In this document: positions 1 through 64,000 of the stretch, in pieces | Layout of the letters: each line of letters opens with the position of its first letter | How positions within the stretch are numbered: the stretch's first letter is position 1 | From: Thermoanaerobaculia bacterium | Lineage (GTDB): Bacteria > Acidobacteriota > Thermoanaerobaculia > Multivoradales > Multivoraceae | Direction: 5' to 3' | NCBI GenBank assembly: GCA_963666565.1 | Contig: OY762911.1 | Coordinates: 3,776,001-3,840,000 of the forward strand | DNA length: 64,000 bases | Program-made: the position numbers and the translations under genes | The notes under the pieces: model-generated | Told to the model about the DNA's origin: nothing | Database searches by the model: none | The model's input: only the letters and a program-made list of their open reading frames with translations

Positions 1-194
1 GAGACCATCGGCTGGTCGAGACCCATCGCCGACTCGAGCGCCTCCCGGTCCATGCTCGTCGAGACGTCGTTCTGCGCCAGCATCAGGTCGATCACGTCGC
101 CCGGGATGACCCGCATCGACACGAAGACGATCAGGCTGGCGAAGAACAGCGTCGGCGCCATGGCCAGCAACCGGCGGAGGATGTATGTCTTCAT
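1..194 (-). CDS. ABC peptide/nickel transporter permease (DppB/OppB family), N-terminal part only; runs off the window edge
   Basis: Manual translation from the ATG at 194: MKTYILRRLLAMAPTLFFASLIVFVSMRVIPGDVIDLMLAQ...MGLDQP, the typical N-terminus of DppB/OppB permeases. Confidence 0.85.
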   Translation of the reverse strand, partial: MKTYILRRLLAMAPTLFFASLIVFVSMRVIPGDVIDLMLAQNDVSTSMDREALESAMGLDQPMV

Positions 195-388
195 GGAAGG
201 CACAGGAGGATACAGGCCGGCGACACCCTCAGGGGACGGCGGCGTCCACAAAGTTCGACGACTGCCGACCTTGCGACGAGGACGACGATCCCGGATCCCG
301 CGCCACGGACCGGCGCCGACGCGCGATCCCGGCCTCCTTCTTGCAGGCGCCGCGCCAGGCACGGGCCGATAACGTCGGCGTGCCGAGA

Positions 389-2413
389 ATGCCCCCGAGT
401 GCCGCTTCATCCCGCCGAGCCCGCCGGCAGACAGCGCCAGCAGCGGCGCTGCTCGTTCTCTCCGCGTGGGCAGCGCCCGAGGCGGCCGCCTGGCCCCAGG
501 CAGGGTCCGCTCGCGACGCCGCCGGCGCCGACGCGGCGTCCGTCGCCGCCTTCGAGGGCGCCTGGGTTCGCAACCGTCAGCTCAGCGAAGACCCGATGGA
601 TCGGCTCGTCGCCCTGTTCGGGGCAGCAGCCGACGTGCCGGCGCCGCTGCGGGACTTCGCCCGGTCGATCTCCGACCGGCGGCGCGGCCTGCACATCGGG
701 TCGGATGGCGGACAGGTGAGGATTCAGAACGCGGCGGGCGAGATCCTCAGCCTCCCGGTCGACGGCCGGTCGCGCGTCGACAGCCGCGGCAACAGGACCA
801 GCGCCTACCTTGCGGGGGGCGCGCTGGAAGTCGTCACCGAGGGAGGCGGCTGGCTCTGGCACTGGCGCGAAACGTACTACCGGTCCGGCGACCGGCTCGT
901 CGGGACGACGGAGTCGCAGAACCTCGCGGTCGACCTGAACCTCAGGACCGTCTACGACTACGTCGAGGGCAAGCCGCCACCGGCAAGCTCGCCCCGAGTC
1001 GAGGAGATCGGCTCGGCGAGCCAGGCGGCACTCCGCATCGTGCCGCCGCAACGCAAACACCGCGAGTTGCTGAGCGGACCCGTCGACGTCCAGGCGCTGG
1101 TCCTCGATCCACTGATCGACACGGTCGAGTTCCTGCTCGACGGAGAGCGCGTCAAGCAGTCGAGGAGGCCGCCGTACAAGGCCACGATCCGCCTCGGCGA
1201 TCCGCCGCGCGAGCAGACTCTGGAAATCCGCGGCTACCGCAACGGAGGCGCCAGCCTCGGCGTCGACCGGATCGTGCTGAACGGGCTCGACCTGCCCTTC
1301 GCGGTCCGCATCGCCGGCCTGCGTCCCGTTGCCGGCGAGGGCGCGTCGGCAGTCAGCGTCGAGGCCCGCGTCTCCGTGCCGCCAGGGGTCGCTCTGGCGG
1401 GCGTCGACATCTACCGCGGCCAACGTCCGGTCGCCGCGTTCGACCGCCCGGACTGGAGAGAGAGCCGCGACCGGTCCCGCACGATCGGCGTCGACGCCCT
1501 GGTCGAGAACGTCTCGCCGGACGATTTCGTCCGGGTGTCGGCCCGACTCGAGGACGGGCGGGAACGGGAGGACGCCGAGCTCGTCCAGGGCGCCGAGTTC
1601 GAGAGCGAGGTCGATGTCCAACTGGTTCAACTCCAGATTCTCGCGGTCGACCGCGCCGGCAACCCGCTGAGCGACCTGCAGCCGGAGGATTTCGAGATCC
1701 TCGAGAACGGGGAGCGACTCCAGGTCGAGAACCTCCGCGGTTCCGACGACGTGCCGCTCGTTCTCGGCATCGCAATGGACTCCTCGGAGAGCATGCGACT
1801 GGTCTGGCGGCAGTTGCGCACCGTCGTCCGGAGGTTCCTGGCGGCGGCACTGGACGTCGACGATCGAGCGTTCCTCGTCGACTTCGACGACACGGTCCGG
1901 CTCCTGCAACCGCCGACGGGCGACCGGTCCCTGCTGGCTGTCCGCCTCAACCGCCTTCTCGCCGAAGGCGGCACGGCGATCAACGACGGGCTTCTCTTCT
2001 CGCTCCTCCAGTTCCGCGGGGAACCCGGGCGCCGCGCCCTGATCCTGGTGACCGACGGCGACGACCGGCACAGCCGAACGAAGACGGCCCAGGTCACGGA
2101 CTTCGCCGAACGCGCCGGGATCCCCATCTACTTCATCGCCGTCGGCTGGGGAGACCCACCCCGCGGCCTGGTGCGAAAGCTCAGCCGGCGCACGGGCGGC
2201 CGCCTGTTCCGCATCCACCCGAGCCTGTCTCCGTCCGGTCTGGAAAGGGCGTTGCAGGATGTGTTCGACCGGATCGACGAGGATCTCCGTCGCCAGCATG
2301 TGCTGACGTACTACTCCAACCGGCCGGTAGGCGCCGCGATCGAACCTCGCGTCGAGGCCGTGCGCGACGGGCTTGCGGTCAAGAGCGTCCTGCCGCTCGA
2401 CAGGGTCGACTAG
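389..2413 (+). CDS. Secreted VWA-domain protein (signal peptide, lipocalin-like domain, two Ig-like domains, Acidobacterial-type VWA); array copy 1
   Basis: ORF 185..2413, probable start ATG 389 before a signal peptide; GAWVRN motif; VEFLLDG/PPY Ig-like motif; MIDAS DSSES, GGTAIND, LVTDGDD, TGGR. Confidence 0.85.
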   Translation: MPPSAASSRRARRQTAPAAALLVLSAWAAPEAAAWPQAGSARDAAGADAASVAAFEGAWVRNRQLSEDPMDRLVALFGAAADVPAPLRDFARSISDRRRGLHIGSDGGQVRIQNAAGEILSLPVDGRSRVDSRGNRTSAYLAGGALEVVTEGGGWLWHWRETYYRSGDRLVGTTESQNLAVDLNLRTVYDYVEGKPPPASSPRVEEIGSASQAALRIVPPQRKHRELLSGPVDVQALVLDPLIDTVEFLLDGERVKQSRRPPYKATIRLGDPPREQTLEIRGYRNGGASLGVDRIVLNGLDLPFAVRIAGLRPVAGEGASAVSVEARVSVPPGVALAGVDIYRGQRPVAAFDRPDWRESRDRSRTIGVDALVENVSPDDFVRVSARLEDGREREDAELVQGAEFESEVDVQLVQLQILAVDRAGNPLSDLQPEDFEILENGERLQVENLRGSDDVPLVLGIAMDSSESMRLVWRQLRTVVRRFLAAALDVDDRAFLVDFDDTVRLLQPPTGDRSLLAVRLNRLLAEGGTAINDGLLFSLLQFRGEPGRRALILVTDGDDRHSRTKTAQVTDFAERAGIPIYFIAVGWGDPPRGLVRKLSRRTGGRLFRIHPSLSPSGLERALQDVFDRIDEDLRRQHVLTYYSNRPVGAAIEPRVEAVRDGLAVKSVLPLDRVD

Positions 2414-2452
2414 CGCCCCGAAACCCCGAGCATCGCGAGGGGTTTCGGGGCG
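2410..2452. repeat. REP-like palindrome family B (CTAG-CGCCCCGAAAC...GTTTCGG); 14-bp stem, may also terminate transcription
   Basis: cgccccgaaacccc (2414-2427) pairs with ggggtttcggggcg (2439-2452); related copies at 34688, 35565 and 60602. Confidence 0.65.
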
Positions 2453-2504
2453 GCCCGCCGTCGCGTCGAAGTGCGTCGAGTCTCGGTCACGTCAGTTCTT
2501 CCCG

Positions 2505-3254
2505 ATGCTCCAGGCAGCCATCCTCGCCACCGTCCTGCTGACCGCCGTCATCTCCGGTGTGCTCGGCATGGCCGGCGGCCTGATCCTGATGGCCGTGCTC
2601 GCGAGCGTTCTGCCGGTGACCGGAGCGATGATCCTGCACGGCGCCGTGCAGGCGACGTCGAACGGCGCGCGCTTCCTGTTTCTCCGGGACCGCATGATGT
2701 GGTCCGTGCTGCCGTGGTACGGCGTCGGCGCGGCGCTCGCGGTGCTGCTGTTCGCGGCGATCGCCTTCGTGCCCGATCCGGCCGTGGTGCTGATCGTCGT
2801 CGGCAGCTTCCCCTGGGTCGCGCGGCTGCTGCCGGCGCTCCGGGGTCTCGACGTGCGCAAGCGGCCGACGGCGGCGCTCTGCGGCCTGACCGTCACCGGG
2901 GCGCAACTTCTCGCCGGCGCGTCCGGGCCCCTGCTTGACGCGTTCTACCTGGAGACGGACGTCGACCGCCGCTCGATCGTCGCCACCAAGGCGTTCACGC
3001 AGACCGTCGGCCATCTCCTCAAGATCGGCTACTACGTGTGGGTGTCCCGAACGGTGCTGCCGGAGCTGCCCGAGGCCCGGCTCTCGCCGTGGCTGATCGC
3101 CGGCGGCATGGCGCTCGCCGTGGCGGGCGCGCGGATCGGGACGCGCCTCCTCGACCGGTTCGACGACCGCCAGTTCCGGCGGATCACCGGGCCGGTGATC
3201 CTGGCGCTGGGGGCGGTTTGCGTGCTGAAGGGGGTGCGGGACATGCTGGTCTGA
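2505..3254 (+). CDS. Sulfite exporter TauE/SafE family membrane protein
   Basis: Hydrophobic ~249-aa protein with SGVLGMAGG and GASGPLL motifs in the two-repeat TSUP pattern. Confidence 0.8.
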   Translation: MLQAAILATVLLTAVISGVLGMAGGLILMAVLASVLPVTGAMILHGAVQATSNGARFLFLRDRMMWSVLPWYGVGAALAVLLFAAIAFVPDPAVVLIVVGSFPWVARLLPALRGLDVRKRPTAALCGLTVTGAQLLAGASGPLLDAFYLETDVDRRSIVATKAFTQTVGHLLKIGYYVWVSRTVLPELPEARLSPWLIAGGMALAVAGARIGTRLLDRFDDRQFRRITGPVILALGAVCVLKGVRDMLV

Positions 3255-3267
3255 GCGGCCGCCTGTC

Positions 3268-3308
3268 GGGTGCGCGGGTCTTCTGACCCGCTGCCGCCGA
3301 TGGCGGCC
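3268..3308 (+). repeat. REP-like double hairpin, family A (41 bp)
   Basis: gggtgcgcgggtc-ttct-gacccgc-tgccgccgatggcggcc; near-identical copies at 26403-26443 (-) and 31562-31602 (+). Confidence 0.75.
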
Positions 3309-3350
3309 AGCGGTTGGCCTGTATCCTGCATGGATTCGAGAACCATCCTC

Positions 3351-5714
3351 ATGACGAGCACCAATGAGATCGGGCGACGGCAGCCGCTCTGCGTCCGTAG
3401 CGCGGGCCCGTGGCTTGCGGCAGGCGCCCTCGGCCTGCTCTGCGCGGCCGCCTCGACGGAAACGGGCGCCCAGGAACCGGCGGCCCCGGAGACGTCGGCC
3501 GCCACGATGCCCGGCGACCCCGTCGCCGCCATTCCGGGCATCTGGATCCGGGACGAACGGCTGAGCGAGGACGCGATCGAGAAGCTCGAGGAAGCCTACG
3601 GGCAGACCTTCGGCGGCGGACCGGGCCGGTCCCCCGGCGCGAACCCCGGCAGCGGCCGCACCGGAGGCTTCGGCCGCGCGGGCCAGGGCGGCCAGGGCCC
3701 TTCGGGCCGCGGCGGATTCGGCGGCGGCCGCTCCGGCCGGCAGCCGAGCGGTGCCCAGGACGGCCCGGCGGGGATGCGCGAGATGGCGCGCGAGCTCGCG
3801 GAGCGGCTCGACGTGCTGCTGATCCGCATCGACGACCCCCAGCTCCTGATCCGCAACGCGAAGCGCGAGGACCGCATCCTCTACCTCGACGGGCGCGACA
3901 TCGCCGACGGCTTCGGCGGCCGCAGCCGCGCCCGCCTTCTGGGCGACTCGCTGGAGGTCGAGACCGCCTCCCAGGGGCGGCAGCGGATCGAGACCTTCTA
4001 CCTGGAGGGCGATCGGCTCGTGCTGACGACCGACCTCCAGGGCGGACGCTTCGCCGACCTGTCGTTCCGCACGGTCTACGAGCGCTCCGGCGACGCGCCC
4101 GCGGTCGCGGTTCCAGCGTCCGTGCCGCCCGACCGCGACACGACCCAGGAAGACCCCGGCAGCCTGCGCCTCGACGGGTCCCCGCCGCGCGCCCGCGAGG
4201 CTGCCGCCGAACCGGCCGAGGACGGCTTCGACAGGGCCGACTTCCTGCCGCCGGTCGAGGAGCGTCTCGGCGGGCGCCGGCGGCCGGAACGCGCCGATGC
4301 CGCCCGCAGCGCGCGGCCGGCGACGATCCGCATCCTGCCGCCGGAGCGCGGCTACCGCGAGCTGCTCACCGGCCGCGTCCCGATCCAGACGCTCACGATC
4401 GACCCGCAGATCGCCGTCGTCGAGTTCCTCCTCGACGGCGAACGGGCGGCCCGCGACACGACGCCGCCGTTCGAGGCGAGGATCGAACTCGCCGATCCGC
4501 CCCGCGAACAGACGATCGAGGTCCGGGCAACCAGTGCCCGGGGCGCCCACGCCGGCACCGACAGGCTCGTCCTGAACCGCCTCGACCCGCCGTTCGCGGT
4601 CCGCATCGCCGGCATCGTTCCCGGCGAAGCCGACGGTCAGGAGACCGTCCGCGTGGAGGCCGGCATCTCCGTGCCGCGCTCCGAGACGCTCGAGCGAGTC
4701 GACTTCTACCGGACGGAACGGCTCGTCGCCTCGTTCGACGACTTCGAGGGCGAGGCCGGGCCCAGCGGCGTGCGCTCGGTGACGGCCGACGTCCCGACGT
4801 CCGCCGCCACGCCCCAGGACTTCGTCCGCGTCGTCGCCCGCCTGGGGGACGGCCGGGAACTCGAAGAGGTCGAACTGCTCCAGGGCGCCCGGTTCCAGGA
4901 CGAGGTCGACGTGCAGCTCGTCCAGCTCCAGGTGCTGGTGGTGGACCGCGGCGGCAACCCGGTCGGCGATCTCGAGCCGGGAGACTTCGAGGTCCGCGAG
5001 AACGGCGAGCGCCGCCAGGTCGAGAATCTCCACGTCTCGAACGAGATCCCCCTGTCCCTGGGCCTGGCGATCGACTCCTCCGGCAGCATGGAGCCCATCT
5101 GGCGCCGGACGAACGCGATCGCCGAGACCTTCCTGAACGGCGCCCTGACCTGGCGCGACCACGCCTTCCTGGTGGACTTCGACTCGACGCTGCGCTTGGT
5201 GCAGCCGCTCACCGGCAGCAAGCCGCTGCTGGCGCGCGGGCTGGAGCGCCTGTTCCCGCAGGGCAACACGGCCCTCTACGACGCGATCCTCTTCTCGCTG
5301 CTTCAGTACGGCGACGCGCCCGGCCGCCGCGCCCTGGTCGTCGTCACCGACGGCTTCGACTCGAACAGCCGCTCGGACCCCACCCGCGCGATCGACTTCG
5401 GCAAACGGCTGGGCGTCCCGGTCTACGTCGTCGCCATGCGTTCGATGGGCTTCGGCCCGACGACGATGGAGGACGCGAACCTCCGCAACAGCATGCGGCT
5501 CATCACCGGGCCGACCGGCGGCCGCCTGTTCCAGATCGAGTCGATCGACCAGATGGCCGCGGTGTTCGATCACATCGAAGAGGAGCTCCGGCGGCAGTAC
5601 GTCCTGACCTACTACAGCGAGCGCCCGTTCGGCTCCGCCGTCGAGCCGGAAGTCCGGATGACCCGAAGGGGCCTCCGGGTGCGGAGCGCCCTGCCGCTGG
5701 AGGCCATTGACTAG
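3351..5714 (+). CDS. Secreted VWA-domain protein, array copy 2, with Gly-rich insert in the N-terminal domain
   Basis: ORF 3270..5714, start uncertain (3300/3330/3351); signal peptide; GIWIRD; two Ig-like domains; MIDAS DSSGS, GNTALYD, VTDGFD. Confidence 0.85.
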   Translation: MTSTNEIGRRQPLCVRSAGPWLAAGALGLLCAAASTETGAQEPAAPETSAATMPGDPVAAIPGIWIRDERLSEDAIEKLEEAYGQTFGGGPGRSPGANPGSGRTGGFGRAGQGGQGPSGRGGFGGGRSGRQPSGAQDGPAGMREMARELAERLDVLLIRIDDPQLLIRNAKREDRILYLDGRDIADGFGGRSRARLLGDSLEVETASQGRQRIETFYLEGDRLVLTTDLQGGRFADLSFRTVYERSGDAPAVAVPASVPPDRDTTQEDPGSLRLDGSPPRAREAAAEPAEDGFDRADFLPPVEERLGGRRRPERADAARSARPATIRILPPERGYRELLTGRVPIQTLTIDPQIAVVEFLLDGERAARDTTPPFEARIELADPPREQTIEVRATSARGAHAGTDRLVLNRLDPPFAVRIAGIVPGEADGQETVRVEAGISVPRSETLERVDFYRTERLVASFDDFEGEAGPSGVRSVTADVPTSAATPQDFVRVVARLGDGRELEEVELLQGARFQDEVDVQLVQLQVLVVDRGGNPVGDLEPGDFEVRENGERRQVENLHVSNEIPLSLGLAIDSSGSMEPIWRRTNAIAETFLNGALTWRDHAFLVDFDSTLRLVQPLTGSKPLLARGLERLFPQGNTALYDAILFSLLQYGDAPGRRALVVVTDGFDSNSRSDPTRAIDFGKRLGVPVYVVAMRSMGFGPTTMEDANLRNSMRLITGPTGGRLFQIESIDQMAAVFDHIEEELRRQYVLTYYSERPFGSAVEPEVRMTRRGLRVRSALPLEAID

Positions 5715-5882
5715 GCGGGGCTCCGCCCCAGACCGACGAGCACATGAAACCGCGGAAAGCCCCACACTGGGTCCGCCGGCGGCCGCCGAAGGCGGCCAGG
5801 AAACGCACCGCGAACCGGCAGCGGCTGCGCCTGCCACTTTGCCGCGAATCTGCCTAAACTGTAGAGATGACGCCCGCTCGAG

Positions 5883-7946
5883 ATGTCTAGACGGGGCGGG
5901 AACCCAGGCGGCGCGGGCCGCGCCGCCCGGACAGCCGCCGCGACGGCGATGGCGATCGCCATGGCGGCGCCGGCGCCGAACGAGGGACAGGTCTGGAGCG
6001 ACCGAATGCTCGGCATTCCCGGCGTGCGCGAGGGTCTGCCTTTCTCCCCGCTTCTGGGCCCATGGATCCGGAACGACGCGCACAGCCAGCACCCGGTGAA
6101 GAACATCGAGACCCTGAGCCTCGACTCGGAGGACGACCTGGCGGGCCTGCGCCCGCTGGCGGAGGCATTTGCCGAGAGCAACGCCACCCTGATGATCCGG
6201 GTTCTCCAGGAGGACCTGGTGCTGCTCGACAGCCGCGGCAGCACGCTCCAGGTTCCGTACAACGGCAGGCGGCGGCGCCTCGGCGGCGGCCTCAGGGGAC
6301 AGGTTCTCGAGGCCGGCGAAACGGTCACGATCGAGATGACCGCCGATGACGGACGGCAACTCGACACCTTCTTCCGGGAGCGCCAGTGGCTCGTGCGGTG
6401 GACCGACATCGAACCCCGGGGCCTGCCCCCGTTCCAGGTCGACACGGTCTACGAGCGGCCGGGCCCGCCACCCGAACCGGACGGCTTCCCGGTCGAACCC
6501 CCCGCCGCCATCCGCATCGTGCCGCCCGAACGCGGCTACGGCGAACCGCTCAGCGGCCCGGTCGAGATCCAGACCCTGGCTATCGACCCCCGCATCGCCG
6601 AAGTCGAGTTCTTTCTCGACGGCGAACGAGTCAAGCGGGTTCGGAAGCGGCCCTTCAGGACCCGTGTCCGCCTCGCCCATCCGCCTCGTCCGCAGACGCT
6701 CGAAGTCGTGGCCCATGCCGAGCCCTGGATGTACCTCGGCCAGGATGAACTCGTCTACCTCGGCCAGGATGAACTCGTCCTCAACCAGGTCGACCTGCCA
6801 TTCGCCGTGCGCATCGAGGACATGAGCAGCCTGCAAGTGAACGGGAGTGCCGCGACACAGGTGGAGGCGTCCCTTTCGCTGCCCCGCTCCGCCGCGCTCG
6901 AGCAGGTCGAGTTCTACCGGAGCGACCTCCTCGTCGAGGCCCTGCGCGACTTCGGCCGAGAGGCGGCCGCGGGCGACCCACGCGCGATTCAAGTGGAGGC
7001 GCTGATCGACGGCGGCCAGCCCGACGACTTCATCCGCGTCGTGGCGAAGCTCGCCGACGGCCGCGAGCGGGAAGACGCGCAACTTCTCCAGGCCGCCGAC
7101 TACGAGAGCGAGATCGACATCCAGTTGGCCCAGTTCCAGGTGCTGGCGACCGACCGCGACGGCAACCCCGTGAGCGGACTCTCGACCGAGGACTTCGAGA
7201 TACGCGAGAACGGGCAGGAACGCTCCGCGACGGCCCTCCACACCGCGTACGACGTGCCGCTCGTACTCGGGCTCGCGATCGACTCGTCGGACAGCATGCT
7301 GCCTACCTGGAGTCGCCTGACGTACATCGCGCGGACCTTCCTTGAGAGCGCGCTGACGCCGGGCGACCGCGCCTTCCTCGTCGACTTCGACGACACGGTG
7401 CGCCTCGTTCAGCCGCTGACCGGGGACGAACCCCTGCTGTCCGAGCGCCTCGACCGCCTGATCCCGATGGGCGGCACGGCCCTGAACGACGGGCTCCTTT
7501 TCTCCCTCCTGCAGTACCGCGGCGAGCCCGGGCGGCGGGCGCTCGTCGTCATCACGGACGGCGCCGATCAGCACAGCCGTTCCAGCCCCGAGCAGTCCAG
7601 CGAGTTCGCGGAGCGGCTGGGCCTGCCGATCTACTTCATCGAGCTGGACAACTCCCGGCCCGGGAGTTCCGGCGCCGCCGCCCTTCGCCGCAACCGCGAG
7701 CGCCTCCGGCGCATCGCCGAAGAGACGGGCGGCCGTCTCTTCCATCTGCAGCTCCACGGCGGCTCGCGCTGGTGGGCCGAACCGATCGAGCAGGTCTTCG
7801 AGCAGATCGAGGAGGACCTGCGCCACCAGCACGTCCTGACCTGGTACACCGAACAGCCTCGCGGAGCGCCGGCCGAACCGGATATCCGGGTCACGCGGCG
7901 CGGGCTGAAGCTGCGCAGCGCCGTGCCGCTGCCGGGGATCGAGTAG
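5883..7946 (+). CDS. Secreted VWA-domain protein, array copy 3
   Basis: GPWIRN; two Ig-like domains; MIDAS DSSDS, GGTALND, ITDGAD. Confidence 0.85.
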   Translation: MSRRGGNPGGAGRAARTAAATAMAIAMAAPAPNEGQVWSDRMLGIPGVREGLPFSPLLGPWIRNDAHSQHPVKNIETLSLDSEDDLAGLRPLAEAFAESNATLMIRVLQEDLVLLDSRGSTLQVPYNGRRRRLGGGLRGQVLEAGETVTIEMTADDGRQLDTFFRERQWLVRWTDIEPRGLPPFQVDTVYERPGPPPEPDGFPVEPPAAIRIVPPERGYGEPLSGPVEIQTLAIDPRIAEVEFFLDGERVKRVRKRPFRTRVRLAHPPRPQTLEVVAHAEPWMYLGQDELVYLGQDELVLNQVDLPFAVRIEDMSSLQVNGSAATQVEASLSLPRSAALEQVEFYRSDLLVEALRDFGREAAAGDPRAIQVEALIDGGQPDDFIRVVAKLADGREREDAQLLQAADYESEIDIQLAQFQVLATDRDGNPVSGLSTEDFEIRENGQERSATALHTAYDVPLVLGLAIDSSDSMLPTWSRLTYIARTFLESALTPGDRAFLVDFDDTVRLVQPLTGDEPLLSERLDRLIPMGGTALNDGLLFSLLQYRGEPGRRALVVITDGADQHSRSSPEQSSEFAERLGLPIYFIELDNSRPGSSGAAALRRNRERLRRIAEETGGRLFHLQLHGGSRWWAEPIEQVFEQIEEDLRHQHVLTWYTEQPRGAPAEPDIRVTRRGLKLRSAVPLPGIE
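6732..6779 (+). repeat. Perfect in-frame 24-bp tandem duplication (YLGQDELV x2)
   Basis: tacctcggccaggatgaactcgtc occurs at 6732-6755 and 6756-6779; paralogs have a single unit. Confidence 0.95.
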
Positions 7947-7962
7947 GACGACGGGGAAGCGC

Positions 7963-9557
7963 GTGAAGACCTCGGTCTCCTTCCGTACCGCATTGGTCCT
8001 TGCGGTCGTGGTCGCGCCGGGGTCCTCCGGCAGTACGCCGGCCCTTGCCCAGGACGCGATTCCCGATCCTGGGACCGGAGCGGAGCGGAAGATGATCCAC
8101 ATCGTGCCGCCGGTCCTCGGCTACCTCGAACCGTTCAGCGGCAGAGTCGAGATCCAGACACTGATCATCCACCCGCTGATCGCCACGGTCGACTTCGTCG
8201 TCGACGGCAAGGTGACGTGGGGGGTCGCGAAGAAGCCGTACGTCGGCCGCATCGAACTAGCGGAACCGCCGCGAAGACAGACGCTCGAAGTCCGCGGCTA
8301 CGACGCACTGGGCCAGATCCTCGGCGCCGACCGGATGATCCTCAACCAGCCGGACGTGCCGTTCGGCGTCCGCATCGTCGCGATGCGCCGCCTGCAGGTG
8401 AATAGGCACGACCTTCTCGGCGTCGAGGTCGCCGTCTCGGTGCCCCGGTCCGCGAGGCTCGAACGGGTCCGGTTCTACCGCGGCGAACGCCTGGTCGAAG
8501 CGCTGCGTCTCTCCGGCGAAGACGCGGCGGCCGGCGCGCCGCGCAAGATCGCCGTCGACAGCCTGATGGAGTCCGTTCCCGCGGACAGCTTCGTCCGCGT
8601 CGTGGCCGAGCTCGCCGACGGCCGCGAATCGGAAGATGCGAGGCTCTTTCAGGGCGCCGAGCATCGGGACGAAATCGACGTCCGCCTCATCCAGCTCCAG
8701 GTGCTGGTGACCGATGGCCGTGGAAACCCTGTCAGCGGCCTGAAGTCGGAGGACTTCGAGATCCACGAGAACGGCAGGCGCCGTCCGGTGCAGAACCTCC
8801 ATACCGCTCACGACGTCCCCCTGGTTCTGGGACTGGCCATCGACACCTCGGACAGCATGAAGCCCATCTGGCGCAGGTGCGGGAAGCGTCCGCCGCCTTC
8901 CTCGAGGCTGCCCTGTCTCCGGGAGACCGGGCCTTCGCCGTCGACTTCGCGGGGACCGTCCGTCTGGCCCAACCGTTGACCGCAAACAAACCGCGGCTTA
9001 CGAGCCAGGTGAGATCGCTCGTCCCCAGAATCGGCACCGCACTGAACGACGGGATCCTGTTCTCCCTGCTCCAGTTCGGCCGGGAACCGGGGCGCCGGGC
9101 TCTGGTCGTCATGACCGACGGCATCGACCTGCACAGCCGGTCCACGCCGGAACAGTCCGCCGACTTCGCGGAGCGCCTTGGGCTTCCGATCTACTTCATC
9201 GAACTGGACCGGCCCGCCAGAAGAGCCATCGGTCGAAACGGCGGCCAGTTGAACGTCCCGAGAGAGCTGAATCGGCGACGACACCGGAAACGGCTCGAAA
9301 CGATCAGCCGCCGAACCGGCGGCCGCCTCTTCTACGTCGACCTGTCCGCCAACAATCCGCCGTGGACGCACCGCATCCAGGGTGTCTTCAGGCAGATCGA
9401 AGCCGACCTGCGGCACCAGCACGTTCTGACGTACTACACGGACGGGACGCCCGGCGCCGCCATCGCGCCGAGAGTCGGAGTGACCCGGCGCGGGCTCAGG
9501 CTGCGGAGCGCGGTACCCGTCGAGGCGATCGAGCTGCCTTCCGCGGCCGTCGAGTAG
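7963..9557 (+). pseudogene. VWA-domain protein, array copy 4 (no lipocalin-like domain), frameshifted near 8873
   Basis: ORF 7963..8979 carries the signal peptide, Ig domains and DTSDS MIDAS; homology continues in ORF 8877..9557. Sequence reads tgg cg- cag gtg where copy 1 has tgg cgg cag ttg, so one base is missing. Confidence 0.8.
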
Positions 9558-9578
9558 CCGCAGCAGGACACCGGTGCG

Positions 9579-11644
9579 ATGGTCGCAACGACTGATTCTC
9601 GAGCAGGCGCCAGAGGAGCGGTTGCTGCCGCCAGCCTCTCGCTGGCGCTCTGGTCTCTTGCCGTACAGCCCGCTAAAGCCCGGCAAACCGCCGCAAGGGA
9701 GCCAACCGTCGCCGAGGCCACGGTCCCCCCATCGACCTGATCGGCCCCTGGCTGAGAAACGAAGAACTGAGCGAGGCGCCGAGCCTCGACGGCGAGAGCA
9801 TTGGGCAGGGGCCCGAGCTGGCAGCCGGACTCGTCTCCGACCTTGCCGAAAGCCTCGGCGACCGGCTGGACGCGATCCTGATACAGGTGGACGGGGAAAC
9901 GCTGCTGCTGAACGGAAAAGGCGAACTCAGCTCCTTCCGCCTGGGACGCGAGCGGTACACGGACCGCCTCGGCAACGGAATCCGCCTCCTGACCGCGAGT
10001 GGCGCTTTCCGAATCGAGACGCGCATCTCCGGCTGGCTCTGGGTCGAGACCTTCTCGAGGAAGGACGATCGACTGGTGCGAGTGACGGAGATCCGTCACA
10101 CGGGATTCTCGGGACTCGAGCTTCGCACGGTCTACGATCCGGTGGGAACCGAACACCCGTCCGCTGCTCCCGCCGCCGGCGGGCCGCCAACGGTTTCGCA
10201 GCCGATCCGTATCGTGCCGCCCGGCCGCCGCGGCGAACTGCTCGGGGGCAAGGTCGAGGTCCAGACCCTGATCGCCGATCCGACCGTCGGCAGGGTCGAG
10301 TTCACTGTCGACGGCGTCCGGACCCGGGTCGACCGGAAACCGCCCTTCGGGGCCCGTCTCGACCTGGCCGAACCGCCCCGGGAGCGGACCGTCGACGTCG
10401 AGGCGTACGACGCGGACGGCGAGTACCTTGGCGCCGACCGGATCGTGCTGAACCGAATCGATGTTGCCTTCGCGGTTCGCATCACGGGGATTCGCCGCGA
10501 GAGAGTCGACGGGGAGACGTCCGTTCGCGTGCAGGCCGGCGTTTCGCTACCCCGATCGGCAGCCCTTGAACGCGTCGACTTCTACCTCAACGACCGTCTC
10601 GTCGCGGAGAGGGCGGACTTCGGCGAGCCGGACGACAGCGCGGCACGGGTCGTTCCCGTCAACGTCTCCATCCCGGATGTTAGAGGGAACGACTTCGTCC
10701 GGGTCAGCGCCAGACTGGCCGATGGCCGCGAGCTCGAAGACGCCGAACTCCTGCAGGGAGCGGACTACCGGAGCGAAGTCGACGTCCAACTCGTCCAGAT
10801 CCAGGTCCTCGTCGCCGATGACCAGGGGAACCCGGTCGGCGATCTTCAGCCGAGCGACTTCGCGATCCTCGAAAACGGTCGGCCACGCCGGGTCGAGAAC
10901 GTCCACACCGCCAAGGATGTCCCCCTCGTGCTGGGTCTCGCTATCGATTCGTCCGACAGCATGTTGCCCATCTGGCGCAAGTTGAAGCAGATCGTCGCGA
11001 AATTCCTCGACAGATCGCTGGCTTCCGGCGACCGGGCGTTCCTGGTCGACTTCGACGCGACCGTCCGGTTGCTGCAACCGCTCACCGGCGTCAAGCCCCT
11101 GCTGTCGCAAGGTCTTGACCGGCTCACGCCCCTCGGCGGCACGGCCTTGAACGACGGCGTACTCTTTTCGCTCCTTCAGTACCGGCGCGAGGCCGGCCGC
11201 CGGGCACTGGTGGTGATCACGGACGGCGCCGACCTCCACAGTCGCTCACGCCCCAGGCAATCCGCGGACTTCGCCGAGCGCCTTGGCATTCCCATCTACT
11301 TCCTCGAACTCGACAACCTGATCACCAGGGTGGCAGTCGGAGGAGGCATCGCGCCGTCTGGCGACCTGACAAGGCTCAAGCAGCGGGAGGCACGGAAGCG
11401 CCTGGACCGAATCAGCCGGTGGACCGGCGGCCGACTCTTCCACATCCCGCCCTTTCCTGAAAGCTCAGCCAGATCGGAACGGATCGAACAGGTCTTCGAT
11501 CGGATCGAGGAGGACCTGCGCCACCAGCATGTTCTGACCTACTACAGCGAGGAGCCGCCTGGCGCAGCGATCGAGCGGGAGGTCCGCGTGAACCGACGGG
11601 AGCTCAAGCTGCGCAGCGCCGTGCCGCTCAAGGCCATCGAGTAA
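9579..11644 (+). pseudogene. VWA-domain protein, array copy 5, frameshifted at a C6 run (9725-9730)
   Basis: ATG 9579 gives signal peptide MVATTDSRAGARGAVAAASLSLALWSLAVQPAKA and stops shortly after the C run; another frame gives IDLIGPWLRNEELSE.. continuous with ORF 9887..11644 (MIDAS DSSDS). Confidence 0.8.
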
Positions 11645-11683
11645 CGCAAGCCGGATCGTCAGGTGCTCCAGCCAACAGAGGTC

Positions 11684-12691
11684 CTACCGGCCGCCTGTCG
11701 CGACCGCCTCCCGCTCCTGAGCGCGGGCGCCGGAGAGGATGTTCGTCAGCCCGTAGTTCCCCTCGTGGCAGGCGTACTCGAAGATCGGATCTGCGGTGCG
11801 GGCGAGCCGGATCATCATCGTCCAGGGACTGACCCAGGTCGCCTCGTCTTCGTAGGTGATCTCCCACTCGATCGTCTCCGGGCCGGTGCGCGTGAAGCGC
11901 TCGACCACCTTGAGACCGTCCGTCGCTCGACCGCTGGCGCCCCCGCCGGCAGAGTAGTTCGTCGTCTCGACGACGAGTGAGTCGTCCTCGAACCAGCCTC
12001 GCGAGCCGCCGTGCCAGAGCCGCAGGTCGTCGGGCAGCGGCGCCGGCTCCGCCAGCGGAATGATCCGCACGTCGTGGATCAACTCCTGCAGGATCGCGAC
12101 ATGGTCCGCGGTCTGGAAGAACTGGAAGTAGCTGTTGTAGCCGGCCAGCGTGTTCGGCACGCCGAAGGTGATGCAGCGCACCCCGAGGGTCATGTCCTCG
12201 GGGCCGGCGGGCACCTCGTCGCCGTAGGCCACCGCCGCCCGCATCCGTTCCATCGCCTGCTCCGTGAGCGCCGGAATGCGACCGTTCGGCGGGTCGATCA
12301 CGAGCGAAGTGCGGTTGTCGAGTTCCCGGTCGACGAGCCAGAACGAGTTGTAGTTCCCGGTGACCTGGTCGAAGCCGCGGAACTCGGGATCTTCCAGTAC
12401 GCGCTGAATCAGGTAGTCGCCCAGCAGGTCGCCGGCCTGGGACCCCTCCCGAATCTCCTCGAGGCGGCGCTTGAGGTCGGCGAGCTCGTCGTCGGTGAGG
12501 GTCGCCTTGTCGCCGAAGGACTTCGGCCGCTCGAGCGGCGTGGCGCTGTTGTTGGCCCAGATGCCCTGGAAGTCGGGGTGGCCATCGGCGGTCCGGGGAA
12601 CGGCCCAGTCTTCGGCCGCCAGCCCTCCGCCGGCCAGGAGCAGGATCGCAACGAGCAGAATCGGGCAACGGCCCGGACGGTTCCTGAGCAT
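11684..12691 (-). CDS. Conserved exported hypothetical protein (PRTADGHPDFQGIW...EYACHEGNY family)
   Basis: Signal peptide from ATG 12691 with GGAGG upstream; motifs typical of an uncharacterised periplasmic family. Confidence 0.8.
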   Translation of the reverse strand: MLRNRPGRCPILLVAILLLAGGGLAAEDWAVPRTADGHPDFQGIWANNSATPLERPKSFGDKATLTDDELADLKRRLEEIREGSQAGDLLGDYLIQRVLEDPEFRGFDQVTGNYNSFWLVDRELDNRTSLVIDPPNGRIPALTEQAMERMRAAVAYGDEVPAGPEDMTLGVRCITFGVPNTLAGYNSYFQFFQTADHVAILQELIHDVRIIPLAEPAPLPDDLRLWHGGSRGWFEDDSLVVETTNYSAGGGASGRATDGLKVVERFTRTGPETIEWEITYEDEATWVSPWTMMIRLARTADPIFEYACHEGNYGLTNILSGARAQEREAVATGGR

Positions 12692-12871
12692 CGGTACCTC
12701 CAGATGGACCAATCCAGTATACGGGCAGGAGCGGCGCGCCCACCGCGCCACGAACGCGCGCGCCGGCCGCTCAGCCGAGGCCCAAGGGTAAGCGCGCCCG
12801 TACGGAAGCAAGCGACACCCGACTCGCCGATGGGTATTCTCCCCACGCCAATCCGAAGGGAGATCGTCGCC

Positions 12872-14974
12872 ATGCAGCTCAGCCAGTCCGTCGCCGTCGA
12901 ACGCCACGAGGCGCCGGGACTCGGCACGGCCGGCGCGATCCGGATCGACAATCCCCCGGTCAACGCGCTGAGCCAGCACGTGCGCGAGGGACTCGCCGCA
13001 GCCGTGCCGGCAGTCGCCGGCGATCCCGAGATGCAGGCAGCGGTGCTCGTTTGCCGCGGCAGGACCTTCATTGCCGGCGCCGACATCCGCGAGTTCGGCA
13101 AGCCGCGCCTGCCGCCGGACACGAACGAAGTCAGGCGGATGATCGAGAAGTCGCCCAAGCCCTTCGTTGCGGCGATTCACGGCACGGCGCTGGGCGGCGG
13201 CCTGGAGATGGCGATGGCCTGCCACTTCCGCGTCGCCGACCGCGACGCACGCCTCGGCCTGCCCGAAGTCAAGCTCGGCATCCTGCCGGGCGGCGGCGGC
13301 ACCCAGCGGCTTCCGCGGCTGGTCGGCGTGCCGCGGGCGCTCGAGATGATCGCGAGCGGGGAGCACATCACGGCCTCCGAGGCGCTCGACCTGGGGCTGA
13401 TCGACGCCGTGATCGACCGCGACGCGGAGGGCGGCCTCGAAGCCGGCGCGATCCGTTTCGCCCTGCGCGCCGTGGCCGAGGGACGCGGCCTGCCACGGGT
13501 GAGGGACATCGACAGCCACCGCGACGTCGTCCGGGAGAACCCGGGCATCTTCGACGACTTCCGTCGCCGGATCGCGCGCAGGACGCGGGGCTTCAACGCC
13601 CCGGAGGTCTGCATCCAGTGCATCGAGGCGGCGGTCGAACTGCCCTTCGACGAGGGGCTCGCCCGCGAGGCCGAGCTGTCGCGGACGCTCCATGCCGACC
13701 CGCAGTCGCGGGCCCAGCGCTACTACTTCTTCGCCGAGCGCGCGGCGCGCAAGATCCCGGGCATCCCGGCGGACACGCCGGTGCGCGAGATCGCCAGGGT
13801 CGGCGTGCTCGGCGCCGGCACGATGGGCGGCGGCATCTCGATGGCCTTCGCCAACGCGGGGTTCCCGGTTCAGGTCGTCGAGCAGAACCGCGACGCGCTC
13901 GACCGGGGTCTGGCCACGGTACGGAGCAACTACGAGCGCAGCGCGTCGCGCGGACGCTTCACGGCCGACCAGGTGGAGGAGCGAATGGCCCTGCTGGACG
14001 GCGGCACGGACCGGGACGCACTCGCCGAGTGCGACCTGGTGATCGAGGCGGTGTTCGAGGACATGGACCTGAAGAAGCGCGTCTTCGGCGAGATCGACCG
14101 GATCGCGAGGCCCGGCGCGCTGCTGGCCACGAACACGTCCTACCTCGACGTCAACGAGATCGCCGCGGAGACCGGCTGGCCGGAGGACGTCGTCGGCATG
14201 CACTTCTTCAGCCCGGCCAACGTGATGAAGCTGGTCGAGGTCGTGCGCGGTGAGAAGTCGGCGCCGAACGCGGTCGCCACGGCCATGTCGATCTCCCGCG
14301 CGATCGGCAAGGTGCCGGCCCTGGTCGGCGTCTGCCACGGTTTCGTCGGCAACCGGATGCTCTTCCAGCGCCGCCTCCAGGCCGACCGCCTGGTGCTCGA
14401 GGGCGCGACGCCCTGGGACATCGACCGGGTGCTCTACGACTTCGGCATGCCGATGGGTCCGTTCCGCATGAGCGACCTGGCGGGCCTCGACGTGGGCTGG
14501 AACGCGGCGACCTCTTCGTCCAGCACCCTGCGGGAGATGCTCTGCGAGCGCGACCGCCGCGGCCAGAAGACGGGCCGCGGCTACTACGTCTACGACTCCG
14601 CAACGCGCGCCGCCGCGCCCGACCCGGAGGTCATGGACCTCGCCCGCGAGTTGGCGGGCCGTCTGGGGATCGAGCAGCGCGAGATCGTCGACGAGGAGAT
14701 CCTGAACCGCTGCCTGCTCTCCTCCGTCAACGAGGGCGCGAAGATCCTCGAAGAGGGCATCGCGCTGCGCGCCAGCGACATCGACGTCATCTGGATCAAC
14801 GGCTACGGCTGGCCCGTCTACCGCGGCGGCCCCATGTTCTGGGCCGACGAGTTCGGCCTCGACCGCATCGTCGACATCCTCGACGACTACGCCGTCCGCT
14901 TCGACGCCGACCAGTGGCAGGCCGCGCCGCTGCTGCGGGAGACGGCGGCCGCCGGCGGCCGTCTCAGCGGCTAG
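12872..14974 (+). CDS. Bifunctional enoyl-CoA hydratase / 3-hydroxyacyl-CoA dehydrogenase (FadB/FadJ-like)
   Basis: FIAGADIREF, ALGGGLE, GLPEVKLG crotonase motifs; GAGTMGGGI Rossmann fold; GMHFFSPA. Confidence 0.95.
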   Translation: MQLSQSVAVERHEAPGLGTAGAIRIDNPPVNALSQHVREGLAAAVPAVAGDPEMQAAVLVCRGRTFIAGADIREFGKPRLPPDTNEVRRMIEKSPKPFVAAIHGTALGGGLEMAMACHFRVADRDARLGLPEVKLGILPGGGGTQRLPRLVGVPRALEMIASGEHITASEALDLGLIDAVIDRDAEGGLEAGAIRFALRAVAEGRGLPRVRDIDSHRDVVRENPGIFDDFRRRIARRTRGFNAPEVCIQCIEAAVELPFDEGLAREAELSRTLHADPQSRAQRYYFFAERAARKIPGIPADTPVREIARVGVLGAGTMGGGISMAFANAGFPVQVVEQNRDALDRGLATVRSNYERSASRGRFTADQVEERMALLDGGTDRDALAECDLVIEAVFEDMDLKKRVFGEIDRIARPGALLATNTSYLDVNEIAAETGWPEDVVGMHFFSPANVMKLVEVVRGEKSAPNAVATAMSISRAIGKVPALVGVCHGFVGNRMLFQRRLQADRLVLEGATPWDIDRVLYDFGMPMGPFRMSDLAGLDVGWNAATSSSSTLREMLCERDRRGQKTGRGYYVYDSATRAAAPDPEVMDLARELAGRLGIEQREIVDEEILNRCLLSSVNEGAKILEEGIALRASDIDVIWINGYGWPVYRGGPMFWADEFGLDRIVDILDDYAVRFDADQWQAAPLLRETAAAGGRLSG

Positions 14975-15005
14975 CGAGACGGCGGCGGACTCACCCGCCC
15001 GCTCC

Positions 15006-15106
15006 GGGCCACAGGGGTAAGGGTCCCAGCGGTCGCTCCCGCTTTCTCGGATGGGGTGAGGTTGGCGCTCGCTTCGAGCCCGCTGGGACCCTTACCCCTG
15101 TGGCCC
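15006..15106. repeat. Perfect 27-bp inverted repeat with 47-bp spacer (MITE/REP-like)
   Basis: gggccacaggggtaagggtcccagcgg (15006-15032) and ccgctgggacccttacccctgtggccc (15080-15106). Confidence 0.85.
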
Positions 15107-15200
15107 TGCGCGGGCTGGGGGTCGCGGCCGGACCGGGGCCGGACGTCGCTGCTACTGTTCCCCGATGCTCGGACCAGGGGGTTGCCGGCGTCTGACGAGA

Positions 15201-17171
15201 ATGTCCGTGGGGCTGGCGATGGTCTTCGTGACGGCGGTTGCCGGGTGGGGCCAGGAGCACGCGGACAGCGACTGGTCCGTCGTGACCGGCAACGACGCAA
15301 GTCAGCGGTACGCGCCGCTTGGACAGATCGATCGGAGCAACTTCGGGGAGCTCGAAGTCGCCTGGCGTTGGTCGTCGCCGGACAACGAGTTGATGGCGAA
15401 CGCCGCCGGGCAGGGCGGGCGGCGCACCGCGCCGCGGAATCACGAGGCGATCCCGATCAAGATCGGCGACCGGCTCTACGTGACGACCGGCTACGGGCAG
15501 ATCGCGGCGGTCGACATCGAGGAGGGGACGAGCCTCTGGACCTACGACCCACGGGCATACGTTCACGGCAGGCCGACGAATCTCGGCTTCACGCACCGGG
15601 GCGCCGCGTACTGGAAGGACCCCGACCTGCCGGCTGACGGCGGCCGCCTGATCTGGGCGGGCGGCGACTCCTTCCTGCGCGCGGTGGACACGCTGAGCGG
15701 CGAACCGATCGAATCCTTCGGGGACGACGGCAGCGTGGATCTCACCCTCGGCCTGCGCCGCGAAGTCTCGCGCCGGACCTACAGCGTCAGTTCGCCGGTC
15801 ACGCTGTGCCGCGACGTGGCGATCGTCGGCTCCTCCATCTCGGACGGGCCGCGGGCGCCGGAAGCGCCGCCGGGCGACGTGCGCGGATTCGATGTCCGGA
15901 CCGGGGAGCAGCTCTGGACCTTCCATTCCATCCCGCAGGAGGGCGAGCCGGGACGCGACACCTGGGAGAACGGTTCGTGGAAGGTAAGCGGCAACACGAA
16001 CGTCTGGACCCTGATGAGCGCCGACCCGGAACTCGGGCTCGCCTATCTGCCGTTCGGTACGCCGACCAACGACTGGTACGGCGGGCACCGGCTGGGCGAC
16101 AACCTCTACGCCGAGTCGCTGGTCGCGGTCGACTGCGAAACCGGCGAGCGGCGCTGGCACTTCCAGACCGTTCACCATGGCCTGTGGGACTACGACCTGC
16201 CGACCTCCGCGATCGTCGGCGACATCGAGGTCGAGGGCCGCGCGGTCCGGGCCGCGATGCAGCTCTCCAAGCAGGGCTTCCTCTACGTCTTCGACGCCGG
16301 CACGGGCGAACCGGTATGGCCGATCCTGGAGCGCGAAGTGCCGCAGACGGGCATCGTCGGCGAGCGGACGTCGCCGACCCAACCCTTCCCCACGAAGCCG
16401 CCGGCCTTCGAACGCCAGGGCATCGGACCGGACGACCTGATCGACTTCACCTCGGAACTCCGCGGCGAGGCGCGCGCCATCCTCTCCCGTTACCAGTACG
16501 GGCCGATGTTCACGCCGCCCACGGAGCGCGGCACGTTCCTGATGCCCGGCTACGGCGGCGGCGCGAGCTGGCCCGGCGGCGCGTTCGATCCCGAGACCGG
16601 CATGCTCTACGTGCCATCCTTCACCTGGCCCGTGGTGAACACGCTCCGCAGGCCGGACCCGAGCCGCTCGTCCTTCGACTACGTCGGCCGCATCACGAGC
16701 GACGTCCGCGGCCCGCGCGACCTGCCGCTGGTCAAGCCGCCGTACTCCCGGGTCACCGCCTACGACATGAACCGCGGCGAGATCGCCTGGACCGTGCCCC
16801 TGGGCCACGGCCCGCGCCGCCATCCGGCGCTCGCCGGACTCGACCTGCCTGCCCTCGGCTCGGGCGCTCGCGGCCACGTCGTCGCGACCAGGACGTTGCT
16901 GCTAGTGACCTCCGGCCGGTCGCTCGCCTTTCGCGGAGTCGACCGGGAGGCGACGGCCGAGGGCGCCGGACGCGACGACTGGCGGATCGAGACCCCGGCG
17001 CTCCGCGCGTTCGACAAGGCGACCGGCGAACTGGTCGGTGAGATCGAACTGCCGGCGCACACCGACGGCAGTCCGGTCGCCTTCATGCATCGTGGCCGGC
17101 AGTACATCGTGTTTGCGCTTGGCGGACGCGGCGCCCCGTTCGAGTTGATCGCCTACCGGCTGCCGGTCTGA
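15201..17171 (+). CDS. PQQ-dependent dehydrogenase, glucose/quinate dehydrogenase-like, exported form
   Basis: Signal peptide; PGDVRGFDVRTG, HHGLWDYD, KPPYSRVTAYD, repeated Trp-docking propeller motifs; start uncertain (15165-15219). Confidence 0.88.
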   Translation: MSVGLAMVFVTAVAGWGQEHADSDWSVVTGNDASQRYAPLGQIDRSNFGELEVAWRWSSPDNELMANAAGQGGRRTAPRNHEAIPIKIGDRLYVTTGYGQIAAVDIEEGTSLWTYDPRAYVHGRPTNLGFTHRGAAYWKDPDLPADGGRLIWAGGDSFLRAVDTLSGEPIESFGDDGSVDLTLGLRREVSRRTYSVSSPVTLCRDVAIVGSSISDGPRAPEAPPGDVRGFDVRTGEQLWTFHSIPQEGEPGRDTWENGSWKVSGNTNVWTLMSADPELGLAYLPFGTPTNDWYGGHRLGDNLYAESLVAVDCETGERRWHFQTVHHGLWDYDLPTSAIVGDIEVEGRAVRAAMQLSKQGFLYVFDAGTGEPVWPILEREVPQTGIVGERTSPTQPFPTKPPAFERQGIGPDDLIDFTSELRGEARAILSRYQYGPMFTPPTERGTFLMPGYGGGASWPGGAFDPETGMLYVPSFTWPVVNTLRRPDPSRSSFDYVGRITSDVRGPRDLPLVKPPYSRVTAYDMNRGEIAWTVPLGHGPRRHPALAGLDLPALGSGARGHVVATRTLLLVTSGRSLAFRGVDREATAEGAGRDDWRIETPALRAFDKATGELVGEIELPAHTDGSPVAFMHRGRQYIVFALGGRGAPFELIAYRLPV

Positions 17172-17331
17172 CAGACTGTGCGGCTATCCGGCTCGACCTC
17201 CGAGTACCTTGCCTTTCCTCGCGCCCACCGTCCTGTAAGCGCCACGCCCGCTACACCCGCACCCTCCCGGCATCCGGCGTGAAGCGCAGAGTTCAGGGCA
17301 GTCTGGCCCGCCTTGCAACGACCTTCCAGGG

Positions 17332-19302
17332 ATGAACACGATGACAACGAAGATCGGCCACACGACGCCCTCCTCCCTTCTCGCCGCCGCGCTTTCCGTA
17401 GCGGCCCTCGTCGCCGCGGCGCTCGCCTGCGCGCCGGCCGGCGGCGACCTTCCGGGCGGCGGTGAGCACGCCGGCTTCGGCGCCTACACGCGGGAAGCGG
17501 CCTACGACGGCGCCAACCGCTACTCCGTCTACGTGCCGATGCCGGACGGCGTCCGCGTCTCGGTCGACTACTTCATCCCGACGGCAAACGGCGTCGAGGC
17601 GTCGGAACCCCTGCCGACGATCCTCCACTACACCCGCTACACCCGCGCCTTCCAGGTCGAGGACGAGGAGGGCAACCTCAGGATCCTCACGCAGACCGAA
17701 CGCGATCCGGTGCTCCAGCACATGCTGCACCGCGGCTACACCGTCGCGGTCGCCGACGCCCGTGGCACCGGCGCTTCCTTCGGCGTCCACAACGGCGCCT
17801 TCTCCGTCGAAGAGACGGCCGACTCGTACCACATCGTGGAGTGGATCGCGGCCCAGCCGTGGTCCGACGGCAACGTCGGCATGCAGGGCCGCTCCTACCC
17901 GGGCATGACCCAGTACCAGGCCGTCACGCAGAGGCCGCCGGCGCTCAAGGCGATCTTCGCCGAGATGGCCGGCCCCACGCCCTACGACTTCGTGTTCCGC
18001 GGCGGCACGTTCAAGAACGAGTTCATCGATACCTGGGGCGCCGGCACCCGGGAAGCGGATCTGTCGACCCGGGCCGCGCCGGTGGACGACGACCCGGACA
18101 GCGCTCTCCGCGACGCGGCGGTGGCGGAGCATGCCGCCAACCTCTGGGCGCACGAAATGCTGGGGGAAGAGGGCGCCGGCCTCCGGGACTGGAAGCTCGA
18201 CGTCGAGGACGGCGATCACGTGTCCTGGGACACCACCGGCACCAGCGACGACTGGGCCGCGATGGACGAGTCCGGCATCGCGATCTACCACCTCGCCGGC
18301 TGGCTCGACATCTACGCCACGCAGCAGCCGATGGCTTTCGCCAACCTGCCGAACGCGCCGCAGAAGATGATGGTCGGCCCCTGGATCCACGGCGGCGGCT
18401 ACGGCGGCGACGTGCACAAGGCCGAGTTCCTGCGCTGGTACGACCGGTGGCTCAAGGGAATCGAGAACGGCGTGATGGACGAGGCCCCGGTCCACTACTA
18501 CGTCATGCAGGGAAGCCACACCCTGCCGGACGACCCGGAAGCCGCACTGAGCCTGGACGAGCAGCGGGCCGAGGATCCCGCAACCTGGACCGCGGCCGAA
18601 TCGTGGCCCCCAGCGGGCCTCTCGAACCGGCGCTTCGCCCTGGCCGGCGAGGGCGCCCTGACCGGCGCTTCGGACGGGGACGCCGGCCAGGACGAGTACA
18701 CCGTCGACTACTCCTCCTCCGCCGGCTCGTTCTCCCGCTGGATGAACGGGCACGGCGCCAGCCGGCAGGACCGGCGAGGCACGACCTTCTTCGACGAGCG
18801 ATCCGCCGAGAACGCCAAGGCCCTCACCTACACCACCGCACCGTTGACCGAGGCCATGACGATCGTCGGCCACGCGATCGTCCATCTGTCCGTCAACTCC
18901 ACCCACGACGACGGCGACTTCTTCGTCTACCTGGAGGAGGTCGACGCGGACGGCCGCTCCCACTACGTCACCGAGGGCGCGCTAAGGGCCTCCTACCGGG
19001 CCGTCGGCGACGCCCCCTGGGACGACCTCGGGTTGCCCTTCCACCGCGGCCATGCGGAGGATCTCGAACCGCTGCCCGACGAGCCCGTCGGACTGGCAAT
19101 CGACCTGATGGCAACCGCGGTCACGATCGACGAAGGCCACCGCCTGCGCCTGACCATCGCCGGCGCCGACGCCGCCAACCACGCGCTCTATCCGGATCCG
19201 GAAGGCGTCGACGCGCCGACCGTGACGATCTACCGAGGCGGCGAGAACGGCTCCTGGCTCGACGTCCCCGTGGCGCCGCCAGCCTCGGAGATAACCTCGT
19301 GA
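17332..19302 (+). CDS. CocE/NonD family serine hydrolase, probable lipoprotein
   Basis: DARGTGASFG, WSDGNVGMQGRSYPG nucleophile elbow, GPWIH; ALAC lipobox. Confidence 0.9.
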   Translation: MNTMTTKIGHTTPSSLLAAALSVAALVAAALACAPAGGDLPGGGEHAGFGAYTREAAYDGANRYSVYVPMPDGVRVSVDYFIPTANGVEASEPLPTILHYTRYTRAFQVEDEEGNLRILTQTERDPVLQHMLHRGYTVAVADARGTGASFGVHNGAFSVEETADSYHIVEWIAAQPWSDGNVGMQGRSYPGMTQYQAVTQRPPALKAIFAEMAGPTPYDFVFRGGTFKNEFIDTWGAGTREADLSTRAAPVDDDPDSALRDAAVAEHAANLWAHEMLGEEGAGLRDWKLDVEDGDHVSWDTTGTSDDWAAMDESGIAIYHLAGWLDIYATQQPMAFANLPNAPQKMMVGPWIHGGGYGGDVHKAEFLRWYDRWLKGIENGVMDEAPVHYYVMQGSHTLPDDPEAALSLDEQRAEDPATWTAAESWPPAGLSNRRFALAGEGALTGASDGDAGQDEYTVDYSSSAGSFSRWMNGHGASRQDRRGTTFFDERSAENAKALTYTTAPLTEAMTIVGHAIVHLSVNSTHDDGDFFVYLEEVDADGRSHYVTEGALRASYRAVGDAPWDDLGLPFHRGHAEDLEPLPDEPVGLAIDLMATAVTIDEGHRLRLTIAGADAANHALYPDPEGVDAPTVTIYRGGENGSWLDVPVAPPASEITS

Positions 19303-19425
19303 AGGAGGCCTGCGAGCGTCGCGGGACGCAGCCTGCGTAGTCTGGCCCGACGCCAACGGGCGTGCGCTTGGATGCTGACGCGCTTCAACTCCGTGGCCCC
19401 GGGCGGCCGGCGGGTGCCTACGTTG

Positions 19426-19911
19426 TCACGCGAACAGCCGCTCATCCCACCACACGGGTGTCTCCAGACCGACCTCGATTCCCAGGCCCTCGTAGTCCGG
19501 GTGGCGGGTGTTGATCACCAGGTTGCGCTCCGGACGCGCGACGACCGACGGCACGAAGAGGATCACGCTCCGGCGTTCCAGATACCAGTCCGCGCCGAAG
19601 CGCTGCGACGCTGCAAGGTCCAGCCGTTCCCAGCCGGGCAGAACGTCGGCCGTGACGACCTCGTAACTCGTTCCGGCGGGAATCACCGCCTCGACGAAGT
19701 GCTGGTTCGACGGTACGGGCGATGGCCAGTTGACCAGCGTCTCCAGCATCGCCGTCGAGTAGTTCCGGGAGGCGTAGATCACCTCGCTGCCGTACTCGTG
19801 CCATCGGCCGTTGCAGCGGAGCGCCCCTTCCGCGCTCCACACCGCAAACTCCCCGTCCGCGTCGCCGATGCGATACGCCCGTATCGGCGACGCGAGGAGC
19901 CTCGCGGTCAC
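19426..19911 (-). CDS. RES-domain toxin (type II TA)
   Basis: GRWH..VIYAS..STAMLE..VPSVV..ERNLVINTRH RES motifs; GTG start overlaps the antitoxin stop (GTGA). Confidence 0.88.
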   Translation of the reverse strand: MTARLLASPIRAYRIGDADGEFAVWSAEGALRCNGRWHEYGSEVIYASRNYSTAMLETLVNWPSPVPSNQHFVEAVIPAGTSYEVVTADVLPGWERLDLAASQRFGADWYLERRSVILFVPSVVARPERNLVINTRHPDYEGLGIEVGLETPVWWDERLFA

Positions 19912-20393
19912 ACGGGAATGCCGTACTGGGCGCGGTGAATCAGTTCGAGCACATGGCGCGCGCCGGCGGAACTGGAACACGCGACGTCGAGCGCTCTCTG
20001 GCCTTCCAGCAGAGGATGGCGCGCCGTGAGGTAGGCCATGATCCCCTCCCTGTCCCCCCTGTACGAGCGGCTGAGGGCCTCGACGATGCGGCTGAGCTCG
20101 TAGAGCCGCTCGCTCATCTCTCTCGACAGCGGCTTGTCCCCGTTGCGGGCCCGTCGCAGCGTGGCCTCGGGGATCACGGGTCCGACGACGTTCGCACGGC
20201 CGAGAATCTCCATCAGCACGGTCGCCGCGTCGGGATGCAGGCCGCCGCCGACTCGGCGGGCGAGCTCCAGGTCGCTCAAGACGGCGGCATCCTCGATCCC
20301 GAGCAGATCCCCCAGGCGGGCAGCCTCGGTGGTCGGCGCCTCGGCCCGGTTCGCGTAGCCCGCGAGGACGGCAGCGGCATCGTTCTTCGTCAT
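19908..20393 (-). CDS. Xre/MbcA/ParS-type antitoxin (DUF2384-like)
   Basis: IPEATLRRAR...SERLYELSRI, HPLLEGQRALD..GARHVLELI; directly upstream of the RES toxin. Confidence 0.88.
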   Translation of the reverse strand: MTKNDAAAVLAGYANRAEAPTTEAARLGDLLGIEDAAVLSDLELARRVGGGLHPDAATVLMEILGRANVVGPVIPEATLRRARNGDKPLSREMSERLYELSRIVEALSRSYRGDREGIMAYLTARHPLLEGQRALDVACSSSAGARHVLELIHRAQYGIPV

Positions 20394-20399
20394 TCGACG

Positions 20400-20429
20400 A
20401 CGATACGGCGGTCATTTGACGCTTGTCAA
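20400..20429 (-). promoter_or_regulatory. sigma70-like promoter of the RES-Xre operon, with operator palindrome; probably leaderless
   Basis: Minus strand: TTGACA-18 nt-TATCGT-6 nt-ATG; palindrome ttgac-gctt-gtcaa (20416-20429) overlaps the -35. Confidence 0.65.
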
Positions 20430-20471
20430 GAGCCGTCTTCGCGCAGGAACTCCGCGAACCCCGGCCGGCGG

Positions 20472-21227
20472 TCAGGACGGAATCGCAACGACGGCCCACA
20501 CGCGCAACGCGCCGCCTGCGGCCTCGTCAACCTGGCCGCCCGTCAAAGCGTACCAGCCGACGAGGCGCCGCACCGCCCCGTCCTGGCTCGCGACCTTCGT
20601 CCGAAGCCGCAGCTCGCCGCAGCGAGCGCCGCCGTCACCTGCCTCCCGCCGCTCCAAGTCGACGTCCGAGAACCCGAGCACGCGCCGGTGCCGGGGAAAC
20701 AGCGCCTTGTAAGCGCTCTCCTTGGCCGAGAACGCGAGCGTGAACATCTCCGCCTCGGTCAGGCTTCCGGCGGCGCCCCGGCGGAGACTCATCTCCCGCT
20801 CGTTCAGCACTCGCGCAGCGAGCCGCCCGGCCTGCTGTGCGGACACGACCCGCTCCACATCGACGCCGAGCCCCGCGTACCGGTCAGCCGCGGCAACGGC
20901 GGCAAAGCCGAAGCCGGCGCCGTGGGAGATCGAGCCGACCACACCCTCAGGCCACCGGGGGACATCGTCGTCGTCGCCGACGATCTCACCCTCCGAAGCG
21001 GCAGGCCCCAGCAACTGCCTCAGCGCGTGCCGGGCGCTGATCCGGCCGGCAAGGTACTCGCGCCGCCGCTTGTCGATGGCGCTTTCGAGGCCGGCAGGCA
21101 GACTGAAGCCGAGTTGTCTGGCTTCCTCGACCAACTCCTCCAGCAGGCCGATCTCGTGCGCGGCGACGCTGATGTCGCGGGGAAGGCTGTCCGCCAGACT
21201 CGGGGGCACTCCCCGGGCCGTGCTCAC
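20472..21227 (-). CDS. 4'-phosphopantetheinyl transferase (EntD/Sfp type)
   Basis: KRRREYLAGR, PRWPEGVVGSISH, GLGVDVE, FSAKESAYKA. Confidence 0.9.
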   Translation of the reverse strand: MSTARGVPPSLADSLPRDISVAAHEIGLLEELVEEARQLGFSLPAGLESAIDKRRREYLAGRISARHALRQLLGPAASEGEIVGDDDDVPRWPEGVVGSISHGAGFGFAAVAAADRYAGLGVDVERVVSAQQAGRLAARVLNEREMSLRRGAAGSLTEAEMFTLAFSAKESAYKALFPRHRRVLGFSDVDLERREAGDGGARCGELRLRTKVASQDGAVRRLVGWYALTGGQVDEAAGGALRVWAVVAIPS

Positions 21228-21697
21228 GCCAGGAAGTAGCGCCGCTGCTCCGGCGTCGGCACGGGACACTCGGCCAGCCGGCTACCGACCCGCCGGCGAT
21301 TCCGCGCCAACAAGCGGTAGCCCCAGTCCAGAACGGACCTTGGCACCACCCGCGACAGCAGGGCGAGCCGGCGCTCCGGGCCATCCAACCGCGCCGCCAA
21401 CCACAGCACGGCCTCGCTACGGACCTTGATCTCGTCCGGGAGGGGCGAATCCGAAGCGGCGTCCGCGTGCGCCGCCGGCAGAATCTGGAGCACCATGCTG
21501 TCCAGCTCCGCCAGATCGGGACGGGCGGCGGTCAGCCGCTCGAACGCCTCGCCGTCCTGGGGCGCGAACCGGACACCGGGCGGTACGCCGCGGGACAGAC
21601 AGCGGGCCACCGACCAGTTGCAGAGCGCGCAGTCGCCGTCGTAGTAGACGATGGCCCTCGGCGGCCGGCGTTCGGCGGACTCGACCATGCCGGCCAT
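21224..21697 (-). CDS. DCC1-like thiol-disulfide oxidoreductase (DUF393)
   Basis: YYDGDCALCN, FAPQ, RSEAVL, YRLLARNRRR. Confidence 0.85.
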   Translation of the reverse strand: MAGMVESAERRPPRAIVYYDGDCALCNWSVARCLSRGVPPGVRFAPQDGEAFERLTAARPDLAELDSMVLQILPAAHADAASDSPLPDEIKVRSEAVLWLAARLDGPERRLALLSRVVPRSVLDWGYRLLARNRRRVGSRLAECPVPTPEQRRYFLA

Positions 21698-21750
21698 TCC
21701 AGGAGGACTCGCGGGGTCGCCGCCGCAATCGCCGCAGGCCACCGCCGGGC

Positions 21751-22269
21751 CTAGCGGTTGGCCGCCTCGTCCAGCACCCGCAGGAAGGCCCGGCCGCTCA
21801 TCAGGCGCGGCTCGCCGTCGACCATCTCCATCCGCTCCACGTAGGAAGCCGTCTCGCCGTCGGCGCTGTACATGACCAGGGTCGGATAGCCGCGCACGCC
21901 GAACTGCCGGGCCAACTGGCTCTCCTGCCCGCCGGCTTCGGGGTTCAGCCGCACCGCGAGGACCGCGTCCAGGTAACCGTCGACCTCGTCGTCCGTCAGC
22001 AGTTCCCGCTCGAACTGGCGGCAGTACGGGCACCAGTCCGTGTAGATGTAGAGGAACAGCGGCAGGCGGTCGCGCCGCTGCACCTCGAGCGCCGCGGCCA
22101 GCCCCGCGGCCCCTTCATACCAACCCTCGAAGTCGGGACGGCCGGACGGCGCGTCGGCGGCCTCCGCCGGCGCCGCGGCGGAGTGCGCGACCAGGGCGGC
22201 CAAGCCGAACAGAAGGAGCAGCGCGAGCGCTCCCCAACCGATCCGCCGAAGCCCCGGACAACACCTCAT
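21751..22269 (-). CDS. Exported thioredoxin-fold protein (SoxW/DsbD-like)
   Basis: Signal peptide, WCPYC active site, FGVRGYPTL cis-Pro motif. Confidence 0.85.
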   Translation of the reverse strand: MRCCPGLRRIGWGALALLLLFGLAALVAHSAAAPAEAADAPSGRPDFEGWYEGAAGLAAALEVQRRDRLPLFLYIYTDWCPYCRQFERELLTDDEVDGYLDAVLAVRLNPEAGGQESQLARQFGVRGYPTLVMYSADGETASYVERMEMVDGEPRLMSGRAFLRVLDEAANR

Positions 22270-22285
22270 GGCGTGCTTGAGCGTA

Positions 22286-24013
22286 TCAGCGCGCGGCTGC
22301 CGCTCCGCGCCCCGACCGGGCTCCCGGCAGGAGCGGCGCGGCCCGTCCCATCGCCTCCTCGGCGCGGTCGATGAGCCGGCCGAAACCGGCCCGCGTACGC
22401 GCGCTGACCGCCACCGCGCCGAGTCGGCGGGCCATCAGCCCGGCGCGCTCCTCCGTCACCAGGTCGCACTTGTTCAGCACGACGAGGAGCGGCTTCGAGC
22501 CGAGCGACAGCTCCTCGATCAGCCGCTCCACCGCCTCGACCTTCGCTCGCCACCCCGCGTCGGCGGCGTCGACCACGTGGAGAAGCAGGTCCGCGTCGCC
22601 AAGTTCCTCCAGCGTGGCCCGGAACGCCCGCACGAGATCGGGCGGCAACTCCGCGATGAAGCCGACCGTGTCGGTGATGACGACTTCGCCCTCGCGCGGG
22701 AAGCGGATGCGGCGGCTGGTCGGGTCGAGGGTGACGAAGAGCTTGCCGGCGGTCTCGACCTCGCTGCGGGTCAGCGCGTTGAGCAGGGTGCTCTTGCCCG
22801 CGTTCGTGTAGCCGATCAGGGAGAGCACCGGCACCCGGCGGTCGCGCCGACGGCTGCGGGCCACGTCCCGCTGCCTGGACAGCTTCTCGACCTTCCGCTC
22901 CAGGTTGCGGATGCGGTCGCGGATCCGCCGCCGCCCCACCTCGAGGACGGTTTCGCCGGGCCCGCGGCCGCCGATACCGCCGCTCAGCCTCGACAGGCCC
23001 GCATCCTTCTCCGTCAGCCGCGGCAGGGAGTACCGCAACTGGGCCAGTTCGACCTGGAGCTTGCCGTCGCGGGAACGCGCCCGCTGCGCGAACACGTCGA
23101 GGACGAGCTGGGTGCGGTCGATCGCCTTGAGGCCGGTCGCGTCCTCGAAGGCGCGGGCCTGGGCCGGCTTCAGGTCGATGTCGAAGATCGCCACCTCGGC
23201 GCCGGCGCGCATGCTCTGCAGGACGATGTCGGTCAGCTTGCCGCGGCCGACGACCGTCCGGGGATGGACCCGCGACCGGCGCTGCCGGAGCCTCCCCGCC
23301 ACCTCGACGCCGGCCGAACGGACGAGTTCGACCGTCTCGGCGAAGTGATCGTCCTCCGGCCGCACGCCGATCACCAGCGCCCGCTCCTTCGTCGCTTCGC
23401 GGCCGCGGCGGTAGCGGCCGAACTCGCGCTCGACCTCGCGGATGGTGGCCGCGAAGTCCAGGTCCAGTTCGTAGACCCGGGGCGCCTCGACGCGCAGGAA
23501 GGGGCCGTCCGCGCCGCCGCCGCCAGCGCCGCCGCCACCCTGCCGGGATCCCGACCCGGTCGCGGCCTCCGGCGCGGCCGCGCCCGCCGCCGAGGGCGAA
23601 AGGTACGCGACCTCGATCGCGCCGGCGCCGCCGTCCTCCTCGGCCTGCACCACGGCGACCAGGTCGAGCCGGAGCAGGGCGAGGTCGTTCAGGTCGTCGG
23701 CCGAGAGCGCCTCGCCCCGCAGGTGCGTGTGAACCAGGCGCAGCCGCCGGAAGCGTCCGGGACCGCCCCGCAGCCGCCCGATGTCGGGGATCTCGAGCTG
23801 GCGCGCGTCGCCGACGATCACTTGGCTGACCGCGCCGCCGCGGGTCAGCAGCACGCCGACCTGGCGGCCGATCTCGCGCGAGAGCGCGCACAGGTGGCGC
23901 GCCAGCTCGGTCGAGACGACCTGGTCCGGGTTCACCTTCCGCCGGTAGGTCCGTTCGAGCGCCGCGCGCTGCGCCGGCCGCAGGCCGCGGACATCGCCGT
24001 GGATCGGTCTCAT
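22286..24013 (-). CDS. hflX: GTPase HflX, long form with N-terminal extension
   Basis: GYTNAGKSTL, LFVTLDPT, DTVGF, NKCD, GGRGPGET. Confidence 0.95.
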   Translation of the reverse strand: MRPIHGDVRGLRPAQRAALERTYRRKVNPDQVVSTELARHLCALSREIGRQVGVLLTRGGAVSQVIVGDARQLEIPDIGRLRGGPGRFRRLRLVHTHLRGEALSADDLNDLALLRLDLVAVVQAEEDGGAGAIEVAYLSPSAAGAAAPEAATGSGSRQGGGGAGGGGADGPFLRVEAPRVYELDLDFAATIREVEREFGRYRRGREATKERALVIGVRPEDDHFAETVELVRSAGVEVAGRLRQRRSRVHPRTVVGRGKLTDIVLQSMRAGAEVAIFDIDLKPAQARAFEDATGLKAIDRTQLVLDVFAQRARSRDGKLQVELAQLRYSLPRLTEKDAGLSRLSGGIGGRGPGETVLEVGRRRIRDRIRNLERKVEKLSRQRDVARSRRRDRRVPVLSLIGYTNAGKSTLLNALTRSEVETAGKLFVTLDPTSRRIRFPREGEVVITDTVGFIAELPPDLVRAFRATLEELGDADLLLHVVDAADAGWRAKVEAVERLIEELSLGSKPLLVVLNKCDLVTEERAGLMARRLGAVAVSARTRAGFGRLIDRAEEAMGRAAPLLPGARSGRGAAAAR

Positions 24014-24422
24014 GGAGGGCCGGGCGCGGCTGAAAGCCCCAAGTGCAAGAAACTGCTATCCTTGGCCGCGGCGGCGACGCTGGCCTTGATCGGCAGGCGA
24101 CCCGCAACTCGACAGCACGAGTCAGCGCTTGGCTTCAGCCTTACTCCTTCCGACAGTTCGTCCACTCCGAGGCGACGCGCGCGAGATTGCCCGCGTCGCC
24201 CGAGGGCCGCTGAACAGCCCGTGGTGAACCCAAGGCTATACCCGCCGCCTCCGACGACGACCCGGCTCGAGCGCCCGGTCGCGCAGTTCCATCTGCAGCG
24301 AACCCAGGCTCGCCGGCCCGCAGGCTCCCCCCGGGGAGTCGCGCCGCGCCTTGCCGCTCTTGCGGCCGGGGTCGTCCCCACCGATTCAACCGACGGCGCA
24401 GCCGCCGTCACCCGGAGACTTT

Positions 24423-26384
24423 GTGACCCGAAGAATGCTCATCAACGCGCGGAGTTCTACCGAACTCCGCATCGCCATCGCCAACGACCTCGTGCTCGAA
24501 GACCTGAAGGTCGACATCGCCGAGCGGGGGCTGACCCGCGGGAACATCTACTACGGCAAGATCGCGAACATTGAGCCGAGCCTGAACGCCGCGTTCATCG
24601 ACTACGGCGCGCCCAAGCACGGCTTCCTCGCCATCCAGGACGTTGTCCCGGACGCCTACTACCAGGCGGCCCCGAAGTCCAAGCGGCCGAAGATCGAGGA
24701 GGTCCTCGTTCGCGGCCGGCCCATCGTCGTGCAGGTGACCCGCGAGCCGGAGGGCGCCAAGGGCGCGGCGCTGACCACCAACCTCAGCCTGGCCGGGCGC
24801 TACCTCGTGCTCTCGCCGTTCGACAAGACGAGCGGCGTTTCCCGGAAGGTCGACACGGAGGACGTCCGCCTCAAGCTGAAGGCGATGGCGGAGTCGCTGC
24901 CCGTCCCCGACGGCGGCGGCGTAATCGTCCGCACGAACGCGCTGGGGCAAACCAAGACGGCCCTCAGCCGGGACATGAACGCGCTGCTGCGGCTGTGGAA
25001 GCGCATCTCCCGCGACGCGCGCGACTCGAAGGGAACCCGGCTCCTCTACAGCGACCAGGACATCGTCCTGCAGGGGCTGCGCGACTATCTCGACAGCTCG
25101 TTCCAGGAAGTCTGGGTCGACGAGGAAACCGCCTACGGGCGCGCCGAGCAGTACATGCGGGCCTTCATGCCGCGCAGCAAGACGGCCCTCCACCGCTACA
25201 CCGCCCGCAAGCCGCTGTTCTCGGTCTACGACCTCGAGCCCCAGATCCAGAACATCTTCGAGCGCCGCGCCGCGCTGCCCTCGGGCGGCTCCATCGTGAT
25301 CGACCCCACCGAGGCCCTGACGGCGATCGACGTGAACTCGGGGCGCTCGAAGCGGGGAGCGAGCCAGGAGGAGACCGCGGTCGGCACGAACGTCGAGGCC
25401 GCGGCGGAAGTCGGCCGGCAGCTCCGGCTGCGCGACATCGGCGGCCTGATCGTCGTCGACTTCATCGACATGCGCAGCCCCCGCAACCGGCGCAAGGTCG
25501 AGAAGGCGATGAAGGACGCGATGAAGCCGGACAAGGCCCGCTTCACGGTGAGCCGGATCAGCACCAACGGGCTGCTCGAAATCAACCGCCAGCGGATCCA
25601 CCAGGCCCTGCAGATGCGCACCCACGGCGACTGTCCGAGCTGCGGAGGCACCGGCCGCGTCGCCAGCCCGGACCTCATCGCGCTGCGCCTGCTCCGCAAC
25701 ATCGAGTCCCACGGCGCCGGCGGCTACATGCGGGGAGTGCGCATGGCGATGCAGCCGGAAATCGCCGACTTCCTCCAGAACCGTCACCGGGAGGCGCTGG
25801 TCAAGCTCGGGCAGGAGTTCGACCTCGAGATCGAGATCTCGGGACAGCCTCACCTTCACGGCCAGGAGCCGGAGATCAGTTGGATCGCCCGCGACCTGGC
25901 CGACGTCAAGAAGCGCGAGAAGGAAGAGGCGAAGGAGAAGAAGCTGGAGCAGGAGATGCTGGCCACTCCCTCGATCGGCGACACGGAAGAGGAAACGGAA
26001 GCCGAAGCCGCCGCGGCCGAAGAGGCCGCCCCGGAAGGAAAGCCGAAGAAGCGCCGGCGCCGGGGCGGACGGAGACGCCGTTCCGCGGCCGCGCGCAAGG
26101 CGAAGGCGAAGGCCAAGCCCAAGGAGGCGGCGTCCAGGGCGAAGCGCGCGGACGCCGGCGGCAACGGAGCGGGCGCCAAGGCGGACGGCGGCGGTACCGA
26201 GGCGATCAAGGTGCCCGGAATCGACTCCCCCGGCGCCGACGGGGGTGGCGAAGCCGGCGCGGCCAAGGCGGCGTCGAACGGCAAGGGCGCCGCGAAGCCG
26301 GCCAGGCGGCGACGGCGACGGCGGCGGCCGCGGCGGCCGAAGGCCGCGGAAGGCGGCAGCGAGCCACGGGCGGAGCCGGCCTGA
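24423..26384 (+). CDS. rne: Ribonuclease E/G family with charged disordered C-terminal tail
   Basis: S1 domain (GNIYYGKI..AAFIDYG), AIDVNSG, RLRDIGGLIVVDFIDM, Zn-link CPSCGGTG; Glu-rich and Arg-rich tail. Confidence 0.93.
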   Translation: MTRRMLINARSSTELRIAIANDLVLEDLKVDIAERGLTRGNIYYGKIANIEPSLNAAFIDYGAPKHGFLAIQDVVPDAYYQAAPKSKRPKIEEVLVRGRPIVVQVTREPEGAKGAALTTNLSLAGRYLVLSPFDKTSGVSRKVDTEDVRLKLKAMAESLPVPDGGGVIVRTNALGQTKTALSRDMNALLRLWKRISRDARDSKGTRLLYSDQDIVLQGLRDYLDSSFQEVWVDEETAYGRAEQYMRAFMPRSKTALHRYTARKPLFSVYDLEPQIQNIFERRAALPSGGSIVIDPTEALTAIDVNSGRSKRGASQEETAVGTNVEAAAEVGRQLRLRDIGGLIVVDFIDMRSPRNRRKVEKAMKDAMKPDKARFTVSRISTNGLLEINRQRIHQALQMRTHGDCPSCGGTGRVASPDLIALRLLRNIESHGAGGYMRGVRMAMQPEIADFLQNRHREALVKLGQEFDLEIEISGQPHLHGQEPEISWIARDLADVKKREKEEAKEKKLEQEMLATPSIGDTEEETEAEAAAAEEAAPEGKPKKRRRRGGRRRRSAAARKAKAKAKPKEAASRAKRADAGGNGAGAKADGGGTEAIKVPGIDSPGADGGGEAGAAKAASNGKGAAKPARRRRRRRRPRRPKAAEGGSEPRAEPA

Positions 26385-26402
26385 CGGCCGGCGCACACTC
26401 GT

Positions 26403-26443
26403 GGCCGCCTTCGGCGGCAGCGGGTCGGATGACCCGCGCACCC
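26403..26443 (-). repeat. REP-like double hairpin, family A
   Basis: Reverse complement reads gggtgcgcgggtc-atcc-gacccgc-tgccgccgaaggcggcc. Confidence 0.75.
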
Positions 26444-26493
26444 GGCGGCGCACAGGGCGGCGGTGACTCCCAAGCTGCTGAAAACAAGGGGGT

Positions 26494-26522
26494 TTGACAA
26501 TCCGCGTCGGGTTGAGCAGCAT
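26494..26522 (+). promoter_or_regulatory. sigma70-like promoter for the intergenic transcript
   Basis: TTGACA (26494-26499), 17 nt, CAGCAT (26517-26522); A-rich stretch (tgaaaacaa) upstream. Confidence 0.6.
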
Positions 26523-26648
26523 CGACGCCATGTCGTTCCGCGGCGTCACGAGGCGCAGCGGCGGTCCCGGGATCAATCGGGGCGATCCCGCGGCCGGGCG
26601 GGGTGGGACCCGCCGATCAGTGGATGAGCCCGGAAAGGAGGTGGTCTA

Positions 26649-26693
26649 GTGGAGTACTGCAGATGCGGCTTGATGGAGGTGGCGGCTCCCTAG
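26649..26693 (+). CDS. Putative 14-aa peptide MEYCRCGLMEVAAP
   Basis: GAAAGGAGGTG (26633-26643) 5 nt before GTG; TAG at 26691-26693. Confidence 0.45.
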   Translation: MEYCRCGLMEVAAP

Positions 26694-26839
26694 GAAACCC
26701 CTGCCAGGCGCAGGACATCTCCTCCGGGAAGCAATCCCGCGCCATCCCATCGGCCAAGAAACCCGCGAGGCGCGTACCGCGCCAAGCGCGACGGCACGCT
26801 CAGCCGAGCCGCGAAGACCGCGGTCCAGGAGCGTCGCCC

Positions 26840-26880
26840 GAGCCCCGAGGAGCGTCAGCCCCTCGGGGCTCTCCTTTCTC
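26840..26880 (+). terminator. Intrinsic terminator-like hairpin
   Basis: gagccccgagg pairs with cctcggggctc (11 bp), followed by pyrimidine tract tcctttctc. Confidence 0.65.
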
Positions 26881-27003
26881 GGGGCGCCCGCGCCGCCGGA
26901 CCGGGCCGCGACGCCCGCCCCTTCCCCTGGACGCCCGCTTCCGTAACAATCGCTCACTCGAACACCGGCCCCCGACCACCTTCCCTTCAGGCGGAGACAG
27001 CAG

Positions 27004-29268
27004 ATGACAGCGATCGGCACCCCCACCAAGCTCCTCGAGGGCGGCCCCAAGGTCAAGGGTTCGCTCCGGTACTGCGGCGACATCGACCGGCCCGGGCTCC
27101 TTCACGCCCGCCTCGTCACGAGTCCCCACGCTCACGCCAGGGTCCTGAACGTGGACACCGCCGCGGCCGAGGCCATGCCGGGGATCGCCGCCGTGATCAC
27201 CGCCGCCGACCTGCCGGACCTGCCGGCGAAGAACCGGCCGACCCTCCTTCTGGCCCGCGAGCGGGCGATCTTCGTCGGCCACCCGGTCGCCCTCGTTCTC
27301 GCCGAGAGCGAGTCGGCGGCCGCGGACGCCGCGGAGGCCGTCCTCGTCGACTACGAGCCGCTCGACGCCATCGTGACGATCGAGCAGGCGGAGGCCGCCG
27401 ACGCTCAGGCCGTCTGGCCGGACGGCCTTCCCGGCCAGTCCGAAGAGGCGGCCGCGCACGGCGCCGGCGACGTGTCGGAAGACGACGACGCGGCCTCCTC
27501 GTCGCCCAACGTGACGAACGCGATGCGCTTCGAGCGCGGCGACCTCGCCGCCGGCTTCGACGAGGCGGACGCGGTCGTCGAACGGGTGTTCCGCACGGCG
27601 TCCGTTCACCAGTCCTACATCGAGCCCCACGCCTCCCTGATCGACCCGGACCCGATGGGCGCCGGGATGACCGTGTACTGCTCGACTCAGGCGCCCTTCT
27701 TCGTTCGGGACGCGGTTGCGGGCATGGTCGGCCTGCCGCAGGACCGGGTCAAGGTCGTCGGCACGCCCGTCGGCGGCGGCTTCGGCGCCAAGTTCGTGCT
27801 GTACGAGCCACTCCTCGCGGTCGCCGCGGTGCGGCACCAGCGTCCCGTCCGCCTGGTGATGACCCGGACCGAGGAGATGCTGGCGGCGACGCCGGCCCCT
27901 TCCACCCGGATCACGATCCGGGCCGGAGCGAAGCGGAGCGGCGAACTCACCGCGCTCGAGGCGGAGCTGGCGATCGACTGCGGCTGCTTTCCGTCGTCGA
28001 TGACCGCTCTTGCCGGAACCCTGCTGGGAAGTTCGTACCAGACGCCCCACCAAGCCGTTGGCGGCTTCGAAGTCACGACGAACAAGCCGTCCGTCGGCGC
28101 CTACCGCGCGCCTCTGGCGCCCCAGGCGGCGTTCGTCGTCGAGACGGTCCTCGACCAGCTCGCTCTCGAACTCGAACTCGACCCGGTGGAGTTCCGGCTC
28201 CAGAACGCCTCGGAGAAGGGCGCCCCGATGGCGTCCGGAATGCCCTGGGCCGGGATGGGCCAGCGGCAGGTCCTGGAGGCGCTTCGCGATCACCCGGCCT
28301 GGAAGAACCGCGAGCGGGCCCGCGCCGAGGGACGGGGCGTCGGCATCGCGCTCGGCGCCTGGCCGGGCGGCACCGAGCCGGCCTCCGCCGCCTGCGCGCT
28401 GCAGACGGACGGCACGCTCAAGGTCCAGATCAGCACGGCCGACATCAACGGCACGAACACGAGCATGGCCCTGATGGCGGCCGAGGCGTTCGGGCTCGAC
28501 CCGGACAAGGTCACGATCGCGACGGGCGACACCTCGGCGGGGACGTACGCCGGCGCGTCGGGTGGCAGCAAGACGATCTACACGGTCGGCCCGCCCGTCA
28601 TCGAGGCTGCCCGCGAGGCGCGCCGCCAGACCCTGGAACTCGCGGCGCAGACGTTCGAGGCGGACCCCGAGGACCTCGAGATCGTCGACGGCGCCGTTCA
28701 GGTCAAGGGCTCGCCCGACAAGGCGATTCCGCTCAGGAAGATCGCCCAGCGGACGATGCGGTTCGGCGGCCGGCAGGCGCCGGTTTTCGGCCACGGCCGG
28801 CACGCCCAGACCAGCCAGGCGCCCGGATTCTGCGCCCAGCTCGCGGAGGTGAGCGTCGACCGGGAGACCGGAAAGGTCGACGTCGACCGGGTGGTCGTCA
28901 TCCAGGACTGCGGCAAGGCGATCAATCCGGCTGCGGTCGAGGGCCAGATGATGGGCGGCGCCCTGCAGGGCGTCGGCTGGGCGCTCTACGAGGAGATGGC
29001 CTACAGCGAGGACGGCCAGCTCCTGACGGCGACCCTGAACGACTATGCCCTGCCCGACTTCGCGCAGGGGCCGGCCGAGCTCGAGACCGTGCTGGTCGAG
29101 GTCGCCTCGGACCACGGGCCGTTCGGCGCCCGGGGCGTCGGCGAGCCGCCGGTCGTCCCCACCGCGGCCGCCATCGCCAACGCGATCGCCGACGCCTGCG
29201 GCGCGCGGCCGACGGAGTTGCCGATGACGCCGCCGAGGGTGCTCCAGGCGCTCGACGGGACCGCCTGA
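27004..29268 (+). CDS. Xanthine dehydrogenase / CoxL-like molybdopterin-binding large subunit
   Basis: SPHAHARV, HQSYIEPH, VGGGFGAK, GKAINP..VEGQMMGG, GARGVGEPP; active-site loop AYRAP. Confidence 0.92.
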   Translation: MTAIGTPTKLLEGGPKVKGSLRYCGDIDRPGLLHARLVTSPHAHARVLNVDTAAAEAMPGIAAVITAADLPDLPAKNRPTLLLARERAIFVGHPVALVLAESESAAADAAEAVLVDYEPLDAIVTIEQAEAADAQAVWPDGLPGQSEEAAAHGAGDVSEDDDAASSSPNVTNAMRFERGDLAAGFDEADAVVERVFRTASVHQSYIEPHASLIDPDPMGAGMTVYCSTQAPFFVRDAVAGMVGLPQDRVKVVGTPVGGGFGAKFVLYEPLLAVAAVRHQRPVRLVMTRTEEMLAATPAPSTRITIRAGAKRSGELTALEAELAIDCGCFPSSMTALAGTLLGSSYQTPHQAVGGFEVTTNKPSVGAYRAPLAPQAAFVVETVLDQLALELELDPVEFRLQNASEKGAPMASGMPWAGMGQRQVLEALRDHPAWKNRERARAEGRGVGIALGAWPGGTEPASAACALQTDGTLKVQISTADINGTNTSMALMAAEAFGLDPDKVTIATGDTSAGTYAGASGGSKTIYTVGPPVIEAAREARRQTLELAAQTFEADPEDLEIVDGAVQVKGSPDKAIPLRKIAQRTMRFGGRQAPVFGHGRHAQTSQAPGFCAQLAEVSVDRETGKVDVDRVVVIQDCGKAINPAAVEGQMMGGALQGVGWALYEEMAYSEDGQLLTATLNDYALPDFAQGPAELETVLVEVASDHGPFGARGVGEPPVVPTAAAIANAIADACGARPTELPMTPPRVLQALDGTA

Positions 29269-29368
29269 CGCGGCGACCGCCGGCGACCGTCCCCGCCCGC
29301 TCCCAGGAGCTTCCGCCGCGGACTTGCCGCGCTGCGTTCACGGCGGAAGCTCCTAGAATGCGGCGAGG

Positions 29369-31549
29369 ATGGTCCGTTGCGGAATCGATGCCTGGGCGCT
29401 GGGGGCGGTCGTCGTCCTCGCCGCGGTCACGCTCGCCGCGCCGCTCCTGGGGATCGCCGGGTGGCAGCCCGCGACGATGGCCGGCGCAGCGGCGGCCGGC
29501 CTGCTCTACGTCGCCGGCCGGGTCCTCTCGCTCGGGTCCCTGCTGGAGCGCGCCGCCGGTGCCGGGCGGCCGCCGCTCGTCTTCCTGCTGCTGCCTCTTG
29601 TCTTCTACCTGGCGCTGATTCCCTGGTCGATCCGGGAGCGCGCTCCCGACGGCGACGAGCCGTGGTTCCTCCTGACCACCCACAGCATCGCCCACGACTT
29701 CGACCTCGACCTGGCGAACAACTACCGCGACGAGGACTCGCTCTCGTTCATGCCGCGGGCGATCGGGCCGCAGCCCGGCGATCCCGAAGCCGACGACGGG
29801 ACCATCCGCTCGCGCCACGGCGCCGTGCTGCAGGCGGCGATGGCGCCCGCCTACCGCCTCGGCGGCCGCGCCGGCGCGATGGTCGTCGTCGCGGCTCTGG
29901 CCGCTCTGGGCGCCTGGTTGCTGCTCGATCTCACGGCGTTCAGCCCGGACGCGCGGGCGCGGCTCGTCGCGTACGCGACCTTCAGCTTCGCCGCGCCGTT
30001 CCTGATCTACAGCCAGCAGATCTGGGCCGAGGTCGCCGCCGTCCTGCTCGCCGTCGCCGCGTTCCGGTGGATCGACCGTCTCGCCGGAGGCGCGTGGGGA
30101 CCGGATTCACGGAGCGCCTCGACCGCGGCGCGCCGGGTGCGCCGGTCCGACATCCCACCGCCCGAAGACGGGCGCCATCGGGCCGCGGACTGGCGCGTCT
30201 GGCTGTTCCTCGCCCTGTCGCTGGCCCTCCTGCCCGCGATCAAACTCCGGTTCGCGCTGATCAGCGCGGCGCTCGCGCTGATCTTCGTGTTGCGCCTCGC
30301 CCCGGCCCGACGCCGCCGCGGACTCGTGGCGCTGGCGGTCGCCGGCGTCCCGGCGGCCGCCCTCGTCCTCTGGTCGAACCGCAGCGTCTTCGGCACCGTG
30401 CTGGGCATGCACTCGTGGAGCGAACTCGAGGTCTACCGGCAACCGGTTTCGACGTTTGCGCTCGGTCTGAACGGGCTGTTCTTCGACCTCGCCTACGGCC
30501 TCGTCGCCTGCGCGCCTATCTGGCTGCTCCTGTTCCCGGCGGCGGTCGCGGCATGGCGCCGCAACCGGCGGCTCCTGCTCGAGGTCGCGCTGATCGCCGT
30601 GCCCACGCTGCTCCTCGTCGCCTCCCGCCGCGAGTGGTACGGCGGGTGGTCGCCGCCGTTCCGCTACGGCCTCGTGGTGCTCCCCTTCCTCGCGCTGCTC
30701 CTGGTCCCCCTGTTCGAGCGGCGGCAGCGCGGCAGGCATGGCGCGCACGGGTCGTCTTCACCGCCGACCGGCGCCCGGGCGATCGCATCGGGCAAGCGGC
30801 CGGCGTCCGGCCCCGCGCCCGGCCTCGTCGCCCTCGCCCTGGCGCTGGCGCTGCTCACGGGCGCCCTGGCCGTCCTGTTCGTCGTGGAACCCGGATGGAC
30901 CTACAACCTGGCGGACGGCCGTCACCACTTCCTGCATCACCTGGAGGCGCGGACAGGTCTCGACTTCGCCCGCTTCCTGCCCTCGGCCGCGCGGCCCCGT
31001 GCCGCGACCTGGATCCTGCCGGCGCTCGCGGCAGTCGCGGCCATTCTCGCGGCGCGCGTGCGGAGGAGAACCGCGGCGGCCGCGTGCGCCGGCGTCCCCG
31101 TTCTGTTCCTGGCCGCCCTGCCCGTGCTCGCGGATTCGCTGCCTACGCGGCGCGTCGAGATCGAGAGCGCGGCCGTGCAGCGCACCGGGGGCAACCAGGA
31201 ACCGGCGCGCTGGACGCTGGACCGCACGCGCTTCCCGGAAGCGTGGGTGCTTCCCGAAGGCAGCCGCGCCGAGGCGGCGGTGATCCCGGGCGGCGACCGC
31301 GTGGAGATCGCCGTCACCCTCCAGGCGATCAGGAACCGCGCGGCGCCCCTCACGCTGGTCGTACGGGCCGGCGACCGGGAACTCGGCCGCCTGACCTTCG
31401 CCGAGGAAGGCGAGGACGGCTGGCACGTTCGCACGCTGCTGCCGGCGACCTGGCTGGCGGACGCTCCGCTCGTTCTCGACGTCCCCCACGGCGACGCCAT
31501 GCCGCAGAACGGTCTGGCGGTCGACCGCGTCGACCTGCGCTGGCACTGA
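29369..31549 (+). CDS. Polytopic membrane protein, probable GT-C fold glycosyltransferase
   Basis: DGDEPWFLLTTHSI motif after the first TM segments, WYGGWSPPFRYGL, more than 10 TM helices, C-terminal soluble domain. Confidence 0.65.
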   Translation: MVRCGIDAWALGAVVVLAAVTLAAPLLGIAGWQPATMAGAAAAGLLYVAGRVLSLGSLLERAAGAGRPPLVFLLLPLVFYLALIPWSIRERAPDGDEPWFLLTTHSIAHDFDLDLANNYRDEDSLSFMPRAIGPQPGDPEADDGTIRSRHGAVLQAAMAPAYRLGGRAGAMVVVAALAALGAWLLLDLTAFSPDARARLVAYATFSFAAPFLIYSQQIWAEVAAVLLAVAAFRWIDRLAGGAWGPDSRSASTAARRVRRSDIPPPEDGRHRAADWRVWLFLALSLALLPAIKLRFALISAALALIFVLRLAPARRRRGLVALAVAGVPAAALVLWSNRSVFGTVLGMHSWSELEVYRQPVSTFALGLNGLFFDLAYGLVACAPIWLLLFPAAVAAWRRNRRLLLEVALIAVPTLLLVASRREWYGGWSPPFRYGLVVLPFLALLLVPLFERRQRGRHGAHGSSSPPTGARAIASGKRPASGPAPGLVALALALALLTGALAVLFVVEPGWTYNLADGRHHFLHHLEARTGLDFARFLPSAARPRAATWILPALAAVAAILAARVRRRTAAAACAGVPVLFLAALPVLADSLPTRRVEIESAAVQRTGGNQEPARWTLDRTRFPEAWVLPEGSRAEAAVIPGGDRVEIAVTLQAIRNRAAPLTLVVRAGDRELGRLTFAEEGEDGWHVRTLLPATWLADAPLVLDVPHGDAMPQNGLAVDRVDLRWH

Positions 31550-31561
31550 GCCCCAACCACT

Positions 31562-31602
31562 GGGTGCGCGGGTCCTCCGACCCGCAGCCGCCGCAGGCGG
31601 CC
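31562..31602 (+). repeat. REP-like double hairpin, family A
   Basis: gggtgcgcgggtc-ctcc-gacccgc-agccgccgcaggcggcc, between convergent genes. Confidence 0.75.
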
Positions 31603-31708
31603 TTCAACCTCGTCGCCGGCCTTGCCGCCTGCGCTGCGCCGCTACGCGGCGCGTTTCCCCCCGGAAGGCCGGCGGGGACGCCGGCGCACCCGGTGTGCCC
31701 CGCTCAGG

Positions 31709-32824
31709 TCAAGGCCGGACTTCGTAGTAGAGGTTCGCCGGATCGTCGAAGTCGTGCATTCGGAAGCGGGTGAAGCCGGCTTCCCGCACCATCCGCTCCG
31801 CCACGACCGGGTTGAACCCCAGCGTGCCCAGGCCGAGACCGTCCGGCTCGGACAGGGCCGAGGACATGCAGGCGGACACGGAGAACCCGTAGAGCAGCGC
31901 CAGCATGGGGTTGCGCATGTTGTCCTCGAACCGCGGGCTGCTGCGGATGTCCTTGATCAGCCAGGTGCCGTCGTCCCGGATGGCGCCGCGGATGGCGGCG
32001 ATGACGAGGTCCGGCCGCGTCATGTCGTGGATGCAGTCGAAGGTCACGACCAGGTCGAAGTTCGGCTCCTGGGGGAGGTCCTCGCCGCGAGCGATCTTCC
32101 AGTCGACGTTCGTGACGCCCGCTTCGCGGGTGCGCTCGTGCGCGATGTCGATCGCGTGGGCGGACGGGTCGTACCCGGTGAAACGCGACTCCGGGAAGGC
32201 GCGGGCCAGGGACAGGAGCGCCACGCCGCCGCCGCAACCGACGTCGATGACGTCGATCCCGGCCCGCAGCCGGTCCTCGACGCCGTCGAGCGCGGGAACG
32301 ATCCGCGGTACCAGCGCCTGCCGGGTCCAGGGACCGAGCATCCGCTCGGTGCGATGCGCGGCGCAGGGCCCGAGTTGCTGGTAGGACAGGCCGACCCCGG
32401 TCCTGAACGCCTCCGCCGTACCGTCGATGACGTCGTGGTCGGGCGGATAGCCGAACGCGCCGGCGGCGAAGGCCACGGAGTTCTCCTCGTCGGCGAGCAC
32501 CGCCGCGGCCACGCCGTCGAGTTCGAAGCGCGGCTCGCCGCCGTTCTCGGCCGCGTGGTACTCGAGCAGTCCGGCGGCCGCCTGGCCGTGCAGCCACTCG
32601 CGCAGCCAGCGCTCCTTGAGCCCGCTGGCCTCGGCCAGCTCCGCGGGGCTGACCGGACCCAGACCCTGCAGGGTGCGGTAGATGCCCAGCCGGTCGCCGA
32701 GGTGGATCATCAGGGAGACGAGCTCGCCCTGCTTGAACTTCCACACCTTCAGGGCGAAGGCCCCGACCTGTTCCGGGTCGAGCCGGCCGTAGAGCGCCTG
32801 CGTGCCGCTGTCGTCGTCTGTCAT
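31709..32824 (-). CDS. Class I SAM-dependent methyltransferase with N-terminal winged HTH (Rv2258c-like)
   Basis: LGDRLGIY..ERWLREWL; IDVGCGGG; FDCIHDM; GLGTLG. Confidence 0.88.
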   Translation of the reverse strand: MTDDDSGTQALYGRLDPEQVGAFALKVWKFKQGELVSLMIHLGDRLGIYRTLQGLGPVSPAELAEASGLKERWLREWLHGQAAAGLLEYHAAENGGEPRFELDGVAAAVLADEENSVAFAAGAFGYPPDHDVIDGTAEAFRTGVGLSYQQLGPCAAHRTERMLGPWTRQALVPRIVPALDGVEDRLRAGIDVIDVGCGGGVALLSLARAFPESRFTGYDPSAHAIDIAHERTREAGVTNVDWKIARGEDLPQEPNFDLVVTFDCIHDMTRPDLVIAAIRGAIRDDGTWLIKDIRSSPRFEDNMRNPMLALLYGFSVSACMSSALSEPDGLGLGTLGFNPVVAERMVREAGFTRFRMHDFDDPANLYYEVRP

Positions 32825-32957
32825 CTCGGGCTCCTCCTCTCTGGGTGCGCGGGCCTTCTCATGCACACGAAACGGGCCGCACGGTATCATCGCCGCCCGC
32901 ACGAACAGCCTCGTCCAGGGAGTCCGCGCGACGCCTGAACGTCCCAGGAGATTGCCC

Positions 32958-34691
32958 ATGCCAGCCACCCGCCTTGCCGCCCTCGCCCTGCTGCTTCTGC
33001 CTGTTCCGCTCGCGGCCCAGGAGGAAGGCGTGGCGGCCCCGCCCCAGAACCACTGGCTGGCCGCCACGGCGGTCGGCGACGGCGCGGGGCCGGTCGACCA
33101 GTCGCTGCTCGAGGCCGCTCCCACCCGCGAGTCCTGGCTCCACTACGGCGGCAACTACGCGAGCTGGAGGCACTCGCCGATCACGGAACTGACGCCCGAG
33201 AGCGTCTCCGACCTCCGCGTCGCCTGGGTCGCCCAGACCGGCGTGCCGAGCCAGCTCGAATCCTCGCCCGTGGTGTACGACGGCGTGCTCTACCTCACGT
33301 CCTCGATGAACCGTCTGCTCGCCTACGACGCCGGCGACGGCACGTTGCTCTGGCGCTACGACCACGAGAACCCGTCCGATCTGCGGATCTGCTGCGGGCC
33401 GGTGAACCGGGGCGTCGGCATCTCCGGCGACCTCGTCGTCATGGGCACCCTGGACGCCCGGTTGCTCGCCTTCGACCGCAAGACGGGCGAGCTGGCATGG
33501 GAGACCGAGGTCGTTCCCTACGCGAAGGGCTTCTCGATCACGTCGGCGCCGCTCATCGCGGAGGGCGTGGTCGTCATAGGCATCGGCGGCGGCGAGTACG
33601 GCGTACGCGGCTTCTTCGACGGCTACGAGTTGGAGACCGGCGAACTCCTCTGGCGCCACTACACGGTGCCGGACACGGGCGAACCCGGCGTCGACACCTG
33701 GCTGGGCGAGTCGTACAAGACGGGCGGCGCCGCCACCTGGGCGACCGGCAGCTACGACCCGGCGACGAAGACCCTGTTCTGGACCACCGGCAACCCCTCG
33801 CCCGACTGGAACGGCGACACCCGTCTAGGCGACAACCTCTACAGCGACAGCGTGCTGGCGGTCGACATCATGACCGGCGAACGCAAGTGGCACTTCCAGT
33901 TCACGCCCCACGACGTCTGGGACTACGACGGCAACTCCGAGGTTTGGCTCGTCGACGTGCAGGTCAACGAGCAGACGATTCCCGCCCTGGTCCAGGCGAA
34001 CCGGAACGGCTACTTCTACGTGCTCGACCGTCGCGACGGCGGCTTCCTGCACGCCAGCCAGTACGTCCACCAGTTGAACTGGGCGACGCTGGACGAGAAC
34101 GGCCGCCCCGTCGTCGACGAGGCGATGAAGCCGGCGGACGAGCCGACCCAGCGCGTCTGCCCCGGCCTCGCCGGCGGCAACAACGCCGCCTACGCCGGCG
34201 CCTACAGCCCGGACACCGGCTTCGCCTACGTGCCGACGATCGAGAGCTGCATGATGTTCCGGAAGGGCCTCGTCACCTTCATCGAGGGCATCCCCTTCTT
34301 CGGCGGCGAGCCGATTCCGACCGACACCGCCGAGGGCAAGTCGTACGGGCACCTGTCGGCGATCGACGTCAGCACGGGCGAAACGAAGTGGAGCTATCGG
34401 GATCCGGTGCCGATGCTCGCCGGCGTGCTGAGCACCGCCGGCGGCCTCGTCGTCACCGGCAACGCCTCCGGCCACCTCCTCGGCTTCGACGCCGAGACCG
34501 GCGAGGAAGTGTGGCGCTACCAGACCGGTTCGGGCATTCGCAGCCATCCGATCGCCTACCAGTACGAGGGCAGGACCTACCTCGCCGTCGGCTCCGGCGG
34601 CGGCGGCATCGTCCAGACCACGGTCGGCACCGCGCCCTCGCTGCCGGAGGGCAGCATGCTGCTCGTCTTCGAGTTGGCGGCCGGTGGCTAG
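32958..34691 (+). CDS. PQQ-dependent alcohol dehydrogenase (methanol/ethanol family), probably lanthanide-type
   Basis: Signal peptide; vicinal ICCGPVNRG; GGEYGVRG; TGNPSP; HDVWDYDG; ANRNGYFYVLDR. Confidence 0.9.
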   Translation: MPATRLAALALLLLPVPLAAQEEGVAAPPQNHWLAATAVGDGAGPVDQSLLEAAPTRESWLHYGGNYASWRHSPITELTPESVSDLRVAWVAQTGVPSQLESSPVVYDGVLYLTSSMNRLLAYDAGDGTLLWRYDHENPSDLRICCGPVNRGVGISGDLVVMGTLDARLLAFDRKTGELAWETEVVPYAKGFSITSAPLIAEGVVVIGIGGGEYGVRGFFDGYELETGELLWRHYTVPDTGEPGVDTWLGESYKTGGAATWATGSYDPATKTLFWTTGNPSPDWNGDTRLGDNLYSDSVLAVDIMTGERKWHFQFTPHDVWDYDGNSEVWLVDVQVNEQTIPALVQANRNGYFYVLDRRDGGFLHASQYVHQLNWATLDENGRPVVDEAMKPADEPTQRVCPGLAGGNNAAYAGAYSPDTGFAYVPTIESCMMFRKGLVTFIEGIPFFGGEPIPTDTAEGKSYGHLSAIDVSTGETKWSYRDPVPMLAGVLSTAGGLVVTGNASGHLLGFDAETGEEVWRYQTGSGIRSHPIAYQYEGRTYLAVGSGGGGIVQTTVGTAPSLPEGSMLLVFELAAGG

Positions 34692-35568
34692 CGCCCCGAA
34701 ACCCGTCGCAGACTCCGTGTTTCGGCCCATCCCGTCCGGGGACGAACCCCGGACACTCAGCCGGACGGGCGCGGCCGGCCTGCTCGCACTGTGCCTGGCG
34801 GTCGCGCCCCTGCAGGCCGAGGACCTGCGCGTGTGCCTGCTGGACGACGACCTGCCGCGAGCCCACCGCGCCGAGGCCTCCGGCTTCGATCACGACCTGT
34901 TCCGGGAAGCCGCCGAGCGCCTCGGTCGCAGATTCGTTCCCGTCTGGCGCCCGAAGGCACCGCCCTACTCGGAGATCGACGACACGGATCTCCCGTTCGA
35001 GGCGCTGATGGAACGCGAATGCGACGTCGCGGCCTCCGTGCCGGGCCCGCTCGCGCTCGGGCGGCTCGCCGGAGCGGTCGATCTCAGCCCGCCCTACTAC
35101 GCGGCCGCCTTCGAGCTCTACATGCCGGGCGAGGAGGAACTCGACTGGGAGGGTCTGCCGGAAGCGGTCGCGGGCCGCAAGGTGGCGGTGCGACTGCAGT
35201 CTCTCGGCCACTTCGCCGCCCAGGCAGCGGGCCTGGACTGGACCTCGCAGCCAAGCGCCGCCGAGGTCGTGGCCGCCGTGGACGACGGCCGTGCCGCCGC
35301 GGCCCTGATCTTCGGGCCGGCCCTCGCCAGCCTCGGCAAGGCGCCGGTGAGCGCCTTCGAGCCGCCTCCAGGGCTCCGTTTCAACGAACACGCCGCCGTG
35401 CGCGCCGGCGACGCGCTCGGCGACGAAGTCGCGCCGGTACTGGAGGAGTTGCGCCGCGACGGCACTCTCGCGCGTCTGGCAACGCGCTACGGCATCTTCC
35501 GCATCGAGCCCTTTCCAACCGTGTCCTCGCCGGAAGCGATCCGCGCTCTCGGTATCGGCGGTCCCTAG
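34684..35568 (+). CDS. Periplasmic substrate-binding-fold protein (MxaJ/XoxJ-like)
   Basis: Signal peptide, LRVC..LP, SGFD, CDV, SPPYY; immediately downstream of the PQQ ADH; start uncertain (34684 or 34717). Confidence 0.7.
   Translation: MASAPKPVADSVFRPIPSGDEPRTLSRTGAAGLLALCLAVAPLQAEDLRVCLLDDDLPRAHRAEASGFDHDLFREAAERLGRRFVPVWRPKAPPYSEIDDTDLPFEALMERECDVAASVPGPLALGRLAGAVDLSPPYYAAAFELYMPGEEELDWEGLPEAVAGRKVAVRLQSLGHFAAQAAGLDWTSQPSAAEVVAAVDDGRAAAALIFGPALASLGKAPVSAFEPPPGLRFNEHAAVRAGDALGDEVAPVLEELRRDGTLARLATRYGIFRIEPFPTVSSPEAIRALGIGGP
34688..34725. repeat. REP-like palindrome family B
   Basis: ctagcgccccgaaacccgtcgcagactccgtgtttcgg; overlaps the ADH stop codon. Confidence 0.65.
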
Positions 35569-35602
35569 CGCCGCCAAACCTGTCGCAGACTCCGTGTTTG
35601 GC
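35565..35602. repeat. REP-like palindrome family B
   Basis: ctagcgccgccaaacctgtcgcagactccgtgtttggc; similar to the 34688 copy, with stem arms ccaaac/gtttgg. Confidence 0.65.
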
Positions 35603-35632
35603 CCCGGCCTCTACCTCACCAGGAGCAACGTC

Positions 35633-36196
35633 TTGCCCATCACCACCCAGCCGCGCGCCGTGCCGACTTCCTCCTCTTCGCTCATCGCACTGGTCCTGCC
35701 GGCGCTCCTGGCGGCCTGCGCCACGGGCGGCGGGCCGGCGCCCGAGCGGCCCGGCGGGCCAGCCGCCGAACAAGCCGCAACAGCGGCGTCGCCAGCGGCA
35801 CCCGAGCCCGCGGCAGCGCCCGCGACACACGAACCCGCGGCGGCGGCGGCGCCCGCGGCGCCCGAACCCGCGGCAGCCGACGCCGCGGAACCGGACGCGG
35901 CTTCCTCGCCAGTCGCCACCTACCTGGACGACCCCGCCGCGATCACCGCCGGGCGGCGCATGTTCCGGGCCGTCTGCACCGGCTATTGCCACTCGACCAC
36001 GCCGGGCGTGACGAAGGACGCGCCGAACCTCTTCGACTGCGACTGGGACCACGGCGACGAGGACGCCGACCTCTACCGCGTGATCGTCGACGGCGTGCCG
36101 GACACGGAGATGCTCCCCTTCGACGGGAAGATCCCCGAGGACACGATCTGGAAGGTGATCGCCTACGTGCGCTCGAACAGCCAGGACTGCGGCTGA
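35633..36196 (+). CDS. Lipoprotein cytochrome c with Pro/Ala-rich linker (putative ADH electron acceptor)
   Basis: AGGAG plus TTG 35633; LAAC lipobox; CTGYCH heme motif; APNL..WDHG..GVPDTEM..IWKVIAYVRS. Confidence 0.8.
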   Translation: MPITTQPRAVPTSSSSLIALVLPALLAACATGGGPAPERPGGPAAEQAATAASPAAPEPAAAPATHEPAAAAAPAAPEPAAADAAEPDAASSPVATYLDDPAAITAGRRMFRAVCTGYCHSTTPGVTKDAPNLFDCDWDHGDEDADLYRVIVDGVPDTEMLPFDGKIPEDTIWKVIAYVRSNSQDCG

Positions 36197-36400
36197 TCCA
36201 CGAGGCGGTTGCTCCCCAATCCGGTGCTTGGCCGCTCGGCGCCGGAAGTTGTTCGCTTCGGGCGAAACAGAAGGAACCGTACACTTTCGCCGGAACCGGA
36301 CCGGCGCCGGCTGGCCAGCCGGCGGATATAGTCCCGTGCGCTTCCCCCACAGACCCTGCGGCGCGGAACGAACGCGCCGAAACAGCCCACGGAGAGTCCC

Positions 36401-37165
36401 GTGCTCGAGATCCAGACGATTCCCGTCCTGAGCGACAACTACTCCTACGTGCTCCACGACACGGGGAGCGGCAAGACGGCGGTCGTCGACCCGCCGGAGA
36501 CGGGGCCGATCGAGGAGGCGCTCGCCGCCGGCGGCTACGGCATCGACTGGATCGTCATCACCCACCACCACATGGATCACATCGCCGCGGTGCCGGAGCT
36601 CAAGGCGAAGTACGGCTGCCAGGTCGTCGGGCCGGCCGCCGACGAGCACCGGATTCCGGGGCTCGACCTGACCGTGCGCGAAGGGGACACGTTCCGATTC
36701 GGCGACGCCGAAGCGCAGGTCATCGACACGCCAGGCCACACCACCGGCCACATCACGTACTGGTTCGAGGACGACCGGGCCCTCTTCTGCGCGGACGCGC
36801 TGTTCGCCCTGGGCTGCGGCCGGGTGTTCGAGGGCACGATGGAGCAGATGTGGGAGTCGCTGGCCAAGCTGCGAGCGCTGCCGGACGACGCGATCGTGCA
36901 CTGCGGCCACGAGTACACCCTCTCCAACGCGCACTTCGCAGTCACCGTCGATCCCGACAACGAGGAGCTGATGGACCGGGTCGCCGAGATCGAGAAGCTG
37001 CGGCGGAACGGAAAGCCCACGGTGCCCTCGAACCTGGGCGTCGAGAAGCGGACCAACCCCTTCCTGCGGCCCGACGACGCGAGAATCCGCGCGCAACTCG
37101 GGATGGCCGGCGCCACGGACGCCGAGGTCTTCGGCGAGATCCGCACCCGCAAGGACAACTCCTGA
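36401..37165 (+). CDS. gloB: Hydroxyacylglutathione hydrolase (glyoxalase II)
   Basis: DNYSY, THHHMDH, PGHTTGH, GCGRVFEG, CGHEYT, EKRTNPFLR. Confidence 0.92.
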   Translation: MLEIQTIPVLSDNYSYVLHDTGSGKTAVVDPPETGPIEEALAAGGYGIDWIVITHHHMDHIAAVPELKAKYGCQVVGPAADEHRIPGLDLTVREGDTFRFGDAEAQVIDTPGHTTGHITYWFEDDRALFCADALFALGCGRVFEGTMEQMWESLAKLRALPDDAIVHCGHEYTLSNAHFAVTVDPDNEELMDRVAEIEKLRRNGKPTVPSNLGVEKRTNPFLRPDDARIRAQLGMAGATDAEVFGEIRTRKDNS

Positions 37166-37229
37166 CACCCGCCACCGCTGGATGGCCCATGGAACACCTC
37201 CCGTCTTCGTGAATGTAGGGGTCACACGC

Positions 37230-38228
37230 ATGAACGAACAGGAAGCCGCCTGGCTGGCCCGCACCCGGGAAGAGCCGATCGACCCGGATCAGGAGATCTG
37301 CGACCCCCACCACCATCTCTGGGACTACCCGGAATCGCGGTACATGCTGGCGGAACTCCACGGCGACACCGGGGCTGGCCACAACGTGACCTCGACCGTC
37401 TTCGTCGAATGCGCTTCCGGCTACCGGGAGGAAGGCCCCGAAGAGATGCGGGTCGTCGGCGAGACCGAGTTCGTGCTGGAAGTCGCCGAACGTAGCGACG
37501 CTGCGGGTGCTTCGATCGCCGGCATCGTCAGCCACGCGAACATGCTCCTGGGCGATGGCGCCAAGGCGGTTCTCGAAGCCCACATCGAGGCCGGCGGCGG
37601 CCGCTTCCGCGGCATCCGCCATTCCGCCGCGTACGACCCCAGCCCGGACATCCGGGTGTCCCACTCCAAACCGCCGCCGAGCATGCTGCTGAGGGACGAC
37701 TTCCGGCGCGGGTTCGCCTGCCTCGGGCCGCTGGACCTCTCCTTCGACGCCTGGCTCTACCACCCCCAGATCGATGAACTGACCGATCTCGCCCACGCCT
37801 TCCCGGATACCCGGATCGTCCTCGACCACGTCGGCGGGCCGCTCGGTATTGGGCCCTACCAGGGCCGGCGGCGCGAGGTCGAGGCGGCCTGGCGCAAGTC
37901 GATCACCGACCTGGCGCGCTGCGAGAACGTCGTCGTCAAGCTCGGCGGCCTGCCGATGAAGATCTGCGGCTTCGGCTGGCACAAGCAGGACGCGCCGCCG
38001 TCCTCGGCCGAGACCGCGGAGGCCCACCGGCCCTACTACCTCCACTGCATCGACCGCTTCGGCGTCGACCGTTGCATGTTCGAGTCGAACTTCCCGGTCG
38101 ACCGCGCGGGAGGCGCCTACACGCTCCTCTGGAACTCCTTCCAGCGCATCGTGGCGGACTTCTCCGACGACGAGAAGGCAGCGCTGTTCCGGAACACGGC
38201 GCGCAGCGTCTACCGGCTCGACCCCTGA
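37230..38228 (+). CDS. Amidohydrolase_2 family protein
   Basis: DPHHHLW, LDHVG, VKLGG, MFESNFPVD. Confidence 0.9.
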   Translation: MNEQEAAWLARTREEPIDPDQEICDPHHHLWDYPESRYMLAELHGDTGAGHNVTSTVFVECASGYREEGPEEMRVVGETEFVLEVAERSDAAGASIAGIVSHANMLLGDGAKAVLEAHIEAGGGRFRGIRHSAAYDPSPDIRVSHSKPPPSMLLRDDFRRGFACLGPLDLSFDAWLYHPQIDELTDLAHAFPDTRIVLDHVGGPLGIGPYQGRRREVEAAWRKSITDLARCENVVVKLGGLPMKICGFGWHKQDAPPSSAETAEAHRPYYLHCIDRFGVDRCMFESNFPVDRAGGAYTLLWNSFQRIVADFSDDEKAALFRNTARSVYRLDP

Positions 38229-38401
38229 ATCCGGCGGGACGGCCGCACGGGAACGCGATGCGCCACTCCCGGCCTGCGAAGCCGCGCGGCGCCACCTCGC
38301 GCCACCCGCGAACCACCCGGGGCGCCCGCCATCGGGCTTGCGGATGGCACGCGCGCACCCCGGCCGGGTCCGCCGCAACGGGCCGCGCAAGCTGAGGCAG
38401 G

Positions 38402-39451
38402 ATGTCGCGACTCGGCAAGACGCTCGACGAGGTGCGCGGCCTGCTGGCCGATGCGGGCGTCGGTTCCGAGCTGCACGGCGACGGCAGCTTCCTGTGCCGC
38501 TCGGTCGCCTCGCTTGAACGCGCCCGGCCGAACCAGTTGTCCTTCGCCAAGGACGAACGGACCTTGAAGGCGACGAACACCCGCGCTGGCGCGCTCGTCG
38601 TGCCGGCGGCGACGACCCGGCTGCCGGCCCATCAGCTCGCCGTCGAGGATCCGTTCGCCGCGTTCACCGTCATCCTTGGCCACATCGACCGGGAAAGCCG
38701 GCGGGAGAACGCGGGCGTTCATCCGTCGGCCGTCGTGGCGATCAGCGCCTCCATCGGGGCCGGCGTGTCCATCGGCGCCGGCGTCACGGTGCGCGACCGG
38801 GCCGAGGTCGGCGACCGCACCATTCTCCACGCGAACGCCTGCGTCGGCCGGCGCAGCCGCATCGGCGCCGACTGCGTCCTCTTCCCGAACGTCGTCGTCA
38901 TGGAGGACGTGACGCTCGGCGACCGGGTCGTCGTCCACGGCGGCACGGTGATCGGCTGCGACGGCTACGGCTACCTGCAGCGGGAGGGCCGCCACGTCAA
39001 GATTCCCCAGGTCGGCACCGTCGAGATCGGAGACGACGTCGAGATCGGCGCCCAGGTCACGATCGACCGGGCGGCGCTCGACGCGACGGTGATCGGCCGC
39101 GGCGCCAAGCTCGGCGATCTGGTCCACATCGCCCACAACACGATCGTCGGCGAGCACTGCCTGATCCTGCCCCTGGCCAAGACGGCGGGGGGCGCCCGGC
39201 TCGGCGACGGCGTCGTCCTGGCCGGGGGCGCCGGCGCCGCGGACGGTGTGACGGTCGGCGACGGCGCGATGCTCGGCGGCAACACGATCAGCTACCGCGA
39301 CGTGCCCGCCGGCGCCGTCCTGTACGGCGATCCGGCCCGCCCCAAGTCGCACCAGTTGCGCATCCAGGCGGTGCTGAACCGCCTTCCACAGATGGAGCGC
39401 GACCTGCGCGGCCTGCTGCGGCGCAAGGAACGCGGGAGCGAAACGGAGTGA
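38402..39451 (+). CDS. lpxD: UDP-3-O-(3-hydroxyacyl)glucosamine N-acyltransferase
   Basis: Hexapeptide repeats; GCDGYGY, KIPQVG, VEIGAQVTIDR, VHIAHN. Confidence 0.9.
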   Translation: MSRLGKTLDEVRGLLADAGVGSELHGDGSFLCRSVASLERARPNQLSFAKDERTLKATNTRAGALVVPAATTRLPAHQLAVEDPFAAFTVILGHIDRESRRENAGVHPSAVVAISASIGAGVSIGAGVTVRDRAEVGDRTILHANACVGRRSRIGADCVLFPNVVVMEDVTLGDRVVVHGGTVIGCDGYGYLQREGRHVKIPQVGTVEIGDDVEIGAQVTIDRAALDATVIGRGAKLGDLVHIAHNTIVGEHCLILPLAKTAGGARLGDGVVLAGGAGAADGVTVGDGAMLGGNTISYRDVPAGAVLYGDPARPKSHQLRIQAVLNRLPQMERDLRGLLRRKERGSETE

Positions 39452-39533
39452 AGAGGACGAGGTGAGCCGGCGCCTGGCGTGCCGGTCCCGGAGCGGGAGG
39501 CATAAGCTAGGACGCCCTGCCCGGAGCCCCACC

Positions 39534-42194
39534 GTGCACAGCCGCGTCCTCATTCGAGCCTTCCTGATCGCAGCCGTCGCGCTCTTCCTCGTCGGCGACA
39601 CCGCGTCGGCGGCCAAGAAGAAGAAACGTCCGCCCTGCCAGGACGGCAGCCAGCCCGCGGTCGAGAACCTGCCGTCCCAGCACCGGCAATGGGCCGAGGA
39701 AGTCTCCCTGCTGCTCAGCGACGAGGAGCTCCACTCCTTCCTCTGCCTGTCCCAGGACTACCAGCGCGACGCCTTCATCGACGAGTTCTGGAAGGCGCGC
39801 GATCCCTACCCGGATACGGCCCGCAACGAGTTCCGGGAACACTGGAGCGAGCGGCTGGCCATGGTCCGCCAGTTGTTCGAGAACACGGACGACGAGCGGG
39901 CGCGCTACTACCTGCTGAACGGGCCGCCCGGCGTCCACGTGGAGATCTGCCCCAGGCGATCGGCGACGAGCATCGAGGCCTGGTTCTACGGTTTCGAGGA
40001 CTTGAGCCAGGTGATGGGCGCGATCTTCTCCCGCCGGCTCCGGCACGACCAGTACGCGGTCATCTTCTACCGGCGGCTCGGGGTTGGCCCCTGGCGGGCG
40101 TGGTACCCGAGCGAGGAACTCAGCCTCTCGGCCCTCCAGCCTGGAGGCCGCCTCGACCTGCCCGGCGCCGGAATCGGCGGTCTCCGCAGGGAGGACCTGG
40201 GCGCCGGCTGCAAGGAGGAGGAACTCGGATACGCGCTCCAGATCATCCAGATCCTGAACGACTGGGGCGGCATGCTCGGCTTCTTCTATGAGCGGATGAT
40301 CGGCGAGAAACTGGAGCCGATCGAGGCGCCGTCCGACGAGTGGCTGCGCACGTTCGAGTCCTACTCGACCGACCTGCCCTCGGGCGCGCCGCAACTGGCC
40401 GCCGCGCTCGATGTCTCCTTCCCGGGCCGCAAGGAGAGCCGGACCGTGGTCCAGACCCTGGTCCGGGTCGAGCCGGATGGCGCCGCCCTCGCCGACCTCG
40501 CCGGCGCCCGCTCCTATGCCTTCGAGCTGATCGGAGAGGTTCTGCGGGCGGACGCGGACACCGGCGCCGACCGCCTGTTCGAGAGCTTCCGCTACCGATT
40601 CGAGTTTCCGGTCGAGAGCGGCGAGGCGACCGGCGAAACGCAACCGGCCATGCCCCTCGTCGCCCAGCGCTACCTGCGCCCCGGCGAGTACAAGCTGATC
40701 CTGCGCGTAGACGACCTGAACGGCGACGCGGTGTGGCGCCACGCCGAACCGCTCGAAGTGCCGAGGGTTGAAGAGGCCGCCGGCTGGACGGAGGCCGACC
40801 TGGAACCGATCTTCGCCGAGGCGAACCGTTCGCTGGCCTCCGGCGAGCCGACGATCCGCATCATTCCGCCGGGCGGCGAACTCGTCTCCGGCTACCTCCG
40901 CTTCGACACGGCGGTCACCGGGCCGATCGACCGGGTTCGCTTCACGCTGGACGACAAGGACCTGTTCACGACGAAGCGGGCGCCCTACAGCGTCGACGTG
41001 CGGTTGGGCGAACTGCCCCGCAGCCAGATGCTGCGGGCGATCGCCTACGATGCGGAACGCAACCAGATCGCAAGCGACTCCTATCTGATCAACGGCTCGC
41101 CGCACCGCTTCGACGTTCGGATCATCGAGCCGATCCCCGGCAACGAGTACAGCGCCAGCGTCCGCCTGCGGGCGCAGGTCACCGTACCCGAGGGCCGCAG
41201 CCTGGAGGAGCTCCAGGTCTTCCGCAACGCCGACCAGGTGGCGACGCTCTACGAGGAACCCTTCACCGTCCCGGTCGAACTGCCCGGCGGTCGGGAACTC
41301 ACGATCATCCGGATCGTGGGCAAGCTGCTCGACGCCGAAGGACCGGCGGCCTTCGTCGAGGACACGGCGATCATCAACGGGCCGGCGACCCTGGAGGAGG
41401 TCCAGGTCGACTTCGTCGAGCTCTACACGACCGTCGACGACCGAGACCGGCGGCCGCTGCTCGACCTCGGCCGGGACGCCTTCCAGGTTCTGGAAGACGG
41501 CGTCGCCCAGGAGATCCTGCGCTTCGAGCGGGTCGACGACACGCCGCTCGTCGGCACCATCCTGCTCGATGTCTCGGCCTCGATGGAGGAACGGCTTGCG
41601 GAGTCCGTCAAGGCGGCCGCCGACTTCTTCCAGCAGGTGATCACCGAGCGCGACGAGCTCTCGATCGTCACGTTCAACGACCGGCCGCACCTTGCGTCGC
41701 CCTTCACCCGCGACCGGATCGAGTTCGCGAAGGGTCTGATGGGGCTTCGCGCCGAACGCGGCACGGCGCTCTACGACAGCCTCATCTTCACCCTGTACCA
41801 CCTGAACGGTCTGCCAGGCCAACGCGCCGTGCTCCTGCTCTCCGACGGCGTCGACGAACACAGCCGCTACGACCTAGACGACGCGCTGGAGTACGCCCGC
41901 CGTTCCGAGGCGGCCATCTACGCGATCGGCTTGGCGCTGCCGAAGAAGGCGAAGGAAAGCCCGAAGAAGGTGCTGGAACAGTTGGCGCTGGAGACCGGCG
42001 GCCGCGCCTTCTTCGTGGAGAACACAAGCGAACTCGCCGCCGTCTACGACCGGATCGGCCTCGAGCTGCGCTCGAAGTACTTCCTCGCCTACCAGTCGTC
42101 CAGCACCGCGCCCTCGGACGCGTTCCGCCGGGTCGAGGTCGTGGTCGACGAGAGAGGCGCCAGGGCGCGGACGATCCGCGGCTACTACCCGTAG
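39534..42194 (+). CDS. Secreted GWxTD-like + two Ig-like + VWA domain protein
   Basis: Signal peptide; FIDEFWKARDP..NEFRE..ERARYYLLNGPP (GWxTD-like domain); MIDAS DVSAS, GTALYD, LSDG. Confidence 0.82.
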   Translation: MHSRVLIRAFLIAAVALFLVGDTASAAKKKKRPPCQDGSQPAVENLPSQHRQWAEEVSLLLSDEELHSFLCLSQDYQRDAFIDEFWKARDPYPDTARNEFREHWSERLAMVRQLFENTDDERARYYLLNGPPGVHVEICPRRSATSIEAWFYGFEDLSQVMGAIFSRRLRHDQYAVIFYRRLGVGPWRAWYPSEELSLSALQPGGRLDLPGAGIGGLRREDLGAGCKEEELGYALQIIQILNDWGGMLGFFYERMIGEKLEPIEAPSDEWLRTFESYSTDLPSGAPQLAAALDVSFPGRKESRTVVQTLVRVEPDGAALADLAGARSYAFELIGEVLRADADTGADRLFESFRYRFEFPVESGEATGETQPAMPLVAQRYLRPGEYKLILRVDDLNGDAVWRHAEPLEVPRVEEAAGWTEADLEPIFAEANRSLASGEPTIRIIPPGGELVSGYLRFDTAVTGPIDRVRFTLDDKDLFTTKRAPYSVDVRLGELPRSQMLRAIAYDAERNQIASDSYLINGSPHRFDVRIIEPIPGNEYSASVRLRAQVTVPEGRSLEELQVFRNADQVATLYEEPFTVPVELPGGRELTIIRIVGKLLDAEGPAAFVEDTAIINGPATLEEVQVDFVELYTTVDDRDRRPLLDLGRDAFQVLEDGVAQEILRFERVDDTPLVGTILLDVSASMEERLAESVKAAADFFQQVITERDELSIVTFNDRPHLASPFTRDRIEFAKGLMGLRAERGTALYDSLIFTLYHLNGLPGQRAVLLLSDGVDEHSRYDLDDALEYARRSEAAIYAIGLALPKKAKESPKKVLEQLALETGGRAFFVENTSELAAVYDRIGLELRSKYFLAYQSSSTAPSDAFRRVEVVVDERGARARTIRGYYP

Positions 42195-42226
42195 ACTCGG
42201 GGGATCGTGCCGCGCGAGAGCCCGAG

Positions 42227-42814
42227 ATGAACCGGACCCGCTGCGCCTGGGTGAACGAAGACCCTCTCTATGTCGCCTACCACGACGAGGAGTGGGGCGT
42301 TCCCGTCCGCGACGACCGCCAGCTCTACGAGATGCTGGTTCTGGAGGGCGCGCAGGCCGGCCTGAGCTGGTACACGATCCTCAGGAAGCGCGAGACGTAC
42401 CGGCTCGCGTTCGATGGGTTCGATCCGGAACGCGTGGCGCGCTACGGCGACGAGAAGATCGCCTCGCTGCTCGAGGACCCGGGAATCGTCCGCAACCGCC
42501 TCAAGGTGCGTGCCGCCATCGGCAACGCCCGCGCGTGGCTGGACCTCCGCGAGTCGGGCGTGGACTTCTCGGACTTCCTGTGGGACTTCACCGGCGGCGA
42601 GCCCGTCGTCAACTCCTGGCGCCGGCTCGAAGACACTCCCGCCTCGACGCCGGCCTCCGAGGCCATGAGCAAGGCGCTCAAGGTACGTGGCTTCCGCTTC
42701 GTCGGCCCCACCATCTGCTACGCCTTCATGCAGGCGGTCGGGATGGTGAACGACCACGTGACGACGTGCTTCCGGTGGCAGGAGTGCGGAGACCTGGGCG
42801 AAGACGCGCGGTAG
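42227..42814 (+). CDS. tag: DNA-3-methyladenine glycosylase I
   Basis: RCAW, YHDEEWG, LEGAQAGLSW, IVRNRLK, FVGPT..MQAVGMVNDH..C. Confidence 0.95.
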   Translation: MNRTRCAWVNEDPLYVAYHDEEWGVPVRDDRQLYEMLVLEGAQAGLSWYTILRKRETYRLAFDGFDPERVARYGDEKIASLLEDPGIVRNRLKVRAAIGNARAWLDLRESGVDFSDFLWDFTGGEPVVNSWRRLEDTPASTPASEAMSKALKVRGFRFVGPTICYAFMQAVGMVNDHVTTCFRWQECGDLGEDAR

Positions 42815-42902
42815 CCGGCTTGGATTCCCCGGCGCAGGCGCCGGCCCTGTGGTTCGCGGCGGCCGTCAACAGGACGAGGATGCCGTCGATACCGAGCCAA
42901 TC

Positions 42903-42981
42903 CTGCCGCTGAGAGACTGCCGAATCTGCCGTTGAAAGACCGCCGTTTCTGCCGTTGAAAGACCGCCGTTTCTGCCGTTGA
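42903..42981 (+). repeat. Tandem 23-bp direct repeat (~3.4 units) upstream of the AAA/DUF4143 gene
   Basis: ctgccgctgagagactgccgaat, ctgccgttgaaagaccgccgttt, ctgccgttgaaagaccgccgttt, ctgccgttga. Confidence 0.92.
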
Positions 42982-43050
42982 CGGCTTCCCGGAAGCCTCC
43001 GAAGCTGGTACATTCCGACCGTCGTCAACGGTCGAAGCCATGGCGGACAG

Positions 43051-44301
43051 ATGACTTACCGGCACAGAATCCTGGAACGCGAACTGACCGCGCAGCTCGA
43101 GTCGATCGGAGCGGTCGTCCTGGAAGGAACCAGGGCCTGCGGCAAGACGACGACGGCTCGGCAGGTCGCGGCCAGCGAGGTCCTCCTCGACGTCGACGAC
43201 GAGGCGCGGCGGCTGGCCGGGCTCGAGCCGGCCCGCATCCTGATCGGCGAGACGCCGCGCCTGATCGACGAGTGGCAACTGGCGCCGGCCGTCTGGAATC
43301 ATGTCCGAAGGGCCATCGACGACCGTCGTCTTCCCGGACAGTTCATTCTCACCGGGTCGGCCGTGCCGGCCGACGACGCGATCCGCCACTCGGGCGCCGG
43401 GCGCCTGACCCGACTGCGCATGCGCCCGCTTTCCCTCTTCGAACTGAATCGTTCGTCCGGCGAAGTCTCTCTGGCGGGCCTGCTCGACGGGCGGCGCGCC
43501 GAAGCGGCCAGAACGACGTTGCCGCTCGATCGCCTGGCGGAACTGATCTGCGTCGGCGGGTGGCCGGCGAATCTGGGCCGAGCGATGAAAACCGCGCTGC
43601 GCGCGAACACGGACTACCTCGACGAAGTCCGCCGCCTGGACATCACGGCGCCCGACGGGAAGAACCGGGATCCGGTACGGGTGGGGATGCTGCTGCGCTC
43701 CCTGGCAAGGAACACCGCGACCCCCGCGACGGTCGCGACCATGGCCGCCGACACGGGCGCCGGCGAGGCCGCGATCAAGCCGCACACCGCAACGGAGTAC
43801 CTGGTCGCGCTGGAACGGATCATGCTGCTCGAAAACCAGCTCGCCTGGCCTACCCATCTGCGCTCGCGGTCGGTTCTCAGAACCACACCGATACGGCACT
43901 TGGCCGATCCGTCGCTCGCGGCGGCAGCGCTGCGCGCAACCCCTGCCCGGCTGGTCCGGGATCTCGAATTCCTGGGTCTGCTCTTCGAGTCCATGGTCGT
44001 GCGCGACCTGCGCGTCTACGCCCAGGCAACCGACGCGGAGGTGTTCCACTACCGGGAGAAGAGCGGCCTCGAGGTCGACGCAATCGTCCAGGCCAACGAC
44101 GGCAGCTGGGCGGCCTTCGAGGTCAAGCTGGGCGAAGGAAGAACGAACCAGGCCGCCCGAAATCTCCTGAGGCTCGCGGCGAAGGTGGACCAGGATCGCA
44201 TGGGGCCGCCCGCCGCGCTGGGCGTGATCACGAGCAGCGGTTACGGCTACACCCGCGAAGACGGGGTGGCAGTGATCCCGGTAGGAGCGCTGGGTCCGTG
44301 A
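43051..44301 (+). CDS. AAA+ ATPase (AAA_14) with DUF4143 and C-terminal PD-(D/E)xK-like motif
   Basis: Walker A GTRACGKTT, Walker B LIDEWQ, ILTGS, GGWP, LFESMV, EVDAIV..FEVK. Confidence 0.9.
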   Translation: MTYRHRILERELTAQLESIGAVVLEGTRACGKTTTARQVAASEVLLDVDDEARRLAGLEPARILIGETPRLIDEWQLAPAVWNHVRRAIDDRRLPGQFILTGSAVPADDAIRHSGAGRLTRLRMRPLSLFELNRSSGEVSLAGLLDGRRAEAARTTLPLDRLAELICVGGWPANLGRAMKTALRANTDYLDEVRRLDITAPDGKNRDPVRVGMLLRSLARNTATPATVATMAADTGAGEAAIKPHTATEYLVALERIMLLENQLAWPTHLRSRSVLRTTPIRHLADPSLAAAALRATPARLVRDLEFLGLLFESMVVRDLRVYAQATDAEVFHYREKSGLEVDAIVQANDGSWAAFEVKLGEGRTNQAARNLLRLAAKVDQDRMGPPAALGVITSSGYGYTREDGVAVIPVGALGP

Positions 44302-45581
44302 CCGCCGCGGCGTGGCTGGATCCGCCGATGACCGTCCGTTTCGCCGCCCCGGCACTGCTGTTGGCGGCCGCGGCGGTCCATGCCTCCGACTGGCCGCAGT
44401 TCCGGGGGCCGACCGGGCAGGGGCATGCGCCGGACGGCCCGGTGCCGTTGACCTGGAGCGAGACGGAGAACGTCGCCTGGAAGGCGCCGGTACCGGGACG
44501 GGGCTGGTCTTCGCCGGTGATCGCCGACGGCCTGGTGTGGCTGACGACGGCGGTTACCGACCGCGAGGCCGGCACATCGCTGCGACTGCTGGCTTACGAC
44601 GCGGGCCGGGGCGAGGCCGCGATGGATGTCGAGGTCTTTGCCATTTCCGACACCACTTTGCTCAACCAGAAGAACAGCTTCGCCTCGCCGACGCCGGCGA
44701 TCGACCCGGGCGGCCAGCGGGTCTACGTCCACTTCGGGGCCCAGGGCACGGCGGCGGTCGCCGCGGGCGGCGAGTCGGCCGGCGAAGTTCTCTGGCGAAC
44801 GCGCTTTCCCTACACGTCGCAGCACGGGAACGGCGGTTCGCCCATTCTCCACGACGGGTTGCTGATCGTGAGCATCGACGGCTACGACACCGCGTACCTC
44901 GTCGCGGTCGATGCCGCCACCGGCAAGGAACGCTGGCGGTCGGTGCGGCAGGCGCCGATCTCGCAGGCCTACTCCACGCCGCTCACAATCCGGGTCGAGA
45001 ATGGCGAGCAGGCGGAGCAGATCGTCAACGTCAGCGCCTTCCGCGCCTCGGCGCACGAGCCGGCGACCGGCCGCGAGATCTGGCGGGTCGAGTACCCGGG
45101 CGGCTTCTCCAACGTCTCCCGACCCGTGTACGGCCACGGGCTCGTCTACCTCTCGACCGGCTTCAACGAACCGCTCCTTCTCGCCGTCCGCCCCACCGGC
45201 ACGGGCGACGTCACGAACTCGGAAGTCGCCTGGCGGTTGCGCCGCGGAGCGCCGCTCACCGTGTCGCCGCTTCTCGTCGGCGACGCGCTCTACACGGTTA
45301 CCGACAACGGGATCACCACCTGCATCGACGCGCTCACCGGCGAGATCCGCTGGCAGCACCGGCTCGGCGGCAACCACTCCGCCTCGCCGATCCATGCCGG
45401 CGGCCGGATCTACTTTCAGAACGAGGAGGGCGTCACGACCGTCATCGCGCCCGACGCCGAGTTCGAGCAACTCGCCCGCAACGAACTCGACGGCGCAACC
45501 CTCGCCTCGATAGCCGTCTCAGGCGGAGCGTTCTTCATCCGCACGGGCTCGCACCTCTACCGGGTCGAGCAGCCGCCGTAA
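44298..45581 (+). CDS. Exported PQQ-like (BamB-like) beta-propeller protein
   Basis: Signal peptide then DWPQFRGP, GWSSPV, SFASPTP; start 44298 (GTG, overlaps the previous stop) or 44328. Confidence 0.85.
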   Translation: MTAAAWLDPPMTVRFAAPALLLAAAAVHASDWPQFRGPTGQGHAPDGPVPLTWSETENVAWKAPVPGRGWSSPVIADGLVWLTTAVTDREAGTSLRLLAYDAGRGEAAMDVEVFAISDTTLLNQKNSFASPTPAIDPGGQRVYVHFGAQGTAAVAAGGESAGEVLWRTRFPYTSQHGNGGSPILHDGLLIVSIDGYDTAYLVAVDAATGKERWRSVRQAPISQAYSTPLTIRVENGEQAEQIVNVSAFRASAHEPATGREIWRVEYPGGFSNVSRPVYGHGLVYLSTGFNEPLLLAVRPTGTGDVTNSEVAWRLRRGAPLTVSPLLVGDALYTVTDNGITTCIDALTGEIRWQHRLGGNHSASPIHAGGRIYFQNEEGVTTVIAPDAEFEQLARNELDGATLASIAVSGGAFFIRTGSHLYRVEQPP

Positions 45582-45807
45582 CCTCATGCTGGTGCTGTAA
45601 CCTCCCGCTGATGCCGAAGACGACCTCTTCACGATCCAACACGAGCCATCGGGCGGACGGCGAGCAGATTCCCGAGGCCCGTCCTGGCCCGGCTAAGCAG
45701 CTTCCCGAAAGGAACCGAACGACATTCGGGGCGGCGCCGGACGCCACGGTTCCCAGCCGGACCGAATGGGACAGGCGGGAAGCACGGCTGTGGCGAAGGA
45801 GCCCGAG

Positions 45808-47226
45808 ATGAAGCAGGTAACTTCCTGTGTGCTTGGTCTCCTGCTCGCCGCGGCGCTCCTCGCCCAGACGGCGGAGGTCGCCGGCCACTGGGAGGGCGCG
45901 ATCGAGGCGCCGACCGATTCCCTCGTCATCATGGTCGACCTGGAGGAGGTCGACGGCGCCTGGTCGGGGACGATCGACATTCCCGCCCAGGGCGCCAACG
46001 GCCTGCCGCTGTCGGACATCGGCGTGGACCTGGACAGCGGCGCGGTCCGCTTCTCGATGAGCGGCGTCCCCGGCGAGCCGACCTTCGAGGGCACGCTCGC
46101 CGGCGCCGAGATCGCCGGCGAGTTCCGCCAGGGTCCGGCCCGGCTCCCCTTCAGGCTCGGCCGCGACGCCGTGGAAGTCGAGGCGCCCCCGCGACCGCAG
46201 GAGCCGCAGCCGCCCTTCCCCTACGACGAGGAGGAAGTCGAGTACGCGAACGGCGACGTCACGATCGCCGGCACCCTGACCCTGCCGCCGGGCGCTGGCA
46301 AGGTCCCGGCGGCGCTCCTGATCTCTGGCAGCGGCGCCCTGAACCGCGATCTCGAGCTCGCGGGCCACAAACCCTTCCTCGTGCTGGCAGACCACCTGAC
46401 CCGGCTCGGCATCGCCGTACTGCGGGTCGACGACCGCGGCATCGGCGGCTCCACCGGCAGCACATCGCAGTCGACATCCCGGGACAAGGCGAACGACGTT
46501 CTCGTTGGCGTGCGCTTCCTGCGCGGTCACGACCGGATCGACTCGGAGCGCGTGGGTCTCATCGGCATTTCAGAAGGAGGGCTGGTGGCCCCGCTGGCGC
46601 TCAACCGGGTCGAACCGGGCACGATCGCGTACGCCGTGCTGCTGGCCGGACCGGGGGTGCCCGGCGGCGACCTGCTGCGCCAGCAGCTCCGACGGATCGC
46701 GGCGGCGAACGGCGCCCCCGCGCAGATGATCGAGGAACTCGCTGCGCTTCAGGATCGGGCGCTCGAGATCATCGGTTCCGGGATGCCGCCACAGGAGGCG
46801 GAAGCCGCCCTACGGGAGGTCGTCATTGACCAGTTGGCCGCATCGCCCGAGACGGCGAAACTGAGCGGCGAGGCGCTGGAAACCGCCGTGTCCGCCGCAG
46901 TCGAATCGACCCTCAGTCCCTGGTTCCGGTTCTTCATCCGCTACGACCCGCGCCCCGCCCTGGGAGGGCTCGCCGTGCCGACCCTCGCCCTCTTCGGCGG
47001 CAAGGACACCCAGGTGGACGCCGATCAGAACCAGACGGCGATCGAGGCCGCGATCGCGCCTTCCGGCAACCCGGACGTGATAATCCGGCGCTTCCCCGAC
47101 CTGAACCACCTCTTCCAGACCGCCGGCACCGGCTCGCCGGCGGAGTACGCGCTGATAGAGGAGACGATGGCGCCCGAAGTCCTCGGCCTGATCGGCGAGT
47201 GGATCCTGGAGCGCTTCGGCGACTGA
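45808..47226 (+). CDS. Exported alpha/beta hydrolase with N-terminal beta domain
   Basis: Signal peptide; ISGSG, DDRGIGGS, GISEGG nucleophile, DTQV, LNHLFQ. Confidence 0.87.
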   Translation: MKQVTSCVLGLLLAAALLAQTAEVAGHWEGAIEAPTDSLVIMVDLEEVDGAWSGTIDIPAQGANGLPLSDIGVDLDSGAVRFSMSGVPGEPTFEGTLAGAEIAGEFRQGPARLPFRLGRDAVEVEAPPRPQEPQPPFPYDEEEVEYANGDVTIAGTLTLPPGAGKVPAALLISGSGALNRDLELAGHKPFLVLADHLTRLGIAVLRVDDRGIGGSTGSTSQSTSRDKANDVLVGVRFLRGHDRIDSERVGLIGISEGGLVAPLALNRVEPGTIAYAVLLAGPGVPGGDLLRQQLRRIAAANGAPAQMIEELAALQDRALEIIGSGMPPQEAEAALREVVIDQLAASPETAKLSGEALETAVSAAVESTLSPWFRFFIRYDPRPALGGLAVPTLALFGGKDTQVDADQNQTAIEAAIAPSGNPDVIIRRFPDLNHLFQTAGTGSPAEYALIEETMAPEVLGLIGEWILERFGD

Positions 47227-47412
47227 AGGCCACACGAGCGCGCCGTACCCGCGCTCGCGGCGCCGGGACGGTTCCGCGGCCGGCGCGGTCGCTTCCATTA
47301 GACTCCCTCCCCGTTGGCCGGCGCACAGCGCTTGCCGACTCGAGGGCTTCCCGACTCGAACCGTGATCGACCCGACCGCCGGCAGCGCAGAACGACGACA
47401 AGGAACGTCCAG

Positions 47413-47736
47413 ATGCCCAGGATCACCTACATCGATCAGGCCGGCAGCGAGCGCGTGGTGGACGCGCCGCTCGGCGGCACGGTGATGGAGAGCGCCGTCG
47501 ACAACGACGTGGACGGGATCGTCGCCGCCTGCGGCGGCTCCTGCTCCTGCAGCACCTGCCACGTCTACGTGGACGAAGAATGGATCGAGGCGGTCGGCCC
47601 CCGGCACGACGATGAGGAGTACACCCTCGAGTTCGGGATCGACGTGCGGCCGACCAGCCGGCTGAGCTGCCAGATCGAGGTGACCGAGGAACTCGACGGC
47701 CTGGTCGTCCATCTGCCCGCCGAACAGGCCCAGTAG
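47413..47736 (+). CDS. 2Fe-2S ferredoxin (putidaredoxin/adrenodoxin type)
   Basis: CGGSCSCSTCHVY...SRLSCQ. Confidence 0.93.
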   Translation: MPRITYIDQAGSERVVDAPLGGTVMESAVDNDVDGIVAACGGSCSCSTCHVYVDEEWIEAVGPRHDDEEYTLEFGIDVRPTSRLSCQIEVTEELDGLVVHLPAEQAQ

Positions 47737-47791
47737 GCGCTCCGGCCGCACCGCCCGACAACCGCCGCCGCTCCCAAGGAGACAGCACCCC

Positions 47792-48460
47792 ATGAGCCTC
47801 GAACTCACCTTTCTCGGTCACTCCGGCTTCCTGATGAGCGACGGGGAACGCACGCTCGCCATCGACCCCTTTCTCACCGGCAACCCGGTGGCGACGATGG
47901 AGGCCGCGGACGTCGAGTGCGACGCCATCGCCCTGACCCACGGCCATGCCGATCATTTCGGCGACACCCTGGCCATCGCCCAGGCCAACAACGCGAACGT
48001 GATCGCCGCGTTCGAGATGTGCAACTACCTGCAGGAACAGGGGCACGACAACGTGAACCCGGGTAATCCGGGGGGCCGGATCGAAACGGAGTTCGGCTGG
48101 GTCGCCTTCACTCACGCCTTCCATTCGTCGTCATACGAAGGCCGCTACATGGGGATGCCGTGCGGACTCGTCGTCCACATGGGCGGAAAGACCGTGTACC
48201 ACTGCGGCGACACGGGGCTCTTCGGCGACATGAAGCTGATCGGCGAGATCTACCGGCCGGACGCCGCCTGCGTGCCGATCGGCGATCGCTTCACGATGGG
48301 GCCGGAGCTGGCGACGAAGGCGGCCGAATCGATCGGCGCGCCGGTGGCGATCCCGGTCCACTACGACACCTGGCCGCCGATCGCGCAGGATCCGGCCGAC
48401 TTCGCGCCCGCCGGCGTCGACGTCAAGGTGATGGCGCCGGGCGATACGCTCGCCGTCTGA
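47792..48460 (+). CDS. Metal-dependent hydrolase, metallo-beta-lactamase fold (UPF0173)
   Basis: LGHS, IDPFLTGN, THGHADH, HCGDT, PIGDRFTM, PVHYDTW. Confidence 0.9.
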   Translation: MSLELTFLGHSGFLMSDGERTLAIDPFLTGNPVATMEAADVECDAIALTHGHADHFGDTLAIAQANNANVIAAFEMCNYLQEQGHDNVNPGNPGGRIETEFGWVAFTHAFHSSSYEGRYMGMPCGLVVHMGGKTVYHCGDTGLFGDMKLIGEIYRPDAACVPIGDRFTMGPELATKAAESIGAPVAIPVHYDTWPPIAQDPADFAPAGVDVKVMAPGDTLAV

Positions 48461-48542
48461 CCGCGGCGGCTTCCCGCCGCGGCAATCGTGAACCGGCCGC
48501 AACAAGCTCCGCGCCGCTCCGTACCACGAAGCTGACGACGCC

Positions 48543-49397
48543 ATGCTCCTGTTCGACCATGTCAGCAAGCGTTTCGGCGACCTGCGCGCGGTCGACGACC
48601 TGTCTTTCGAGTTGGAAGCCGGCGAGGTGTTCGGGCTGCTGGGGCCGAACGGCGCCGGCAAGACGACCGCGATCAACATGGCCGTCGGTTTGCTCGAACC
48701 GGACGAAGGAGTCGTCCGCTTCGCCGACCAGACCTTCGACCGGGATCCGCGCGAGGCGGAGAATCGCAGGTCGCTGGGCCTGGCGCCGCAGTCCATCGCT
48801 CTCTACGAGGAACTCACGGCCACGGACAACCTGCGGTTCTTCGGTCGCCTGCACGGCCTTGGAGGGTCCGACCTCGACGAGCGCATCGGGGCCTGCCTCG
48901 ACTTCGCCGACCTTGAAGACGTAGCGAAGAAGGCCGTCTCGAAGTTCTCCGGCGGCATGAAGCGGCGGCTCAATCTCGCGGTCGCCATCGTTCACGACCC
49001 GGACGTCATCCTGCTCGACGAGCCGACGGTCGGCGTCGATCCGCAGTCGAGGAACGCGATCTTCGACCGCGTCGAGCAGCTTCGGGACGACGGCAAGCAG
49101 ATCGTCTACACCACCCACTACATGGAAGAGGCGCAGCGCCTCTGCGACCGGGTCGCGATCCTCGACCGGGGACGGCTGATGGCTCTCGACACGGTGCCGG
49201 CGCTGATCGCGGCCCACGGCGGCCCCGGCAACCTGGTGGTTCACGGGAAAGACGGCGAGCAACGCCACGAGACGATGGACCCTCTGGCCACGCTCGCCCA
49301 ACTCCAGGACCGACAGACCGTCGACCACTTCCAGTACCTGCCGCCGGATCTCGAGACCGTGTTCCTGAACCTCACGGGCCGCGCGCTCCGGGACTGA
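48543..49397 (+). CDS. ABC-2 type exporter ATP-binding protein
   Basis: GPNGAGKTT, FSGGMKRR, LLDEPT, TTHYMEEA. Confidence 0.93.
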   Translation: MLLFDHVSKRFGDLRAVDDLSFELEAGEVFGLLGPNGAGKTTAINMAVGLLEPDEGVVRFADQTFDRDPREAENRRSLGLAPQSIALYEELTATDNLRFFGRLHGLGGSDLDERIGACLDFADLEDVAKKAVSKFSGGMKRRLNLAVAIVHDPDVILLDEPTVGVDPQSRNAIFDRVEQLRDDGKQIVYTTHYMEEAQRLCDRVAILDRGRLMALDTVPALIAAHGGPGNLVVHGKDGEQRHETMDPLATLAQLQDRQTVDHFQYLPPDLETVFLNLTGRALRD

Positions 49398-49434
49398 GCG
49401 AGTTTCGAATGGATCGACAACCGGGGAGCAGCCC

Positions 49435-50709
49435 GTGAGCAACATCGTGACGATGGCCCTGAAGGACATCCGGCTTCTGTTCCGGGATCGCCTGAGCCTC
49501 TTCTTCGTCCTTCTCTGGCCGCTGACGATGGCCATCTTCTTCGGCGCCATGTTCTCCGGCCTGGCCAGCGGGCCCGAGAGCGTTCCGGTCGCCCTCGCCG
49601 ACGAAGACCGGACCGCCGGTTCGGAGCGCTTCGCGGCCCGCCTTGCCGAGCTCGACGGGCTGGCCGTCGAGGTCGTGCCCCGGGAACAGGGGCTGGACCT
49701 GATTCGGCGCGGGCGGGCGCCGGTGCTGGTGACCCTGCAACCCGGCTTCGGCGCCGCGCTCGACAATCCGTTCGTCGCCACGCCACGGCTCGAGATGGCG
49801 GTCGACCCGAGGCAGGCGGCGGTGGCCGGCATGGTCAGGGGCCTCCTGCTGGAGTCCGCCGGCGCCGAACTCGCCGACCTGATGGCGGACCCGGCGCGAA
49901 TGGCCACCGCGAACGCCGCCAACCGGACCGGCATCGCCGCCCTGCCGCCCTCGGCGGCGCGCGACGAGTTCCTGAGCTTTCTCGACACGACGCCGCGCAT
50001 CTCGTCGCTCATCGAAGAGTTGGGAATCGGCGGCGCGACCACCGCGGCAACTCGCGGCGGGACGCCGCTCGAGGTCGAGCAGACCACGGTCCAGGCCGAA
50101 CAGCGGGGCCCGACGAACGCCTACGCGACGACCTTCCCCCAAGCCATGATCTGGGCGCTGATCGGCGGCGCGGCCTCCTTCAGCCTGTCGCTCACCCTGG
50201 AGCGGAGCCGGGGCACCCTTCTCCGGTTGCTCGTCTCGCCCACCGGCACCAGGGAGGTGCTGGCGTCGAAGGCGCTGGCGGCCATGGCCACCTCGGTTGC
50301 CGTGACGACGGCGCTGATCGCCCTGGGAATCGCCGCGTTCGGCGTCGAGCCCAGGTCCTACCCCTTGCTGGCCTTGGCCGTCTTGTGCGGCGCGATCTGC
50401 TTCAGCGGCCTGACGATGGCCTTCTCCGTGCTCGGCTCGACGGAGGGCGGCACGGCGGGGGTGAGCTGGGGGATCATGCTCCCCATGTCGATGCTCGGCG
50501 GCGTCATGTTCCCGCTGTTCCTGATGCCGCAGTGGATGCAGGTGCTCAGCAACATCAGCCCGATGAAATGGGCCCTGCTCGCCCTTGAGGGCGCGGTCTG
50601 GCGGGGCTTCACGCCGGTCGAGATGATCCCGCCTTGCAGCGTGCTGGTGCTGATCGGCGTAGTCACCTTCAGTTTCGGCGCCTCCCGGCTGCGCTGGAGC
50701 GCGGACTGA
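49435..50709 (+). CDS. ABC-2 type exporter permease
   Basis: N-terminal TM, large periplasmic loop, ERSRGTLLRL, five C-terminal TMs. Confidence 0.9.
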   Translation: MSNIVTMALKDIRLLFRDRLSLFFVLLWPLTMAIFFGAMFSGLASGPESVPVALADEDRTAGSERFAARLAELDGLAVEVVPREQGLDLIRRGRAPVLVTLQPGFGAALDNPFVATPRLEMAVDPRQAAVAGMVRGLLLESAGAELADLMADPARMATANAANRTGIAALPPSAARDEFLSFLDTTPRISSLIEELGIGGATTAATRGGTPLEVEQTTVQAEQRGPTNAYATTFPQAMIWALIGGAASFSLSLTLERSRGTLLRLLVSPTGTREVLASKALAAMATSVAVTTALIALGIAAFGVEPRSYPLLALAVLCGAICFSGLTMAFSVLGSTEGGTAGVSWGIMLPMSMLGGVMFPLFLMPQWMQVLSNISPMKWALLALEGAVWRGFTPVEMIPPCSVLVLIGVVTFSFGASRLRWSAD

Positions 50710-50713
50710 CTCC

Positions 50714-51637
50714 TTGACCGGTTCCCTGCTCGTCATCGGCTCGGTCAACTACGACCTGATCTTCCGGCATCCGAGGCTGCCCCGGCAGGGAGAGACGATC
50801 TCCGGCGCCGAACTGTTCGAATCCTGCGGTGGCAAGGGCGCCAACCAGGCCGTGGCGGCGGTGCGCTGCCGCGGCGCGCTCGGCGAGGCCGCACCGTCCG
50901 TTCTCATCGGCGGCGCGGTCGGCGCCGACGCCCACGCCGCGGCCCAACGGCGGGTCTTTGCGGAAGACGGACTCGACACCCGGTGCCTGCTCGTCCTCGA
51001 CGACCGCCACACCGGTCTCTCAGCCGTCTGGGTCGAGGCCGCCACCGGCGACAACCGGATCATGAACTCTCCGGGGGCGAACAGCCGGCTGACGGCGGGC
51101 GCCCTGGCCGCGGCGCCGATCGAGGAGGCGGGGCTGCTGCTGATCCAGAACGAAACCCCGGCAGACGGTGTGCGGAGCGCCGTCGAACGCGCTCACGGCG
51201 CCGGTGTGCCGGTGATCTGGAACCCGGCGCCCATCGACGAGGCGAGCGACCCGGGGCTCGATCCCCGGCACGTCGACTGGGTCACACCGAACGAAGTGGA
51301 GTGCGCGGTGCTGCTCGGCCGCGCCGGCGAGCGGATCGACGCCGGCAGCGCCGCCGACGCCGCGGCCGAGTTGCTCAGGCTCGGCTACCGCGGCGCGATC
51401 CTGACCCTGGGCCCGGCCGGAGTCCTGGTCGCGAAGCCGGAGTCGCCGCCGGAGTTGATCCCCGCCCCCCAGGTCGACGCGGTCGACACGACCGGTGCCG
51501 GCGACGCCTTCAACGGCGCCTTCGCCGCCGGCCTGCTTGCCACCTCCGACAGCCGCGAGGCCGCGGCCTTCGGCGTCCGCTACGCCAGCGACTCCGTGAC
51601 CAGGCATGGCACCCAGACTTCCTTCGCCCGCTGGTAG
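50714..51637 (+). CDS. rbsK: Ribokinase (PfkB family)
   Basis: GSVNYD, GGKGANQA, QNE, PNEVE, DTTGAGDAFNG. Confidence 0.85.
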   Translation: MTGSLLVIGSVNYDLIFRHPRLPRQGETISGAELFESCGGKGANQAVAAVRCRGALGEAAPSVLIGGAVGADAHAAAQRRVFAEDGLDTRCLLVLDDRHTGLSAVWVEAATGDNRIMNSPGANSRLTAGALAAAPIEEAGLLLIQNETPADGVRSAVERAHGAGVPVIWNPAPIDEASDPGLDPRHVDWVTPNEVECAVLLGRAGERIDAGSAADAAAELLRLGYRGAILTLGPAGVLVAKPESPPELIPAPQVDAVDTTGAGDAFNGAFAAGLLATSDSREAAAFGVRYASDSVTRHGTQTSFARW

Positions 51638-51646
51638 CGTCGCCGC

Positions 51647-52945
51647 GTGGCTGGCCGCGGATCCTCCACCAAGCTCGCCCTGCTCGGCGGCACTCCGGTC
51701 CGCGACAGGGCGTGGCCCCAATGGCCGGCGCGCGGCGCCGAAGAGGAACGGGCTCTCATCGCGGCGTTCCGGGACGGCGACTGGGGCGGCTTCCCGCTGC
51801 CGAACGAGCGCTCGGCGGCCTTCGCCGCAGCCTTCGCCGAACGCCACGACTGCGAACACGCCCTCTGCGTGGCGAACGGCACGGTCTCGCTCGAAGTCGC
51901 GCTCCAGGCGATGGGCGTCGAGCCGGGCGCCGAGGTCATCGTGCCGGCATACACGTTCGAGGCGACCGCCTCGGCCGCCCTGTTCGCGGGTTGCGCGCCC
52001 GTGTTCGCCGACATCGACCCGGAGACGTACTGCATCGACGTCAACGCGGCCGAGGCGCTGGTCACCGAGCGCACCCAGGCGATCGTCCCCGTCCACCTGG
52101 CGATGACGATCGCCGACCTGGACGCCATCGGCAAGCTCGCCGGGAAGCACGGCTTGGCCGTGCTCGAGGACTGCGCCCACGCCCACGGCGCCCGCTGGCG
52201 CGGCCGCGGCGTCGGTTCCTGGGGCGACGCCGGATCCTTCAGCTTCCAGACCTCGAAGCTGATGACGGCCGGCGAGGGCGGCACCGTGACGACATCGGAC
52301 AACGCGCTTCTCGACCGGCTGCACGCCCTCGTGAACTGCGGCCGCCAGCGCCCGGGGGCCGCGGAACCCGCGGCGGTGATTGGCCACAACTACCGGATGA
52401 CGGACCTCCAGGCGGCGATCCTGAAAGTGCAGCTCGAGCGGCTCGATCGACAGCACGAGATCCGCGCCGCCAACGCCAGTCGCCTGCGCGCCGCGATCGA
52501 GGACATAGACGGGCTGACGAATCTCCGGATCGACGACCGCGTAACGACCCAGGCCATCTACCAGTTCGTCTTCCGCTTCGACACAACGGCCTTCGCCGGC
52601 ATCGACCGCGACGTCTTCGTCACGGCCCTCCAGGCCGAGGGCGTGCCGGCCGACGGCCGCTTCTACGAATCGCTGCCCTCAAGCGAACTGCTACGCCCGG
52701 ACCCGACCCGCTACCCGGCGTGGAGCACGGCTCTCGCGGACGCTCCGGCAGCGGACTGCCCGAACGCCGAACGCGCCGCGTATCGGGAGTCCGTCTGGCT
52801 GCCCCACCAGCTCCTGCTCGGCACGCAGGCCGACGTCGACGACATCGTCGAAGCCGTGCTCAAAGTGCAGCGCGGCGCCGCAGACCTCGCCGGACTAGAG
52901 AGCGCTGAAGTCGAGCGCCTGCGACAGGCGCGATCGGCGAGGTAG
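51647..52945 (+). CDS. DegT/DnrJ/EryC1/StrS PLP aminotransferase
   Basis: NGTVSL, EDCAHAHG, SFQTSKLMTAGEGG, NYRMT. Confidence 0.92.
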   Translation: MAGRGSSTKLALLGGTPVRDRAWPQWPARGAEEERALIAAFRDGDWGGFPLPNERSAAFAAAFAERHDCEHALCVANGTVSLEVALQAMGVEPGAEVIVPAYTFEATASAALFAGCAPVFADIDPETYCIDVNAAEALVTERTQAIVPVHLAMTIADLDAIGKLAGKHGLAVLEDCAHAHGARWRGRGVGSWGDAGSFSFQTSKLMTAGEGGTVTTSDNALLDRLHALVNCGRQRPGAAEPAAVIGHNYRMTDLQAAILKVQLERLDRQHEIRAANASRLRAAIEDIDGLTNLRIDDRVTTQAIYQFVFRFDTTAFAGIDRDVFVTALQAEGVPADGRFYESLPSSELLRPDPTRYPAWSTALADAPAADCPNAERAAYRESVWLPHQLLLGTQADVDDIVEAVLKVQRGAADLAGLESAEVERLRQARSAR

Positions 52946-52970
52946 AGCGCAGGCTCCGCGGTTCTTCATC

Positions 52971-53378
52971 TCAAAGGCTTCCCGACCCGGTCGACAGCGC
53001 CGGCTCGACATCGGTCAACGAGAAATCGTCGCCCTTGAACAGGAGCGCCAGGTCTCTCTGTCGGGCCAGGGCGTAGGGGAAAACGTCTCCGAGGTTCAGG
53101 CGAGCCGGATGGCGGCCTTTCCCGAACCGGCGGTACGCTTCGACCGCGATCAGCGCCTGCTCGGCGTCGACCGGTTCGATCTCGACGAAGGGGAACGCGA
53201 GGAACTCCAGCAAAGCGCGGTTCGCGGCGTCGTCTCCACTGGTCACCGCGCCCAGTTCGGCCACCGAGCCGGCCGAAAGGAGGCCGCCGGCGGCGTCCGC
53301 GATCCGTTCCAGGTAGCGCACCGAGTCCGGTTCTCCCAGGAGGATCGCCACAACGACCGAGGAGTCGACGACGATCAC
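52971..53378 (-). CDS. vapC: VapC PIN-domain toxin
   Basis: MIVVDSS..AILLGE, RFGKGRHPARLNLGD..YALA..LLFKGDDF. Confidence 0.92.
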   Translation of the reverse strand: MIVVDSSVVVAILLGEPDSVRYLERIADAAGGLLSAGSVAELGAVTSGDDAANRALLEFLAFPFVEIEPVDAEQALIAVEAYRRFGKGRHPARLNLGDVFPYALARQRDLALLFKGDDFSLTDVEPALSTGSGSL

Positions 53379-53683
53379 TTCGGCACGCCTCGCTCATCGT
53401 AGATCTGCTCGAAGAGCGTCTCGGACAAAGGCCGGTCGGGATCGAGAGTCGGGTCGGCGGCAAGCAGGGCCGCGCGCAACTCGGGTCCCTTCTCGCTGAA
53501 CTTCGTCAACGCCGCCCGAATCTCCTCGGGGCTGCACTTTCGGATGCCCCGTTTCTCCTCCAGCGCCCCGATGGCGCTTTCGATTACCTTCACCTTGCTG
53601 CCGCGGCCACCTCCGTGCAGAACCTTGGCGAGGTACTCGACCCGTTCGTCGAGGTCCGGCCGGTGGGCTATGTTGATCGCCAT
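53375..53683 (-). CDS. vapB: VapB antitoxin (Rv0623-like)
   Basis: MAINI..; ends YDERGVPK with a 4-nt overlap onto vapC. Confidence 0.78.
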   Translation of the reverse strand: MAINIAHRPDLDERVEYLAKVLHGGGRGSKVKVIESAIGALEEKRGIRKCSPEEIRAALTKFSEKGPELRAALLAADPTLDPDRPLSETLFEQIYDERGVPK

Positions 53684-53875
53684 CCTGAAGTTCCCAAGGC
53701 CATCTCTCCCCGGCCTTGACGGACATCGTAGCATCGATCGTAGCGAGCGGCGCGGCGCCGGGGGCCAACGCCAGGCTGGAAGCGCCCGCCCCACTTGCTC
53801 ACGCCTGCTTCGATCACGCGCTCGAGCCACTCTCGGAATCGGCTCGCCCCGGAACTCGCGAATCGACTCGATGGC

Positions 53876-53908
53876 GCACAATCTGAAAGCAGAACTTTCA
53901 GATTGTGC
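53876..53908. promoter_or_regulatory. AT-rich perfect 14-bp inverted repeat (operator or terminator)
   Basis: gcacaatctgaaag-cagaa-ctttcagattgtgc. Confidence 0.55.
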
Positions 53909-53922
53909 CGCGCCTCGCCTTT

Positions 53923-55191
53923 CTAGGCCCAGGTCAGCGCGCCGTCGCTCTGCCCGAACGAGTCCGTCTCCACGCCCATCGACTGCAGCAGAGTCACGTA
54001 GAGATTGCAAAGCGGCGCGTTGTGCCTGCCCTCGTGGACGACGTGCTGGCCGTGGCTGAAACCGCCGCCGGCGAGGAGGATCGGCAGATCCTTCGGCTCA
54101 TGGGAGTTGGCATTGCCCAGGTTGCTGCCGAACAACACGGCCGTGTCGTCGAGGAGCGAGCCGTTGCCGTCGCTGCGCTCGCCCATGTCGACCAGGAGAT
54201 CGTCGAAGCTCTCGACGATCTCGGTCTCGATCTTCTTGAGCTGCGCGATCTTCGCCGGGTCCTGGCCGTGGTGCGAGAGACTGTGCTGGTCGAAGTTCAC
54301 GCCCGGGACGTCGATGACCACGCCGTGATCCTGGATCATCAGGCTGATGACGCGAGACGAGTCGGTCTCCAGGATCAGCGGGATCATCCGGAACATCAGC
54401 TTGATGCGGCCGATCAGGTCGTTGCGCGACGGAATGTCGACGGGCGGTTCGGCATCGACCACCGGCTTCGGCTTCTGTTGCCAGGCCTTGACCTCGGCGA
54501 GGTCGAGTTCGGCGGTACGCACCGCGTCGAAGTAGGAGTCCAGCTTCACCTGGTCGGCCATGCTCACCCGCCGGCGGAGCGCCGACGTCTGCGACTTGAG
54601 CCGGTCGAGGATGCTGCCGCCGTCGTTCAGGCTCCGCTTCTCGCGCTCGACTTCTTCCGGGGTGCCCTGCAGGAACAACTGCCGGAACAGGTTCGACGGG
54701 CTCGTCTCCGCCGGCACCATGGCGCCGCTCCTGGTGTAGGACTGGCTCTGCGGCGCCGCCGTCCCGAGCACGACGGACGGGAACCGGGTCGTGTAGCCGA
54801 GATGGTTCGCGGCCACCTGGTCCATCGAGATCGTGTTGCGGAAACCGTCCAGACCGGGGCGCCGGGCCGCCGTCAGGAACGTGATCTCCGAGTTGTGCGG
54901 CTGCCGGCCGGTCTGCTCCTCGTGCGAGAACCCGCTGAACAGGGTGAAGTTGTCGCGGTGCTTCTCGAGCAGCGAGAGGTACTCCGTGGCCTCCCACGCC
55001 GCGCCCGCGGTCTTCGGGAACCACGCCTCCTTGTAGAGGCCGAGCGTGTTGCAGATGTTGACCATCCGCCTGGGCCCCGCGGCCGCGGCATGGGCCAGCC
55101 GTGGCGTCATCGACTCCAGCATGGGCAGCGCCAGGGCGACGCCGGAGGCGCGGAGGAACGTACGGCGATCGAGCGGCTTGGTCAGGTTCAT
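53923..55191 (-). CDS. DUF1552 family protein with Tat-like signal
   Basis: LDRRTFLRASGVALALPMLESM, ISMDQVAA, SILD, HSLSHH, LPILLAGG. Confidence 0.9.
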   Translation of the reverse strand: MNLTKPLDRRTFLRASGVALALPMLESMTPRLAHAAAAGPRRMVNICNTLGLYKEAWFPKTAGAAWEATEYLSLLEKHRDNFTLFSGFSHEEQTGRQPHNSEITFLTAARRPGLDGFRNTISMDQVAANHLGYTTRFPSVVLGTAAPQSQSYTRSGAMVPAETSPSNLFRQLFLQGTPEEVEREKRSLNDGGSILDRLKSQTSALRRRVSMADQVKLDSYFDAVRTAELDLAEVKAWQQKPKPVVDAEPPVDIPSRNDLIGRIKLMFRMIPLILETDSSRVISLMIQDHGVVIDVPGVNFDQHSLSHHGQDPAKIAQLKKIETEIVESFDDLLVDMGERSDGNGSLLDDTAVLFGSNLGNANSHEPKDLPILLAGGGFSHGQHVVHEGRHNAPLCNLYVTLLQSMGVETDSFGQSDGALTWA

Positions 55192-55193
55192 CG

Positions 55194-57659
55194 CTACCTC
55201 GTCCTGAAGAGATCGCTGTTCGCAACCTCGTGAATCATCGTCCTGAAGGGGAACCCGTCGTCGCTCAGCTTCGCGACGACATCCTCCACGCCGTCCCGGT
55301 CCGCGAACTCGATCTCGGCGCCGGTCGAGTAGACGAGGAGCTGGGACACGAGATGACGCGCCACCTGCTCCACGTCCCTGCCGAGCAACGCCTTGTACTC
55401 CTCGATCCCGGCGAAGGCCTCGCCGTCCGCCGTCACGCCGGAGGCATCCACCGGCGGCCCCTGCCTGTACGGCATCGGATAGGCGAATCCGTCCGGAGTC
55501 GTGCCTTCGCCGCCCGCGGCACGGTAACGGGTGCGGAAGCCGCCGATCGGGTCGAAGGACTCGAGAGCGAAGCCGGGCGGGTCGATCACCCGGTGGCAAC
55601 TGTTGCACACGGGCTCGTTGCGGTGCTTCGCCAACTGCTCCCGGACCGTGGTGGCGCCGCGCGTGTCCGGCTCCAGGGCCTCGACGCTCTCGGGCGGCGG
55701 CGGCGCCGGCTGGCCGAGCAGGTTCGCCAGCACGAAGTTGCCGCGCGGAATCGGCGACGTGATCGTGCCGTTGGCGGTGATCTTGTGGATGCTCGCCTGG
55801 GTGATCAGACCGCCGCGGACGCTGTCCGGCGGCAGCGCCACCTTGCGCATGTACTGGCCTTCGACGCCCGGCACGCCGTAGTGCTCGGCGAGCCGGCGGT
55901 TGAGGAAGGTGAAGTCGGCGTCGATCAGGCTGCCCACGCCGTGGTTCCCGGCGATCAGTTCGGCCAGGAACATCTGCGTCTCCCGGGCCATCGACTGCCC
56001 CAGCCGGTCGTCGTACTCGGGATAGAGCCCGGAGTCGGGGGCCGTGGCCTTCATCTCGTAGAGGCGGAACGCCTGGCCCGCGAAGTCCTTGACGAACCGC
56101 TCGGTCCTGGGATGGTCGAGCAGCCGCTCGACCTGGGCCGCGAAGATCGCCGGATCCGCCAGACTCCCGTCGACGGCGCGCGCCAGCAGCTCGTCGTCCG
56201 GCAGACTCCGCCACAGGAAGTAGGAAAGCCGCGACGCGAGGGCGTGATCGTCCAGCCGGCCGGGGTCGCCGGTCTGGAACAGGAAGGGCGGAGCGCTCAG
56301 GATGGCGCGGAGCGGAATCCGCACCGCTTCGATGAACGGCCGGCCGTCCTCGAGCAGCGGCCGGGCGAGACTCGCGTAGGCCTCGAGCTCGTCCCCGGCG
56401 AGCGGGCGCCGGAAAGCCCGCGGCGCGAACGCGGCGACGACGTCGACCACGTGCTCGTACGGGGCCTTGCTGAGCGTGACCTCGCCGCCCTCGTCGAACT
56501 CGACGCCCGCCAGCAGCTTCCGTGTGCTCGACGGCGGCCAGTCATCGAACAGCGGCCCCTCGATCGTCAGGGAACGAAGCGCGATCCCCTCGCCCTTGTA
56601 GCTCTCGACGTTCGTTTCCGGAGCGAAGTAGTTGGTGTACTCGCCCGGGGGGCGGTCCGCTTCGGCAAGAGACGGCGCGAGGAGGTCGCCCGGCCGGAGG
56701 AACGTCTCGAACTGCACCGTCCGCGGCGTCTCGCCGACCAGATCGTAGTAGGCGATCAACTCGTCGAGCGAAGCGGCCGCCGCCTGCTTGGAGCCCAGAT
56801 AGACCGTCAGCGTCACCGGCGCGGTGGCCTGATACGCCCAGCCCTCGATCGTGGCGCGGTAACGGCCGGCGTAGGGCACGTCGTAGCCCTCCGTCTCGCT
56901 GTGCATGAGGTACGTCGACCCGCCGTCGAAGAACATGACCGCCGCGTCGTCCAGCATCTTGGTGATCCCGCCGCCCAGGATCTCCGCCTTGCTCATGTAG
57001 GTGAGGTATTGCGAATCGGCGTAGGCGATCTCGCGCCGCCCGGTGGCCGGCCGGGGACCGATCTTGATCGCCTCGTCGAGCGCCCGGTCCGCCACTTCGA
57101 GGTAGCTGCGGACATGCAGGGGCGACATGCTCTGGTTTGCCGCCACCGTGTCGAAGCCGCCGGAGTCGGCCTCCGCGGGCAGGCTCTGGCTGAGTTCCAT
57201 CGCGACGGCCTCGTCGATGGCGAGCAGATCCTGGATCGTGTAGGCGTACTCGAGCCGGGTCAGCCGGCGCAGCGGCACGCGCTGGCCCCCGCGAGTAGCC
57301 AGGTTGGCCTCGACCAAGGCGCCCTTGAGGGACGCCAATGCCGCCTCGATCAGCTCGGACTCGGGCTTCGGCGCCTCGGGCGGCGGCATTTCGCCGTTCG
57401 CGATCCGGTCGTGAATGCGCTGCCAGGTGCGGATCGTCTTCGCGTCCGTCAGGTCGTGGCTCAGCCGGGTGATGCTGAGCGGAGTCGCGGTTCGGTTCCC
57501 GTGGCAGCGGACGCAGGAACGGTCGACGAGCGGCGCAACGTCCGCGAAGAACCCCGAAGGACTCTCAAGGAGACCGGCGTCCGCCGTCTGCTGCGCGGAG
57601 ACGGCCGGCACGAGCAGGGCAAACGGCAACATCGCGAGAGCAACGCGGTTCTGCTTCAT
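55194..57659 (-). CDS. DUF1587/1595/1592/1588/1585 (PSD/PSCyt) domain protein with two c-type heme motifs
   Basis: Signal peptide; CVRCH, LRRLTRLEY, SRLSYFLW..PD, RGGLITQAS, CNSCH..IDPPGFALESFD. Confidence 0.9.
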   Translation of the reverse strand: MKQNRVALAMLPFALLVPAVSAQQTADAGLLESPSGFFADVAPLVDRSCVRCHGNRTATPLSITRLSHDLTDAKTIRTWQRIHDRIANGEMPPPEAPKPESELIEAALASLKGALVEANLATRGGQRVPLRRLTRLEYAYTIQDLLAIDEAVAMELSQSLPAEADSGGFDTVAANQSMSPLHVRSYLEVADRALDEAIKIGPRPATGRREIAYADSQYLTYMSKAEILGGGITKMLDDAAVMFFDGGSTYLMHSETEGYDVPYAGRYRATIEGWAYQATAPVTLTVYLGSKQAAAASLDELIAYYDLVGETPRTVQFETFLRPGDLLAPSLAEADRPPGEYTNYFAPETNVESYKGEGIALRSLTIEGPLFDDWPPSSTRKLLAGVEFDEGGEVTLSKAPYEHVVDVVAAFAPRAFRRPLAGDELEAYASLARPLLEDGRPFIEAVRIPLRAILSAPPFLFQTGDPGRLDDHALASRLSYFLWRSLPDDELLARAVDGSLADPAIFAAQVERLLDHPRTERFVKDFAGQAFRLYEMKATAPDSGLYPEYDDRLGQSMARETQMFLAELIAGNHGVGSLIDADFTFLNRRLAEHYGVPGVEGQYMRKVALPPDSVRGGLITQASIHKITANGTITSPIPRGNFVLANLLGQPAPPPPESVEALEPDTRGATTVREQLAKHRNEPVCNSCHRVIDPPGFALESFDPIGGFRTRYRAAGGEGTTPDGFAYPMPYRQGPPVDASGVTADGEAFAGIEEYKALLGRDVEQVARHLVSQLLVYSTGAEIEFADRDGVEDVVAKLSDDGFPFRTMIHEVANSDLFRTR

Positions 57660-57891
57660 CGATCTCCCCTTCGGACGCCGCGTACCGGTCTGGCTGGAAC
57701 TCGCCTCAAGAACCTGGAACACCATACCACCTTCGTCGATTGCCCCGGTTGCATCGCAGCCCCACCCCATCTCACTCGCGTCCGATCGTTGCGCCGGCCC
57801 TCGGGGCGTACGCCCGACGCCGGCGGCACGCCTCTGTTCGAAGCCGGCGCAACGCGCGTCGCCCGGTTCCGGCCCGCGTCCGTGGGCTGCC

Positions 57892-59301
57892 TCAGCCGCC
57901 CTCGAGCGGCAGAACCGCACCCACATGGTCGCGGATCCACCTGGCGTCGAACCACTCCAGCGGGTTCACCGGCAACCCGCCCAGGAGCACCGCGAAGTGG
58001 AGATGGTCGCCGCCGGCAAGCCCGGTCTGGCCGCTCAGGCCCAGACGCTGACCGCTCTCCACCGGCTCGCCGACCTCGACGTCCATCCGGGACAGGTGCG
58101 AGTACAGCGTCTGCAGGCCGTAACCGTGATCGAGGATGACCGTGTTGCCGTAGATGCCGAGGTACTCCGCCAGGACGACGACGCCGGCGTTGGCGGCCGG
58201 AACGTCGGCCTGGACCCGCGACGCGAGGTCGAAGCCGAGATGATCCTGCGTATCGACGACCCGGCCCTCGTAGAGGTACCGCCGCCGGGCCGCGAACTCG
58301 TCCATCACCTGCGTGTTCCGCATCTGGCGAAACGGGCCGCTCCAGAGCTGACGCGGCGCCGAGTCGGCCGCGATCCCGACCAGACGCTCGGCGTTCATCC
58401 GCCGCAGATCCCCGTTCACCATCAGGTAGTTCTCCAGCAGGTTGCCGCGGTCTGCGAGTTCCGGCGTCCGCGACATGATCGCCGGGACCACGCGTGCCAT
58501 GAAGGCGTCGCTGAGCCGGATGGTCGAGGACTTGAGCGGCGACGGCTCCACCGCGCCCAGGAACCGCACGCTCGCCTCGTTGCCGAGCTCGTCGCGCGCC
58601 ACCAGCCGGAAGGGCGCCGGATCGGCGCTGTCGTAGGGAACGCCGAACAGGACGAAGCGCTCCCGCGGGCCGCCGCCCGGGAGCGGATGGCCGGGGAACC
58701 GGTAGGGACCGACCTCGACGCCGCTCTCCGTCGCGCTCTCGCCGACGAGGTAGCGCAGCACGCCGCTGCCGGACTGGGTCGGCGTCGCCACCACGCGCAC
58801 CGCGCTCAGCTCCGGCGGGCGGAACCGGACCGGCAACGCGATCTCGGCGACCCTGGGCGCAGGCCGGCGCAGCAGGGTCCCGGGCCGCTCGACCGTGACC
58901 CGCACCGTCGCCTCGCCCTCGACCAGGTCCGGCGTGGCTTCCCTGCCCACCTCTACCTCGACCGTCGCCTCCGCCACCGGGTTGCCGCCCAGGGACCACG
59001 GACCGGGCGGGCGGTGGGTCCTCTCCTCGAGCAGCGTGGATTCCCCGTCCTGGATCAACTCCACCCGGATCGAACCGAGTCCCCGGCCGCCTGCCTCCGC
59101 CACGGACGTGACGACCGTCCTGGGGCCGATGCCGGGCAGATCGGAGCGGATCGTGACGACGGGTTCCGGTCCGACGCGAATCCACAGCACCGCGCCGGCG
59201 GCCGCGAGAGCCACGACGAGCGGCGCGGCGATCGCGGCCCAGGGCGGCTGGCCCCGCCGGCGCGGTCCCAGGCGAACGGCTTCCCTTCCGGTGAGCGCCA
59301 A
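57892..59301 (-). CDS. M23 family metallopeptidase, membrane-anchored
   Basis: HLGFD, YGNTVILDHG, YSHLS, HLHF, VNP. Confidence 0.9.
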   Translation of the reverse strand: MALTGREAVRLGPRRRGQPPWAAIAAPLVVALAAAGAVLWIRVGPEPVVTIRSDLPGIGPRTVVTSVAEAGGRGLGSIRVELIQDGESTLLEERTHRPPGPWSLGGNPVAEATVEVEVGREATPDLVEGEATVRVTVERPGTLLRRPAPRVAEIALPVRFRPPELSAVRVVATPTQSGSGVLRYLVGESATESGVEVGPYRFPGHPLPGGGPRERFVLFGVPYDSADPAPFRLVARDELGNEASVRFLGAVEPSPLKSSTIRLSDAFMARVVPAIMSRTPELADRGNLLENYLMVNGDLRRMNAERLVGIAADSAPRQLWSGPFRQMRNTQVMDEFAARRRYLYEGRVVDTQDHLGFDLASRVQADVPAANAGVVVLAEYLGIYGNTVILDHGYGLQTLYSHLSRMDVEVGEPVESGQRLGLSGQTGLAGGDHLHFAVLLGGLPVNPLEWFDARWIRDHVGAVLPLEGG

Positions 59302-59315
59302 GAACCCGCGGCCCG

Positions 59316-59717
59316 TCAGGCGACTTCGAGCAGCTCGACCCAGTTGCCGTCCGGATCCTCGATCATCGAGATCCTGATTCCGGGACGAATCTCCCGCGGC
59401 GAGATGACGACCTTGCGGCCCGCTTCCTCCGCCCGCGCCGTCGCCTCGTCGAGGTTCGACACCGAGATCGTCCAGTAGCGGTAGCCGGTCGCGCCGGCGA
59501 TGCCTCCGGGCGGCGCCCCGGCCTCCGGCGCCCGCGACAGCGACACGAGCTTGATCAGGCTCGTGCCGCAGAGCAGGCGGTGCATCGTGCCGCCCGGCAT
59601 CGGCGTCTCGCCCTGGTCTTCAAGCCCCAGCACGTCGCGGTAGAAGTGAAGCGACGCCTCCGCGTCCCGCACCACGATGCCGAGATCGATCGAGTCCTTC
59701 GTCAATTGCACGCCCAA
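59316..59717 (-). CDS. VOC/glyoxalase family protein
   Basis: GIVVRD..SLHFYRDVLGL..EDPDGNWVEL. Confidence 0.88.
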   Translation of the reverse strand: MGVQLTKDSIDLGIVVRDAEASLHFYRDVLGLEDQGETPMPGGTMHRLLCGTSLIKLVSLSRAPEAGAPPGGIAGATGYRYWTISVSNLDEATARAEEAGRKVVISPREIRPGIRISMIEDPDGNWVELLEVA

Positions 59718-59811
59718 AGCAGCCTCCTCCCCAACGGTCGTCGTGGCCGCGGATGTTACCCGTCGGCGACCGGGGCCGCGGATGAAGCCGTCCTCCGGCT
59801 CACTCGCTTCC

Positions 59812-59852
59812 TGGCCGGCTACGCCGGAAGCGCGTCGAACGACCCCCGCACC
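59812..59852 (-). repeat. Degenerate REP-like family A copy
   Basis: Reverse complement reads gggtgcgggggtcgttcgacgcgcttccggcgtagccggcc. Confidence 0.5.
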
Positions 59853-59861
59853 CAGCGGCTG

Positions 59862-60503
59862 TCAGGGATCGATGCGCCGGGCCTCTCCTTCCTTCTGTCG
59901 GGCCAGGATCACCCGAACGAGCAGAAGAACGCCGACCGCCATGACGGCGACCGGCCAGAAGTCGAGGACGTCCTCCATCCAGACGAACTCCGGCAGGCTC
60001 GCGATGACGAGGACTCCGCCCGGGATCAGCGGCCACCAGCGGTTCCGCCGCTCGTAGAGCATGGAGGCGACGTAGATCAGGATGAACCCCGCCCCGAGGC
60101 CCAGAGCGACGTTCTCGCCGTCGCCGAAGGAACGGGAATCGAGTTCCTCGAACGCCAGACCGCCTCCGATTCCCAGCAGCAGCGCGCCGGGAATGAGCAG
60201 TCCGAACGCCCGCCGGTACAGGTAGCCGGCGACGAAGACCCCGCCGATCAGAATGAAGAGCAGGTGTCCATGGGCGCCCGCGTCGAGGCGCTCGAGCGCC
60301 AGCAGCACGCCGCCCAGGACGATCAGGGCCAGGCCGGCGGCGATCTGACCGGCAAGAGTCGGGCCGGCGTCGGCCGCCGGCTGCTCCGGCGCTTCCGGCG
60401 GTTCGGGCGGCGCCGGCGGCTCGGCCGGCCCGGCGGATGCGGACGATTCGGGTGCGGCGCCCGCGGACGAAGAGGTCTCGTCGTTCATCTCGTCATGTTC
60501 CAT
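59862..60503 (-). CDS. Hypothetical membrane protein (LiaF-TM-like, ~6 TM)
   Basis: Pro/Glu-rich N-terminus; GLALIVLG, GLLIPG, WWPLIPG, FWPV. Confidence 0.75.
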   Translation of the reverse strand: MEHDEMNDETSSSAGAAPESSASAGPAEPPAPPEPPEAPEQPAADAGPTLAGQIAAGLALIVLGGVLLALERLDAGAHGHLLFILIGGVFVAGYLYRRAFGLLIPGALLLGIGGGLAFEELDSRSFGDGENVALGLGAGFILIYVASMLYERRNRWWPLIPGGVLVIASLPEFVWMEDVLDFWPVAVMAVGVLLLVRVILARQKEGEARRIDP

Positions 60504-60601
60504 TGCGTCGTTCCTCCCTCCTGCACTCTACGCACGACGAGGCGGCGAGGTTCCAGTCCTTCCACCGTTCGACAACTTCCCGGCGGCATTCCGCTGGTAC
60601 G

Positions 60602-60638
60602 CTAGCCCCGAAACGCCTCGCAAGCTCGGCGTTTCGGC
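60602..60638. repeat. REP-like palindrome family B
   Basis: ctagccccgaaacgcc-tcgcaagctc-ggcgtttcggc. Confidence 0.6.
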
Positions 60639-60712
60639 CCAGTCCGTCCTCGCCATGACCTTCCGCCACAGAACTCGCTCCGCTGCCTTCCGCGGCGAAA
60701 GCTCCTGAGCCC

Positions 60713-61432
60713 ATGCCTGTCTTCGAACGGGGCGACACGCGGATCCGGTGGTGGGAGGCCGGCGAGGGCTTCCCCGTGCTGCTGTTCGCGCCGGGCGGCA
60801 TGCGCTCCGCCGCCGACATCTGGGGAACGAGCCCGTTCGACCCGCGCGAGGCGCTCTCCGGCTCCTTCCGGGTCATCTCGATGGACCAGCGCAACGCCGG
60901 CGGTTCCAGCGCGCCGGTAACCGCCGGCGACGGCTGGCATTCCTACACGGGAGACCACCTGGCGCTGCTGGATCACCTGGGCATCGAGCGCTGCCACCTG
61001 ATGGGCGGCTGCATCGGCTCCTCCTATTGCCTCGGCGTCCTCCAGGCCGACGCATCCCGGGTCGCCGCCGCCGTGCTCCAGAACCCGATCGGGAACCATG
61101 AGAACCAGGACCTGTTCTACGGCATGTTCGACGCCTGGGCCGACGCCCTTCTGGAGCGGCGGGACGACGTGGATCCCGCGGCGCTGCCGCCCTTCCGCGA
61201 GCGGATGTACGGCGGCGACTTCACCTTCAACGCCGACCGCGACTTCGTGGCCGGAATCGAGACGCCGCTCCTGATTCTGGCCGGCGACGACGCCTACCAT
61301 CCCCGGCCGATCGCCGAGGAGATCGCCGCCCTGGCACCGAACAACGAGACGATCCTCGAGTGGAAGAGCGAGGAAGCCGCGGCTGCCGCCGCGACCGAGG
61401 TGGCGGCCTTCCTGGAACGGCACACACCGTAG
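60713..61432 (+). CDS. Alpha/beta hydrolase with Cys at the nucleophile elbow
   Basis: MDQRNAGGS, GGCIG elbow, DAYH. Confidence 0.85.
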   Translation: MPVFERGDTRIRWWEAGEGFPVLLFAPGGMRSAADIWGTSPFDPREALSGSFRVISMDQRNAGGSSAPVTAGDGWHSYTGDHLALLDHLGIERCHLMGGCIGSSYCLGVLQADASRVAAAVLQNPIGNHENQDLFYGMFDAWADALLERRDDVDPAALPPFRERMYGGDFTFNADRDFVAGIETPLLILAGDDAYHPRPIAEEIAALAPNNETILEWKSEEAAAAAATEVAAFLERHTP

Positions 61433-61449
61433 CCTCTCCGGGGAATCCG

Positions 61450-63261
61450 ATGATCGAAGCGACTCTGCTCGGCGCCGTCCTGGCCCTGGGAACCCCGCCA
61501 GGCGCGGCGGCGACCCCCGAGGCCGCCCAGGCCGAGACCCGGCAGGAAGCCCCGTTCGGCCGCGGCGTCGGCGAACTGAGCGACGTCGTCGAAGTGACCG
61601 TGGTCAACGTGGACGTCGTCGCCACCGACCGCAACGGGCGTCCCGCGGACGACCTGTCGCGCCAGAACTTCCGTGTCTTCGACGACGGCCGGCCGGTCGA
61701 ACTCAGCTACTTCAGCCGGGGCGGCGGCGCCGGCGACCCGGCCCCGGGTCTCCTGCGGGAGCCACTGTCGATCGCCTTCTTCTTCGACAACACGCATCTC
61801 TCCGTCGCCAGCCGCTCCGCCGTGATGGACCAGATCAAGGACTTCGCCCGCGGCCAGCTCGAAGCCGGCGGCCGGGACGTCCCGGTCTATGGGATGGTGG
61901 TCGCCTTCGACGGCGAGCTGCGCCTGCTCCAGGACCTCACCGCGGACTACATCGCCCTCGCCCAGGGCCTGAACCGGGCCGAAGCCTCGCACCAGGTCTT
62001 CACCGAAGCCCAGGGGCTCAAGCGCAGGTCCCAGGAGAGCTTTCTCCAGTTGATGGACCAGCTGAACGCCCGGCGGTACGAGTCGGCGGGCAGCATCGGC
62101 GCCCTGCGCGCGACCCTCGCGGAACTGCTCGCCTATGCGCGCGTCATCCACCAGGACAGCGCCCGCACCGCCGATGCCATCGAGGAGATCGTCGATTCGC
62201 TGGCCCTGGTTCCGGGACGCAAGGCCTTCTTCCTGATCAGCGACGGCTTCGCGGCCCGGCCGTTCGACCGCCTGCTCCAGAACGTCCAGAAGCGGGTGGC
62301 CGGCCGCCGGGAAGAAACCGGCATCGAACTGATGGAGAACCGGGAGGTCGACGGTCCGGAGGGATTCGACGCGCCGAACAACCTCTACACGAGGAACTCG
62401 AACATCCAGGGCACGGCCGCGCTCACGGCCACGTCCTTCCAGCAGGATCTGGCGACCTTCGATCTGAGCGCCCGCTACGAGGGTCTGGCGGCGCGCGCGA
62501 ACTCCCACCGGGTCTCGTTCTACGCCTTCAAGCCGCCCGAGGTCGAAGTCGCCGCGGCGGCGCTGTCCGAGCGGGTGTCCGACCAGCAGAAGCTCACCTA
62601 CCTGTCCGACCTCCGCGGCGTGCTGAACGGGCTGGCCCACGACACCGGCGGCCGCTCCTGGGTCTCCGGCCGCAACGTGCAGACGTTCTTCGACCAGGTG
62701 GCCGAAGACCTCGGTTCCTACTACTCGCTCGGCTACCTGCTCGACGAGTTCGTCGAGGGCTCGATCCACGAGGTTCGCATCAAGCCGCGGCCGCGCCACC
62801 TGAGGCTTCGCCACCGGACGAGCTACGTAGCGCGCTCCCTGCGCGAGCGGCTGGCCGAGCGAACGGTCGGCGCGCTCCTGCTCGGCTGGACCGAGAACAC
62901 CCACGGGCTCCACATCGACAGCATCGAATGGGACACCGGCGCGGGCGGCTTCTACGACGTCGACTTCACCGTCTCGGTGCCCCTGGACGAACTCGTCATG
63001 ATCGAGCAGGCGGGAGAACGCACGAACCAGGTTCGCGTGGTCGCCGTCGTGCTCACCGAGGAGGGGGAGCAATTGGCGCCGAGCCACCTCGTTCTGCCTC
63101 TGGCCATCCCCGACCGGGACTGGTCGGAGGCCCGGGACCAGTTCTTCGCCGTCAGCTTCGAGTACCCGATTCCGCGCGGCAGCCACCGGGTCGCCATCGG
63201 CCTCTGGGACGAGAACGGCGGCGCCGGTTCCTACATCCGGAGGGAGTTCAGTGTGCGCTGA
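61450..63261 (+). CDS. Secreted VWFA-related Acidobacterial domain protein (degenerate MIDAS)
   Basis: VEVTVVNVDVVATDRNG, PGRKAFFLISDG, LAHDTGG, YYSLGY, LRHRTSY. Confidence 0.82.
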   Translation: MIEATLLGAVLALGTPPGAAATPEAAQAETRQEAPFGRGVGELSDVVEVTVVNVDVVATDRNGRPADDLSRQNFRVFDDGRPVELSYFSRGGGAGDPAPGLLREPLSIAFFFDNTHLSVASRSAVMDQIKDFARGQLEAGGRDVPVYGMVVAFDGELRLLQDLTADYIALAQGLNRAEASHQVFTEAQGLKRRSQESFLQLMDQLNARRYESAGSIGALRATLAELLAYARVIHQDSARTADAIEEIVDSLALVPGRKAFFLISDGFAARPFDRLLQNVQKRVAGRREETGIELMENREVDGPEGFDAPNNLYTRNSNIQGTAALTATSFQQDLATFDLSARYEGLAARANSHRVSFYAFKPPEVEVAAAALSERVSDQQKLTYLSDLRGVLNGLAHDTGGRSWVSGRNVQTFFDQVAEDLGSYYSLGYLLDEFVEGSIHEVRIKPRPRHLRLRHRTSYVARSLRERLAERTVGALLLGWTENTHGLHIDSIEWDTGAGGFYDVDFTVSVPLDELVMIEQAGERTNQVRVVAVVLTEEGEQLAPSHLVLPLAIPDRDWSEARDQFFAVSFEYPIPRGSHRVAIGLWDENGGAGSYIRREFSVR

Positions 63262-63832
63262 CCTCGAACCCGCAACCGGGGCCGTCCACCTCACCGAAGC
63301 CGAGCTGGAGGCGGGCTTCCCGCACGTCCTGGCCTCCCCCGCCGACGGCGGCACGCTGGAGATGATCGTCCGGCGTCCCGGCGTCGACCGGCGCGAGCCG
63401 GTCGACGAGGGGCGGCTGACCGCCGAGGAGGGCCTCGAGGGAGACACATGGAAGGTCCGGCGCGGCTACTCGCTGCCCGACGGCTCGCCCGACCCCGACG
63501 CGCAGCTCACCCTGACCAACGCGCGCTTCGCCGCCCTGATCGCCGGCGACCGCGAGCGGTGGCCGCTCGCCGGCGACCAGCTCTACGTCGACCTCGACCT
63601 GAGCGAGAGCAACCTGCCGCCCGGGACCCGGCTCCGCATCGGCGGCGCGACGCTGGAGGTCACGGCCCTCCCCCACACCGGCTGCGCCAAGTACCGGAAG
63701 CGTTTCGGCGTGGAGGCGCTCAAGTTCACCGCCACGCCCGAGGGCAGGTCGCGCCATCTGCGCGGCATCTACGCCCGCGTCGTCGAGCCCGGAACGGTGC
63801 GGGTCGGCGACACGATCCGAAAGGCGGGCTAG
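63251..63832 (+). CDS. MOSC domain protein
   Basis: GLEGD, AGDQLYVDLDL, LEVT..PHTGCAK, RGIYARVVEPGTV. Confidence 0.87.
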   Translation: MCADLEPATGAVHLTEAELEAGFPHVLASPADGGTLEMIVRRPGVDRREPVDEGRLTAEEGLEGDTWKVRRGYSLPDGSPDPDAQLTLTNARFAALIAGDRERWPLAGDQLYVDLDLSESNLPPGTRLRIGGATLEVTALPHTGCAKYRKRFGVEALKFTATPEGRSRHLRGIYARVVEPGTVRVGDTIRKAG

Positions 63833-63837
63833 CGCCC

Positions 63838-64000
63838 ATGGGGGTCACCAGGGGAGTGCGGCAGCTCGTCGCCGAGGCCGACGCCGCGGTCGAGACGGTC
63901 ACGGTCGCCGAAGCCCGCGAGCGCCAGGCCGGCGGCGCGCTCATCGTCGATCTGCGCGACATCCGCGAGCGGGCCCGCGAAGGCTTCATCCCCGGCGCCT
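63838..64000 (+). CDS. Rhodanese-like domain protein, N-terminal part only; runs off the window edge
   Basis: Manual translation: MGVTRGVRQLVAEADAAVETV..LIVDLRDIRERAREGFIPGA. Confidence 0.8.
   Translation, partial: MGVTRGVRQLVAEADAAVETVTVAEARERQAGGALIVDLRDIRERAREGFIPGA

Follow-up and report, generated by a model that had tools for sequence, protein, structure and literature searches.

In the leader-peptide attenuators trpL, pheL and hisL, a tiny open reading frame (ORF) encodes a peptide that is irrelevant in itself, and the position of the ribosome decides which helices form; such leaders control, in cis, the conserved operon that follows them, by way of regulatory codons and a choice between terminator and antiterminator. 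The STAB-SD of the Bacillus thuringiensis cry3A mRNA, like other stabilisers of its kind, is a Shine-Dalgarno (SD) sequence with no start codon behind it, lying where no ordinary gene begins and matching the 16S 3' tail over an extended stretch; tmRNA (RF00023) contains an internal mini-ORF, its stop codon in a hairpin loop, together with pseudoknots. SgrS/SgrT, Spot 42/SpfP, AzuCR and SR1/SR1P are dual-function small RNAs, and the review PMC12612679 considers whether translating Spot 42 or AzuCR may interfere with its base pairing. In the B. subtilis hbs mRNA, initiation at a strong SD and an interaction between the 5' and 3' UTRs control RNase access (PMC5737220), and in the S. aureus icaR mRNA an anti-SD motif in the 3' UTR pairs with the mRNA's own SD (PMC3868564).

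The locus described here lies within the window, a 64,000-nucleotide stretch of contig OY762911.1 from a Thermoanaerobaculia bacterium, in a 619 nt intergenic gap between an RNase E/G gene (rne) ending at 26384 and a Mo-hydroxylase gene starting at 27004 on the same strand as the RNA gene, both assigned with Pfam. All features of the RNA are given on the forward (+) strand. A putative promoter occupies 26494–26522 (-35 TTGACA at 26494–26499, 17 nt spacer, -10 CAGCAT at 26517–26522), and a terminator scan places an intrinsic terminator at 26840–26879, with stem GAGCCCCGAGG / CCCCUCGGGGCUC (arms 26840–26850 and 26859–26871) followed by a T-rich tail, U-rich in the RNA. A scan of both strands of 26000–27400 for consensus promoters called none because CAGCAT agrees with TATAAT at only three of six positions, and the promoter call is thus based on conservation: TTGAC is found 133–178 nt 5' of the first SD (SD1) in all 58 distinct homologues, and the -35 is invariant in both alignments checked. 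Nearly all homologues have a strong hairpin followed by a T-run, and the terminator helix is 99.6% paired with compensatory changes in all seven pairs. The predicted transcript of about 350 nt runs from 26529, as placed from the -10, to 26879 at the terminator tail; the minimum-free-energy fold of the window's RNA has z = -3.9, with as good a fold in none of 100 shuffles. A sequence-only reading had proposed a structured transcript in a gap of about 620 nt, with a promoter, an SD, a GTG ORF, a second GGAGGTG and a terminator, and all of these are present where it had placed them. We conclude from these sequence features that 26494–26879 is a stand-alone gene for a ~350 nt RNA, served by a promoter and an intrinsic terminator of its own.

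The same reading had suggested an undescribed RNA containing a small ORF and had called for comparison with Rfam and a search for homologues; both support it, with no Rfam family matched, a gene that stands alone, and conservation reaching far beyond the genus. Rfam 15 gives no match at gathering score across the entire window, and at E <= 10 the 26300–27100 region gives only three chance matches, of 14.6–17.3 bits against cut-offs of 46–71. In the main text of the literature searched, we found no account of this RNA. The RNA is similar to tmRNA in size, in its pseudoknots and in having an internal mini-ORF, but it lacks a tRNA-like domain and its ORF opens with a start codon preceded by an SD; tmRNA identity is ruled out by a canonical tmRNA elsewhere in the genome (G000:C1:920861-921207, RF00023, 130.3 bits), and ARAGORN finds no genes in the window. 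Two longer ORFs overlap the locus (134 aa on the plus strand and 145 aa on the minus strand); neither matches Pfam, and as genes they are rejected since their frames are broken by a 38 nt insertion and by large and varied length differences in the 3' domain.

Homologues are widespread. The RNA is present in all 24 genomes of the genus, where the whole ~350 nt is 76–86% identical, and, with a strict pattern, in 90 of the 131 other genomes of the order; the strict pattern has exactly one match in each of 91 of 401 genomes, and a reversed-pattern control has none. In other classes it is found in 23 genomes among 151 Acidobacteriota genomes searched, and it also occurs in metagenome-assembled genomes (MAGs) labelled by their submitters as Krumholzibacteriota, Latescibacterota, Fibrobacteraceae and Gemmatimonadota. 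Variant forms are present in MAGs with the submitter labels Eisenbacteria and Planctomycetota. By these matches this is a large multi-phylum family with one copy per genome. The RNA core is also present in sponge, coral and marine metatranscriptome runs from eight studies. RNA contigs of 196–228 nt cover the RNA only, and in run X11 the word depth of the RNA contig is 139.9 compared to 6.06 for the contig of the next gene. The short RNA-library contigs span only 26558/26576 to 26755/26835, contigs cannot show transcript ends, and only stretches under contig cover are counted as evidence. A 536 nt contig in run X3 extends 173 nt upstream of 26468, which could be rne read-through or DNA in the library.

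The core of SD1, GAAAGGAGGTG (26633–26643), is 5 nt 5' of a GTG at 26649–26651, and the larger region GGAAAGGAGGUGGUCUAG (26632–26649) could form 18 pairs with CUGGAUCACCUCCUUUCU, the 3' tail of the 16S rRNA; three of the pairs would be G.U. This tail was read from the host's own 16S 3' end and is identical in four of the five genomes with a readable tail. Complementarity to the tail extends over 13–18 nt across the family. Among 133 distinct members, the SD1 positions left free by the search pattern have few mismatches and many G.U pairs, and the departures from perfect complementarity are mostly transitions that yield G.U. Long SDs are not unique to this RNA, however, since an 11-mer complementary to the 16S tail occurs 6–29 times per genome in five Acidobacteriota genomes. 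One explanation is that the RNA is a decoy for the 30S subunit or is stabilised by a bound ribosome, with the long SD holding small subunits to buffer free 30S or to block RNases in the manner of a STAB-SD, translation of the mini-ORF only freeing the subunit again, and no conformational output. The G.U-preserving retention of SD1 and the depth of the contig in an RNA library fit this explanation, but the abundance of 11-nt SDs in these genomes does not, and on the evidence below we consider it unlikely, if worth keeping in mind. With respect to STAB-SD, the start-less property belongs, by sequence, not to SD1, which has a start codon and an open frame behind it, but to a second SD-like element, SD2, within the ORF.

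The ORF (26649–26693) has a GTG start, 14 codons (MEYCRCGLMEVAAP) and a TAG stop. In 126 unique variable regions there are in-frame stops at 0 of 882 codons, compared to 64 and 104 of 882 in the other two frames. In class I, 17, 20, 23 or 26 nt separate the start from SD2; in class II (the Eisenbacteria and Planctomycetota forms) this gap is 18, 21, 24, 27 or 33 nt. Within a class it differs by multiples of 3 only, and the class I stops (TAG in 109, TAA in 35, TGA in 10) are at a constant place. This comparative signature suggests that a mini-ORF of 12–15 codons is kept open and translated. Most members were gathered with a pattern that fixes the GTG and both SD cores, and invariance of these elements is independent only for 25 covariance-model matches; ten of those loci were read, and all ten have the GUG start.

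SD2, GGAGGUGGCG at 26675–26684, includes the second GGAGGTG (26675–26681) and is invariant in both family alignments checked; here the stop begins at +16, counted from the first base of SD2. Among class I sequences, 144 share this offset and 10 have +19; 13 class II sequences have +15. The frames other than the used one mostly have no stop within 60 nt of SD2, and the distance of about 15–17 nt is held whichever frame is used. The mini-ORF thus contains a second SD-like GGAGGUGG, its first base 15–17 nt ahead of the stop. Whereas SD1 has its GUG 5 nt after GGAGGUG, no start codon follows SD2, a likeness to STAB-SD that also suits a 30S decoy. A pure decoy, however, has no need of an open frame or of a stop whose spacing from SD2 is constant in each of three frames, and SD2 differs from STAB-SD in that distance and in being base-paired in the proposed closed form of the RNA.

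It is possible to view the RNA instead as the mRNA of a micropeptide, in which the peptide of 12–15 residues is the effector (signalling, metal-binding or enzyme-modulating) and RNA structure tunes its synthesis. An open frame with a strong SD at its start would be expected, and there are loose residue preferences: position 2 favours D/E, position 5 K, position 6 H, position 7 G (67 of 82) and position 8 L/S. But among 82 distinct 14-residue peptides only E10-V11-A12 is invariant, and its codons are the invariant RNA element SD2; the G7 and L8 codons lie on a strand that covaries with its pairing partner; class II reads the shared GGAGGUGGC as Gly-Gly-Gly and has unrelated peptides; and there are 127 distinct peptides among 169 distinct cores. 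The peptides are polar or acidic throughout the family, and the two Cys (CxC) that had suggested a metal/redox peptide are specific to the genus and not kept outside it, so that this suggestion is not supported. No repeated codon class or codon bias was seen on inspection of the small ORFs. We regard a micropeptide function as very improbable; the reading frame seems, from its pattern of change, to be maintained so that it can be translated, whatever peptide results. The dual-function small RNAs, as presented in the source cited above, are likewise independent small transcripts with their own promoter, terminator and translated small ORF, and conservation and the short RNA contigs place this RNA with them in that respect. 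They encode a conserved effector peptide, as presented there, whereas here the peptide is unconserved and its frame differs between subfamilies, and unlike them the ORF is one strand of a covarying long-range helix.

In the main class, SD1 is preceded by a 5' domain of about 85 nt, built of four helices with conserved nucleotides in junctions and loops and of a pseudoknot ending at the SD. P1 (26538–26561) pairs CCGC (26538–26541) with GCGG (26558–26561) around a variable hairpin; it was recognized by eye, as were its covarying forms CCGCG/CGCGG, CCACC/GGUGG, CCACG/CGUGG and CCGCA/UGCGG. P2 (26563–26595; GGUCCC 26563–26568 with GCGGCC 26590–26595) is 88.7% paired with compensatory changes in all six pairs, and encloses P3 (26569–26589; GGGAUC 26569–26574 with GAUCCC 26584–26589, loop 26575–26583), for which the values are 62% and five of six pairs in an alignment where MAFFT misaligned the genus rows. 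The P4 hairpin (26597–26614; GGCGGG/CCCGCC, loop GUGGGA at 26603–26608) is 97.5% paired with compensatory changes in four of six pairs. In the pseudoknot PK1 (26577–26633), UCGGG of the P3 loop (26577–26581) pairs with CCCGG (26629–26633) abutting the 5' side of the SD; it is paired in 85.7% of cells with compensatory changes in four pairs, such as UA in 18 and CG in 10 at columns 30–89, and GC in 36 and AU in 4 at columns 32–86. For the 5' domain and PK1 together, 83.8% of cells are paired compared to at most 56.6% when partners are slid, and 19 of 25 pairs have compensatory changes; none of 500 shuffles is as high. A stem UGGAU/GUCCA closing the SD loop is paired in 83.5% of cells; covariation gave no clear signal for it.

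This domain raises the possibility of a translation unit gated by a ligand or protein, with the 5' domain as an aptamer or protein site and the RNA as a trans-acting riboswitch-like sensor. A domain of four helices whose covarying pseudoknot extends to the SD is aptamer-like, and in the genus the CCCGG has two possible partners, the P3 loop or an internal anti-SD mimic. No Rfam riboswitch family is matched, however, no conserved neighbour gene points to a ligand, and the Eisenbacteria copies have no 5' domain and the Planctomycetota copies a different one, while both retain the SD1-ORF-SD2-stop core. Gating of this type is distinctly unlikely as the whole explanation, and it is compatible with the ribosome-operated device that we favour, as an input stage.

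The 3' part of the ORF is predicted to enter a long-range helix, P-LR (26667–26755), formed by GGCU.GAUGG.GGUGGCG (26667–26684) and CGCCAUC.CCAUC.GGCC (26740–26755). Family-wide, its inner helix is 98.4% paired with wobble-only changes, and its outer helix is 76.2% paired with compensatory changes in all six pairs; compensatory changes are present in the variant subfamilies too. Pairing is stronger for cognate strands (-10.18 kcal/mol) than for non-cognate strands (-8.54 kcal/mol), a difference reached in none of 2000 permutations, and the 3' half as a whole is 82.2% paired compared to at most 56.8% with partners slid, with compensatory changes in 28 of 36 pairs. When sequences are folded singly, P-LR exceeds a probability of 0.5 in no more than about half of the 41 examined; for the RNA of the window itself RNAfold gives 0.0 and does not predict the helix, and for this genus we infer the pairing by homology. 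The loop of P4 probably touches the same 3' strand in the main class, through a probable tertiary pairing, PK2 (26603–26740), between GUGGGA (26603–26608) and UCCCGC (26735–26740). The PK2 partners co-vary (UUGGGU/ACCCAA, GUGGGG/CCCCAC, GUGGGA/UCCCAC, UAGGG/CCCUA), and the longest helix averages 4.56 compared to 4.16 with shuffled partners, a modest effect that none of 5000 shuffles reach. Covariation therefore supports a 5' domain with an SD-adjacent pseudoknot and a helix between the 3' half of the ORF and a strand preceding the terminator. It also argues against two proposals, that of a 30S decoy, which needs no covarying helix for the ribosome to open, and that of the second GGAGGUG as a second ribosome site in a looped-out ORF, given that the 3' part of this GGAGGUG forms the conserved helix with the CGCCA(C/U)C strand.

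SD1 has further potential partners. CCCGGAAAGGAGGTG (26629–26643) is complementary to CATCTCCTCCGGG (26716–26728), where the internal anti-SD mimic CAUCUCCUCCGGG is located. The sequence-only reading had proposed this pairing; the complementarity is real, but it is kept within the genus only and through one-sided changes. Folding predicts SD1 to be mostly paired in genus members, and an SD paired with an internal mimic would be a poor design for a sponge of 30S subunits. The Planctomycetaceae variant has a comparable element, GGAUCACCUC. A second proposed arrangement, sequestration of the SD by the 3'-terminal CUCCUUUC, has a basis in the complementarity of GAAAGGAG to CTCCTTTC in the terminator tail (26871–26878), but the pairing is not conserved in the aligned relatives and we do not retain it. 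An SD of great strength, as in hbs, and an anti-SD strand within the RNA, as in icaR, are both found here. Those are mRNAs of ordinary proteins, whereas only a drifting 12–15-mer is encoded here, and the conserved fold of this RNA contains two elements that resemble an SD and several that resemble an anti-SD.

The surroundings of the gene bear on whether it acts in cis. The Mo-hydroxylase gene is on the same strand, 125 nt past the terminator, and could be the target of a leader-peptide attenuator. Downstream genes differ from family to family, however; six of ten downstream ORFs scanned matched Pfam, in six unrelated families, and no conserved neighbour gene was found, the biggest neighbour cluster comprising 13 of 151 loci. 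RNase E/G adjoins the RNA gene only in the genus and in one further locus (L106). Inspection of the alignments revealed no antiterminator alternative involving the terminator stem, and no complementarity of the freed 3' strand to the 5' arm of the terminator. Compared to trpL, pheL and hisL, then, this RNA is stand-alone, has varying neighbours in place of a conserved downstream operon, and has a terminator that looks constitutive and an ORF in which no codon bias is seen. A type I toxin mRNA is brought to mind by the way in which the ORF region pairs with 3'-end sequence, reminiscent of hok-type fold-back. The hydrophobic, membrane-active peptide of hok and aapA is not what is encoded here, the peptide being short, polar and unconserved, and the sequence-only reading was right to set toxins aside; nor was an antisense RNA feature seen, and the consensus promoter scan above called no promoter on either strand of 26000–27400. 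Both an attenuator of the downstream gene and a toxin mRNA are, to us, barely credible.

We favour a different explanation, one that we would back and doubt in equal measure: that the locus is a gene in its own right, encoding an abundant small RNA with a compact fold that is operated by the ribosome. A 30S subunit would capture SD1, in the genus having to compete for it with the internal mimic at 26716–26728, and the ribosome would translate the mini-ORF, the peptide being a by-product. If so, the ribosome must unzip the long-range helix, and the RNA would thereby toggle between a closed form and a ribosome-opened form. Termination would occur where the anti-SD can re-pair with SD2, about 7–8 nt before the P-site codon, which is the geometry of initiation. 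In the open form, strands that are rich in C and resemble an anti-SD (CCUCC, CGCCACC) would be exposed together with single strands close by, and a signal could be passed through these strands, through pairing with other RNAs or through the stability of the RNA itself. Folding of single sequences with a ribosome footprint at the stop was noisy; the freed CGCCACC often moved, inconsistently, to a GUGGCG about 80 nt after SD1. We identified no conserved target, partner or neighbour as the output of such a switch. The RNA is probably an undescribed ribosome-worked device, and its purpose is most likely, we infer, to read out free-ribosome or translation capacity. This agrees with the earlier suggestion of a ribosome-binding RNA or a leader-peptide-like switch, which is the best-fitting of the proposed functions.

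A more specific reading, which we offer tentatively and would sooner doubt than accept, is that these RNAs constitute a new multi-phylum class of stand-alone ribosome-operated devices in which helix opening is the signal and free-ribosome or translation capacity is sensed. The RNA would present the 30S subunit with an almost full complement of the 16S 3' tail, one ribosome would run a 'test lap' over an ORF whose peptide is irrelevant, and its anti-SD would re-dock on SD2 at the stop; in a bolder version the RNA would serve new subunits as a checkpoint or guide for their 16S 3' tail. If this is correct, a conserved single-copy RNA with the translating ribosome as its only 'substrate' is present in many environmental bacteria, among them Acidobacteriota and lineages labelled Krumholzibacteriota, Latescibacterota, Eisenbacteria and Planctomycetota. 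It would give leader-peptide switches a trans-encoded counterpart and be a candidate translation-capacity sensor in phyla with almost no RNA biology, as well as a clean natural case of a frame selected for translating and not for its product, which bears on how conserved small ORFs are annotated. The architecture, which combines a 16S-tail complement and internal anti-SD mimics with two long-range contacts and an SD2 spaced from the stop as at initiation, makes precise predictions, and the RNA is a new and well-supported family for Rfam.

Some features lie outside the sequence-only reading, namely the 5' domain with its pseudoknot, the fixed SD2-stop distance and the multi-phylum distribution. 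A likeness of the stop-codon hairpin to 16S helix 45 was considered and rejected as mimicry; it is present in one member (L022) and not in other families, and we attribute it to chance. An extra hairpin at 26796–26834, ACGCUC...GAGCGU around CCGCG/CGCGG, occurs in most members of the genus but in no other family. The 38 nt insertion, a hairpin at 26758–26795, is found in this genome only and is absent from all other genus members; RNA contigs from runs X1 and X3 skip it.

The RNA gene occupies a 619-nt gap on the + strand between an RNase E/G gene (24351–26384) and a molybdopterin hydroxylase gene (27004–29268), both identified by Pfam, and all the parts that the sequence-only reading had listed are present there. 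The sequence contains a candidate promoter (-35 TTGACA at 26494–26499, a 17-nt spacer, and -10 CAGCAT at 26517–26522), the Shine-Dalgarno SD1 (GAAAGGAGGTG, 26633–26643) 5 nt before a GTG at 26649, a mini-ORF of 14 codons from that GTG to a TAG at 26691–26693, a second GGAGGTG (26675–26681) within the SD-like site SD2 inside the ORF, a 13-nt stretch complementary to SD1 (26716–26728), and, in a terminator scan, a strong hairpin with a T-rich tail (26840–26879). An extra 3′ hairpin at 26796–26834 is specific to the genus, and a 38-nt insertion at 26758–26795 is found in this genome alone. The folding energy of the RNA stretch (z = -3.9) is better than that of 100 of 100 shuffles. The novelty claimed at the outset held against Rfam, with no family matched at gathering score in the whole window, and the three matches to the RNA region at E up to 10 are all chance. 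ARAGORN reported no gene in the window; this, and the position of the genome's true tmRNA at another place, rule out a tmRNA.

A BLAST search for homologues showed the RNA to be conserved through the genus and beyond, since all 24 genomes of the genus carry the entire ~350 nt at 76–86% identity, and 8 of 16 genomes from the order's other families carry a ~100-nt core. A search of 401 genomes of the class with a strict pattern (SD1, GTG, gap, second GGAGGTGGC) gave exactly one match per genome in 91, every one belonging to the same order as the window (90 of 131 once the window's own genome is left out); there were no matches in 269 genomes of other orders of the class, and none in the 401 with a reversed-pattern control. 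TTGAC lies 133–178 nt upstream of the SD in 58 of 58 distinct homologues, and a strong hairpin with a T-run follows 160–210 nt downstream in nearly all of them. R1, a covariance model built on the 5′ domain and ORF, finds one full-length copy each in 25 of 151 Acidobacteriota genomes, 23 of which are outside the window's class. A pattern scan over 185,579 species genomes gave at least 120 stretches; by submitters' labels, the matches listed include about 77 from Acidobacteriota (Thermoanaerobaculia, Vicinamibacterales, 'Marinacidobacterales', 'Multivoradales'), 9 from Eisenbacteria, 6 each from Krumholzibacteriota and Planctomycetota, 2 each from Latescibacterota and Fibrobacteraceae, 1 from Gemmatimonadota, 13 without label, and 3–4 evident chance matches. 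R1 matches 74 of the first 80 scanned loci (71 with at least 55 bits); copies from Eisenbacteria and Planctomycetota reach only 22–35 bits, and are variant subfamilies in which the 5′ domain is missing or different.

Neighbouring genes are not common to family members, and across families nothing clusters except the RNA itself. The largest neighbour cluster comprises 13 of 151 distinct loci, RNase E/G adjoins the RNA in just one of 39 non-genus loci searched (L106, from a distant family, where it is the downstream neighbour), and six of ten downstream same-strand ORFs scanned have Pfam matches, to six unrelated families. We consider it very improbable that the RNA is a cis attenuator or a type I toxin. 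That it constitutes a real, new, stand-alone RNA family is nearly certain; the family is well supported, spans several phyla by submitters' labels and is previously undescribed, no account of this RNA having turned up in full-text searches of the main text of papers.

Part of the RNA sequence is present in metatranscriptome runs from eight studies (sponge, coral, marine). Three of four runs compared hold short contigs (196, 206 and 228 nt) restricted to 26558/26576 through 26755/26835, and these skip the 38-nt insertion private to the window's genome. Run X3 contains a 536-nt contig extending from 173 nt upstream of 26468 through 26861, and in run X11 the word depth is 139.9 for the RNA contig versus 6.06 for a neighbouring-gene contig; contigs do not establish where transcripts start and stop or how abundant they are, and they support expression without deciding it.

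The 5′ domain was counted on A1, a 40-sequence alignment, for helices P2, P3 and P4 and the pseudoknot PK1, in which the P3 loop pairs with the heptamer immediately before the SD. Standard pairing reaches 83.8% of cells, compared with 29–57% when partners are slid, 19 of 25 pairs are compensatory, and the observed values were reached by none of 500 shuffles; covariation in P1 was seen by eye. A ligand- or protein-gated input through this domain would be compatible with the ribosome-operated switch considered below, although we regard it as doubtful. In the 3′ half, 78 sequences realigned with the covariance model R2 have 82.2% of cells paired, slid partners reaching 56.8% at most, and compensatory changes affect 28 of 36 pairs; this alignment leans towards the model, to which it was fitted, and the raw MAFFT alignment gives 76.6% versus at most 56.2%.

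A long-range helix is the central structural element. Its inner part joins the SD2 GGUGGCG to a downstream CGCCACC and is 98.4% paired, with all changes being wobble, and its outer part, formed by the two or three codons before GGUGGCG and the next bases of the CGCCACC strand, is 76.2% paired with six of six pairs compensatory (variants include GGUUUG/CAAACC, GGAUUUG/CAGAUCC, UGUCCG/CGGACA and CUGCG/CGCAG). Cognate strands pair at -10.18 kcal/mol versus -8.54 kcal/mol for non-cognate strands (0 of 2000 permutations), and the variant subfamilies retain the helix in their own compensatory versions. A further pairing, PK2, probably joins the P4 loop to the hexamer immediately before CGCCACC: loop and partner change together, and the effect is modest yet significant (mean longest helix 4.56 versus 4.16 with shuffled partners, 0 of 5000 shuffles). 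A small hairpin holds the stop codon in its loop; the hairpin's stem covaries and slides by one base. A candidate stem closing the SD1 loop is paired in 83.5% of cells, without convincing covariation.

Among 126 unique variable regions there are no stops in 882 in-frame codons, compared with 64 and 104 of 882 in the other two frames. GTG and the second GGAGGTGGC are separated by 17, 20, 23 or 26 nt in class I (149 of 150 distinct sequences, the sole other, L137 at 38 nt, being a chance match), and by 18, 21, 24, 27 or 33 nt in the 15 class II sequences, which use a different reading frame. Class I stops (TAG 109, TAA 35, TGA 10) hold a constant position, +16 nt from the first base of SD2 in 144 sequences and +19 nt in 10; the class II stop is at +15 in 13 sequences, and one Planctomycetota sequence on the third frame stops at +17. 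Most sequences lack a stop inside 60 nt when read in the other frames. The near-constant offset across frames indicates that ribosomes end translation at a single site on the RNA, whichever frame brings them there. All ten covariance-model matches read begin with GUG, the GTG start in remaining members being imposed by the search pattern. The peptide itself varies: there are 127 distinct peptides among 169 cores, and the sole invariant residues among 82 distinct 14-residue peptides, E10-V11-A12, are encoded by the invariant GGAGGUGGCG, translated as Gly-Gly-Gly in class II. The Cys-x-Cys feature noted previously is limited to the genus. It is quite likely that the ORF is translated, with its peptide as a by-product; a functional micropeptide is improbable. 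In a Planctomycetaceae MAG (L249) a sense codon replaces the usual stop 15 nt after SD2 (GCT AAA, with GCT TAA in its close relative L254) so that the frame continues; either the copy has decayed or the change is a sequencing error in a very-low-coverage contig.

The genome's 16S rRNA ends in CUGGAUCACCUCCUUUCU, as it does in three other Acidobacteriota genomes, and one further genome ends in UUUCA. SD1 can form 18 consecutive pairs with its own 16S tail, three of them G.U, and a perfect 16-nt complement of the tail is present in many other families. At positions left free by the search pattern in 133 distinct members, mismatches at positions 1, 3, 4, 5 and 16 number 8, 16, 6, 1 and 0, with frequent G.U pairs; positions 2 and 17 are looser (34 and 29). 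The 11-mer GGATCACCTCC, a 16S-tail complement, or its own complement occurs 6–29 times per genome in five Acidobacteriota genomes (G543, G467, G538, G565, G548), compared with 0–1 for its reversed control, so that very long SDs seem common in these organisms and the length of SD1 should not be given too much weight. As an alternative reading, a 30S decoy or stabiliser is unlikely; STAB-SD is a comparator.

SD1 had been proposed to be doubly sequestered, and one of the two pairings stands: relatives' variants of 26716–26728 preserve complementarity to SD1, but the one that uses the terminator tail shows no conservation. Folding predicts SD1 to be largely paired in genus members (unpaired probability 0.0–0.45). 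In a Planctomycetaceae variant an internal GGAUCACCUC pairs with its own SD1, and internal anti-SD mimics therefore recur.

The original observation is confirmed, and its interpretation is partly supported and considerably extended. Taken as a whole, a ribosome-operated switch has an even chance of being correct. A 30S subunit would capture SD1, competing with the internal mimic where present, and the ribosome translating the mini-ORF would melt the long-range helix and probably PK2 too. Termination would occur where the anti-SD can sit on SD2 with initiation-like spacing (7–8 nt from GGAGG to the P-site codon), and a ribosome at the stop would leave the C-rich CCUCC, CGCCACC and adjacent bases free. 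Once free, these strands could base-pair with the SDs of other transcripts, open sites to RNases or let the RNA refold. Such an RNA would work most like a leader-peptide switch, differing in that it is encoded in trans; if it is a switch, it would add a new variant to the translation-operated RNA switches. Dual-function sRNAs have a formal likeness, although the conserved peptide that is their feature is missing here; possible interference between translation and base-pairing is discussed for Spot 42 and AzuCR in a review (PMC12612679). By published description, hbs mRNA (PMC5737220) resembles the RNA in its strong SD and 5′/3′ pairing, and icaR mRNA (PMC3868564) in its internal anti-SD strand.

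Several minor features accompany the gene and its relatives. At its C-terminus the RNase E/G homologue carries a long, low-complexity tail rich in Lys, Ala and Arg, with a closing Arg run just before the RNA gene. Directly after its stop, at 26372–26450, a ~40–70-nt stretch is matched by many different metatranscriptome contigs that continue into unrelated sequence on either side, and looks like a short repeat or a terminator hairpin shared among these sponge-associated genomes. In the genus-specific 3′ extension, about 46 nt (26778–26823) recur at a second place in the same genome (G000:C1:618286-618331) with 80% identity, and BLAST finds comparable second copies in five relatives, possibly a small hairpin module that is repeated. 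Another genus member (L018, G023:C1) has a ~110-nt insertion in the RNA 3′ domain with internal repeats, GGGTGGCGCGATC... occurring twice. In three Eisenbacteria loci (L177, L190, L253) the sequence ...CTTCGGGGCGGGGCG(C/A)AAGTCCCCACCGGCGGTA... lies ~130–190 nt downstream of the variant RNA, and presumably bears a resemblance to an FMN riboswitch.
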